Source: a virus
Lineage: Duplodnaviria; Caudoviricetes
DNA: 41,927 nucleotides
Virus record (IMG/VR): IMGVR_UViG_3300036864_000252
Coordinates: 1-41,927 of that record
Strand: one strand, 5' to 3'
Shown: positions 1 through 41,927 of the stretch, one piece after another
Position numbering within the stretch: the stretch's first letter is position 1
Layout of the letters: each line of letters starts with the position of its first letter
Translations under genes and position numbers: made by a program
Notes under the pieces: generated by a model
What the model was told of the DNA's origin: nothing
Seen by the model: only the letters and a program-made list of their open reading frames with translations
Database searches by the model: none

Positions 1-127
1 AGTAGACGTTATTATTGAAACAGAACGGTGAGTACGGCGCACCCATCGGGATAGGCACCTTGTCGTTAACTCCGGCGTTGATGCCATCCCAGGTATACAA
101 ATAACCGTTCTGGTAATTCCGGCTGCT
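1..127. repeat. 127-bp terminal direct repeat (assembly circularity overlap), left copy
   Basis: 1-127 is identical to 41801-41927; 127 is a common assembler k-mer length; an ORF reads in frame through the junction. Confidence 0.95.
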
Positions 128-1348
128 GTTAGTCGAACGTTTCTCGGCCGTGATAACCAGTTTCTGAGTCATCGCCGATAGCCCGGTTACTTCGTAGCCT
201 ACATCTAAAAACAGCATATGCCGTATCCACTGGCCATTATTCGGATTAGCGTCATTGCCAAAGTTATAAACCGACAGGTAATTGGCGTTACCGATACAGA
301 GGTACTGATTAAAAATACACATCGGATGCCAGCCATTTTTAGTCGCTACCAATCGATGCGCAAACAACACGAAGTTAGCTCCGGTCAAGTCGTTAGCTTT
401 TATGGTGGCCACGGCAGCAGTATCACCGACCACGCTTGAAGTCAGATGAAAGTGATACCCGGTTGCGCCATTGGCCGAAGCAATAGCGTTCACGAACGCC
501 CGGACGCCTGGCAACGTAAAAGCGAAGAGGTTCCAGCCAAGCGTAATGGAAGCATGGGCAATCGTGACTGATCCCAGGTTGTTGTTCATACTGTCGTGAG
601 CCGTTAAAGTCCAATTACCGGTTCCAACCACTTTGACAAACACCGCTATTCCATAAAACGGTTCAATATCCGGCACAAAAGCACAGAAGTTACCACTGCT
701 TTCTGGTGGCACTCCACCAGATAAAGCCGGCAAAACATAGGTATTGGTCAAGGTATTGGTGACTTGTGAGGCATAGTTGTCCGGCGTTATACCGGTTGCG
801 GTCAGCGTGTTGAGATTATTCCGCTGAGTCGTTACCCCGCCCACCGTACCGCCGTCATACGAGCTCGTCGTGGTATTAAAAGTATAGATGACTCCCGGGG
901 CTACCGAAGCCGATGGTCCAAAATGCTGCTTTAACAGCTGCGGGTTATTGCCGATCTGGCCGTACAGTGAAACGGCCTGCTGTTCGCTCATATACAGCTG
1001 GCTATTTTGCTGGTTATAGACCGCTCCGGCGGCCCCGGCAGTGTCCAGCCTTCCCAGCTCGCCAATGCTATCACTAGTGTTTATTTTATAGACATACCCC
1101 TGATCACCGACGCCATACCGGTTACCATCGACATCCTGATCCATAGCTAAAATCTTGTCCTTCAAACGATCGGATAGCGTACGCATACCCGGCAGTACCG
1201 TCATCTGCGAGGCTTTCTGACGGAAATCCAGCGCCTGAGAGCTGAAAAACGAACCGGCAATACCATTCTTAAAATCGATGGCCTCACCACCAACGAAGCT
1301 GCTCAGATTGATCTTGGGAAGTTCCCGGTCAGTTGGCTGCTGCGGCAT
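1..1348 (-). CDS. N-terminal part of a ~714-aa tail/virion structural protein (nozzle/tail-tubular-B-like position), continuing at 41800-41004
   Basis: ATG at 1348 (MPQQPTDRELPKINLSSFVGGEAIDFKNG...), open to the window edge and in frame with ORF 41004..41900; absent from the ORF track because it spans the origin; function inferred from position and size. Confidence 0.75.
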   Translation of the reverse strand, partial: MPQQPTDRELPKINLSSFVGGEAIDFKNGIAGSFFSSQALDFRQKASQMTVLPGMRTLSDRLKDKILAMDQDVDGNRYGVGDQGYVYKINTSDSIGELGRLDTAGAAGAVYNQQNSQLYMSEQQAVSLYGQIGNNPQLLKQHFGPSASVAPGVIYTFNTTTSSYDGGTVGGVTTQRNNLNTLTATGITPDNYASQVTNTLTNTYVLPALSGGVPPESSGNFCAFVPDIEPFYGIAVFVKVVGTGNWTLTAHDSMNNNLGSVTIAHASITLGWNLFAFTLPGVRAFVNAIASANGATGYHFHLTSSVVGDTAAVATIKANDLTGANFVLFAHRLVATKNGWHPMCIFNQYLCIGNANYLSVYNFGNDANPNNGQWIRHMLFLDVGYEVTGLSAMTQKLVITAEKRSTNSSRNYQNGYLYTWDGINAGVNDKVPIPMGAPYSPFCFNNNVY

Positions 1349-1349
1349 A

Positions 1350-2258
1350 TTACGATTGGTCCATATTTATCGGCGGCACAAACAGGGGATTGTAGGCCAG
1401 AACATTGTTACGCGGCAGAATAATCTGGGAGCTTTCTTTGTCGCCAAAGGTACCCATATAGCCTTGCTGGGCCATCAGAAAATCATTCTTAAAGTCATTG
1501 GCTTTAGCCGCTGCCCCACGCTGGGTTTTATAGAACCGATAAAAGGCGTAATCCTGGAGCCCCGGGTGATACTCTTCAGGTATATCCGGACAAGAACCAA
1601 TGATTGTGGCCGTACTGGTCTGTGTGGCATTCGGATAAAAGTTCTCAATGGTCATCGTATGGTCATTGGTGTAGCCGACGAGGCTGTACCATTGGCCGTC
1701 ACTACCATTGGTAAAACTGAATTTCATGCCGACCATTGTTGGCAAAAAGCTATTGGTACTGCTCGTAATCGTCGTTGAGCCGTTGGTGACCGTGATACTA
1801 GCTCCTACGGTATCGTCCAGGTACATGTCCTGGAGGCGGCTGTCGTAGGCTACAATCAGCGCTCCGGAGATATCTATGGCCGGCTGCGGCCAGATACCAA
1901 TCTCATTGGGGCCACGCTGAAACCAACGCTGCGGATAGAACACTGCGAACGACGGGATAATATTGAGTGCATTCCACTCATTCTCAGATTCAATGGTTCG
2001 GATCGGAAAAATCAGACTACCGTTGTTAACCCGGACATTGCGTACCCGGATCATATCCGGATTGAAGGTATAAAACTGCTCACCTTGCTTCAAATCAGCT
2101 ACGACTTCTTTACGGGTATAGTACTGACCCACTCCGGATTTCATCAGTTTCAGCGCGTTATTGATATTACGCTTAACAAGGTTAATATTTATCGAATCGG
2201 TCGAAGGAATACCACAGCCCTGGTATGTTTCAGTATAAAGTTGCGTAAATGTCAACAT
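1350..2258 (-). CDS. Putative head-tail adaptor / tail tubular protein A-like
   Basis: 302 aa; N-terminal helix, IGIWPQP and PDIPEEYHPGLQDYAFYR motifs typical of podophage adaptors; lies just upstream of the large tail gene. Confidence 0.6.
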   Translation of the reverse strand: MLTFTQLYTETYQGCGIPSTDSININLVKRNINNALKLMKSGVGQYYTRKEVVADLKQGEQFYTFNPDMIRVRNVRVNNGSLIFPIRTIESENEWNALNIIPSFAVFYPQRWFQRGPNEIGIWPQPAIDISGALIVAYDSRLQDMYLDDTVGASITVTNGSTTITSSTNSFLPTMVGMKFSFTNGSDGQWYSLVGYTNDHTMTIENFYPNATQTSTATIIGSCPDIPEEYHPGLQDYAFYRFYKTQRGAAAKANDFKNDFLMAQQGYMGTFGDKESSQIILPRNNVLAYNPLFVPPINMDQS

Positions 2259-2267
2259 AGTAATCTC

Positions 2268-3311
2268 TCATGAATTGAGTGGAATGACCTGCAAATTAGT
2301 ATGCGTATTATCTATAGAAAAGGTGCCCGCGGTAGTAAGCGCCTGGGCGGTGAAAGTATAGGTACCGACACTCACGCCAGTAAACAAGAAACAGACTGAC
2401 GCACTGCTCCGGTTATTAGCCGTAGCACTTGAGTAAGTCACCTGCACTTCGCCGGCTGTCGGATAGTTCGGGCCAGTCGCACCCATGACTACTTTGACCT
2501 TGACATCGGCACTGGTGGCACTTCCCTGTTGGATATTAACCGAACCAACCACTAGCACCACGCCGGCGTCCACCGTTATGGAGGGTGCTGTCAGGCCGGT
2601 TATAGCAGCGTAACTATTCGTAAGGCTATAGCTGGTTGAGCCGCCGCCGTCATAGTGGATACCCCTGGTTTCTAAAGATAACGCTAGGGCTGGGCTCGTC
2701 ACCGCCCCGGATGCTATTTTTGCAGACGTCACTGCCCCGGACGCTAAAGCCGCCGTGCCCACCACATTAGCGGTCGTTATGACGCTCGAAGCGACCGCGA
2801 TGCCAAAGATGGTACCACTACCAGAAGTGGTAAAACCATTGATAGTATCAGCTGTAATATTGGCATTGGTAATCGTCGGGGCAGTGATTGTCGGTGTCGT
2901 CAACGTCTTGTTGGTCAAGGTTTCGGTGCCGGCCCGTGTCGCAAGTACACCGTTATAGTCTGGTAGCGTAAATATACGAGTCTGACCAGCTGTAATGCTC
3001 GATAGCAAAAATTGAGCCCGTTTGGTACTGCTGGAGGCGTTCTGGAGCGTGAATGACGTGTCTTTCGGTGCATAGACGTTAGTATTATCCAAAGTCTTGT
3101 TAGAGACGCTCTGTGTATCTCCTGTGGCCATTACCTGGGTAGCTACACCCAGCAAATTCTGGATATTGACAGCCACTGTCCCGGCCGCGACACTGGAATA
3201 GATCGGAATAAAATCCGCCGCCGGATCAGCTTGAGTGTTCTGGACGGTCAAGGGGGCCGTAGTAGCCGTAGCTGCTCCTCCAATGGTGTAGCCGGTAGAA
3301 GGCACACTCAT
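2268..3311 (-). CDS. Tail fibre-like protein
   Basis: T/A/S/G-rich with ETLTNKTLTTPTI and AVTSAKIASGAVT fibre-type repeats; start moved to ATG 3311, which overlaps the upstream stop (ATGA). Confidence 0.65.
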   Translation of the reverse strand: MSVPSTGYTIGGAATATTAPLTVQNTQADPAADFIPIYSSVAAGTVAVNIQNLLGVATQVMATGDTQSVSNKTLDNTNVYAPKDTSFTLQNASSSTKRAQFLLSSITAGQTRIFTLPDYNGVLATRAGTETLTNKTLTTPTITAPTITNANITADTINGFTTSGSGTIFGIAVASSVITTANVVGTAALASGAVTSAKIASGAVTSPALALSLETRGIHYDGGGSTSYSLTNSYAAITGLTAPSITVDAGVVLVVGSVNIQQGSATSADVKVKVVMGATGPNYPTAGEVQVTYSSATANNRSSASVCFLFTGVSVGTYTFTAQALTTAGTFSIDNTHTNLQVIPLNS

Positions 3312-3502
3312 CCTGTTTGGCTCCAAACTGTTGGATTTTTAGGTTTGGTAACCGTGGGATTCGTCATAATCGGCAGATGACTGGTAGTGGTGACCAATCT
3401 TACACCGGTGTTCGTGACGATCGGCACGTTCCCGATAAGCACAACCGAACCTTGACCACTTGAGGGGCGCCAGCTGGTGGGAATTTTGATAGGGTCTGGC
3501 AC
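3308..3502 (-). CDS. Small hypothetical virion protein
   Basis: 64 aa; GTG start with AGGAGG RBS; coupled to neighbours. Confidence 0.6.
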   Translation of the reverse strand: MPDPIKIPTSWRPSSGQGSVVLIGNVPIVTNTGVRLVTTTSHLPIMTNPTVTKPKNPTVWSQTG

Positions 3503-3512
3503 GACGATCCTC

Positions 3513-3902
3513 CTATACGTTTAAGAACATGAACGACACCACCGCCGCCGAAGCATCGGCCCGTAAGAATATCTGACCGGTTGCGTCATTAAGATTAAAC
3601 CCAGGCGTCATACACGGGACAGTAAGCAGTGTATTGGCCGGAATCACAAAGTACGGCTCACTGGCCGGACTTGATTCACTGACCCGAAGTGCTGTCGATG
3701 AAATCAGCACTAACTGTACGGCGGCCGCCGGAACTGTAAGCACCGTATCAGCATTGTTTGCGACGTCTACCGGTGAAGTGATTGGCGTACCGGTTGCATC
3801 GGTGGTCATAAAATAGTTTTGCCAGCTATTCATGACCTGGTGATTAGGAGCTTGTGGGAAGGGGCCAAAGGCAGTAGAACGCTGTAAATTTTTTGAGGCC
3901 AT
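3513..3902 (-). CDS. Hypothetical beta-rich virion protein
   Basis: 129 aa; AAGGAAAG RBS; first gene behind conserved leader copy 1. Confidence 0.65.
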   Translation of the reverse strand: MASKNLQRSTAFGPFPQAPNHQVMNSWQNYFMTTDATGTPITSPVDVANNADTVLTVPAAAVQLVLISSTALRVSESSPASEPYFVIPANTLLTVPCMTPGFNLNDATGQIFLRADASAAVVSFMFLNV

Positions 3903-3910
3903 AGACTTTC

Positions 3911-3991
3911 CTTATATAAAAAGTCCCCATCAGATGAGGACTACTAGTTGTGTCTAGTTTTTAGTATAACCACTGTACCTATGAATGTCTA
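3911..3991 (-). promoter_or_regulatory. Conserved leader copy 1: promoter, TAGACAC box, hairpin and U-tract
   Basis: TAGACA-17bp-TATACT, 6 nt, TAGACAC (3956-3950), AGTCCTCAT/ATGGGGACT hairpin (3942-3922), TTTTATATAAG. Confidence 0.75.
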
Positions 3992-4189
3992 CGTATCCTT
4001 CCTGGACTTGGTGGACTTACCAGGAATCGCCGTGTCCTCATCTGGCTTATCCCGCATAAGACTTTCGTACTTAGCCACCAAAAGATCAACTGCAGTTTTC
4101 AGATCATCGACAGCTGCCGCAGCAGCCCGATGGGCCTTTTCGACATCTTCACGAAAAACATTGAGATGTGTTTGGTGAGTTTCAGACAT
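3989..4189 (-). CDS. Small helical hypothetical protein
   Basis: 66 aa; overlaps upstream ORF stop; GGAG RBS. Confidence 0.6.
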   Translation of the reverse strand: MSETHQTHLNVFREDVEKAHRAAAAAVDDLKTAVDLLVAKYESLMRDKPDEDTAIPGKSTKSRKDT

Positions 4190-4442
4190 TGAGTTTCTCC
4201 TTCTTTGGTTTAGATCGATCTTCTAACGGTGGGATAATAGGTGGAGCAACATGATTGGGACCTCCGGAATCATCAACCCATTCATTTAAAAGTTTACCAT
4301 ACGTCCTAAAATCTCCACGAGTCCGCTCCAACTCTATTTCTATCTGATTGGCTTGAGACCGCACCGTTTCCAATTGATCGTAAAGCTCTCGACATTTGTT
4401 TTCAGCTTCATCGCGCAGCTCAACTAGCTTCTCTTTTTCCAT
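4182..4442 (-). CDS. Coiled-coil hypothetical protein, probably leaderless
   Basis: 86 aa with heptad pattern; TGC-TAAAAT ends 6 nt before the ATG. Confidence 0.65.
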   Translation of the reverse strand: MEKEKLVELRDEAENKCRELYDQLETVRSQANQIEIELERTRGDFRTYGKLLNEWVDDSGGPNHVAPPIIPPLEDRSKPKKEKLNV

Positions 4443-4463
4443 GACACTATTTTAGCATACTAC

Positions 4464-5381
4464 TTACTGATAGTAATTTATCCAAACATCCACCGTTGCT
4501 GCGACTGCTCCGGCAGTTACAATATCTATGCCGCTGGTCATTTTTACCGGGGTAGCAAAACTTACAATCGTTGGCGTAGTGGTCAGGGTCGTAGTAGAAA
4601 AACCATTTATGAGCTTTAGAGGTGTACCTTGCTTGTCCTGGATAGTAAGTGTACTGGTTGTGCCGGCCACTTCTGAGCTAATAGCAATCGCAGATACATA
4701 GCCCGTCGAAGACGTCGGAGTTGTAGTGGTATTGGTCGTAATATGGACTGAATATGTGTTGAGAGCTGTGCCAGATGGTACAAAACCACCCTTTATATTC
4801 ACCCAAGAGCCAGCAGTCGCATCACCTCTTTGACGATCATAAGTTGAACCGTTGTAGAGTAAGGCATTATTTACCAAAAGACCTGTAGCAGGAGAAGCGT
4901 CACCAAGATCACCTCGGACTTTCTCCCAACTGGCACCGTTATAGACATAAGCCCCGAAAGCCGCCAGTCCTATGCCGGAAATGGTATCAGCTGCACCTTG
5001 TACAGATACCGCACGATCCCAGGTTGTGCCATTGAATACTGAACCTCGACTCATAATCTCCAGATGAGAAGAAATACTTGAGGCCGCAATACCATCAGCA
5101 TTGGTAACTGCCATGGCAACAGCTGTAGCACTGTCATTCACAAAGAGAGCCACCTTGCCGGCACCACGAGTTGTAATCTCCAGATCGCCACGTTGCCCAG
5201 TGGTATAGGTTGGCATTGTAGAATTGTATTTGCCACCAATCTTCACCGGATTACCGGAATCAGTAGCTGCAGCGGCCACATTTCCCCCTATAGGCAAAGT
5301 ACTCTGGTCACTGGCAATAACTACCGGGCCGGAGTTTGCCATAGTGGCTTGACCATTCACATTCTGAGGATTGTACGACAT
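4464..5381 (-). CDS. Virion fibre/decoration protein with internal repeats
   Basis: 305 aa; three repeats VFNGTTWDR / VYNGASWEKVRGD / LYNGSTYDRQRGD; AAGGAG RBS. Confidence 0.65.
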   Translation of the reverse strand: MSYNPQNVNGQATMANSGPVVIASDQSTLPIGGNVAAAATDSGNPVKIGGKYNSTMPTYTTGQRGDLEITTRGAGKVALFVNDSATAVAMAVTNADGIAASSISSHLEIMSRGSVFNGTTWDRAVSVQGAADTISGIGLAAFGAYVYNGASWEKVRGDLGDASPATGLLVNNALLYNGSTYDRQRGDATAGSWVNIKGGFVPSGTALNTYSVHITTNTTTTPTSSTGYVSAIAISSEVAGTTSTLTIQDKQGTPLKLINGFSTTTLTTTPTIVSFATPVKMTSGIDIVTAGAVAATVDVWINYYQ

Positions 5382-5397
5382 AGTATTGATACTCCTT

Positions 5398-7965
5398 CTA
5401 GGTTATTATCCAGTTACTGCCATCAGGTACAACCTCAAGCGCCTGGTTTGGAATAATTGTGCCGGTCGTCGAGCCGTCAACTGTTTGCGAGGACGTCGTG
5501 GCGAAACTGACGTTCCCAGCACTGGTGTTCTTTATAGTATAGCGCTTTATCTTGGCCGTAGTGGCATCATGAAGTGTTACGATCTTACCGGAAACACTGA
5601 CTTCAACAATGTCGTTGGTGTCGCTTGTAGCGTAGTTTACCGAGGTAGCGACCAGCGATAAGACATTGGCGCCCTGCCAAGTCGGCAGTGTGGTGCTCCC
5701 GTTACTGGTCAAGACTTGGCCGGCTGAACCAAGGTTACCTATCCGGCTGAACACTGAACCCATTTCACGCCAGTTCGATCCATCCCATGAGAGCATAAAC
5801 TGGTTGACGGCATTCGCAGCAGTTGAGAAAACCAACGAAGAACCATTGGCTGGCTTGACATTCACCGGCGTGGTCATAGTCCAGCCGCCAGTAGCATCCT
5901 GGGTCAGTATTAAGGTGATCGTCATGCCCTTGACAACACCGGAAGGTATGGTGGTGGTGACATTTCCGGTCACCGTGCCGATAAAATAGTTGCCGGTGGT
6001 GCTATCGAAAGTCGTCGCACCGGTGATATTCCCGAGATCAACCTTACCCACCGGATTCACGCCACCGTTGTTTGTGACATAAATCGTGTTGCCGGTATTC
6101 TGAATCAACATCGGCGCAGTAGCATTACCGGTAAGATTGTTGTCTGTCACCGAGACATTCGTTAGCGTGCCACCGCTAGACAACAAGACTCCGTAACGCT
6201 GGGTCTTGACCACCTGATCATCAAAGGCACGGTTGCCAATGATCGTCAGATTGGAAATAGGGGCCGTAGACGCCGGCTCTACGGCAATGCCATCATAGGT
6301 GCCTGCCAGGCCGTTATTGTAAATATGGTTGATAGAGAGGGTCAGGTTGTCCAGAGGCGCGTAAGTGCCACTTCCAGTGGCTACAGTTATGCCATCGCGG
6401 CCACAACCGTAAATATGGTTATCGTCTACGGTACCGTAACCGGTGTTGAGAGATATACCGTAGTTCGCCGAATTCTTTACGGTATTGCCGGAGATGTTGT
6501 ACTTCTCCGCCCGCGCGATCATACGAACACCGTAAAGAACACTATTTGAGAATATATTATTCTCTATAAGCGTATCATCGGTATTGTGAGCTATCCGCGT
6601 GGCCGTCCCAAAGACCGTTGCCGCGCCCGGGTTCGAAGCGATTGCTATGGTGAACTGGGAATTAGAGACAACGGTCTCAATCCGGTAGTAGCCGTTATAG
6701 CCGCTCGGTGTCATGCCAGCGATCTCTATGAAGTCTCCGGCTACAATATTCGTCGTGTAAGCCGAGGACAGGGTCACGGTGACAATACCAGCCGACCAGG
6801 TAGCACTTGAGATGGTCCTGATCTGCGTGACTGGACTAACCTGGACTCCAAAGATAGAACCGTAATCGTAGTTATTCAAGAACTGCGTATTGCGAGAACC
6901 GGTATTCCGAAAACCACACTGCCCAGCTGTTGAGGAATAGTTATTAGCAAAAATGTACGACGCATTGAGATCAGTTCCCGTGGCGTCCGCTTCAATCAGG
7001 TAGTTGTTGTTTTGGCTGCCAATAACAACATTATTGGTAACAATAGACGCTTCATGGGTGTTTGAACCGGAAGCTATGCCAATGCCGTTATGTCCGATGA
7101 GCGAGTCAGAAGAGATACCAAACGTTGTGGCTGCTCCGGGATCAGTGTTTAAAAATATAGTGTCCGTTACGACAAAGGTCGTAGTCGTCGGGACTGAGCT
7201 AATGGTACGGCGCCCATTGTAGCGCACCGGCGCCATGCCAGTTATAACCACTACGTCGTTCACCGAATAGCCATGCGCAGCAGAAGTCGTGAAAGTGATC
7301 TGGTTACTGGCCCATACCGCATTGGTGAGCGTCTTCTTATTCATGTAGCCGCAATTGACTACCAGACACTCAGTAAGTGTAGAGCCATAGAAGTCATCGG
7401 GCCCCAGGCCGGTTGCCGTGGTATCATGCGCATAAATGCGCATAATTTTACAGTTATTCAGACTGTCGCTATTGAGACCCTTTAACTCCTTGGTTTGGTC
7501 CATGCCGGTACCATCAAGCTCCAGGTCAGAAATGATGCCATCAACATAGGGAGTGGCCGTGTCGTACTCGGTGATGTTATCAAGCATCCCCCGCGTTAAA
7601 GCACTCGTGGCGTGAATCCGGGTTGAAAACATGCCCTGACCTTTTAGCCATACATGATCTCTTGGAATAACCCGGGCGCCTATATAAAAGTCACCTTCCA
7701 GCAAGTCTACAGCTACCGCATAGCCGGACATCGTATAAAGAGTTTTGGCAGCATTGATTGCTGCATTTATCTCTACTTCGTTATTCGTGTTGTTGGCGCA
7801 GATATAGTCAGCCGGGTAGGGGCTGCCAAAAGGAGCCACCAAGAAACGATGCGTTCGCTTAACCAGCGGTAAGCCAGCTGTGCCGCCCAAGTCACCAGCT
7901 AGCTTTATTTTACCGAGCAAGGTGCTCGAAGCATTCGGCGTATAGGAATTACTTGGCAGTAGCAT
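5398..7965 (-). CDS. Tailspike / receptor-binding protein with right-handed parallel beta-helix (pectin-lyase-like fold)
   Basis: 855 aa; EINAAINAA..V.LLEGDFYI start of beta-helix, Asn-ladder repeats (GNTVKNSANYGI, NHIYNNG, GNRAFD), C-terminal LTQDATGG fibre module. Confidence 0.8.
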   Translation of the reverse strand: MLLPSNSYTPNASSTLLGKIKLAGDLGGTAGLPLVKRTHRFLVAPFGSPYPADYICANNTNNEVEINAAINAAKTLYTMSGYAVAVDLLEGDFYIGARVIPRDHVWLKGQGMFSTRIHATSALTRGMLDNITEYDTATPYVDGIISDLELDGTGMDQTKELKGLNSDSLNNCKIMRIYAHDTTATGLGPDDFYGSTLTECLVVNCGYMNKKTLTNAVWASNQITFTTSAAHGYSVNDVVVITGMAPVRYNGRRTISSVPTTTTFVVTDTIFLNTDPGAATTFGISSDSLIGHNGIGIASGSNTHEASIVTNNVVIGSQNNNYLIEADATGTDLNASYIFANNYSSTAGQCGFRNTGSRNTQFLNNYDYGSIFGVQVSPVTQIRTISSATWSAGIVTVTLSSAYTTNIVAGDFIEIAGMTPSGYNGYYRIETVVSNSQFTIAIASNPGAATVFGTATRIAHNTDDTLIENNIFSNSVLYGVRMIARAEKYNISGNTVKNSANYGISLNTGYGTVDDNHIYGCGRDGITVATGSGTYAPLDNLTLSINHIYNNGLAGTYDGIAVEPASTAPISNLTIIGNRAFDDQVVKTQRYGVLLSSGGTLTNVSVTDNNLTGNATAPMLIQNTGNTIYVTNNGGVNPVGKVDLGNITGATTFDSTTGNYFIGTVTGNVTTTIPSGVVKGMTITLILTQDATGGWTMTTPVNVKPANGSSLVFSTAANAVNQFMLSWDGSNWREMGSVFSRIGNLGSAGQVLTSNGSTTLPTWQGANVLSLVATSVNYATSDTNDIVEVSVSGKIVTLHDATTAKIKRYTIKNTSAGNVSFATTSSQTVDGSTTGTIIPNQALEVVPDGSNWIIT

Positions 7966-7967
7966 CG

Positions 7968-8405
7968 TTAGTTACCTTCGTAGCTTATGATGTCTGTCGT
8001 AGAGGCCGCGCTTATCATATAGAGCAAGTTAATATTATTAACCATATAACCGCGGCTTTCGCCGGGCTCCAGAATATCACCCGTGCTCGTCGTAACGCCA
8101 GTCAGGCCTATATAGATAGTTGCCGAGTTTGTGGACAGAGATTTTATAATAACCCCATTAGAAAGCGTCTTGGAGGTAGTGCTGATCTGTATCTGGGACG
8201 TGCTGACCGTTCGCTGACCAACATGCAGCGTGGAGCTGGTCCCGCCCCCGCCGCCCCCTCCACCACCTGAATTATTGGTCTGAACTTCACCATTAGTCGG
8301 ATCAACAGCGACCGGTACCGGTGTCCTTGCATCAACCGACGACAGACCGGTCAGCAGTGGAACCCGATTTACTCCGAAAGGCTGTTCATCAGTTGGCCAG
8401 GGCAT
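7968..8405 (-). CDS. Virion structural protein with Gly linker
   Basis: 145 aa; poly-Gly linker then a small beta-sandwich (N.ATIYIG..GVT..TGDILEPGES). Confidence 0.6.
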   Translation of the reverse strand: MPWPTDEQPFGVNRVPLLTGLSSVDARTPVPVAVDPTNGEVQTNNSGGGGGGGGGTSSTLHVGQRTVSTSQIQISTTSKTLSNGVIIKSLSTNSATIYIGLTGVTTSTGDILEPGESRGYMVNNINLLYMISAASTTDIISYEGN

Positions 8406-8418
8406 GTCTACCCCCTGG

Positions 8419-9276
8419 CTACGCCGCCGTTGTTAGATTTGTCCAGGTAGTACCCGCTGTACCGGCCCCTGACTTGTTTACATAAATACGCGTAGTGGTC
8501 GTAGTCGCGTTGGAATCAGTATAAACCGAGCCATTCATGGCACTGAATGTCGGCGCACCAGTACCGGTATAGTACCCAACGTTGAGGCTACCGAATCGAA
8601 TACCGGATGAAACCTTGCCGCCGGCTGCTGCTACAACTGCCGGGTTAAAGGTGATCGTACCAGCACCTTTAGCTTCAATTGTCAGACTCTCATCTGTACC
8701 AGAACTCTGCGTGGTAACAGCTACCCCGGAACCAGCAGCTGCCCCGGCTATAAGTAGACCGGTCGCAGCGTTGGAAGCAGAAGCATCAACCTTCAAAACA
8801 GGATTAGTAAGACCATTCGGGCCGACATTAATAGCTGCCGCACTGTTGCTGGTAATGCTTAAACGGCTACCGATAGCTACAGCGCCGGTAGATGCAACTG
8901 CACTATTCAGGCTGATACTACCGGAACCTTTCGCATCAATTGTCAAGCTTTCGTTAGTACCGGAACTGGTAACCGTTAGTGCCAAACCACCCGCAGCGGC
9001 CGCACTCTTAACATTCAGTCCGGTGGCCGCCGAAGCGGTCGAGGTATCAACATTGAACGATGGGTTGGTAGTGCCAGCTGGCCCCACTGCAAGAGCGTTA
9101 GAACTAGCTACTGTGATTACCTCGGAGGTAGCCGACTCAGCAGCAGAGGTAAATGTTCCCTGTACTGTCACATTGCCTGTGAATACCCAGTTTTTGCCTG
9201 TGGTTACTGATCCGCTTGCTGGCACTTGCTTAAGTCCAGAGATACCACCGGGTCCTTCTAGGCTAAAATTATTCAA
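8419..9276 (-). CDS. Head fibre/decoration-like protein with internal duplication
   Basis: 285 aa; two copies of A..VGP.G.TNP..VD.S...AATGL....AAA..G.A.T..SSGT.ESLTI.AKG.G. Confidence 0.65.
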   Translation of the reverse strand: MNNFSLEGPGGISGLKQVPASGSVTTGKNWVFTGNVTVQGTFTSAAESATSEVITVASSNALAVGPAGTTNPSFNVDTSTASAATGLNVKSAAAAGGLALTVTSSGTNESLTIDAKGSGSISLNSAVASTGAVAIGSRLSITSNSAAAINVGPNGLTNPVLKVDASASNAATGLLIAGAAAGSGVAVTTQSSGTDESLTIEAKGAGTITFNPAVVAAAGGKVSSGIRFGSLNVGYYTGTGAPTFSAMNGSVYTDSNATTTTTRIYVNKSGAGTAGTTWTNLTTAA

Positions 9277-9288
9277 GTAGGTATCCTC

Positions 9289-10029
9289 CTAGTTAATTTG
9301 CAAGTAGACGCTTGCCAGGCTTGAGGCTGCAGACTCTTTAGCGATTGCGATTTGTGGTAAGTTCGATCCAGTGTTGGCAAAGTAGCCAGCTGTTCCGGAT
9401 GTATCCTGGACGAGCGGAAAGCCTTTGGTGGCACTGGTCGCAAAAGCAAAGCCCGGGCCGCTAATCTGTACCCACCCAAAGTACGTAACTGAGGAGCTAT
9501 TAGCTACCGGCATAATAGTCACCCCGATTGGTAACGCTTGTGTGGTCGATGCTACTGGCAGGTAGGAACCTGCCTGACGCAGGTTTACGGTGTTAGTACC
9601 GTTGGCCAGCGCTGTGGTATTGCGTAGCGGTTCAATAAGCTGAACGGTTATCGTGCCGCTGCCGCTATCGGCAGTATTGCCGGAAATCGTGTAGTTACTA
9701 TTACCATTGGTGCCAAGTACTTCAAGTTCACCATCAGCGAACTGATCCTGGGTGACGGCTGTCACCCCATTGGTAACTAAAATCTGCCTCGATCCAGCTG
9801 AAAGCTGAGCAGTCGAGTTGGTAGTTGGTAGTGCTAGGCCAGTTGAATTTGACGGTGCTGCGGCGGATACCAGCAATTTGCCGGCAGTGATAGCCGATGT
9901 CCCGCCGAATTTTACGTATCTAAAACCTTTCTTACCCTGGACAGTCGGCAGATAAAAGACTGTACCCAGTGGTGCCAACTGCGTGGTTGAGAGGCTATAG
10001 ATGTCTTGTTCGGTTAGTTGCGGTAACAT
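9289..10029 (-). CDS. Putative minor capsid / cement protein
   Basis: 246 aa directly after the MCP; FRYVK and YFGWVQISG motifs seen in capsid-associated proteins. Confidence 0.55.
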   Translation of the reverse strand: MLPQLTEQDIYSLSTTQLAPLGTVFYLPTVQGKKGFRYVKFGGTSAITAGKLLVSAAAPSNSTGLALPTTNSTAQLSAGSRQILVTNGVTAVTQDQFADGELEVLGTNGNSNYTISGNTADSGSGTITVQLIEPLRNTTALANGTNTVNLRQAGSYLPVASTTQALPIGVTIMPVANSSSVTYFGWVQISGPGFAFATSATKGFPLVQDTSGTAGYFANTGSNLPQIAIAKESAASSLASVYLQIN

Positions 10030-10049
10030 AGCGTATTTCTCCCCCTACC

Positions 10050-11141
10050 TTAGTTGGACTGAATGCCCGTTAGTTTACCCTGACGCCGAGGCTGTCGGCA
10101 GTAGTAGTTACCGGCAAACAACAGCACGCCCAGCTCACCGTTCTGGTTGATCGAATTCATGAAGTCGCGCCATTGGAACGCCGCCGGGTTCGGATTGCTC
10201 TTGAGCGTACCCTCGGTGATCTTGATGTTGCAGTCAATATTACGCAGATTGTCCTGAAGCAAACGGGAACCCTTGAGCCAGTATTCGTTAGCCCAGAAGA
10301 ACGTTTGGGCGGTAGCCTGGTTATCGGCGACTAGGGGACGGTTACGGTAGGTGATGCTGTTAAAGCCAGCTGCCCCGCCCAGAACTGGATCACTCGGACG
10401 GACGCTCGTACCGATCGGTATGCCGCCGGAGACACGATCGTATCCTTTGGTCTGAGTCGTCTCATACCGGGCACCGAGCATCACCTGGATGATACCCTCG
10501 ATGTAGCGCCATACTGCCGGCTGCATGAGCCCCATAGTTGGAACTGATTCATTGTTGCCAGCGGCTGAAACGTTGTCGGCCTCAGAGCTCAAGTAATCCA
10601 GGGTGATAATATTGCTGGCTACGGCAGTGACATCAGCATTGACGCCCGGGTAAGCGCTACGGCTCAAGTCGCCATAGCTGGCAGTATTCTGGCCAGCGTC
10701 AAAGATGAGACCAAACCCGTCGATGTCCTTACCAAGACCAAATCCATAAATCTGAGTTCCTAGCGCCATAGCAGCGGCAATCTTGCCCTCATCCATCTTC
10801 TGCAGAATCAGTGAAATTGCTTGAGCTCCCTTAGAGGCGTTGACGGCCCGATCAAGACCGGGCACCACGATTGACTGGTAATAAGCGGCCGGGTGAAAGA
10901 CCATTTTTACCGTGTTGGCGGTATTAGCGGTCGAGAACTCATCCATGCCAGAATAGCTCGCCCCGGTCGCCGAATTAGCAGTTGTCAGACTTGACCAGAT
11001 AGTTGGACCAGTCCAGGTTTCAGGCTGGTTGAATCCGCGAGCCCACAGGATGTTCGAATTGTTAACATTATCTACTAAAGTTGGCAGAATACGCTGATAA
11101 GTAAAATCCTGTATCTGCTGTTGGAAACTGATGCCTGCCAT
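10050..11141 (-). CDS. Major capsid protein
   Basis: 363 aa; follows portal and scaffold; GF.SITYRNRPLVAD and C-terminal PRRQGKLTGI motifs; AAGGAG RBS. Confidence 0.8.
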   Translation of the reverse strand: MAGISFQQQIQDFTYQRILPTLVDNVNNSNILWARGFNQPETWTGPTIWSSLTTANSATGASYSGMDEFSTANTANTVKMVFHPAAYYQSIVVPGLDRAVNASKGAQAISLILQKMDEGKIAAAMALGTQIYGFGLGKDIDGFGLIFDAGQNTASYGDLSRSAYPGVNADVTAVASNIITLDYLSSEADNVSAAGNNESVPTMGLMQPAVWRYIEGIIQVMLGARYETTQTKGYDRVSGGIPIGTSVRPSDPVLGGAAGFNSITYRNRPLVADNQATAQTFFWANEYWLKGSRLLQDNLRNIDCNIKITEGTLKSNPNPAAFQWRDFMNSINQNGELGVLLFAGNYYCRQPRRQGKLTGIQSN

Positions 11142-11162
11142 ATAGTATGGTCTCCTTAGCGC

Positions 11163-11246
11163 TTATATAAAAAAGCCCCCGGCTATTGGGGGACTACATG
11201 CACGTGTCTAAGACCAAGAGTAGCATAGCTAAAAATGTAAATGCAA
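11163..11246 (-). promoter_or_regulatory. Conserved leader copy 2, upstream of the major capsid gene
   Basis: TTGCAT-18bp-(TGC)TACTCT, 6 nt, TAGACAC (11210-11204), AGTCCCC/GGGGGCT hairpin, TTTTTATATAAG. Confidence 0.75.
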
Positions 11247-11423
11247 GCTTTTTCGGGTTTCAGCGGCCTTTTTCAATTTCGTCTAAGAACTTCTTAACCT
11301 GTTGGGCGGCACTTGAAAAGTCCGCCGGCAAGGTAGCAAGCCGCAGCTTGTCGGCCAGAGCTCGGCCCTCGGCCTCGGTCATAAGATCCTTTTCAATCAG
11401 CAGAGCTATAATCGTATTCAACA

Positions 11424-12365
11424 TTACTTAGCTCCCGAGCCGACGAACTGCTCGAACTCCCTGGCCAGCTCGTTTATGTTTGTAACCCGCTTGTTGGAAA
11501 CCGTTTTGCTATCGGCCGAAGTGCCGCCCGATGAAGCTAGCTTGCCGGCAACCTTTCGGCGAGCCGCATCCTCAGCCTTTTCGGCGGCTTTCGGGTTCGG
11601 GCCGTTGAGCATCACAAACGCTTCGCGGAACCCGATATGACGATAGGCTTTGCCGCCTTGAGCGGCTTTGCCGTAATTGTCATTCTGCTCATTCATGAAA
11701 GCGATGACTTTATCGAATTCCTTGGCACCCTCCGACTCGTTGAACTCTTTGCTGCCGGGAACACCTTTAAACTTGGGGAATATGCCCTCTTGCCGAAGCT
11801 CGGTCAAATCCTCGGCGATCGCCCGGTTTTCGCGCAGTACATACTCTTCGGTATCAGCCTGCATTTTCTGGTTTCGAAACTCCGACTGTAGCTCCTTGGC
11901 TCGGTTCTCTTGAGCTATGACCGACTGATTAAAGACTCCCTGCTCATACGGCGTGGCAAAACCCTTCATATCGCGCGGCAAATCACCGTAGCCATAGACC
12001 TCAACGGTCTTGACCTTATCATCAGCAGCTACAATACGAACTTGTATCTTTGACAAGTTCTGTAGAATATAGCTATTTTCATCAGTAGCTTGAGGTGTTT
12101 GCGGCGGCTTATCAGCGGCTGGCTTATCGTCATCATCGCTGCCAGAAGACGTGAAATAATCATCTTGATCCTCGTCCTCTTCTTCTTCACCAGGCTTTTT
12201 GTCGCCACCGGCCGGTGGTTCGTCACCGTCCGGAGCATCATCCGGTGGCACCGCAGGATTGTCACCTGGCGGCGTACCCCCATCAGGAGGCGTACCGTTA
12301 TCGTCAGGTTCATCCACCTGTAAGTCCGGTGGCAGATCGTTAATAACATCTTTAAGCTCTGGCAT
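11424..12365 (-). CDS. Capsid scaffolding protein (putative)
   Basis: 313 aa; very acidic Pro-rich N-terminus, helical C-terminus; between portal and MCP. Confidence 0.7.
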   Translation of the reverse strand: MPELKDVINDLPPDLQVDEPDDNGTPPDGGTPPGDNPAVPPDDAPDGDEPPAGGDKKPGEEEEDEDQDDYFTSSGSDDDDKPAADKPPQTPQATDENSYILQNLSKIQVRIVAADDKVKTVEVYGYGDLPRDMKGFATPYEQGVFNQSVIAQENRAKELQSEFRNQKMQADTEEYVLRENRAIAEDLTELRQEGIFPKFKGVPGSKEFNESEGAKEFDKVIAFMNEQNDNYGKAAQGGKAYRHIGFREAFVMLNGPNPKAAEKAEDAARRKVAGKLASSGGTSADSKTVSNKRVTNINELAREFEQFVGSGAK

Positions 12366-12397
12366 GAGTAAGACCTCTATTTAATCACCCTAGTATA

Positions 12398-14632
12398 TCA
12401 GATAGGAGGGATAGCTGAAATACCGCTCGGGGTTTGAGCGTTGGCTGGATTCATAAGCGGCGTACCGTTAAAAATGCTTCCACCCATTCCCATGCCTGGC
12501 CCGGGCATAACACCGGGATTCCCGGACGGCGGTATCATTCCCGGCATTCCCGGCGGCATTTGCCCCGGCATCATCGGGCCAGGCATACCTGGTTGCATAC
12601 CCGGTACAGGCTGGCCACCAGGCATCTGCTGGCCCATGTTTGGCTGTGATTCGGGCTGCGGCTCAGGGATCGGCTGATCAGGCGCTATGCGGCCCATATC
12701 AAGCTCAGACAGCTGATCGAGCGACTGCCGCAGCTCGTACATATCCAGATACTCTTTGAGCCGATCATTGAAAGCTTTTTGGTACTTACGCTCAGCCTTT
12801 AAGTATTTATCTGTTAACATAAGTTTGCGCAATGTCAAAATAAAGTCTTTGGAAGCATCCTGTTTAAACAACGGCTCCTTGCCGTTTATGATGTCCAGGA
12901 ACTCGGCGTAAGCGTCACCATCGTCATAAGCATCGTTAGCATCCCGAACCAGTTCAAAGGGATCTTTTTGCTGTTTGGCCCAGTTATCGTACAGCTTCTG
13001 GGGATTCTCAAAGCCGGCGATCCGGTAAGCATCGATGAGCGCTAGTTGGTCGTTCTTGGCGAAATGCAAGGCCATCGCCTGCTCCCGGTTCTTGTCGAAA
13101 GCAATTGTCGAGCTGCCTTTGACATTGACGCTCATGCCGTCATCAAAGTAGTACCGCTTAATCACAATTCGCTCGTAACTTCCGTCGGCGTCCAAAAACG
13201 AAAAGAAATGATCCTCATCGTACCAGACAAACATCATCTGGGTTAACAGATTGAAGTACTTGTACAGCATCCGATCCAGCGCCCGGACAATCATATCCTG
13301 ACGGCCTTCAGCGCTGCTTTTCTTGAGCAACTGTTCGCCGAGCGTCGGATCATCGCTCGTCACATCAGCGCCGCCCTGCTCAGCCGGCACAGACATGACA
13401 CTGAACAGCTGGTTGCGCATATCCTGCTTATCCTGGACGACAAACTGCTTGACATCATGACCCGGTATCTGATGGATCACTTGATCAATCTGCGCGCCGG
13501 GCTGCTTCTTCTTCAGGTAAATCTTCTGATTCGGGCCGCCCGTCCAGTTCTCAGCATCTTCTTTGGTCAGCCCGGAGCCCTGACCATCTATGACCGTCGT
13601 ACCGTTGCTGCGCTCGGCATTGCGGCTGATCTGCCGGCCACGAACATTAAGCAGCTTCTGCATCCGGATACCATCGTCCAGCGGCGTTGAGAAGTCGATC
13701 CAATGCTTACCGTCATTCACTACATTCAACGGAATAATCGGCTTCATGGGCGTCTTGAGAAAGTTTTTGCGACCATGCAACCAGTTGATGTCCTGGTAAG
13801 TACCCAGCATCACGTCATTGTAGTAAATAGCCACTGCCTCCATCGGCTTGCCTTTGTCGCCGTAATAGGTAAACCAGACCTTTTTGGTCACTACTTCTTG
13901 GGTAATATTCTTGGGTCCGGGCCGCTTGATATTGACTGAATCAAATATCTCTTTGCGTTTTTCGGGAAAGATGTAGACAAGTTTTTCAATAGTATGTTTT
14001 TCGTAAACGGCTATAAAATCCGGATTCTCACCGAACTGGGCATTTTTGTCTACTACCAGTTCATCGCACGGCACGAACCGCGGCACAACCTCACCATGCT
14101 CCCCATAGTTCGGATCAAACTCCAGCATGACGTAAGCCGCCTGGTTAAGCATCCAAGACCGCACGCAAACTTCGATGATACCTCGCAGGTCAAATTCTAC
14201 AGAGTGAAGATTGTGGGCTTTTTCAAGATTGCTGGCAAACTTCTTGGCCTGGGGCGTATCGTCAGCCGGCGTGACCACTGACTGCGGTGAGCGAGCTGTT
14301 GCATAGGCCACAATGCTATCCACCGCACCGCGTATCTGATTCTCGATGTACGGTTCTTCTGATTCATAAAAGTCATTGGTATCAGCTTGAACCCCGAGGT
14401 ACATACGCAGGTTCTCACTGCGCCGCTGCTCCAGATCAAATCCATTGGTGTCATTGTAGTAGGTCTTGCTGTCTTCGATCCGTTGGTTAATGTTCTCAAT
14501 GAGTTTGTCGTCGGGAATATCCAGCGAAATGGGCGCAAACTGATCGATTACCCCATCCTCGTCAATGATGTTATCGACCCGGGTATCCGAGTAAGGGGTA
14601 GGAAATTTCAGATTCCCGTAAGGGTAGATCAT
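12398..14632 (-). CDS. Portal protein (podovirus/P22-like size)
   Basis: 744 aa between terminase and scaffold; helical core, P/G/M/Q-rich C-terminal tail. Confidence 0.75.
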   Translation of the reverse strand: MIYPYGNLKFPTPYSDTRVDNIIDEDGVIDQFAPISLDIPDDKLIENINQRIEDSKTYYNDTNGFDLEQRRSENLRMYLGVQADTNDFYESEEPYIENQIRGAVDSIVAYATARSPQSVVTPADDTPQAKKFASNLEKAHNLHSVEFDLRGIIEVCVRSWMLNQAAYVMLEFDPNYGEHGEVVPRFVPCDELVVDKNAQFGENPDFIAVYEKHTIEKLVYIFPEKRKEIFDSVNIKRPGPKNITQEVVTKKVWFTYYGDKGKPMEAVAIYYNDVMLGTYQDINWLHGRKNFLKTPMKPIIPLNVVNDGKHWIDFSTPLDDGIRMQKLLNVRGRQISRNAERSNGTTVIDGQGSGLTKEDAENWTGGPNQKIYLKKKQPGAQIDQVIHQIPGHDVKQFVVQDKQDMRNQLFSVMSVPAEQGGADVTSDDPTLGEQLLKKSSAEGRQDMIVRALDRMLYKYFNLLTQMMFVWYDEDHFFSFLDADGSYERIVIKRYYFDDGMSVNVKGSSTIAFDKNREQAMALHFAKNDQLALIDAYRIAGFENPQKLYDNWAKQQKDPFELVRDANDAYDDGDAYAEFLDIINGKEPLFKQDASKDFILTLRKLMLTDKYLKAERKYQKAFNDRLKEYLDMYELRQSLDQLSELDMGRIAPDQPIPEPQPESQPNMGQQMPGGQPVPGMQPGMPGPMMPGQMPPGMPGMIPPSGNPGVMPGPGMGMGGSIFNGTPLMNPANAQTPSGISAIPPI

Positions 14633-14639
14633 TGTTTAG

Positions 14640-14873
14640 TTACTTCTCTGTTACTTTGGTGATTCTGAACCGCGCCCGCGGCGTTTTCTCACCACCGCTG
14701 TAATCGTCATCCGCATCGATTGAAACCATTTTAGCGGTAACTTGTAAATCATAAGTATGTCCTATTTTCCAATCCTTTATAGCTGGCAAATCCTTAGCAT
14801 CGATCGACAGGCTGGGTTTAGGACGGTATTCCATCACATCCGCCGCTTTGTCAACCAACTTGCTCTTACGCAT
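14640..14873 (-). CDS. Small hypothetical protein
   Basis: Start adjusted to ATG 14873 (MRKSKLVDK...), overlapping the upstream stop; 77 aa. Confidence 0.55.
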   Translation of the reverse strand: MRKSKLVDKAADVMEYRPKPSLSIDAKDLPAIKDWKIGHTYDLQVTAKMVSIDADDDYSGGEKTPRARFRITKVTEK

Positions 14874-15060
14874 TGCGCTCACGTCCTTTCGCCGCCCACT
14901 TACCCATTTGCTTCTTGCCGTGCCGCCGATCACCGATCCAGGCAATGAGCGCATTACTCATGCCTTTTTTTTGCATCTGCTTAAACCGGCCACCCCCGCC
15001 CAGCTTATTGCTTTTGCCGTCAGTTTCACCCTTCTTCTTGATAATATCAGACGCTTGCAT
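14866..15060 (-). CDS. Small basic K/G/R-rich protein
   Basis: 64 aa; AAGGAG RBS; first gene behind leader copy 3. Confidence 0.65.
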   Translation of the reverse strand: MQASDIIKKKGETDGKSNKLGGGGRFKQMQKKGMSNALIAWIGDRRHGKKQMGKWAAKGRERNA

Positions 15061-15068
15061 AAAAGCTC

Positions 15069-15129
15069 CTTATATAATAAAACCCCTTAGCTAGCAAGGG
15101 ACTTTTTAGTGTCTAGAGTAAGTATACCA
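15069..15129 (-). promoter_or_regulatory. Conserved leader copy 3, upstream of the portal module
   Basis: TGG-TATACT, 5 nt, TAGACAC (15115-15109), AGTCCCTT/AAGGGGTT hairpin, TTATTATATAAG. Confidence 0.75.
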
Positions 15130-15136
15130 TCACCGC

Positions 15137-15400
15137 TCATGACTTCCAGTATAGCGTGATTTTGGCACCACAGGTGTGCTTATGCTGGCTCCAAGCGTCC
15201 GGGGCCTTGAGCTCCTCGGGCGGCAGACCAAAGTGGTTGCTAATTTCCATGAGCTCGGCATTGATCTCACAAAATGGATGACCGCAAGCCGGACAGTAAA
15301 TGCGTACTGGATAAGGCGGCCGAATCAACCGACGGTGCACAGTCATGAACCACCGGGCGCTTTTCTGGATTCCCCGGCGGGTATTGGTAAACTCGCTCAC
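15137..15400 (-). CDS. Zinc-ribbon protein (Mu Com-like arrangement)
   Basis: 87 aa; RIYCPACG...HKHTCGAKITL. Confidence 0.5.
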   Translation of the reverse strand: MSEFTNTRRGIQKSARWFMTVHRRLIRPPYPVRIYCPACGHPFCEINAELMEISNHFGLPPEELKAPDAWSQHKHTCGAKITLYWKS

Positions 15401-16917
15401 CCGATAATACTCCCGGTACTCCCAAAATAGCGAGACGAGTCAGTCACGGCTTTCACCAAGTTGTTCTGGTTGAATGGCTCCGGTCTATCCTTGGCATTAC
15501 TGTTCACAATGTACCCTTCAGCGTCATCGATAACCATAAGCGCATAAGTTGTGGAGTCAAAATCATGGTCGTCAGCTTTCTCGTCTATCTCCTCCGGCCG
15601 GGTCTTGGAATAGGGCAAAGTCGGAATGGTAGATATATTATTCAAACAATTGGTATGAAATTGCAAGTAGGGCATGCCGTCATCGGCTAAAGACAGCATC
15701 TGGTGCATCAAGGCGATCCGATGCATTTTAGCAGCGTGGTTCATAGAATCGGCCCGCACGTACGGCACATCGCTCTCGTCAAAGACGCTGGCGATCGTCC
15801 GGTTGCCGCCTAGGTGGCTAAAGCAATCATGCGGCAGGATCATGTACTCAATCGGTTCATCAGCAATAATGTCGGCGATAGTCCGCGCCCACCACTGCGG
15901 CGTCTTGCCGACCTCATGGATTTCCCGGTAGGCGTACAGATGTCGTATGCCATGCTCATTTTCTGGCGCGTAGGCCAACCACGTGGCCACTGCCGGATCA
16001 TGATACCCCCAGTCAAAGCCAATAAACTTGGTGCAGCTCTCCAGGTCTACCGGCAGCTTGCCGGTTATCACATGCAGGTCTTTGTCCCACTCGGTGTAGA
16101 CCCGGCCCATAAAGGTATTCCAGTCGCCTTTGAGGAGTGCCAGGCGCAGCTGCGGGTCCTTGATGGCATTCAGGTTACGCTTGTACTCCAGCTGGATGTG
16201 CTTGTTGGGATTGTCGGTTACGAACGCTGGTATAAATACCCGCGTACGAGTGTAGTGCTCACCGCTATCCGGGTCCTCATAGACCTCTTCGTACGGTACT
16301 TCCGGTACGTAATTAATACTCGGATCAAGCGATTCCAGAAAGCGCTCCTTAACCCAGTTATGGCCAATGTCTCCCGGGTTACTGGCAGACTTGATTCTGA
16401 GCGGCCGATCGTCGTCAGCTCGAACACGAGTTTTAAGGAAGTTGTACTCCTCCTCAGTAAACTGGGTCAACTCATCAATGAGCAGCTCATGAATTTCAAT
16501 CGAACTATAATTATATATATCAGCTGTGGTGTTAAGGTAGGCGAACTGAATAAACGAACCATTGGAAAACCGGAATATACTATCCTGAGAGTTATACTTA
16601 ATCGTCAGTGCCTTACCGTCTGGTAGCGTCGCCTTCATGTTATCTGGCAGCGCAATGTACGGCCCGATCTGCTTCATAATCGCCGGCAGCGTACCCTGAC
16701 GCAGGTTCTTCAATGTTTTACGAAAGAAAAATACCCGGTGACCCGGGTAGCGCAGACAAGAGCTGATAGCCTCGCCGCAGAGCGCCGTACTCTTGCCCGG
16801 CCCAGCCGCTCCGCCGAAGAAAGTCTCAAAGGCTGTTGAAGTATGGAACTTGATCTGACGTTCGCTGGGGCGATAGTCCGGCAGCGCAATCCTCACGCGC
16901 GGCTCCAGGGCTTCCAT
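15397..16917 (-). CDS. terL: Terminase large subunit
   Basis: Walker A GGAAGPGKS, Walker B LLIDELTQF, coupling motif ASNPG, nuclease GFDWGYHDP and DDHDFDS. Confidence 0.95.
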   Translation of the reverse strand: MEALEPRVRIALPDYRPSERQIKFHTSTAFETFFGGAAGPGKSTALCGEAISSCLRYPGHRVFFFRKTLKNLRQGTLPAIMKQIGPYIALPDNMKATLPDGKALTIKYNSQDSIFRFSNGSFIQFAYLNTTADIYNYSSIEIHELLIDELTQFTEEEYNFLKTRVRADDDRPLRIKSASNPGDIGHNWVKERFLESLDPSINYVPEVPYEEVYEDPDSGEHYTRTRVFIPAFVTDNPNKHIQLEYKRNLNAIKDPQLRLALLKGDWNTFMGRVYTEWDKDLHVITGKLPVDLESCTKFIGFDWGYHDPAVATWLAYAPENEHGIRHLYAYREIHEVGKTPQWWARTIADIIADEPIEYMILPHDCFSHLGGNRTIASVFDESDVPYVRADSMNHAAKMHRIALMHQMLSLADDGMPYLQFHTNCLNNISTIPTLPYSKTRPEEIDEKADDHDFDSTTYALMVIDDAEGYIVNSNAKDRPEPFNQNNLVKAVTDSSRYFGSTGSIIG

Positions 16918-17213
16918 TACGGATTGACCTGTCCCCAGGGAATACTGCCGTGTGCCGGCTCAATCACGGGCAATGGTGTTGTGCGCGGCAAGAAACCATA
17001 ATCCTCGGCTGCTTCCGGCGATGCTTCAATAAATTTTGGGTTCGGCTTGCCGTTGTGGTCGTAGGGCTGCAATATTTCAGCTGAGTGATCAAAGCGCTGC
17101 CGAGCATGATCGCCTTGCTTGAACATGGATTGCTGAGGGATGACCAACTTGTCTATTGGAACCTTTTCAGCTCTGTAGTAAACGCCGTTTTTGATATAGC
17201 CGGTGCTGCTCAT
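16917..17213 (-). CDS. Hypothetical protein
   Basis: 98 aa; stop/start-coupled to terL and to the upstream gene. Confidence 0.65.
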   Translation of the reverse strand: MSSTGYIKNGVYYRAEKVPIDKLVIPQQSMFKQGDHARQRFDHSAEILQPYDHNGKPNPKFIEASPEAAEDYGFLPRTTPLPVIEPAHGSIPWGQVNP

Positions 17214-17527
17214 CGTCCTAACTTGTCCAGTTCCTCACTAAGCTTCCGGTCTTTGTCCGCTTTGACCTGCCGCGGTGACTTGTCTGTCACGATTTGGGAA
17301 TCCTCTTCGTCTGCTGGAGTAGCGGTATGCTGACGCTCACGAATAAGATTTGGCGTCGTCTCTATGACCGCCGACTCAGGAAGTTCCACGGATTTGAAAC
17401 CCTCAACCCGAAGAATGAGCATATCCAGGCGTATGATAATAGCACGCCAAAAGTAGCCAATCGCCATGCCTGCAATGAAGCAAAACAGCTCGGCACCGAT
17501 GAATAGGTAAATGGCCCAGTTAGGCAT
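17210..17527 (-). CDS. Membrane-anchored hypothetical protein
   Basis: Start adjusted to ATG 17527 (MPNWAIYLFIGAELFCFIAGMAIGYFW); one N-terminal TM segment. Confidence 0.6.
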   Translation of the reverse strand: MPNWAIYLFIGAELFCFIAGMAIGYFWRAIIIRLDMLILRVEGFKSVELPESAVIETTPNLIRERQHTATPADEEDSQIVTDKSPRQVKADKDRKLSEELDKLGR

Positions 17528-17753
17528 CGGAAATCGCCTCCGGTCGCCTTCCCTGGACACATTTGAAATCAATGTTATTGACGATAATAGGGATGTAGGC
17601 ATACCTCCCATCAGCCAACTCAATAGTTGGATAGCCTTGCTGGGCGATCGTATCCCGCACGTCCTTGGAAAGTGTTTGCTCCACCATAGACCACTCTACA
17701 GCTTCCAAGAATAAGCAATCAGCTGCTTCAATAAATATCTTTTCTTCAGCCAT
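17520..17753 (-). CDS. Hypothetical protein
   Basis: 77 aa; GAGG RBS; overlaps the next start. Confidence 0.55.
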   Translation of the reverse strand: MAEEKIFIEAADCLFLEAVEWSMVEQTLSKDVRDTIAQQGYPTIELADGRYAYIPIIVNNIDFKCVQGRRPEAISDA

Positions 17754-17827
17754 CTGGATATACCTCTGCTAAATAGTCAGTGAATACCTGGGCAGTGATA
17801 TCAATCACTTGCTGGCTAAAAACTACG

Positions 17828-19402
17828 TTACCCACGTTTCGCCTCCCGATTATCAAAAGGCAGCAGCACGGTGGTCTTGATGAGCTCTGCCGCCACGCTG
17901 CAAGCATTGTTGACAATCTCTTTAATGACCATGGTCGGATCAACCACTCCGGCCTTTTTTAAGTCTATCAGCTTTTCGTCATCGGCCCGCAAATCATAAC
18001 CTTGCCATTCCTTAGCCGCCTGGACGTGCCACAGCGCCTTTTCAACATTGCGCCCGGCATTTTCCAAAAGCGCCCTAAAAGGCTGCTCAAAAGCTGTCTT
18101 AAAGGATATGGTGTCAGGCAGTCTGGCCAGTACCACGCCGCCACCCGGCACCACGCCATCTTTGATAGCTGCCTGGAGCGCGGCCACAGCATCCTCTACC
18201 CGAAGCTTGACCTCAGCCTGCTCGACTTCAGTGCTGCCGCCAACCCGTAGGATAGCAATCCGACCACTGAGCCGACCCAGCCTGGTGCGCACTGCCTCTT
18301 GCTCAATCGGAGACTGGGCCACCCGCAGCTCATCGGTTAGCTCATCGATGCGAGCCTGGAGCGCCGCTTCCTGCTCCTCGCTACGCTCAGCGTCGATTAT
18401 AGTGGTCGAGAATTCGTTCACCACCGCCTTGGCGGCTCCCAACATATCTACCGTAAAATCATTCGGATTAGAACCGCCGCTCAATACCTTAGCTCCGGTG
18501 TATAAGGCAACATCATCCATGAAGAGTGTCCGAAGCGCTCCGTAGTCCGGGCCATCAACGATCGTACAGGTTATGTGACCCTCCAGCCGGGCCTTGACCG
18601 CCACTGCCAGGGCTTCAGTTTGCACATTGCCAACAAGCAACAGCTCCCGAATATTGTTGCTGATGCACTTATCCAGAATCGGAGCAATGTCCCCTACGTT
18701 GGACAGTTCTTTTTCACATACCAGCACAAACACTTTGTCAAAGCGCGACTCAAGATTGCTTGGGTCAGTAAGGAGAGCGGCATTGGTGAATCCTTTTCTG
18801 AAGTAAAAGCCAGAGACAATGTCATTGTAAATACCGCTGCCACCAAAATTCTCAATGATCACGCCGCCATCGGCACCGATCTCCTGAACGGTATCAGACA
18901 CCAGGCTGCCTACCGCCTCGTCACTGGCGGATATGACCGCTACATCCCTGAGCAGTTCCGGTGTGGATGCTACCTTGAGCTTGTCGACATGCTCCACTAC
19001 CTCAGTCGCCGTAGCTTGCAGCCTGCGCGCAATGCTCATACGCGACTCTTTGGTGGACGCCAGCAAGGCTATGGCTTCCTGGTACAACGACCGGGCAAGG
19101 ATTACTGCTCCAGTCGTACCATCACCCACATGGACATTAGTTGAACGTGAAGCCTGAGTAATAATCCGAGCAGCCATGTTGATGCCCGGATCGGTAATAT
19201 GCAAATGATCGAGGTTAAATACCCCATCATGGCTGATCAGCGGATCGCCGTACTGCGACTCTATCGCCACATTGCCAGACCGCGGCCCAAAGGCAGCCTT
19301 AGCCACTTCATAGGCCAGCTCAACGCCCTGCTTAATGGTCTCCTGGGCTTTGTCGCCCATAATGGGCAGACGGGTGTTGGTGGCGAGTCTTGCGGGTTGC
19401 AT
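17828..19402 (-). CDS. groEL: Phage-encoded group I chaperonin GroEL
   Basis: FGPRSGNV, ISHDGV, VGDGTT, AILRVGGSTEVE, RVEDA, GVVPGGG, GVVDP motifs; AAGGAG RBS; no C-terminal GGM tail. Confidence 0.93.
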   Translation of the reverse strand: MQPARLATNTRLPIMGDKAQETIKQGVELAYEVAKAAFGPRSGNVAIESQYGDPLISHDGVFNLDHLHITDPGINMAARIITQASRSTNVHVGDGTTGAVILARSLYQEAIALLASTKESRMSIARRLQATATEVVEHVDKLKVASTPELLRDVAVISASDEAVGSLVSDTVQEIGADGGVIIENFGGSGIYNDIVSGFYFRKGFTNAALLTDPSNLESRFDKVFVLVCEKELSNVGDIAPILDKCISNNIRELLLVGNVQTEALAVAVKARLEGHITCTIVDGPDYGALRTLFMDDVALYTGAKVLSGGSNPNDFTVDMLGAAKAVVNEFSTTIIDAERSEEQEAALQARIDELTDELRVAQSPIEQEAVRTRLGRLSGRIAILRVGGSTEVEQAEVKLRVEDAVAALQAAIKDGVVPGGGVVLARLPDTISFKTAFEQPFRALLENAGRNVEKALWHVQAAKEWQGYDLRADDEKLIDLKKAGVVDPTMVIKEIVNNACSVAAELIKTTVLLPFDNREAKRG

Positions 19403-19583
19403 GGTTTACTGTCTCCTTAAAGTTTAGTTCTAATCCTGGCAGCTTGAGCTGCTTTATATCTGGCCGTAAATTGATCTTCTTATCCGGGTATTCACGCTTC
19501 AGCTCTTCGTACTCCTTAATGCTTGTGGCTAGAAAAGCAATCTCTCCGGGAGATGAATCCTGCTTAAACCCTTTGCGCTTCAT
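19332..19583 (-). CDS. Hypothetical protein overlapping the groEL start
   Basis: 83-aa ORF, co-oriented; 71-nt overlap makes its C-terminus doubtful. Confidence 0.4.
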   Translation of the reverse strand: MKRKGFKQDSSPGEIAFLATSIKEYEELKREYPDKKINLRPDIKQLKLPGLELNFKETVNHATRKTRHQHPSAHYGRQSPGDH

Positions 19584-19701
19584 TCTTGCGATTTCATCCG
19601 TTCCGTAGCTGTCTTCTTTTCAGTATTGTAGGCTCACTAACAGATATTTGAGGGTCATTGCTAATATCTGCAACTATGGTGGCATGCATGGTAATTTTCA
19701 C

Positions 19702-20103
19702 TTATTTTTCCACCCCACCAAACACTATCTTGTACATGTAATCTATAGGATCATCACTTATTACAGCCTGCTGAAGATGAAGCTTGTACGCAGAATAAGG
19801 TTGTGGATTCGTAAATTTACCTGATTTCATAATTCCGCTATGAGCTACTGACTTCTCCCCAAACAAAGCGCGGGCAAATTGGTGATTGAATATAACATGC
19901 TCCCAGACGAAGTAGTAATCCTCCCAGCCACAGATTAATAGTGAATCTTTGGGAACCCATGTTTCTACCACTTTTGGGGTCGGCATTTGACCACCGGCGA
20001 CAATGTACCAAGGCGGTATGGAATGCTTACGATGCTGGAACATATCCCACCCACCCTCAATAGCCTTCCGCACCAGCGCCTCTAGTTTTTCAGCTTGGGT
20101 CAT
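19702..20103 (-). CDS. Hypothetical phage protein
   Basis: 133 aa; IFNHQFARALFGE...YKLHLQQAVISDDPIDY pattern recalled from small phage proteins. Confidence 0.65.
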   Translation of the reverse strand: MTQAEKLEALVRKAIEGGWDMFQHRKHSIPPWYIVAGGQMPTPKVVETWVPKDSLLICGWEDYYFVWEHVIFNHQFARALFGEKSVAHSGIMKSGKFTNPQPYSAYKLHLQQAVISDDPIDYMYKIVFGGVEK

Positions 20104-20320
20104 TCAAAAATCCAATCAACTTATCAATATTATAGTCAAAGTTCTCCCTCGCCTCCTTAAGGATACTCACATAGTCCATATTATTGAACTCCTGATCCAA
20201 ATCAGTACTGACTTCAAGCACAGTCTTGATAATCTTCGCTCCAGCTTTGAGTTCAGGGTCAGGTATTTTCTTCTTGGCGAACTCACCCCATTGATCGTTT
20301 TTTTCAAGTAGGCTTGTCAT
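20090..20320 (-). CDS. Hypothetical protein
   Basis: 76 aa; coupled to both neighbours. Confidence 0.55.
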   Translation of the reverse strand: MTSLLEKNDQWGEFAKKKIPDPELKAGAKIIKTVLEVSTDLDQEFNNMDYVSILKEARENFDYNIDKLIGFLNDPS

Positions 20321-20694
20321 TCCAATCCCGCTGCTTTCTTGGCAGCCTGTTCTGCCGCTCTGATTATCTTAGCCTTAGTAAGTCTTATGCTTCTCCAGTT
20401 TGCACCTTTTAAAAACTCTATCCAAAACCGATCATACCATTCTTGGCCGTTGATCTTGAGACGCCCATAAGCATCGTATTGTCTAGGCTCCTGAATAGAG
20501 TTTTTGTGCTGCTGGTTCTGAATAAATCGTAGATACTCAAGGTCATTTTTCATATGGAGTACATCACCTGGTGAAGTTAACTGCTTTGGTAGAGTGGAGA
20601 ACAAGCATGCTAGCAATTCTTCTCGTACCATAGCAAGTTCTTCGTTATTCATAGCTGTTAAATCTTTTTGATGTTCAGCTTGACTCACTCCCAC
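20317..20694 (-). CDS. Hypothetical protein
   Basis: 125 aa; overlaps the groES stop. Confidence 0.55.
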   Translation of the reverse strand: MGVSQAEHQKDLTAMNNEELAMVREELLACLFSTLPKQLTSPGDVLHMKNDLEYLRFIQNQQHKNSIQEPRQYDAYGRLKINGQEWYDRFWIEFLKGANWRSIRLTKAKIIRAAEQAAKKAAGLE

Positions 20695-20948
20695 CCCCCA
20701 ATCTCCTCCAGCTTAATAAGCGCCAAATCCTCTTTCTCGCCATATGGCGCAGTGTCTTCGTACTTGCCGAAGTAGACCATCTTGCCATCTTCAATACCTA
20801 GTTCCTGGCACTTGGCAATGATATCTGGCGCAATAGCCAACACCACCCCGCGCGTCTTGCTCGTGCCAAATTTCTCTTCAGTTGGGCTGAAGTTTTGGTA
20901 TTTGCCTTTGAGCTGGATGAGGAGGCGGCCTTGGATGGGGTGAATCAT
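20685..20948 (-). CDS. groES: Co-chaperonin GroES-like protein
   Basis: 87 aa; IHPIQGRLLI (cf. I.PL.DRV.V), RGVVLAIA, G..VYFGKY, ..LIKLEEIGG; mobile-loop region short and lacking the GGI motif. Confidence 0.75.
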   Translation of the reverse strand: MIHPIQGRLLIQLKGKYQNFSPTEEKFGTSKTRGVVLAIAPDIIAKCQELGIEDGKMVYFGKYEDTAPYGEKEDLALIKLEEIGGWE

Positions 20949-21101
20949 TTGAACGCCTCTCTGTTCATAGCAGCGAACCTACGACTGTCCTTATATCGCA
21001 TATCAAGCCTTTCGGGGTTATTCTTTTGCATCACAATATAAAGCGTCTTTGTCGACATATCACGCTTAAGAGGCTTACCTTTATAGTAAATTCGAGCAAA
21101 A

Positions 21102-21239
21102 CTAGGCTTGTGTCGCATGTAACCTCCTTTTCTTACGCCTATAATACGCTGCATCCCGGCACTTCCGATTACAGTACTTACGAGCCCGGCCTGGATTCAT
21201 TTTACCGCAGTGGTCACACTTATAGTATGAGGTTGGCAT
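21102..21239 (-). CDS. 45-aa C4 zinc-finger protein with basic tail
   Basis: MPTSYYKCDHCGKMNPGRARKYCNRKCRDAAYYRRKKRR...; ATG 8 nt after the repeat-gene stop. Confidence 0.65.
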   Translation of the reverse strand: MPTSYYKCDHCGKMNPGRARKYCNRKCRDAAYYRRKKRRLHATQA

Positions 21240-21247
21240 GGCATTTT

Positions 21248-21505
21248 CTAATAGAGCCAAGACCAAGACCGAGACCGAGACCGAGACCCAGACCCAGACC
21301 CAGACCCAGACCCAGACCAAGACCCAGACCCAGACCAAGACCGAGACCCAGACCGAGACCCAGACCGAGACCCAGACCGAGACCAAGACCAAGACCGAGA
21401 CCCAGACCGAGACCCAGACCGAGACCGAGACCCAGACCGAGACCGAGACCAAGACCAAGACCCAGACCAAAGAGTATTCGGATTACCTAAAAGTACAGCT
21501 TGCAT
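21248..21505 (-). CDS. (Ser-X)35 repeat protein, copy B
   Basis: ATG, leader MQAVLLGNPNTLW, 35 dipeptides (8 SW, 14 SG, 13 SR), LY-stop. Confidence 0.65.
   Translation of the reverse strand: MQAVLLGNPNTLWSGSWSWSRSRSGSRSRSGSRSGSRSWSWSRSGSRSGSRSGSRSWSGSGSWSGSGSGSGSGSRSRSRSWSWLY
21257..21466. repeat. Aperiodic hexamer array B, 35 units
   Basis: Minus-strand units TCTTGG/TCTCGG/TCTGGG only. Confidence 0.95.
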
Positions 21506-21530
21506 ATCGACCTACTTTCAAAAACATTTT

Positions 21531-21860
21531 CTAATAGAGCCAAGACCAAGACCGAGGCCGAGACCCAGACCCAGACCCAGACCAAGACCGAGACCAAGAC
21601 CGAGACCGAGACCGAGACCGAGACCCAGACCGAGACCGAGACCCAGACCAAGACCCAGACCCAGACCAAGACCGAGACCAAGACCGAGACCGAGACCGAG
21701 ACCCAGACCAAGACCGAGACCCAGACCAAGACCAAGACCCAGACCAAGACCAAGACCCAGACCAAGACCGAGACCGAGACCGAGACCCAGACCAAGACCC
21801 AGACCGAGACCCAGACCAAGACCAAAGAGTATTCGGATTACCTAAAAGTACAGCTTGCAT
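21531..21860 (-). CDS. (Ser-X)47 repeat protein, copy A
   Basis: Same leader and LY-stop as copy B; 47 dipeptides (15 W, 14 G, 18 R including one PR). Confidence 0.65.
   Translation of the reverse strand: MQAVLLGNPNTLWSWSGSRSGSWSGSRSRSRSWSGSWSWSGSWSWSGSRSWSGSRSRSRSWSRSWSGSGSWSGSRSRSGSRSRSRSRSWSRSWSGSGSGSRPRSWSWLY
21540..21821. repeat. Aperiodic hexamer array A, 47 units
   Basis: Same three hexamers plus one CCTCGG variant. Confidence 0.95.
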
Positions 21861-21871
21861 AGTGTACTACC

Positions 21872-22132
21872 CTATTTCTGCTTCGTAGGTAGGTCGTGGT
21901 TCCAAGGAAATGCGTCAACTACAGCGCCAATACTCACACAGGCATCACCGACAGGCTCCACCTCGTTCAGGGTTCCTTCTTTCAAAGCGTTCGAAAAACG
22001 TCCGCTGTCGGCAATCCATGAAGCGTCAGATAGCTCAATCATGCCATCTTTGATGCCTTCGATCTTGCCAACCATGTGGTAGGTGACAGTACGAATAAAT
22101 ACCTTTTTGCCCGTTTCAATAACTTTGCTCAC
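21872..22132 (-). CDS. Small beta-barrel protein with Sm/LSm-like pattern (recalled as DUF6948-like)
   Basis: 86 aa; GKKVFIRTVTYHMVGKIEGIKDGMIELSDA fits the Sm1 pattern; AAGGAG RBS, GTG start. Confidence 0.6.
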   Translation of the reverse strand: MSKVIETGKKVFIRTVTYHMVGKIEGIKDGMIELSDASWIADSGRFSNALKEGTLNEVEPVGDACVSIGAVVDAFPWNHDLPTKQK

Positions 22133-22163
22133 TATGATCTCCTTTTACGCTGTTTATAAGTTC

Positions 22164-22192
22164 AATGTATCGTAATTGTATTGATGTGTCAA
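22164..22192 (-). promoter_or_regulatory. Sigma70-type promoter for the Sm-like/repeat/groES/groEL block
   Basis: TTGACA-17bp-TACATT. Confidence 0.75.
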
Positions 22193-22197
22193 CACGA

Positions 22198-22359
22198 TTA
22201 TTCACAACCCTTCGGACATGGAAAGCTGACTGCGTCGTCAAAGAGCATGTCAACGAATACTCCTCGGCTGTGGCCACAAGGCAGAATGATAGTATCTACT
22301 CTCTGGCCCTGCCACACATGGCACCAAGGTAGTCGCCAGTAGTAGACCGGATCACTCAT
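22198..22359 (-). CDS. 53-aa Cys-containing small protein
   Basis: MSDPVYYWRLPWCH...LPCGH...FPCPKGCE; ATG overlaps the terS stop; below the ORF-track cutoff. Confidence 0.45.
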   Translation of the reverse strand: MSDPVYYWRLPWCHVWQGQRVDTIILPCGHSRGVFVDMLFDDAVSFPCPKGCE

Positions 22360-22879
22360 CTGTCTCTGAGGTCGGCACTTGATTTACGAAGATTATCTGA
22401 TTTTCAGGTGGCGGATTCTCTTCAACCTTCTCATGGTAACCGAAGTTAACCTTTAGGTTAAAGATAGCTCCAGCAGCATTTTTACCTTGATGCAACATTA
22501 TTTCGTTGTATTCGCCTACTTTAGACCGAGCTCTTTTTATAGCGTCAGAAAACCTGTCCTTAGCTTTATACTCCATTAATCCCTGTCGACTCATTCCTAA
22601 ACGTAAAGCCAAGCCCGCCATTGTATAAGGCTGCTGAGCTGTTAATACCTTTCTCGTCATGAGAACCATACCAGCATCATAGTCACGCTTTCTAGTTCGT
22701 TTCAAGGCCCCGCCATGACCTTGAGGCTCCAAGCTCTCCTCTTTCTCCTCAATGAATGGATAGTCCCAATATTCCTGATCAATCCAATGAGGATCACACT
22801 CATAAAAATAAGCATCGACAATTGCCTGTAATTCCTCAACTGTCTTGTACTTCAAAGGTCTACCGCCTGGATGTGCCAT
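22352..22879 (-). CDS. terS: Terminase small subunit (P22 gp3-like DNA-packaging family)
   Basis: GGRPLKYKTVEELQ..VDAYF...PYTMAGLALRLGMSRQGL.EY...FSDAIKRA...GAIFNLK.NFG. Confidence 0.85.
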   Translation of the reverse strand: MAHPGGRPLKYKTVEELQAIVDAYFYECDPHWIDQEYWDYPFIEEKEESLEPQGHGGALKRTRKRDYDAGMVLMTRKVLTAQQPYTMAGLALRLGMSRQGLMEYKAKDRFSDAIKRARSKVGEYNEIMLHQGKNAAGAIFNLKVNFGYHEKVEENPPPENQIIFVNQVPTSETDE

Positions 22880-22944
22880 AACAATTACAGAGTATCACAA
22901 ATTTTAACCATTACCCCGCTCTCCTACTACTTGGCAGGGTAGAC

Positions 22945-23135
22945 GAGGCTGTAACCACCAGGCAAAGACAAACAATACACTAAACTGCCGCATGCAGTTC
23001 AGTTGGGTTCTGTCCTAATAGTGTATTATTCATTACTTATGGATGCCTGAGTAAGAGTGGAGATCAAGCGTTTAGCTGTTACAGGTGATCTCCGAGCCTG
23101 TCAGGCATCCTTTCCCGGAGTTTTACTGGCTCCGA
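22945..23135. ncRNA. Structured non-coding segment (candidate RNA, within the leftward transcript)
   Basis: Stems 23041-50/23101-10 (10 bp), 23059-66/23086-93 (8 bp), 22974-82/23019-27 (9 bp), 22983-88/22994-99, 23116-20/23130-34. Confidence 0.5.
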
Positions 23136-23185
23136 ACAGGGTTTGGTGATATTTGATTCGGCTCAGAAAATCTTTTTAAAAAGTG

Positions 23186-23214
23186 TTGACATCCTTCTCG
23201 TGTTCAGCTATTAT
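23186..23214 (+). promoter_or_regulatory. Sigma70-type promoter for a short RNA
   Basis: TTGACA-17bp-TATTAT. Confidence 0.8.
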
Positions 23215-23284
23215 GAAGTCTGAAGACATGAGAAAACGTCTGGCCCACGAAACGGGCCTTTTTCTTTGCCTCAGTTATTTTCAT
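23204..23284 (-). CDS. Putative 26-aa leader peptide
   Basis: MKITEAKKKARFVGQTFSHVFRLHNS; first ATG after the leftward promoter, partly inside a 10-bp hairpin. Confidence 0.35.
   Translation of the reverse strand: MKITEAKKKARFVGQTFSHVFRLHNS
23221..23265 (+). ncRNA. Candidate ~45-nt antisense sRNA
   Basis: Bounded by a consensus promoter and an intrinsic terminator; no ORF fits inside. Confidence 0.55.
23242..23267 (+). terminator. Intrinsic terminator
   Basis: GGCCC-acgaaac-GGGCC-TTTTTCTTT. Confidence 0.75.
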
Positions 23285-23316
23285 AGTTTGAAGACTGAGA
23301 AAATAACTTTACTCTT

Positions 23317-23345
23317 AATGTATTGCGCTTATCCTATATTGTCAA
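23317..23345 (-). promoter_or_regulatory. Leftward sigma70-type promoter, convergent with the sRNA promoter
   Basis: TTGACA-17bp-TACATT. Confidence 0.75.
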
Positions 23346-23380
23346 ATCATTAGCGCATTCACCTCTGTTAAAATCTTCAT

Positions 23381-23389
23381 TTATCCACA
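23381..23389 (+). promoter_or_regulatory. Perfect DnaA box
   Basis: TTATCCACA in the AT-rich non-coding hub; a single box could be chance. Confidence 0.35.
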
Positions 23390-23427
23390 ACTTGTTAGAA
23401 ATACTGACATGTTCTATGCTTTGTCTT

Positions 23428-23588
23428 GGAAACTCAGCGAGGTCGCGGAACCCCGACCAAGTTCTAGACACTAGAACCGTCTGTACAACCACTTACAGGC
23501 GTGGCGACTTAAAATAATGTTTGGGTGTTTCCTCATTTGCCACTCCCCGGAGTTCCGGATGCTGTTCCCTGGGGCTCCGGATGTGGTA
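23428..23588 (+). ncRNA. Candidate multi-hairpin structured RNA
   Basis: Closing stem 23428-33/23527-32 around three adjacent hairpins, then a long G-U-containing hairpin 23538-23588; possible promoter TTGTTA-17-TATGCT at 23392-23420. Confidence 0.55.
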
Positions 23589-23610
23589 GCTCGTGTGCTA
23601 TCATAGCCCT

Positions 23611-24351
23611 ATGATCAACCTCGCTGCTTGGCAAAACGAAGTTTTAGGTAAAGTACTCAACGTGACCGGTAAAGACCCAGGAGAGTGTACGCAGGTGCCT
23701 CTCGCCTGGGGTATGGAGCTCTACCCTGGTAAGAAATGGTCAGCCCTGTTCCCTCCAGTTAAAAGCGCCAAAGATATGCTTGCCATCTACAATAAGAGCT
23801 ACTTCTGGGCTATCGCTAACGATCACAATGACCCCAACCAGCTGCCGCAAGCCGGGGACATCATGATCTTTGACGCCACACCTCAGAAAGGCTATGCCAA
23901 TACTTACCAGAATCCTTACGGGCATGCTGGTGTTTGTGTCAGTGCTTCGCCTTCGGGCTATACATTACTTGGTCAGAGTGTCGGGCACCCGGTGAACGAT
24001 ACCAGCTTTATGTGGCGCTGGAATCCATGTAAAGGCTGGTTGCATCCTTTGGTATTGCCTTTAGTGGTGGCCCATCCTGGTAAGGCGCCGGTGATGAGCA
24101 GCATGGTTGGTAAGACACTGCATTTGCCGGCTAAGAACCCTGACGGCAGCCCGGATACGCATTGGAATGTCTATCACGAGAATGGGCCCTATGACGTGGC
24201 TCAGGCGGTGGCGGTACTCAATCCGGCACTGTTTGGCGGACTAAGCTACAAGATACTGACCGATAAGGGCAATGGCATCTATGCTATCCAGACACAGATG
24301 TTCGGCCGGGTGGCTATTTGGACGCGCGGCACTAATGCTACTATTAACTGA
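23611..24351 (+). CDS. CHAP-domain endolysin with C-terminal cell-wall-binding domain
   Basis: GECTQV (Cys), PQAGDIMIF, YGHAGV (His); C-terminal LHLP...W.VY...LNP..FGGLSYKIL...FG.V.IW recalls Bacillus-phage lysin binding domains; start at ATG 23611 (leaderless). Confidence 0.8.
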   Translation: MINLAAWQNEVLGKVLNVTGKDPGECTQVPLAWGMELYPGKKWSALFPPVKSAKDMLAIYNKSYFWAIANDHNDPNQLPQAGDIMIFDATPQKGYANTYQNPYGHAGVCVSASPSGYTLLGQSVGHPVNDTSFMWRWNPCKGWLHPLVLPLVVAHPGKAPVMSSMVGKTLHLPAKNPDGSPDTHWNVYHENGPYDVAQAVAVLNPALFGGLSYKILTDKGNGIYAIQTQMFGRVAIWTRGTNATIN

Positions 24352-24653
24352 TGAGCGGCGATTGGACAGCTTCCGATGGACGGACGACTTATACGTTTAC
24401 GAACGAGGAGTTCCAGAGTTCTTTCAATGCTTACGGGTTTAATCAGAACATACTGGAAACGGTTGAGCGCTCTACTGCTGCATTTAATGAGCTTCTAGCG
24501 AAACAGCCCTCTCCGGTCAATCGGCGGCAGGAAATAGAGCGGGAACTGGACATTATCCGCGGGCGGGTGCCAACGCCTAAAGGCTACCGGGTAGACTCTT
24601 TACGGGTCAAGCGACTTATGCAAGAATTGAAACAGCTCGAATTAAAAAACTAA
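24351..24653 (+). CDS. Hypothetical protein
   Basis: 100 aa; TGATG-coupled to the lysin. Confidence 0.6.
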   Translation: MSGDWTASDGRTTYTFTNEEFQSSFNAYGFNQNILETVERSTAAFNELLAKQPSPVNRRQEIERELDIIRGRVPTPKGYRVDSLRVKRLMQELKQLELKN

Positions 24654-24664
24654 AAAGTTCGCTT

Positions 24665-25027
24665 ATGAAACAAAAACTTCGGGCCACGCCGCCGGTGATG
24701 TTTATCCTGAAGGACGTCAATCACCTGGAGCACGACCCTCGGTCTCAGTACCGCTTTAACCGCTTCTGGGCACTGCTGTGGGGGCTCGGCATTATTACGA
24801 TCCCTTTCTTTCCAACGCTGTACGCTCATACCATTTCAGCCCTCATTATTCAGGAGATCAGCCTATGGGCTAACTTTGCCACCCACTTTGGGGCCATGAG
24901 CGCGGCGTTGGCTGCCGGCAATGCGGCCAGCTCTGCTAAAGACGTCGATGCTATCGCTGAGCTGACTGAACGAATGGATGAGATTTCGTCTTTACAAACA
25001 ACCACCCCAGATACTACAATAGATTAG
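24665..25027 (+). CDS. Membrane protein (possible holin)
   Basis: 120 aa; two hydrophobic segments; close to the lysin. Confidence 0.5.
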   Translation: MKQKLRATPPVMFILKDVNHLEHDPRSQYRFNRFWALLWGLGIITIPFFPTLYAHTISALIIQEISLWANFATHFGAMSAALAAGNAASSAKDVDAIAELTERMDEISSLQTTTPDTTID

Positions 25028-25311
25028 CCCCTCACCTGGGATGCGCGCCCGCCTTGGTACTGCTTCCTTGGCGGGTTCTTCTTTACCAAACCTATCTGCA
25101 GTTCGAAAGCTCTGTTGCGTTGTTCTCGCATCAGCTGGTTGCGGATACTTCGGTAGTGCGTACCGTGGAGCAGATCGTATCTAAACATCTTGATTTGCAG
25201 CCGGGCCGCTTCCCTTCGCTGTACTATGAATTCCAATGTAGGGTTGGTGAGCTTGGACAGACTTTTATCTACTTGGCCGTCTCTGGTGACTATAAATGTA
25301 TTTGTGTTCAT
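25024..25311 (-). CDS. Basic hypothetical protein, leaderless
   Basis: 95 aa; TTGACT-17bp-TATATT ends 6 nt before the ATG. Confidence 0.65.
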   Translation of the reverse strand: MNTNTFIVTRDGQVDKSLSKLTNPTLEFIVQRREAARLQIKMFRYDLLHGTHYRSIRNQLMREQRNRAFELQIGLVKKNPPRKQYQGGRASQVRG

Positions 25312-25380
25312 GTCAATAATATAGCATAGTGGTTATGTAAAGTCAATGCTTTTAATTGTCTTTTATGCTATAGTAAATGT

Positions 25381-25911
25381 ATGACTCCTAAAACAATTGC
25401 ACGAACAGCGGAACAACTCATAGCTTCAGCCCTGCCGGGTTCAATATATAAAAACGAACCGGTAGATGCCCTACTACCCTACGATCTGGAATGGAGTGGA
25501 CTGCGGTTGGATGTCAAGGCTACTACCGCTACTAAAAATGGTCGCGCTTTTTTCAATATCAAAGTAGCGCCGAAACATACCGGTATCATTCTTGTATTTG
25601 TTTGCCTGGAAAAACCTTACAGGTTCTGGGTATCACGTTATAGCGAAACAGTAGCTGGAAGCTATCGGTTAGATAAAGCCCTGCCGATCAGTAAATTACA
25701 AGCCGAAATCAGGTCTACAGCCGCGAATCCTATACAAAACATCTCTGTATACCGGCGTCAGTCCAGACAGCTGACTATGCGCCAAATGGACTTTAATATC
25801 CTTGAAGAGGCCCGACAACTCATTGCCGGAAACCTTGGGATCAAAGTATCTCCACAGAGTGCTATAGGGTATCTTGCCAATTTTTATATAAAATCTATAA
25901 AAAAGGATTGA
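25381..25911 (+). CDS. PD-(D/E)XK nuclease-like domain fused to a ribbon-helix-helix-like C-terminus
   Basis: AEQ...PYDL......DVK motif; C-terminal strand-helix-helix; TGC-TATAGT 6 nt before the ATG. Confidence 0.55.
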   Translation: MTPKTIARTAEQLIASALPGSIYKNEPVDALLPYDLEWSGLRLDVKATTATKNGRAFFNIKVAPKHTGIILVFVCLEKPYRFWVSRYSETVAGSYRLDKALPISKLQAEIRSTAANPIQNISVYRRQSRQLTMRQMDFNILEEARQLIAGNLGIKVSPQSAIGYLANFYIKSIKKD

Positions 25912-25936
25912 CAAGTCATTATTTGTTCGATAGTAT
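25908..25936 (+). promoter_or_regulatory. Sigma70-type early promoter
   Basis: TTGACA-17bp-TAGTAT. Confidence 0.7.
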
Positions 25937-25976
25937 AGAGGTATTACTAACGTAATTCATAAGGACATTAAATAGT

Positions 25977-26237
25977 ATGAATACAACCACTACCAAACCA
26001 GCCACCTGCCCGGACTGCGGCAGCTACGCTGAGCTCTACACCTCCGGCCCCTGGGCTGGCATCTGGGAATGCACCAACGAAGAGTGCCGCGCCAGCGGTA
26101 GCTGCGAGCACCTTAACACCCGGAATGAATCAGCCGAGAACGATATGCTCTCTGCTGATGGTGAGCACACGAGTTATAAATCTACTATAGAAATATGCAA
26201 CGACTGCGAACAGCAGTTAGAAAGTTTATACCTATGA
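25977..26237 (+). CDS. Zinc-finger protein
   Basis: CPDCG...WECTNEEC...CEH...CNDC. Confidence 0.7.
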   Translation: MNTTTTKPATCPDCGSYAELYTSGPWAGIWECTNEECRASGSCEHLNTRNESAENDMLSADGEHTSYKSTIEICNDCEQQLESLYL

Positions 26238-26629
26238 GCAACACGAAAGCCATTGAAAAGCGCACCGGAGCCATTCTAAGCCCCTTAAACGGCCTTTCGT
26301 TCGAAAACCGTGAGTTAGTCCAGAATGAGGCTTTTGTGGAGTTCCTGGGCCTCCAGAAGCGCCTGCAGACGCAAATAGATGATGCCTGGAGAAACCTCCA
26401 GGAACTTATGGAAGTCCAGGGCGTTAAGAGTATTAAAGGCGACTGGGGCTACATTACCCTGGCTGAACGCAAGACCCTACGGACTGCTGTCCAGCTGCCG
26501 CCACGCTTCTACAAGAAAGTGCTTGACCCAAGCAAAGTGAAAGCCTACCGCACCATGTCCGGGCACCTGCCCGAAGGAGTGACCGAAACTACTACTAACT
26601 ACCTCAGCAAGAAAGTAACCATCCAATGA
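26234..26629 (+). CDS. Hypothetical early protein
   Basis: Start adjusted to ATG 26234 (ATGA overlap); coiled coil then beta-rich region. Confidence 0.6.
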   Translation: MSNTKAIEKRTGAILSPLNGLSFENRELVQNEAFVEFLGLQKRLQTQIDDAWRNLQELMEVQGVKSIKGDWGYITLAERKTLRTAVQLPPRFYKKVLDPSKVKAYRTMSGHLPEGVTETTTNYLSKKVTIQ

Positions 26630-26708
26630 AATACCTGCGTAAATTTACTCGTACCCGTAAAGAAATCCAGACTATTATTCAACAAGTAAAAGAGGAGTTG
26701 CAAATTAT

Positions 26709-26879
26709 ATGAACACCCTTACTGACCTTGTAACATATATGGAGGGCCTGCAGCCGCTGGCTGACGATCTGGCCAAGATACTGGCCGGAAGCAAGCTTAA
26801 CATCACAGAGCTGGCTGCTCTGGCCCACATCCATGGCTATCTGAGTGCTGCAAAGTATAAAATACAAAAGGAGTTTTAA
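26709..26879 (+). CDS. 56-aa hypothetical protein
   Basis: GAGGAG RBS; MNTLTDLVTYMEG...; below the track cutoff. Confidence 0.5.
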   Translation: MNTLTDLVTYMEGLQPLADDLAKILAGSKLNITELAALAHIHGYLSAAKYKIQKEF

Positions 26880-26966
26880 AGTGCCCGAATCACTACTAAG
26901 ACAAATCTATCAGGAGGGCGGGATTATTATACAGCTTTCGTCCTCCAGGAGTATAAAGGAGCCTTT

Positions 26967-27275
26967 GTGACTGAAAATACCACGAAACAATACCTTGAAG
27001 AGTTAGCCGAAACCGCGAAAGGATTGTCCGATTACAGCAACAGAGTCTACGGAATAGGCTGGCATAACCTCAGCAGTACTCCGGCTATTAGTTGCTACTT
27101 AGCTGATGCGAGAGACCACCGCGCAGTAAAAATTGACGGTATAGAGATAGACTTATTCGAGCCTGCTCAGTACACGCTGAAGCTTAATCACATCGGTAGA
27201 TTAGGCGAAATAGCTGAGTCCGCGCGGACAAAACTGAAAGAACTGGTAAACGAAGAAATGTCTACAAAGGTTTGA
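26967..27275 (+). CDS. Hypothetical protein
   Basis: 102 aa; AAGGAG RBS, GTG start. Confidence 0.65.
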   Translation: MTENTTKQYLEELAETAKGLSDYSNRVYGIGWHNLSSTPAISCYLADARDHRAVKIDGIEIDLFEPAQYTLKLNHIGRLGEIAESARTKLKELVNEEMSTKV

Positions 27276-27451
27276 CGTACTTTTACATCACTGGTAGATA
27301 TTGACGGTAAGAAGTGACAAAGGAACGCCGTGAGCTTGTATATAGTTCGTAGCGGCGGTAGCTATCTACGTGACATTCACTCAGTGAACTTACCAAGCAA
27401 GGAACCAACTTGGTGCAATGGGCTTACCGTCATTCACCTGCCAGTGATCAT

Positions 27452-27512
27452 GGGGAGCGACTAGGTAGAAATGGTTCAACACCATGTCCGGGTTCGAGTC
27501 CCGGCCTCCCCT
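27452..27512 (+). tRNA. tRNA-like element with reduced D-arm (possible CAA anticodon); pseudo-tRNA or mimic
   Basis: Acceptor GGGGAG/CTCCCC, canonical T-arm CCGGG-TTCGAGT-CCCGG, ATGG-TTCAACA-CCAT arm; only ~60 nt, no encoded CCA. Confidence 0.5.
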
Positions 27513-27536
27513 GTCCCTGTCTAGAAAGGAAGGTAA

Positions 27537-27782
27537 ATGATGAGCAAACATATCCTGGAATCCACCAAGAAGGATTTTGTTACATGGTTTAATGCACAAT
27601 CAAATGATATGCAGTATCAGCTCATGATTACACATCCTAGAGACAAAACTCAGATCGCCCGTTTTAGACGGCTCTACCTGAAAACGTTGAATAGTATCAA
27701 TTGGCAAAGGGTGATTAGCACACAACCCCAGCCCTCACGTTTTAGGGAATTTGTCCGGAAGTGCGAAGAGTTGGGGTTATGA
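27537..27782 (+). CDS. Hypothetical protein
   Basis: 81 aa; AGGAAGGT RBS. Confidence 0.6.
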   Translation: MMSKHILESTKKDFVTWFNAQSNDMQYQLMITHPRDKTQIARFRRLYLKTLNSINWQRVISTQPQPSRFREFVRKCEELGL

Positions 27783-28192
27783 GCTACGTCGCGTCACTTG
27801 AATTGTGCCGGGAGCTGTATGAGCTGAGCGGGTGGCAAGGCACAGGTGACTACTTTGGCGTTGAACAGAAGAAAGATATTGTAACAGAGAATCTTATTAT
27901 GCGGGGGAATCGTATAATCGTGGCTCCGGCCTATGATCTTGGTTACCTACTACGGAAGCTATGCAGACATAATCACTTTGTTGTAAATCTCATGGACCTT
28001 CAAAATAGGTGGGTTGCCGATGCGGGGGGATTTGGAACAGGACAAGCTGACACCCCCGAAGACGCCGCCTGCAAGCTTGCCATCGAACTGTTCAAACAAG
28101 GGGTTCTATCCCCACAACTTGACGATGCCGTTAACACACGCAACCTCAGTATAGTGCCTACTCAACCCCTAAAACAGGGGCCACCACTATGA
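27779..28192 (+). CDS. Hypothetical phage protein (ABA-sandwich-like)
   Basis: SLELCRELYELSGW...PAYDLGYLLRKL...DTPEDAACKLAIEL pattern. Confidence 0.6.
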   Translation: MSYVASLELCRELYELSGWQGTGDYFGVEQKKDIVTENLIMRGNRIIVAPAYDLGYLLRKLCRHNHFVVNLMDLQNRWVADAGGFGTGQADTPEDAACKLAIELFKQGVLSPQLDDAVNTRNLSIVPTQPLKQGPPL

Positions 28193-28608
28193 CCCATAAA
28201 GCTACATGCAAAACTTGTGGCGCACAAGGGCCGCCGTGGAATCACGTACCCAGTGTGCTAGACCCAAACGGTGTTGGCGACCCTGGCCACGCTAGGCCGT
28301 CTACCGATTCCATCAATGCAGACCTAGACACATTGGTTAGCGAACGTATTGAGTACAACGTAAAAGCAAACAAGGGCGAAGACGGGCTAATACTCGTAGA
28401 CTACGCAGAACTGCGTGACGACTTAGTCAAACACCTACAGGCCTACGCAGACAAACAAGCCCAAGCAAGGGAGGTTGCGGCACGTTTGGATGAAGCTAAG
28501 TACTGGGAATACAACATTATTCCAGCAGTGAGAAGTGCTCAGGTAGAAAAGGACGTACAGAAGCGCCTCGCCACCCTAACCCATCAGGAGAAAATACATG
28601 AATCTTAG
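28189..28608 (+). CDS. Hypothetical protein
   Basis: 139 aa; N-terminal CxxC; ATGA overlap. Confidence 0.6.
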   Translation: MTHKATCKTCGAQGPPWNHVPSVLDPNGVGDPGHARPSTDSINADLDTLVSERIEYNVKANKGEDGLILVDYAELRDDLVKHLQAYADKQAQAREVAARLDEAKYWEYNIIPAVRSAQVEKDVQKRLATLTHQEKIHES

Positions 28609-28683
28609 AAGGTGCCCAGACTGTGGACTTATCTCTAGATCTATATGGGCCAATATTAAGCACCAGATACGGAGTACTGAATT

Positions 28684-28968
28684 ATGACCAACAAACCAAC
28701 CTCATCTACGGAAACAGAAGACTTCGAATTACTCCAAATCCTAGCAGATTACTCAAATGACCTAGCGCAACTGGAAAAGCGTGATGGGGACTTGCCGGCT
28801 CAGGCAGCTGTTAAGCGCCTGAATCGGATTATACGGAATGCACGAGCGGACGAACTTGTCGAAACCTACAATAAGAATTTCATCCATTGGGGCGACAATA
28901 TGGACAAAGCTAAATTTGCAGTTAGTGAACGCATCTACCAGTTATCTAAAGAAGAGGTTAAATCATGA
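28684..28968 (+). CDS. Hypothetical protein
   Basis: 94 aa; GGAG RBS. Confidence 0.6.
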   Translation: MTNKPTSSTETEDFELLQILADYSNDLAQLEKRDGDLPAQAAVKRLNRIIRNARADELVETYNKNFIHWGDNMDKAKFAVSERIYQLSKEEVKS

Positions 28969-29123
28969 GCAAACTAAAGATAGACTGGGACGACCCGAAT
29001 ACTGAGAACAGCTTTGAGCCGCCTTTTGATGTCCCTGCCCTGTCCAACAAGCAGTCCGCCATAATTGCTGCAGGTATTTTAGTAATCACCCTTCTGGTAA
29101 TTATATGGAGGCTACAACAATGA
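28965..29123 (+). CDS. 52-aa single-TM protein
   Basis: GAGGT RBS; ATGA overlaps at both ends; AIIAAGILVITLLVIIW. Confidence 0.55.
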   Translation: MSKLKIDWDDPNTENSFEPPFDVPALSNKQSAIIAAGILVITLLVIIWRLQQ

Positions 29124-29317
29124 TAAACACCACGACCGTCCAAATATCCATTGAAGCAGCCGAGCGGCTTAAACGCCTGGCTGAGCTTCATAGCAAGAAG
29201 CTTGGCCTGCCCAAACGACTGAGTCAACGCGACTATGTTGAAATATTGATTGGCGAGGAGGAAAAACGTACGACTGAAATATTAGGGGAAAATGCAAAGA
29301 TTCTAAAAAAGGAGTAA
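29120..29317 (+). CDS. Ribbon-helix-helix-like DNA-binding protein
   Basis: TTTVQISIEAAERLKRLA...LSQRDYVEILI. Confidence 0.55.
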   Translation: MINTTTVQISIEAAERLKRLAELHSKKLGLPKRLSQRDYVEILIGEEEKRTTEILGENAKILKKE

Positions 29318-29423
29318 TTATGAAAATTATCAAAAACAAAAAACCAACAAAAAAGCCATACTGGGAGGAAATATTTGACGAGTGGTATGGTATAAAGTAA
29401 CCACCAACAATTAAGGAGCAACC

Positions 29424-29681
29424 ATGGGCGAACCACAGGCTACACGAGAACTAACCTTCGGCGAAAAAGCCGTCGGTATCACTTTCAATCCTTCAGGCGA
29501 CAAAGTGGTACATAAAGTGGTACATGAAACTAAGTACTACTTCGCAAAAACGATCGACCAAGTCCACGCCATACGCGAGCAATCCGACGATCCGGAAGTC
29601 AAGCGTATGTGCTCGGTGTCTATCACTGAACTTCAAACCGCCCAGATGTGGGCCGTCAAAGCTGCTACCTGGCAATCATAG
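29424..29681 (+). CDS. Acb2/Tad1-like helical-hairpin protein (putative immune-signal sponge)
   Basis: FNPSG...FA..ID...KR..SV.ITELQTAQMWAVKA.TW; AAGGAG RBS. Confidence 0.6.
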   Translation: MGEPQATRELTFGEKAVGITFNPSGDKVVHKVVHETKYYFAKTIDQVHAIREQSDDPEVKRMCSVSITELQTAQMWAVKAATWQS

Positions 29682-29708
29682 TCCCCTGCCCTTCCCCTGC
29701 TACCCTAT

Positions 29709-29742
29709 AAAGCCCCCTGTAACACCTTAGCAGGGGGCTTTT
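29709..29742 (+). terminator. Intrinsic terminator, possibly bidirectional
   Basis: AAAGCCCCCTG...CAGGGGGCTTTT. Confidence 0.8.
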
Positions 29743-29782
29743 CATGTTGACAGGGACTAACAGGCAAGGGCACTATACCCTC

Positions 29783-29866
29783 ATGACCATAGAAGGATTT
29801 ATATTACTCGCAACGATCATTACAGTCGCCACCTGGCTGCTCAGCAAGTGGATACAACGACATTGA
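29783..29866 (+). CDS. 27-aa hydrophobic peptide
   Basis: MTIEGFILLATIITVATWLLSKWIQRH; TTGACA-18-CACTAT 6 nt upstream. Confidence 0.45.
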   Translation: MTIEGFILLATIITVATWLLSKWIQRH

Positions 29867-29993
29867 TTGATACTGCCGGTACTTCCAATGCCCGGACGAA
29901 AAGAATCCGCGTACCAACCTCGTAAAGCCTATGGGGCTTGGTTTTGGGCAACGCTTCACTAAAGCTAATGTGATGGCCGACATCGTAACTCAT
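29841..29993 (-). CDS. 50-aa hypothetical protein, leaderless
   Basis: TGG-TACAAT ends 6 nt before ATG 29993. Confidence 0.4.
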   Translation of the reverse strand: MSYDVGHHISFSEALPKTKPHRLYEVGTRILFVRALEVPAVSINVVVSTC

Positions 29994-30023
29994 GCCCCCA
30001 TTGTACCACCAGGCAGCAAGAGC

Positions 30024-30052
30024 TTGACACTGCACGTAACTTCACATACAAT
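30024..30052 (+). promoter_or_regulatory. Sigma70-type promoter for the DNA-metabolism operon
   Basis: TTGACA-17bp-TACAAT. Confidence 0.8.
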
Positions 30053-30081
30053 GAAACTACACGTTAAACGAGACTTATGTT

Positions 30082-30381
30082 ATGACGTATATCCGCGTAG
30101 ATATCAAGATAAACGAGGCCAAGATTCGTGAAGAAGCAATTAAGTTCTACAGTAAGATCGAAACATACTGCAAACATCATTACCGTGAAGTATTTAACCA
30201 CGCCTGCGAGGTCGGTCAACGTCACGGTTCGGCGGCCGTCCTGGGCCGAATACATAAGCTCCTAGGACATACCCGTAGCAACTTGGAGGGTACCATCGCC
30301 TGCGATTGCAAGCGCCGGAGCTGCCCAGGCTATACACTATCTATACGAACCTTCACCAGAAAGCTAAAATCAGTTTCATGA
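30082..30381 (+). CDS. Hypothetical Cys/His-rich protein
   Basis: 99 aa; C..H, HAC, CDC...C. Confidence 0.55.
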   Translation: MTYIRVDIKINEAKIREEAIKFYSKIETYCKHHYREVFNHACEVGQRHGSAAVLGRIHKLLGHTRSNLEGTIACDCKRRSCPGYTLSIRTFTRKLKSVS

Positions 30382-31175
30382 AACAAGTGACGATCAACGG
30401 CACCAAGTACAAGCTCAGACAATGCGAGGTTGTTCGCTATGAGGATGAGTTTGGCCATAGCTACATGATCAACGGTGAGCCGGTAGCCGGCGTGACTACC
30501 TTGCTCAGTATGGGCACGCCAGCGGAGCAGGGACTGCTGGAGTATTTTAAACGTACTGATAAAGAGACCCAGGAAGCTATCCTGCTGGACGCTCAAGAGC
30601 GCGGCAGCAACGTCCATCAGTCGATCGAATTGCTGCTACTTGGCGAGCCGGTAGCCAGCAGTGCGTTGCGGCGCAAACGTGAAAAACTGGGCGTGGCATC
30701 TTTCGTGGATTTCTTCGAAAGAGTCAAGCCGACAAATATCGTAAGTGAACAGGTAGTAGCTTATCTATATGAAGATTACATGTTTGCCGGTACCTTGGAC
30801 TTTATTGCCACTATCAACGGCAAACGAATACTCATCGACTTCAAGACGAGCGCGACTCACTCGCGTAAGAACGAACTCCAGGTAGAGGCCTATAAAGCGG
30901 CCGTGGAACAGTCCAGTAACGAGAAAATCGATTACTGCTACGTGCTCTATCTTGGCACGACCCACAAAGGTACCAGAACTACTCTGGATAGCAATGATCT
31001 GCCCAGTACCGGAGCCGGCTGGAGTTTGGTGCGATCGACTGCTACATTCAAGGATTTCATATTGGCTTACCGGATGGCTCTGTTTATGAATAAGGGAATT
31101 TACCCGAAGCCACCTCAAGCTGTCGTGTTCCCGGACAAGTGGAAAATATTAGAACCTAAAAAGGAGACCAAGTGA
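30378..31175 (+). CDS. PD-(D/E)XK exonuclease (Cas4/RecB-like)
   Basis: GVTTLL, RGSNVH, SEQ.V, AGTLD, LIDFKTS, LQVEAY motifs; start at ATG 30378. Confidence 0.85.
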   Translation: MKQVTINGTKYKLRQCEVVRYEDEFGHSYMINGEPVAGVTTLLSMGTPAEQGLLEYFKRTDKETQEAILLDAQERGSNVHQSIELLLLGEPVASSALRRKREKLGVASFVDFFERVKPTNIVSEQVVAYLYEDYMFAGTLDFIATINGKRILIDFKTSATHSRKNELQVEAYKAAVEQSSNEKIDYCYVLYLGTTHKGTRTTLDSNDLPSTGAGWSLVRSTATFKDFILAYRMALFMNKGIYPKPPQAVVFPDKWKILEPKKETK

Positions 31176-31798
31176 TGGCCGAAAAAGACGCCCTCAGTTC
31201 ATTCGATTTCAGTAAAGTGACCAATGCAGGCTTATTCCTGAGGTTCCAACCTGGCGAATCGGTCACGGTACGGGTGCTCACCATCGATCCCATCATAGCT
31301 GAATCCGAATTTACCGATAAACGTACCGGTGAGGTAAGCATTAACACCCGAATCGCTTTTATCGTGTACAACTTTACCGATAATAAGGCCCAGATCATGC
31401 GGGTTACTCCGAATACTGCCCGAAAAATCGGCGAAATTCATACTGACCCAGATTTCGGGAGTAATATCAAAAAGCTGGACCTTAAGATAACGCCGCCCAA
31501 TAAGAATGAGGTCAAGGCCTACGACATCCAGGTACTTCCAAATGCTCGCTCTCTTACGAATGATCAGATAAGAGAAGCCCAAGCGATTGATCTGGACAAC
31601 GGCGTTGCTGACAGCAAAGGCCGGATGAGCCAATACAACCAAGATACGTCCGCCGGCAAAGTGGGTCAAAGTGGGTACGAGAAAGCCAAGGCTCAACACG
31701 ACAAGCTCGCCCAAAAAAACGAACCACCCGAGAACCCGGATGAAATATTTGATATGGGCGAAGAGCCTTTTGACCTGGATGAGTTGCCGCCCATGTAA
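31172..31798 (+). CDS. Putative ssDNA-binding/annealing protein
   Basis: FLRFQPGESVTVRVL...DLKIT...YDI.VLP OB-fold pattern and acidic aromatic tail EEPFDLDELPPM; follows the exonuclease. Confidence 0.65.
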   Translation: MMAEKDALSSFDFSKVTNAGLFLRFQPGESVTVRVLTIDPIIAESEFTDKRTGEVSINTRIAFIVYNFTDNKAQIMRVTPNTARKIGEIHTDPDFGSNIKKLDLKITPPNKNEVKAYDIQVLPNARSLTNDQIREAQAIDLDNGVADSKGRMSQYNQDTSAGKVGQSGYEKAKAQHDKLAQKNEPPENPDEIFDMGEEPFDLDELPPM

Positions 31799-31807
31799 AC
31801 TACCGTT

Positions 31808-32224
31808 ATGAAGTTCGATCTTGCCATACCACATGAATCAGCCCAGGCCCGCGTCTACTTTATGCGCCTGCTTAAGAGTAACTCACTGGTCGAAATCAAA
31901 CGATTCAGCCTTCAGCGAACCCTCAAACAAAACAGCTATCTGTATTTGCTCTTGAGCGCTTTTGGCGAACACTTCGGCTATACGCTAGAGGAAGCCAAAC
32001 AGATATATAAGCAGGAAATAAATCCGGTACTGTTTATGTACCAAAAAGGGGACTACGTTTTCTGGCGCAGCTCGGCCGACCTGACCATAGAGCAGATGAC
32101 TGAGAGCATCGAATCGCTGCGAGACTACTCAGAGTCTCTGGACTACCCGCTACCAACGCCAGATAACGGCCCCTGGCTGCGCCAGCTGGAAAACGCCATA
32201 GAACAATCTAAGAAATATTTATAG
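31808..32224 (+). CDS. NinB-like recombination protein
   Basis: RTLKQNSYLY...SSADLT.EQM...IE......LP. Confidence 0.7.
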   Translation: MKFDLAIPHESAQARVYFMRLLKSNSLVEIKRFSLQRTLKQNSYLYLLLSAFGEHFGYTLEEAKQIYKQEINPVLFMYQKGDYVFWRSSADLTIEQMTESIESLRDYSESLDYPLPTPDNGPWLRQLENAIEQSKKYL

Positions 32225-32237
32225 AAAGGGAACTGTC

Positions 32238-32510
32238 ATGCCGCGCCACATTAATCCACCAAAAACTATTGCTGAACGTGGCGGCCTTAAAGTTCACTTG
32301 GATGAAACAGCCAATTACCACAATGGACTGCGTTATCGGGATTTTGTAAATCGTATCAATCCCAAACGAAAACACAAGGTCCCTAAAGCAGTTATTGCTG
32401 AAGACTTTGATGTCAGCTCACGCACGGTTTATGCCTGGATACGTATATACAACGCTGAGCAGGCTACTTCCCGCCCATCTGAGACAACCCGGGAAACTGA
32501 GGCAGCGTGA
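32238..32510 (+). CDS. Helix-turn-helix DNA-binding protein
   Basis: PKAVIAEDFDVSSRTVYAWI. Confidence 0.7.
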   Translation: MPRHINPPKTIAERGGLKVHLDETANYHNGLRYRDFVNRINPKRKHKVPKAVIAEDFDVSSRTVYAWIRIYNAEQATSRPSETTRETEAA

Positions 32511-32946
32511 AGGGTTCGGATACGGTTGGTACTACTGGATCAGCAGCGGTAGTCATAGTTCTTTCCTCGGTACTTTTAATCTGTTCCAGGGCTTGCCAGT
32601 AAGGTTTAAGCGTTTTTTCCAGCTTCGCGCCTACAGGGCTCACCATAAAACGATGAATGAAGAAAGCGGCAGTTAGCAAGAAGGTGAACTCTTTGGGAAT
32701 ATTCTGCGCAGTAACAGGATCAATCAAGTAGTTCACTAGGGTGCCCAAGCTGGTAAGAATGCTCAGGATCACCGCTATAATCCGCGGACCATCAAGTTTG
32801 GCAAACGTCTTTTCGTCGAGCTTAAAATGACGCTTCAACCACTGCAGAAGTATTGAAATACCCAAACCACCGGCTGAGTAAGCGACAATTGCATGCCAAT
32901 GATTGGCTCCGTACGTCGCAGCATTTTGTACATCCATAATCGTCAT
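32464..32946 (-). CDS. Holin-like membrane protein
   Basis: 160 aa; three hydrophobic segments; AGGAGGAG RBS; directly after the CHAP-like gene. Confidence 0.6.
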   Translation of the reverse strand: MTIMDVQNAATYGANHWHAIVAYSAGGLGISILLQWLKRHFKLDEKTFAKLDGPRIIAVILSILTSLGTLVNYLIDPVTAQNIPKEFTFLLTAAFFIHRFMVSPVGAKLEKTLKPYWQALEQIKSTEERTMTTAADPVVPTVSEPFTLPQFPGLSQMGGK

Positions 32947-32958
32947 GATGAACTCCTC

Positions 32959-34350
32959 CTATGTTTTTGTTTTTATGATGTCAAAGACCTTTTTTGGGTT
33001 TTGGAGTACTAAGGCCAGTTTAGCACGTTTGCCAAGTTCCGGCGTAATGTCTAGTACTGGAGGCTCCGTGGGCTGCTCTATCTCCCGTTCCGACGTAAGG
33101 TTGGACTTACGCACTCCGAACCAGGAAAAACGCTCTGCCGCGTCCCAGGGACGGCCGTAGATCTCACCGTCCGGGCCGGTGAACCAGCCGCCGATAAGAA
33201 TTGGCTGCTGCCGGTGAATAGGCAACTGATGGCCATGCTCGTAATCAACTACCCGATCATCTTCGATCGCAAAATAGTACTTGGAAGTTATATTGCCAAA
33301 CTTGTCACGAAAGGGTTTATAGGTCGTACGCCAATCTACTGGAGGTTTTTCTTCTAGATCATCTGGATTTATCCAGGTACTCATCGACTCGCCCAGGTTA
33401 AGCGTCACACTCAGCATGCCGTTCAGGCGTTTATATACAAAATACTTGCCCTCCCGGAGCGTACCGCTCTTATTGACACCATTCAGGGCATCACTCATGG
33501 CGGAGTATCTTGGAACATCAAAGGAAACTCGTATGGTATCGGTGGTTGATGGTCTCAAGAAGGGAGGAGCTATAGTGGTCACCTTCGGTTTGGATAAAAC
33601 AGCCGGCTTTTTTACAATCGTTTCGGGCTTTGCAGGCTTGCTTACCTCTTCACAGTCGCCAGCTATGTAGCCCTCGGCCCGGTTACTATCCGGCATATAG
33701 AAGACGCCACCAAAGCGATGCTTAGCCTTAGCCTTCAACGTCACGACCGTACCAGCGGCAGTTGTACTGATCAGGTTTTGATTAAACGACTCCCATGAAG
33801 CATCCTGGAGATTGTACAGCCCGGATGTCGATATGAGCTTTACAGTCGTTGGCGAAATAGTTTCTACCTCATACATATCACCCGGCGCTTCATCGGCAAT
33901 CGGAGTAGGCGTCAAGGTCTCACCTTCCAACACTGACCGGTTCTTCGGAGTATACCAACCCAGTACATACGACCAGTTGTGAGAGACTATATGAGCTGAC
34001 TTTCCTCCCCAATTAGCATCAAACCCTTGCCAATGGTAGGGGGACACACTGCGCACAAAGAGACTGGCGTGACCGTAGTTTGCAGAGCCGGGCAGAGAAG
34101 TGCTAAATATAACGATATCTCCTGATCGCGGAGCGGAATCCACGCCCTCTACAAATGCAACTTTTTCCCAGTACTCGAGAAAAGTATCATCAGAACCATC
34201 CCACCAGTCGGCAGCATTAGCCCACTGGAAGGGAAGCCCAATGAAGCGACACCACTCAGCTACAAGCTGAACTGACTGGCCGGCGGTGGCCGGTACGTTA
34301 TCGAAGCTGATTACCTTGCCTTCATTCTGAGCAATAAAGCTGTCGAGCAT
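32959..34350 (-). CDS. CHAP-like lysin with catalytic Cys replaced by Ser and a long C-terminal region
   Basis: GQSVQLV (cf. GQCVDL), NAADWW, PRSGDIVIF, YGHASLF, FDANW; start at ATG 34350 with AAGGA RBS. Confidence 0.7.
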   Translation of the reverse strand: MLDSFIAQNEGKVISFDNVPATAGQSVQLVAEWCRFIGLPFQWANAADWWDGSDDTFLEYWEKVAFVEGVDSAPRSGDIVIFSTSLPGSANYGHASLFVRSVSPYHWQGFDANWGGKSAHIVSHNWSYVLGWYTPKNRSVLEGETLTPTPIADEAPGDMYEVETISPTTVKLISTSGLYNLQDASWESFNQNLISTTAAGTVVTLKAKAKHRFGGVFYMPDSNRAEGYIAGDCEEVSKPAKPETIVKKPAVLSKPKVTTIAPPFLRPSTTDTIRVSFDVPRYSAMSDALNGVNKSGTLREGKYFVYKRLNGMLSVTLNLGESMSTWINPDDLEEKPPVDWRTTYKPFRDKFGNITSKYYFAIEDDRVVDYEHGHQLPIHRQQPILIGGWFTGPDGEIYGRPWDAAERFSWFGVRKSNLTSEREIEQPTEPPVLDITPELGKRAKLALVLQNPKKVFDIIKTKT

Positions 34351-34375
34351 TATGTAGTCCTTAACAAGGAGTATA

Positions 34376-35134
34376 TCACAGCGATTTTGTCTGATAGAAC
34401 CGCCGTTTGACGCTCTCAAAGTTCTGCCGATCCTGACCAAGCGCCCGCCGGCCGGCCGTCAGTGCCGTCTCCCGGCGGTACAGCTCCTCGCCGCGGGCCT
34501 CATCCTGTTTGCGGATCGCTTCAGCCGAGGTTTCGTACTCTTTAATGAGCCGCTGGGTTTTTTCAAGACGATCCTCAGCTTCACGGATTTTAGTGCGCAG
34601 TTCATCGCTGCGCGTCGTGAACGCCTGCTCAGCTTGCACCAGACGCTCTTCAACATGGGTAAGCTTTTGACCATCTTGTTCTATCTTCTGGTTTATAGTA
34701 CTGAGCTCAGCTTGCTTATCCGTCAAAATGGTAATGGTACTTTCAGCCTGCAACCTGAGCTCAGTCAGCTTTTCGCTCCGCTCCACCTTAGTAGTCCGAT
34801 AGTCCTCCTGAACCAATTCAAGCTTACGGGTCTGCTCATCCAAATTATGGAGCGATACTCCTTCTTGGATAGAGAGCTCTTTAACGCGCCGCTCGGATGA
34901 CTCAATACGACTTCTGAAGGCCTGTGCTTTCTGAGCGTATTCTTTCTCTAGAGATAACTGTTTTTTCTTGAAGCTGCGTCTCAGTGCCGCTACCTCACGA
35001 TCATGATCCCGCCGGGTAACTCTAATGGCTTCTTGCAATTCACCCAGCTCCTGTTGAGCAGCGCTGGTAACTTCGTTGATCCGGCGTAGCTGCTCCTCAG
35101 CGTCACTGAGCTGCAGGGACAGGCGATCCGGCAT
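34376..35134 (-). CDS. Long coiled-coil protein
   Basis: 252 aa; continuous E/Q/R/L heptads. Confidence 0.7.
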   Translation of the reverse strand: MPDRLSLQLSDAEEQLRRINEVTSAAQQELGELQEAIRVTRRDHDREVAALRRSFKKKQLSLEKEYAQKAQAFRSRIESSERRVKELSIQEGVSLHNLDEQTRKLELVQEDYRTTKVERSEKLTELRLQAESTITILTDKQAELSTINQKIEQDGQKLTHVEERLVQAEQAFTTRSDELRTKIREAEDRLEKTQRLIKEYETSAEAIRKQDEARGEELYRRETALTAGRRALGQDRQNFESVKRRFYQTKSL

Positions 35135-35834
35135 TGGTTTTCTTCTTTTCTACGGCTTTTGGTTTAGTATCAGCATTGGGTGCAGCCGACTCATTGCCTG
35201 GAAACTCATCTTGTAAATCGCTCAGCTCAGTATGTTGGGTCGCATTCGATAGTACCGCGGTAACCGGGCGTCCCGGATTACGCTTCTCGTACTCGTCCTT
35301 TTCAGTCGGCAAGGCGCTGAGCTCCTCTACTACACGCGGTTTAAAGTCACCGCCCAGGTGGTCGATTGCGGCCTGCTGCATCATCTGCGGCGTTACCTTA
35401 CCACGGAACACCATATCTATAAATTCTTCTTGGCGCTGGGGATCGTCAAAACCAAAATTCTTGATCTCCCGTTCATCCAGCGGGTGGAGCACAATACCGG
35501 TCTTCAGTACTGACGTCTGTTTGTATAAGGCTTCAATCATGATATAGGCGCAGGAGCCGGAGAGGATGTCGAACTCGCCCGGGCCGAGCCGCCAAACTCC
35601 CGGGTCGTCGCGTTCTACGATCTTGACGTTACTACCGTCTTCAATGGTATACCGCTCGTCGGATTCCTCCAGCCACTGCCACTCAATCTCCCGGTTGGTA
35701 ATATTGTGAACTTTAACAGTTTCAGTCGGCTTGAAGCGCTTTCGGATACGCTCTCCCATCGTAAGGGTGTTATCTACTTTCACCTTACCGTAGATTTGAG
35801 AATCACGTAATTTAGTTGCGTCCACTCGTGGCAT
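35103..35834 (-). CDS. Hypothetical protein
   Basis: 243 aa; AAGGAG RBS and TGT-TATACT upstream. Confidence 0.7.
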   Translation of the reverse strand: MPRVDATKLRDSQIYGKVKVDNTLTMGERIRKRFKPTETVKVHNITNREIEWQWLEESDERYTIEDGSNVKIVERDDPGVWRLGPGEFDILSGSCAYIMIEALYKQTSVLKTGIVLHPLDEREIKNFGFDDPQRQEEFIDMVFRGKVTPQMMQQAAIDHLGGDFKPRVVEELSALPTEKDEYEKRNPGRPVTAVLSNATQHTELSDLQDEFPGNESAAPNADTKPKAVEKKKTNAGSPVPAAQ

Positions 35835-35890
35835 GGGTTACTCCTTAAAATATAGGTGACTTCAGTATAACATGTGGTATAATATACACT

Positions 35891-36148
35891 ATGAGCAACC
35901 TCAAGGATTCCCTCAATAACAATAGTAAGATCGTCACCCTGGCCGAAGAGGACATTACCTACCTTACGCACCTCAATCAATATTTACAAACTGAACTAAA
36001 CGCTATCCAGCAACACTGCGCAGCCCAGTTCTTGAGTTATGTGGCTATCACCAAATTCGGCTTCGGCGATACCACAAACCTGCGGTTTAACTACCAACCC
36101 GAAAAAAAGGTAGATAATCTCACTATTACCGAGGTACGCGAACCATGA
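35891..36148 (+). CDS. Hypothetical protein, leaderless, opposite to its neighbours
   Basis: 85 aa; TGG-TATAAT ends 7 nt before the ATG. Confidence 0.65.
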   Translation: MSNLKDSLNNNSKIVTLAEEDITYLTHLNQYLQTELNAIQQHCAAQFLSYVAITKFGFGDTTNLRFNYQPEKKVDNLTITEVREP

Positions 36149-36221
36149 TTTTATTTGCCATTGGTTTTATAATCGGCTATATCGCCTGCTTGGCCATGTG
36201 TTCCAGTTGGTACAACAAACA

Positions 36222-38246
36222 CTACTGAGCCATCGGCAGGCCGGAAGTCAACGAACCGAGTAGGCTACTAGCTCCCATCTGCTGAGGTATGGCTGTCTGC
36301 GGCGCCTGAGTAAGCTGCGGCAGCATCGCCATAGCCGCCTCCGGGGAAATACCAAGTACCGCCGCTAATTGAGCGGCAGCAGCCGCTTGTTGGCGCTGAT
36401 AGGTGTTAGCAGGGGTGCCGGGGATCATACCCGTCAAACGCGCCAAGAGACCACCTCCGGTACCCTGTGGACCACCGGCGTTAGCAAAAGTTGGCTCCAG
36501 ACCTGACACTGCATTAGCGGCCATAGTATTTTTCTGGACATTCGGGGCCAATGATGCAAGCACTGGAGCAAAGCTCGTACCTAGTATATTAGGTGCAAGC
36601 TGCTCTTGACGTAGCAATGTCTCAAATAGTTGATTCTGAGGATTCATCGGCGCTCCCGGCATCTGCGGATTCATACCCTGTCCTTCCATTGGTTCATTGG
36701 TTAATGGTATCGCACTGGCAGAGTTGCTGGCAATGTTCGGTAAGTTGGAGCCGAGTACGGCAGCCGGCGGAATAAGCGGCGCTGTGCGAGTCATGATGTT
36801 ACCAATACCTTCAGCAATTTTCGGTGTTAAACCAGCTTTATGCGCCCGATTTGCCATAGATGCCAACATACCGGCTGGATGGCCAGTTGCACTGGCTATA
36901 GCCGCGGCAGCATCTCCTGCTGAACCTCCAATCGCTGCAACACCTTTGGGCGTTGCTATGCCGCCGTTGGCGGCAAACTTAGCCCGTTGCAGGGCTTGAT
37001 CAGTACCAGTCACATTTTTAATATCATCGAGCGCAATACGTGAGGCGGTATCCATACGTTTAAACATTTGCATCGGTGTTTTGAGGTCTTTACCGGACTT
37101 GGCATTATTCACCGTATCAGCTATATCCGCCGCCAGCTTCTGATTTCCATACTTTTCAGCTAGAGCTTGCTGTTCATCTGGTGAGATATGCACCTCTTTG
37201 ATCGCCTGGCTGACTTCGGGATTTTTAACATACAGCTTATTTTCCAGGTTTTCATAAGTATCACCAAGCGATTTAAGCTGTGACTCCATAGCCGTCACAT
37301 CGACCCCAGCGTTTTCAGCCTTACTGATATTGGTAGTTAAATTTCCCATCTGTTCACCAATAGATTGTTGCAGCTTGCGAACTGAAAGAGCATCCATGTT
37401 TACCGGTAGATTGCCGTCAGCCGGCAAACCGGCTGCACTGAGAGCCTTACCCATAGGCGATATGGTCAAATCCTCAATACCAGCCTGTTTGGCACTTTTG
37501 TAAACATCGTTGCCAAAACCGCTCATGTCTATAGGCTTAGATTGTCCTAAAGCACCCTCAACTACGTTGTTCAAATCCAGTCCAGCCTCTGATACCTGTT
37601 TCATAATCCGAGGATCGGTGTGATCCAAGCCGAGCGTTTTAAGGTATTCCTGATTAGTTCCAAGCTTCAGGTTACTCTGCATCTTTTTACCGATTCCACC
37701 GTAATTTAGTTTGGTAGCAGCGGCCTCATCAATAGCTTCTTTGGTAGCTGTTTTAGCGGCTGCCTCCTCAGCTGCCTTGGCAGTAGCCCGGCCGCCGGCT
37801 GAAGCAATACCCTCGCCGAGACCGCCGAGGACTTTTCCAGCTCCAAGCCCAATAACTTCACCAACGCCATTTTGGATACCAGAAGTAGCGACATTGCCTT
37901 GCCAGGACTTTTTACCAGTTAACTTATTCTCCAGTGCCTGACCAAGAGCTCCGCCGGCCGAGGCACCGCCGATAGAGCCCACGCCGCCGCTCACAGCACC
38001 ACCGGCTATGCCGCCCAGAATACCGCCGGCCGCCGGCAGGAGCTTTTCCCACCAGGAAGGCTCCGGTCCGCCAGTTGCTGCAGTCGGCTGCGGTGCCTGA
38101 GCAGACGCAGGAGTTATGTTATTTTCCGCTAGCGTTTGCTGCAATTGTTCAGGCGTAAAACCCTGGGCTATCTGCTGGTTTGCCCAGTCCGAATACTCAC
38201 CGAACTGCGGCGCACCACTCGTCATAGGAGCTGCTTGAGGATTCAT
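36222..38246 (-). CDS. Internal virion / DNA ejection protein
   Basis: 674 aa; A/G/Q-rich with glycine zipper GGILGGIAGGAVSGGVG; follows the tail genes. Confidence 0.65.
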   Translation of the reverse strand: MNPQAAPMTSGAPQFGEYSDWANQQIAQGFTPEQLQQTLAENNITPASAQAPQPTAATGGPEPSWWEKLLPAAGGILGGIAGGAVSGGVGSIGGASAGGALGQALENKLTGKKSWQGNVATSGIQNGVGEVIGLGAGKVLGGLGEGIASAGGRATAKAAEEAAAKTATKEAIDEAAATKLNYGGIGKKMQSNLKLGTNQEYLKTLGLDHTDPRIMKQVSEAGLDLNNVVEGALGQSKPIDMSGFGNDVYKSAKQAGIEDLTISPMGKALSAAGLPADGNLPVNMDALSVRKLQQSIGEQMGNLTTNISKAENAGVDVTAMESQLKSLGDTYENLENKLYVKNPEVSQAIKEVHISPDEQQALAEKYGNQKLAADIADTVNNAKSGKDLKTPMQMFKRMDTASRIALDDIKNVTGTDQALQRAKFAANGGIATPKGVAAIGGSAGDAAAAIASATGHPAGMLASMANRAHKAGLTPKIAEGIGNIMTRTAPLIPPAAVLGSNLPNIASNSASAIPLTNEPMEGQGMNPQMPGAPMNPQNQLFETLLRQEQLAPNILGTSFAPVLASLAPNVQKNTMAANAVSGLEPTFANAGGPQGTGGGLLARLTGMIPGTPANTYQRQQAAAAAQLAAVLGISPEAAMAMLPQLTQAPQTAIPQQMGASSLLGSLTSGLPMAQ

Positions 38247-39211
38247 TACCAGCTAGCTCCCGTCAGTAACCCTTTGCCCCAACCTACAGCACCTCTCCCA
38301 ACGGCCTTTGCGGCTCCGCCGACGGCCCGTGGTGCTGTTCCGGTCCAGAAGTCCTTATTGTCTTGCCAGACATCTGGCGCATGAGAGCTACCACCTACAG
38401 TAGCAGCAGTTTTTTGAGCATTGGCAACCGGAGGTGCCGGTTTCCGCGCTTGTTCATCAAGTAACCGCTGATTTCCGATATTAGCAATATTCTGGCCCCT
38501 CGTCTGAGACATGAACAGGCTGGCCTGGGCCAATGCCTGCTGAGAAGCCGCATAAGCTTGTTGAGCCTGAGCGTAATTCTGAGCTTGCTGGGCATTGAGA
38601 CCGCCTTGATCAGAAGCCAACTTAGAATAAAACTGCATATTTTGCAGCGCATCGGAAGCCTGAGCTTGGTAATTGACCACCGCTTTATTTAAAGCATCAA
38701 CCACGTTCTGTTCGCTCTGGACACCCACGGTTGCGGCCTGGCTGGCCCCGGTCATAAAGTTCTGAAGCTCGGAGTTTAGTGTCCCAACCATCGTATTGGC
38801 ATTACTAACACCGGTCTGCAAGGGCTGCAAGATACTGCCCTCATAGCTAGCCAGAGCCGGCGCACTCATACCGTAGGCCCCTACACCACCAGGTGTGTTG
38901 AACTGATTATTAGCCGAGTTCAAGGCGCCAGTCATACTAAACAAACTTTTGTTAGCATCAGCCAATTGCGCTGGATTATACCCGCTTTCACTTTGGAGTT
39001 TAGATAGCTGGGTGTTATACAAGTTGATGCCGCTGCCAGCGCCCTGCATATATTTCGCTTGGCTTTGAAGTTCTTTCTGGGCACCACTCACCTGACCTGA
39101 GTAGGTATTGTATTGACCTCGGGCAGCGTTGGCCCGGTTCCTGTCTTCAACTAACATTCGCTGGCCTTGCTGGGCAGCCCGGGAAGCTTGAGCAGATAGT
39201 GTAGGGTTCAT
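38246..39211 (-). CDS. Internal virion / DNA ejection (pilot-like) protein
   Basis: 321 aa; Q/A/N-rich helical; TAATG-coupled to the next gene. Confidence 0.6.
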   Translation of the reverse strand: MNPTLSAQASRAAQQGQRMLVEDRNRANAARGQYNTYSGQVSGAQKELQSQAKYMQGAGSGINLYNTQLSKLQSESGYNPAQLADANKSLFSMTGALNSANNQFNTPGGVGAYGMSAPALASYEGSILQPLQTGVSNANTMVGTLNSELQNFMTGASQAATVGVQSEQNVVDALNKAVVNYQAQASDALQNMQFYSKLASDQGGLNAQQAQNYAQAQQAYAASQQALAQASLFMSQTRGQNIANIGNQRLLDEQARKPAPPVANAQKTAATVGGSSHAPDVWQDNKDFWTGTAPRAVGGAAKAVGRGAVGWGKGLLTGASW

Positions 39212-39267
39212 ATAATAAAAAATCCCTCCAAGGGGACTACATTACGTGTCTAGCAGCGATTATACCA
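39212..39267 (-). promoter_or_regulatory. Conserved leader copy 4, upstream of the ejection proteins
   Basis: TGG-TATAAT, 6 nt, TAGACAC (39252-39246), AGTCCC/GGGATT hairpin, TTTTATTAT-ATG. Confidence 0.75.
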
Positions 39268-39268
39268 T

Positions 39269-39877
39269 TTAGTAATCGGAGGTTGTAGCCGGCTCGCTAA
39301 AAACGTAAACCCGGACGTTGAGCGTAATGCCGGCTAGATGGATCGGCGGCGCCACTCCTAAAACCGGTACAACATTTTCTTTCAGTACAGACAAGTAGAT
39401 GTTAGTATCATCAGCGGTTAGCACCAGGTTGGCGATTGTGGTCAGGTAAAGAATGCCGGCGTCGTTATAGATATCTTCACCGATGAGGGTTTGCTCATAG
39501 ATACCGGGAACCGCTCCATGTATGTCACCCAACAATTCTACAGAGTTGGTATCATCACCGAAGGCAAAAGTCCTGAGCGCATGATTACCAGGTACACTCG
39601 GTGAGGCCGTTGGTGACGGGGCCGGGTTTTGCCAGGACATCCAAGTTGACGGAATGTAATTCTTGTAACCGTGCTCCGTTTTATACAGCACCGTATTGGT
39701 GTAACTTGAAGCTGTCGGCTGTGGTGGTTCCCGGTTGAATAGGATAGAAATCGTCTGAAAACTTACTTTGTTGGTTGTATCCAATTTAGTGAGCGGCTTA
39801 TCGATGGATAGTAGGGAATCAGGCCCGAGCGCCGTCTGAACCCGGGAGCCGCTGCTCGAGACAGAAAAACTTTCCAT
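39269..39877 (-). CDS. Tail-associated beta-rich protein
   Basis: 202 aa; coupled within the tail operon. Confidence 0.6.
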   Translation of the reverse strand: MESFSVSSSGSRVQTALGPDSLLSIDKPLTKLDTTNKVSFQTISILFNREPPQPTASSYTNTVLYKTEHGYKNYIPSTWMSWQNPAPSPTASPSVPGNHALRTFAFGDDTNSVELLGDIHGAVPGIYEQTLIGEDIYNDAGILYLTTIANLVLTADDTNIYLSVLKENVVPVLGVAPPIHLAGITLNVRVYVFSEPATTSDY

Positions 39878-40659
39878 TAGTAAACTACCCGTACTGTTTC
39901 AGGATAAAAGAGCGGGTCTCTCAGAACTATCAGGCTGCCGGCTCCTGTCAAACCAATATTCAAGATCATCGTGTTAGATGCTGCTACATATGAAATATTG
40001 TTGAGACTCCAGTATTCGTAGGTGTCCGCATCTGTTTTTATGGCTCCGAATATCCACGGTATGTAAGAAGTCTTCAGAGGGTACACAATGCAGGACGCAT
40101 TTGTACCGGTTCCCGGATCATCAAAAGCCGATTTAAAGTATTGCCCATTTTCAGTCCCCACCACCAAGACAGCCGGACTCTGCGCCCGGGAGTGAATGAT
40201 GAAATCATTGAGATTCTTGGAAGTTATAGCCCGATCTTTCTTGGCAAACTTTATACCGAACTGATCGTTGTAGGGCAGCTTGGCTTGAGCACTCTGCGGC
40301 AACGGATAGCCCGCCTCTTTAGAAATATCTACGTTGTAGCAACGGACAACAACCGTAACTGAGGCCACATTCGTATAGACCGGATTAAAAGTAACAATTG
40401 CCTTGGTCTTGGTCACTTTGATAGCACTGGGCGGCAACCGGCTATAAGATATTCCATCCTTGCTTATATATCCAACCGTTAACGGCCAAAATCCTAGATT
40501 GTGGTCTACCGGCTGACCAGTATTACCAGACTCCACGGTAATCGTCTTTTCAAACGCAATCGCCAAACTTGGCCAGTCCGAATTGTACAGATAGGCCCAA
40601 TCCGGACACTTGCGTACATCAAACCCCTGTTGGCAGACCTGGAGTGCCGGCGAACCCAC
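39877..40659 (-). CDS. Tail-associated protein with two-fold internal repeat
   Basis: 260 aa; LQV.Q.G.DV.......LYNS and GIKFAK......S......IIHS halves; HNLGFWP motif. Confidence 0.6.
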   Translation of the reverse strand: MGSPALQVCQQGFDVRKCPDWAYLYNSDWPSLAIAFEKTITVESGNTGQPVDHNLGFWPLTVGYISKDGISYSRLPPSAIKVTKTKAIVTFNPVYTNVASVTVVVRCYNVDISKEAGYPLPQSAQAKLPYNDQFGIKFAKKDRAITSKNLNDFIIHSRAQSPAVLVVGTENGQYFKSAFDDPGTGTNASCIVYPLKTSYIPWIFGAIKTDADTYEYWSLNNISYVAASNTMILNIGLTGAGSLIVLRDPLFYPETVRVVY

Positions 40660-40994
40660 TAGAAGCCTCCGGACTGCGTCGTGCCGTTACCGATTGCTAC
40701 CTGGATGTTACCGGCCGCGCCGGTCACGGTGTACTGGCCACTGATGTTCTGCTGGCCACCGTGCTGCCCAGCGCTAATATTGGTCGGATCAACCTGCGCA
40801 GCGATCTGCTGCTGGTAGAGCAATGCCTCAAGTGATAGATATGGAATTGTACCAAAACTAAAGTTGACCTCGCCAGTTTGGCTTGGCGCAATCTGAAACA
40901 TCAGGTTACCAAATGTCGGCGTAAAGGTGCTATACATCATCGAGGCATTCGGCATGTTGAGAGCGATATCGTTCGGTGAGTTCATCGGCGGCAT
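40659..40994 (-). CDS. Small tail-associated protein
   Basis: 111 aa; AAGGAG RBS. Confidence 0.6.
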   Translation of the reverse strand: MPPMNSPNDIALNMPNASMMYSTFTPTFGNLMFQIAPSQTGEVNFSFGTIPYLSLEALLYQQQIAAQVDPTNISAGQHGGQQNISGQYTVTGAAGNIQVAIGNGTTQSGGF

Positions 40995-41003
40995 GAAAAC
41001 TCC

Positions 41004-41927
41004 TTAGCTTGTTGGTTTGTATTCACGCAGATCAGGCTCTTCGCTGAGGCTATCTATTTCGCCCGTCAGACCTAGTATAGTCGGCGTAACACTGCCGGGC
41101 GCACAAGTACCTAAGAAACCCCACTGGAGCTCCCGGAAGCGCCTTGACGTCGGTACGTTGATCATGAGGCTCGTTGCCCCTTCGGTCGCGGTATAGGATT
41201 CTCCGATGTCGTTGGCAGTTATTTCGCCGCCGCGATCATGCTGATACCACATGGTGATCGTTGTGCCGGCCGGCAACGGCAGGAAGGACAACATCACCCG
41301 CATACCCTGCTTGGCTTTATAGACTGCCGCGCCGTCCCAGATAAGCGAAGAGAAATCAAAATTCGGGGCCGGGCTAGAAGTATTGTCTGTGACGTCAAGA
41401 CCGTAGTGGGTAACAGCGCTCGCATCGGTATACTGCCAACTGGTGTAGAGCGTATCAACAAAGTTTTTAATCATACCGATCTGGAGGCCAGTCCAGGAGT
41501 CACTGCCGCTACCGCCTGAAGCAAACTGCTTACCGCTAGCCAGCACATACGAATATCCGTAAGAATTCGGATAGGCTAGTTCGACCGCCCCCCACGAGTA
41601 GATGCCCATTTTCACCGTCGTGTTGGTCGTTGAACTTGGGTAGCCAAGCAAGAGTAAGTTGTACCGGGTATCCATCATATTAGGGTTAACTACCGTATGA
41701 TCGACCATGCCCAAGTAGTCAGTATTTTGGTAAGCAATGTAGCGAACCTTAATGATACTGGTCCCGCCGCCCCAGACCATCAGCGATCCGGCGCAGTAGA
41801 AGTAGACGTTATTATTGAAACAGAACGGTGAGTACGGCGCACCCATCGGGATAGGCACCTTGTCGTTAACTCCGGCGTTGATGCCATCCCAGGTATACAA
41901 ATAACCGTTCTGGTAATTCCGGCTGCT
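41004..41927 (-). CDS. C-terminal part of the ~714-aa tail protein that starts at 1348
   Basis: In frame across the circular junction. Confidence 0.75.
   Translation of the reverse strand, partial: SSRNYQNGYLYTWDGINAGVNDKVPIPMGAPYSPFCFNNNVYFYCAGSLMVWGGGTSIIKVRYIAYQNTDYLGMVDHTVVNPNMMDTRYNLLLLGYPSSTTNTTVKMGIYSWGAVELAYPNSYGYSYVLASGKQFASGGSGSDSWTGLQIGMIKNFVDTLYTSWQYTDASAVTHYGLDVTDNTSSPAPNFDFSSLIWDGAAVYKAKQGMRVMLSFLPLPAGTTITMWYQHDRGGEITANDIGESYTATEGATSLMINVPTSRRFRELQWGFLGTCAPGSVTPTILGLTGEIDSLSEEPDLREYKPTS
41801..41927. repeat. 127-bp terminal direct repeat, right copy
   Basis: Identical to 1-127. Confidence 0.95.

What the first reader, a model, noticed from the sequence alone, without database searches (positions are those of the whole stretch)
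21102..22192. Self-contained cassette: Sm-fold-like gene, two hypervariable (Ser-W/R/G)n genes and a zinc finger
Seen: a TTGACA-17-TACATT promoter precedes an 86-aa protein with an Sm1-like pattern, then two tandem genes with an identical 13-aa leader (MQAVLLGNPNTLW) and identical SWSWLY end but different arrays (47 and 35 dipeptides), then a 45-aa C4 zinc finger and groES. The constant flanks are nucleotide-identical while array order and length differ, so the arrays change much faster than their frame. The unique spacer at 21507-21524 argues for a real duplication. Established: Sm/Hfq rings bind short repetitive RNA, and RS-dipeptide domains mediate RNA binding and condensation in eukaryotes. 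Inference: either an Sm-like ring plus RS/W-rich partner proteins (nucleic-acid condensate, amyloid-like or anti-defence decoy) or an Sm-like ring that binds its own hexamer-repeat RNA. I know of no described function for this pairing. This is my best candidate for an undescribed system.
Basis: partly seen in the sequence, partly recalled or inferred. Interest (0 to 1): 0.85.

Follow-up and report, generated by a model that had tools for sequence, protein, structure and literature searches.

The report
Phage Sm-fold protein with Ser-X peptides
This uncultured phage has a small gene for a protein predicted to have the Sm (RNA-chaperone) fold, followed by two short genes for basic peptides of serine alternating with arginine, tryptophan or glycine; the pair recurs in about nine of ten related phage loci checked, and the peptide likely serves as a separately encoded, fast-changing, nucleic-acid-binding tail for a ring that the Sm-fold protein would form.

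Summary
An 86-aa gene (21872-22132) precedes two genes with identical 13-aa leaders and 47 and 35 Ser-(Arg/Trp/Gly) units; contigs of a public run support two distinct arrays. The protein is predicted to be Sm-fold (pLDDT 94; best structural hits Sm/LSm). Barrel and repeat gene are a widespread two-gene phage module: 74 of 80 homologous loci have an array nearby, and 44 of 50 mixed-array loci have the barrel. Selection acts on the peptide: the Ser codon is uniform within a locus but takes all six forms between loci, stops are absent, and the window's RNA hairpin is not conserved. The zinc finger, groES and promoter are not conserved parts. A sister module pairs DUF6948 with (Gly-Tyr/Asp/Ser)n. 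Best reading (0.4): an Sm-type ring likely docks the peptide leader and uses the array as a detachable disordered tail that binds nucleic acid. Function is untested. Ten literature searches found no description; this scan noted the same module on other genomes many times.

The parts
22164..22192 (-). sigma-70-like promoter TTGACA-17-TACATT; local to this phage and its closest relative, not general to the family
   Evidence: L001 shows TTGACC-17-TACACT; 1 of 54 homologous loci scored
21872..22132 (-). 86-aa protein predicted to have the Sm/LSm fold with a helix inserted between strands 3 and 4; core gene of the module
   Evidence: family size
21531..21860 (-). repeat gene A: 13-aa leader, 47 Ser-(Arg18/Trp15/Gly14) units, net charge +18
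21507..21524 (-). unique 18-nt spacer between the two copies, holding the ribosome-binding-site-like stretch before gene B
   Evidence: bridged by one contig at single-copy depth
21248..21505 (-). repeat gene B: same leader, 35 Ser-(Gly14/Arg13/Trp8) units, net charge +13
21102..21239 (-). 45-aa Cys4 zinc-finger-like ORF; a neighbour, NOT a conserved part of the module
   Evidence: weak family hits only; 0 of 94 homologous loci

Best explanation
The 86-aa gene and the adjacent (Ser-Arg/Trp/Gly)n genes form a conserved two-gene phage module, in which a protein predicted to have the Sm fold likely forms a ring, likely docks the peptide's short leader, and would thereby carry a separately encoded, likely disordered Arg/Trp tail that would bind and condense nucleic acid in the infected cell. 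Shown: the pairing, stop-start coupling, selection on the peptide and rapid scrambling of the unit order. Predicted: the fold and a packed tandem of two barrels. Inferred: ring, leader docking, nucleic-acid binding. Keeping the tail on its own gene would let length, order and copy number (1-7 per locus) change without touching the ring. Arrays likely evolve by duplication and deletion of multi-unit blocks, which homogenises synonymous codons while selection keeps about 40% Arg, 30% Trp and 30% Gly at the X position. My odds: translated functional pair 0.9; direct binding 0.6; the whole mechanism 0.4.
For: Linkage: 74 of 80 viral loci (68 of 73 clusters at 90% identity) and 14 of 15 genome-contig loci carry an array. 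In reverse, 44 of 50 mixed-array loci carry the barrel against 0 of 27 (Ser-Trp)-type loci. Coupling: 33 of 57 peptide starts overlap the barrel's stop and 53 of 57 lie within -10 to +15 nt. Peptide-level selection: all six Ser codons occur across 74 arrays, nearly uniform within each; the closest relative (90% identical barrel) uses TCA throughout where the window uses TCT. 70 of 81 arrays use Trp + Gly + one Arg codon; none has a three-letter alphabet lacking Trp or Gly. No stop occurs inside 81 arrays; TAG 0 of 67 versus the same G-to-A change 12 of 132, p=0.009. Arg and Trp fractions vary no more than binomially over 52 arrays. Fold. Natural two-barrel fusions exist; one models at pTM 0.80, and its best match spans both domains (2x4j, Z 9.1, rmsd 2.9, 105 aligned). 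Dedicated partners: barrel subfamily 1 goes with hydrophobic leaders (94 leaders) and subfamily 2 with basic ones (24). L060 and L088 hold this module and the DUF6948/Gly-X module side by side, each with its own barrel and array. Whole-protein charge: median -3 (90% of 120 negative) beside basic peptides, +1 beside Asp-rich Gly-X peptides.
Against: No in-frame barrel-array fusion among 275 proteins fetched (lengths 151-255 aa were covered only through the best 150 rows). The charge contrast nearly vanishes in the core domain (medians 0 and 0). The leader/barrel match rests on two clades and may be shared descent. The sister module's peptide is acidic, so nucleic-acid binding cannot be the whole family's rule. 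The canonical Sm uridine-pocket residues (motif recalled) are not conserved, and there is no sequence match to any solved Sm protein. Three of five tandem models were poor (pLDDT 55-61). The arrays tolerate many missense changes, so specificity is low. No cultured phage with this subfamily was found, and no protein-level expression data exist here.
Confidence: 0.4

Rival explanations
1. Anti-defence decoy: the ring displays a hypervariable low-complexity peptide that soaks up a host defence sensor or enzyme (kinase, protease, transferase, nucleotide signal), with the Ser-X and Gly-X modules aimed at different targets.
For: Fast scrambling and copy-number change; no fixed genomic position or third partner; two opposite-charge versions can coexist in one phage.
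Against: Composition is conserved while order looks near random, which fits a material property better than escape from a specific binder; no defence gene is linked.
Confidence: 0.2
2. Toxin-antitoxin or host-takeover pair: the Arg/Trp peptide harms membrane, nucleoid or ribosome, and the mildly acidic barrel is its chaperone or antidote.
For: Peptides +18 and +13, barrel -2; Arg/Trp-rich peptides are membrane- and nucleic-acid-active (recalled); arrays of this kind nearly always have the barrel; many barrels have a strand-helix N-terminal extension of regulator type (sequences; resemblance recalled).
Against: The Gly-X sister peptides are acidic; extra peptide copies accumulate beside a single barrel; no antitoxin family was hit.
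Confidence: 0.18
3. The ring binds its own hexamer-repeat RNA; the ORF is secondary.
For: Sm/Hfq rings bind repeat RNA (PMC9037510, passages); the window's array folds strongly (z -7.1); X codons are mostly NGG.
Against: Folding is specific to TCT arrays (median z -5.4, n=6); TCG -0.65 (n=28), AGC +0.65 (n=6), AGT about 0 (n=2). Four of six bases change between loci while Ser is kept; L078 uses AGC-CGA/CTA without NGG; stops are avoided.
Confidence: 0.08
4. Translational sensor or tRNA sink: what matters is the act of translating one Ser codon and NGG codons many times over.
For: Single-codon uniformity within arrays and tight coupling to the barrel gene.
Against: No constant downstream gene to regulate; the array lies upstream of the barrel in 13 of 80 loci; block duplication explains codon uniformity.
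Confidence: 0.06
5. Modified-peptide precursor (leader plus Ser-rich core), with the barrel as leader-binding factor or small enzyme.
For: Constant leader with hypervariable core; many near-invariant polar residues in subfamily 1 (R14, T17, D42, R45, E57, E59, D73).
Against: No enzyme recurs beside the module in 94 loci; R14, R45, E57 and E59 are not kept in subfamily 2.
Confidence: 0.05

Closest known systems
Sm / LSm / SmAP / Hfq superfamily (yeast SmF 1n9r, SmAP1 1loj and 1i8f)
   Same: Predicted five-stranded bent barrel; Z 9.1, rmsd 2.0, 65 aligned to SmF; Foldseek's listed rows are all Sm/LSm chains. Hfq has a disordered tail that interacts with its core (PMC9037510, passages).
   Different: No sequence match; helix inserted between strands 3 and 4; uridine-pocket residues not kept (motif recalled); the low-complexity part is a separate gene.
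Pfam DUF6948 (PF22253) with its (Gly-Tyr/Asp/Ser)n neighbour
   Same: Same architecture: 62 of 80 Gly-X array loci have one barrel family just upstream, 5 of 6 tested are DUF6948; structural neighbours in BFVD.
   Different: The window's protein does not hit the Pfam model; profile-profile probability is only 19% (E 0.0013); the peptide is Gly-fixed and acidic; no function is published (0 papers).
Borg Sm ribonucleoproteins with amino-acid tandem repeats (PMC9879509, passages read)
   Same: Mobile-element Sm proteins joined to fast-evolving repeat-derived disordered regions.
   Different: There the repeats are perfect 4-17-aa units fused at the N-terminus of Sm proteins with intact Sm1/Sm2 motifs, in 5-6 of 19 proteins; here a separate gene with a three-letter variable dipeptide, nearly always present.
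Eukaryotic RS domains and the Arg-Gly tails of SmD1/SmD3/LSm4 (recalled)
   Same: Ser-Arg dipeptides, basic low-complexity tail beside an Sm fold.
   Different: No RNA-recognition domain; Trp and Gly alternate with Arg; bacterial-virus setting; no kinase or methylase linked.
Pyrobaculum spherical virus ORF137 (PDB 2x4j)
   Same: Best match to the two-barrel fusion model over both domains.
   Different: Listed as uncharacterised (PMC2883930, passages and supplement); 11% identity; no repeat partner known to me.

Membership tests
Sm/LSm/Hfq superfamily | five-stranded bent beta-barrel (Sm1 + Sm2) | tested here: met
   Predicted only: AF2 pLDDT 93.9; nine chains at Z>=8 counted, top rows all Sm/LSm
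Sm/LSm/Hfq superfamily | N-terminal helix before strand 1 | tested here: inconclusive
   Absent in the window's model; helices precede both barrels of the tandem homologue
Sm/LSm/Hfq superfamily | ring-shaped oligomer | tested here: inconclusive
   Tandem fusions exist and one models at pTM 0.80; no ring was modelled
Sm/LSm/Hfq superfamily | uridine-pocket residues (Asp/His/Asn loop, Arg-Gly; motif recalled, mapped by eye on the predicted strands) | tested here: not met
   Equivalent columns 28-31 and 67-68 are variable or Gly/Phe and Asn/Leu in 255 homologues
Sm/LSm/Hfq superfamily | RNA binding | not testable with these tools
   Needs a binding assay
DUF6948 (PF22253) | score above the Pfam cut-off | tested here: not met
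   No hit for the query or any of 72 alignment members
DUF6948 (PF22253) | remote homology by profile or structure | tested here: inconclusive
   hhalign 19%, E 0.0013; Atlas 0.89 to a cluster with 14% DUF6948; Foldseek E 2.5e-3
SR proteins | RNA-recognition motif joined to the RS domain | tested here: not met
   ORFs are a 13-aa leader plus array; no Pfam hit
Modified-peptide (RiPP) clusters | co-conserved modifying enzyme | tested here: not met
   No such recurring neighbour within 3-4 kb in 94 loci
Diversity-generating retroelements | adenine-specific randomisation to all four bases | tested here: not met
   Only 3 of 81 arrays use all four bases; adenines in TCA and AGC stay fixed. A reverse transcriptase was not searched for specifically.

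The most novel reading that the evidence does not exclude
Phages of many hosts carry a split Sm-ring system in which interchangeable dipeptide-polymer tails (basic Ser-Arg/Trp/Gly or acidic Gly-Tyr/Asp/Ser), each docked by its own barrel through a short leader, build a phage-made condensate or fibre that shields phage nucleic acid or traps host defence: a bacterial-virus counterpart of eukaryotic Sm/RS/FUS-type sticker-spacer biology, tuned by array recombination.
Probability: 0.25. Interest if true: 0.9.

Novelty: categorically new. Interest (0 to 1): 0.7.

Why it matters
The barrel family is very large (1,819 clusters at 50% identity) yet has no Pfam or PHROG model. Its partner gene can be missed by annotation, as is the sister gene in phage phiPLPE. 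An almost obligatory pairing of an Sm fold with a hypervariable RS-like peptide in bacterial viruses would show that low-complexity, condensate-type tails are used and rapidly tuned outside eukaryotes. It is a two-gene system under 700 nt that can be tested directly.

Tried and rejected
Complex prediction of four barrels with residues 1-45 of peptide B: no answer (score 0.18 against a mark of 0.32); not evidence either way. Expression: three metatranscriptome runs hold 1,881-2,641 contig fragments like the array, but four DNA runs hold 1,029-2,930 too; all were small-share runs chosen for holding the array and none covers this phage's unique genes, so transcription is not shown. Array heterogeneity within the sample: no joints in X1, but contigs drop rare variants. 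Pfam, PHROG and PDB sequence searches of barrel and peptides: nothing. Longer forms: 5 proteins of 255-2000 aa, none with an array. Cultured phages: one uncultured record each for the two Ser-X subfamilies. Simple one-unit slippage rejected: adjacent identical units are depleted (286 against 374 +/- 15) while repeated 6-unit blocks are enriched (79 against 14 +/- 5). Other reading frames (Gly-Leu, Val-X, antisense Pro-Arg and Thr-X) rejected: they change with the Ser codon used. groES was not found in the two closest genomes. Literature searches found no description of the module; for all but the papers cited I saw only listings and abstract starts; most subscription journals are not searched. 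PMC4187194 does not mention ORF137. Borg supplements were not read.

Full report
Setting. The window is a whole 41,927-base virus record with direct terminal repeats. PHROG hits mark small and large terminase, portal, major head protein, groES, groEL, amidases, an exonuclease and NinB. The finding lies on the - strand between the small terminase gene (22352-22879) and groES (20685-20948).

Observation. Array A is 46 TCT plus one CCT, alternating with CGG 18, TGG 15, GGG 14; array B is 35 TCT with GGG 14, CGG 13, TGG 8. Logan contigs of run X1, possibly the source sample, bridge the A-spacer-B junction at flank depth and give two different array starts behind the same leader; they do not bridge the array interiors. 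The unit orders of A and B are no more alike than shuffles (longest shared run 6 units against 6.2), although leaders and ends are identical.

The barrel. No Pfam or PHROG family matches, yet 464 homologues were found by word search and 1,819 clusters at 50% identity by profile. AlphaFold2 gives pLDDT 93.9 with strands 10-15, 19-28, 31-42, 57-67, 71-76 and a helix at 46-52. Foldseek lists Sm/LSm chains (best E 5e-4); the independent wide search gives SmF at Z 9.1, rmsd 2.0, 65 aligned, with Hfq lower at about Z 6. The columns where Sm proteins keep their uridine pocket (motif recalled, mapped by eye) are not conserved in 255 homologues. Conservation sits in RTVTYH, WIADSGRF, EVEP and the C-terminal W-H-LP; by Sm topology the first three would lie toward the distal face (inference). 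Four proteins hold two barrel copies. One models at pTM 0.80 (two of five models good), and its top match, the uncharacterised viral ORF137, aligns over both domains (PMC2883930 passages and supplement). This fits barrel-barrel packing but does not show a ring.

The module. Of 80 IMG/VR loci kept from 176, 55 have an array right downstream, 13 right upstream, 5 on both sides, 1 at 627 nt and 6 none; 3 of the 6 end within 84 nt of the gene. At 90% identity this is 68 of 73 clusters. In genome contigs it is 14 of 15, in records labelled Solirubrobacterales, Saccharibacteria, Falkowbacteria, Phycisphaerae, Bacteroidetes and others. In reverse, a pattern scan gave 77 loci. Of 50 with mixed arrays, 44 have a barrel; 5 of the 6 misses have under 200 nt upstream. 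None of 27 (Ser-Trp)-type loci has one. Seven of the 44 were found only after iterating a profile on these same loci, and some loci share a contig. This scan exposed a second subfamily (hhalign 92% to the first) whose peptides have basic leaders (median 4 Lys/Arg in 10 residues, n=24) against hydrophobic ones (median 1, n=94); two clades are not independent evidence. Peptide starts overlap the barrel's stop in 33 of 57. The zinc finger, groES, terminase and three other neighbours recur in 0 of 94 loci, and no modifying enzyme recurs; the commonest true neighbours are an exonuclease-like protein (14 loci) and small DNA-metabolism genes (labels from my reading of the sequences). A strict promoter match precedes 1 of 54 barrels.

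Peptide, not RNA. Across 74 arrays the Ser codon is TCG 32, AGC 16, TCT 15, TCA 8, AGT 2, TCC 1, nearly uniform within each. The nearest relative switched the whole array from TCT to TCA and sits behind a different upstream gene. A frame-blind scan of 81 arrays found no internal stop, although missense variants are common (p=0.009 for TAG). The variable base takes A/G/T in 59 and C/G/T in 11, all four in 3 and two letters in 8, as expected if Trp, Gly and any one Arg codon are wanted. The window's RNA folds strongly, but only TCT-type arrays do consistently. In 52 arrays with all three residues, identical neighbours are depleted (z -5.9), multi-unit blocks repeat, and Arg (0.41) and Trp (0.30) fractions are binomial while Gly is more spread. 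I infer block duplication and deletion under selection on composition.

Sister module. Of the first 80 Gly-X array loci (about 960 stretches estimated), 62 have one protein family just upstream; 5 of 6 tested are DUF6948. Homology to the window's family is weak. L060 and L088 carry both complete modules within about 1.2 kb, and L080 has both barrels, which suggests each barrel serves its own peptide. Whole barrels are more acidic beside Ser-X peptides (median -3 against +1), but core domains barely differ. The cultured phage phiPLPE has the pair with the peptide gene unannotated.

Mechanism. Shown: an almost obligatory, translationally coupled pair with a peptide under selection for composition. 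Predicted: Sm fold. Inferred: ring, docking of the leader as an added strand, and nucleic-acid binding or condensation by the Arg/Trp tail, by analogy with Hfq's tail (PMC9037510, passages), Borg Sm repeats (PMC9879509, passages) and eukaryotic Sm/RS tails (recalled). I give this 0.4, decoy 0.2, toxin-antidote 0.18, RNA ligand 0.08, translational sensor 0.06, modified peptide 0.05.

Novelty. It works like an Sm/LSm protein with a low-complexity tail, but fails the canonical pocket test and the DUF6948 cut-off, so I file it as Sm-fold, not as a member of either family. Ten searches found no paper on the pair; subscription literature is mostly outside them. Other agents of this scan reported the same module on other genomes; those notes are not independent support. 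This window adds a clean recent duplication with fully scrambled arrays.

Noticed in passing
window 17828-19402 and 20685-20948: The phage carries its own groEL and groES inside the terminase-to-head gene run; groES was not found in the two genomes with the closest barrels.
   Followed up: partly
L060 3892-5700; L088 2688-3833; L080 3312-4400: Ser-X and DUF6948/Gly-X modules side by side, each with its own barrel (no Gly-X array detected in L080).
   Followed up: partly
L069 3070-4400; L055 3100-4850; L082 3260-3800: Multiplied peptide genes around one barrel (7, 4 and 3 array segments); the first ORF in L069 is a degenerate Ser-X peptide with no DNA repeat left.
   Followed up: no
L078, just downstream of the match at 4001-4237: Array of AGC-CGA/CTA giving (Ser-Arg/Leu)n: the variable base has moved to another codon position and Trp is absent.
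   Followed up: no
proteins P0122, P0135, P0146, P0167: Natural tandem fusions of two barrels; the P0122 model best matches archaeal virus ORF137, whose crystal is space group H3 with 853 protein atoms.
   Followed up: partly
112-aa homologues such as P0016, P0021, P0022: N-terminal strand-helix extension (MKTLxISDETY...) resembling ribbon-helix regulators (recalled); 7 of 72 alignment members hit DUF7557 weakly.
   Followed up: partly
L295 1164-1409 (phiPLPE, EU876853): Unannotated Gly-X peptide gene behind the DUF6948-like gene of a cultured phage.
   Followed up: partly
window 21102-21470: Another frame of array B (Val-X) runs without a stop into the zinc-finger ORF; probably incidental.
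   Followed up: no
window 22198-22359: A second small Cys-rich ORF (53 aa) lies between the small terminase gene and the promoter; not conserved near homologues.
   Followed up: partly
window 23593-24351 and 32959-34440: Two separate amidase/endolysin-like genes on opposite strands.
   Followed up: no
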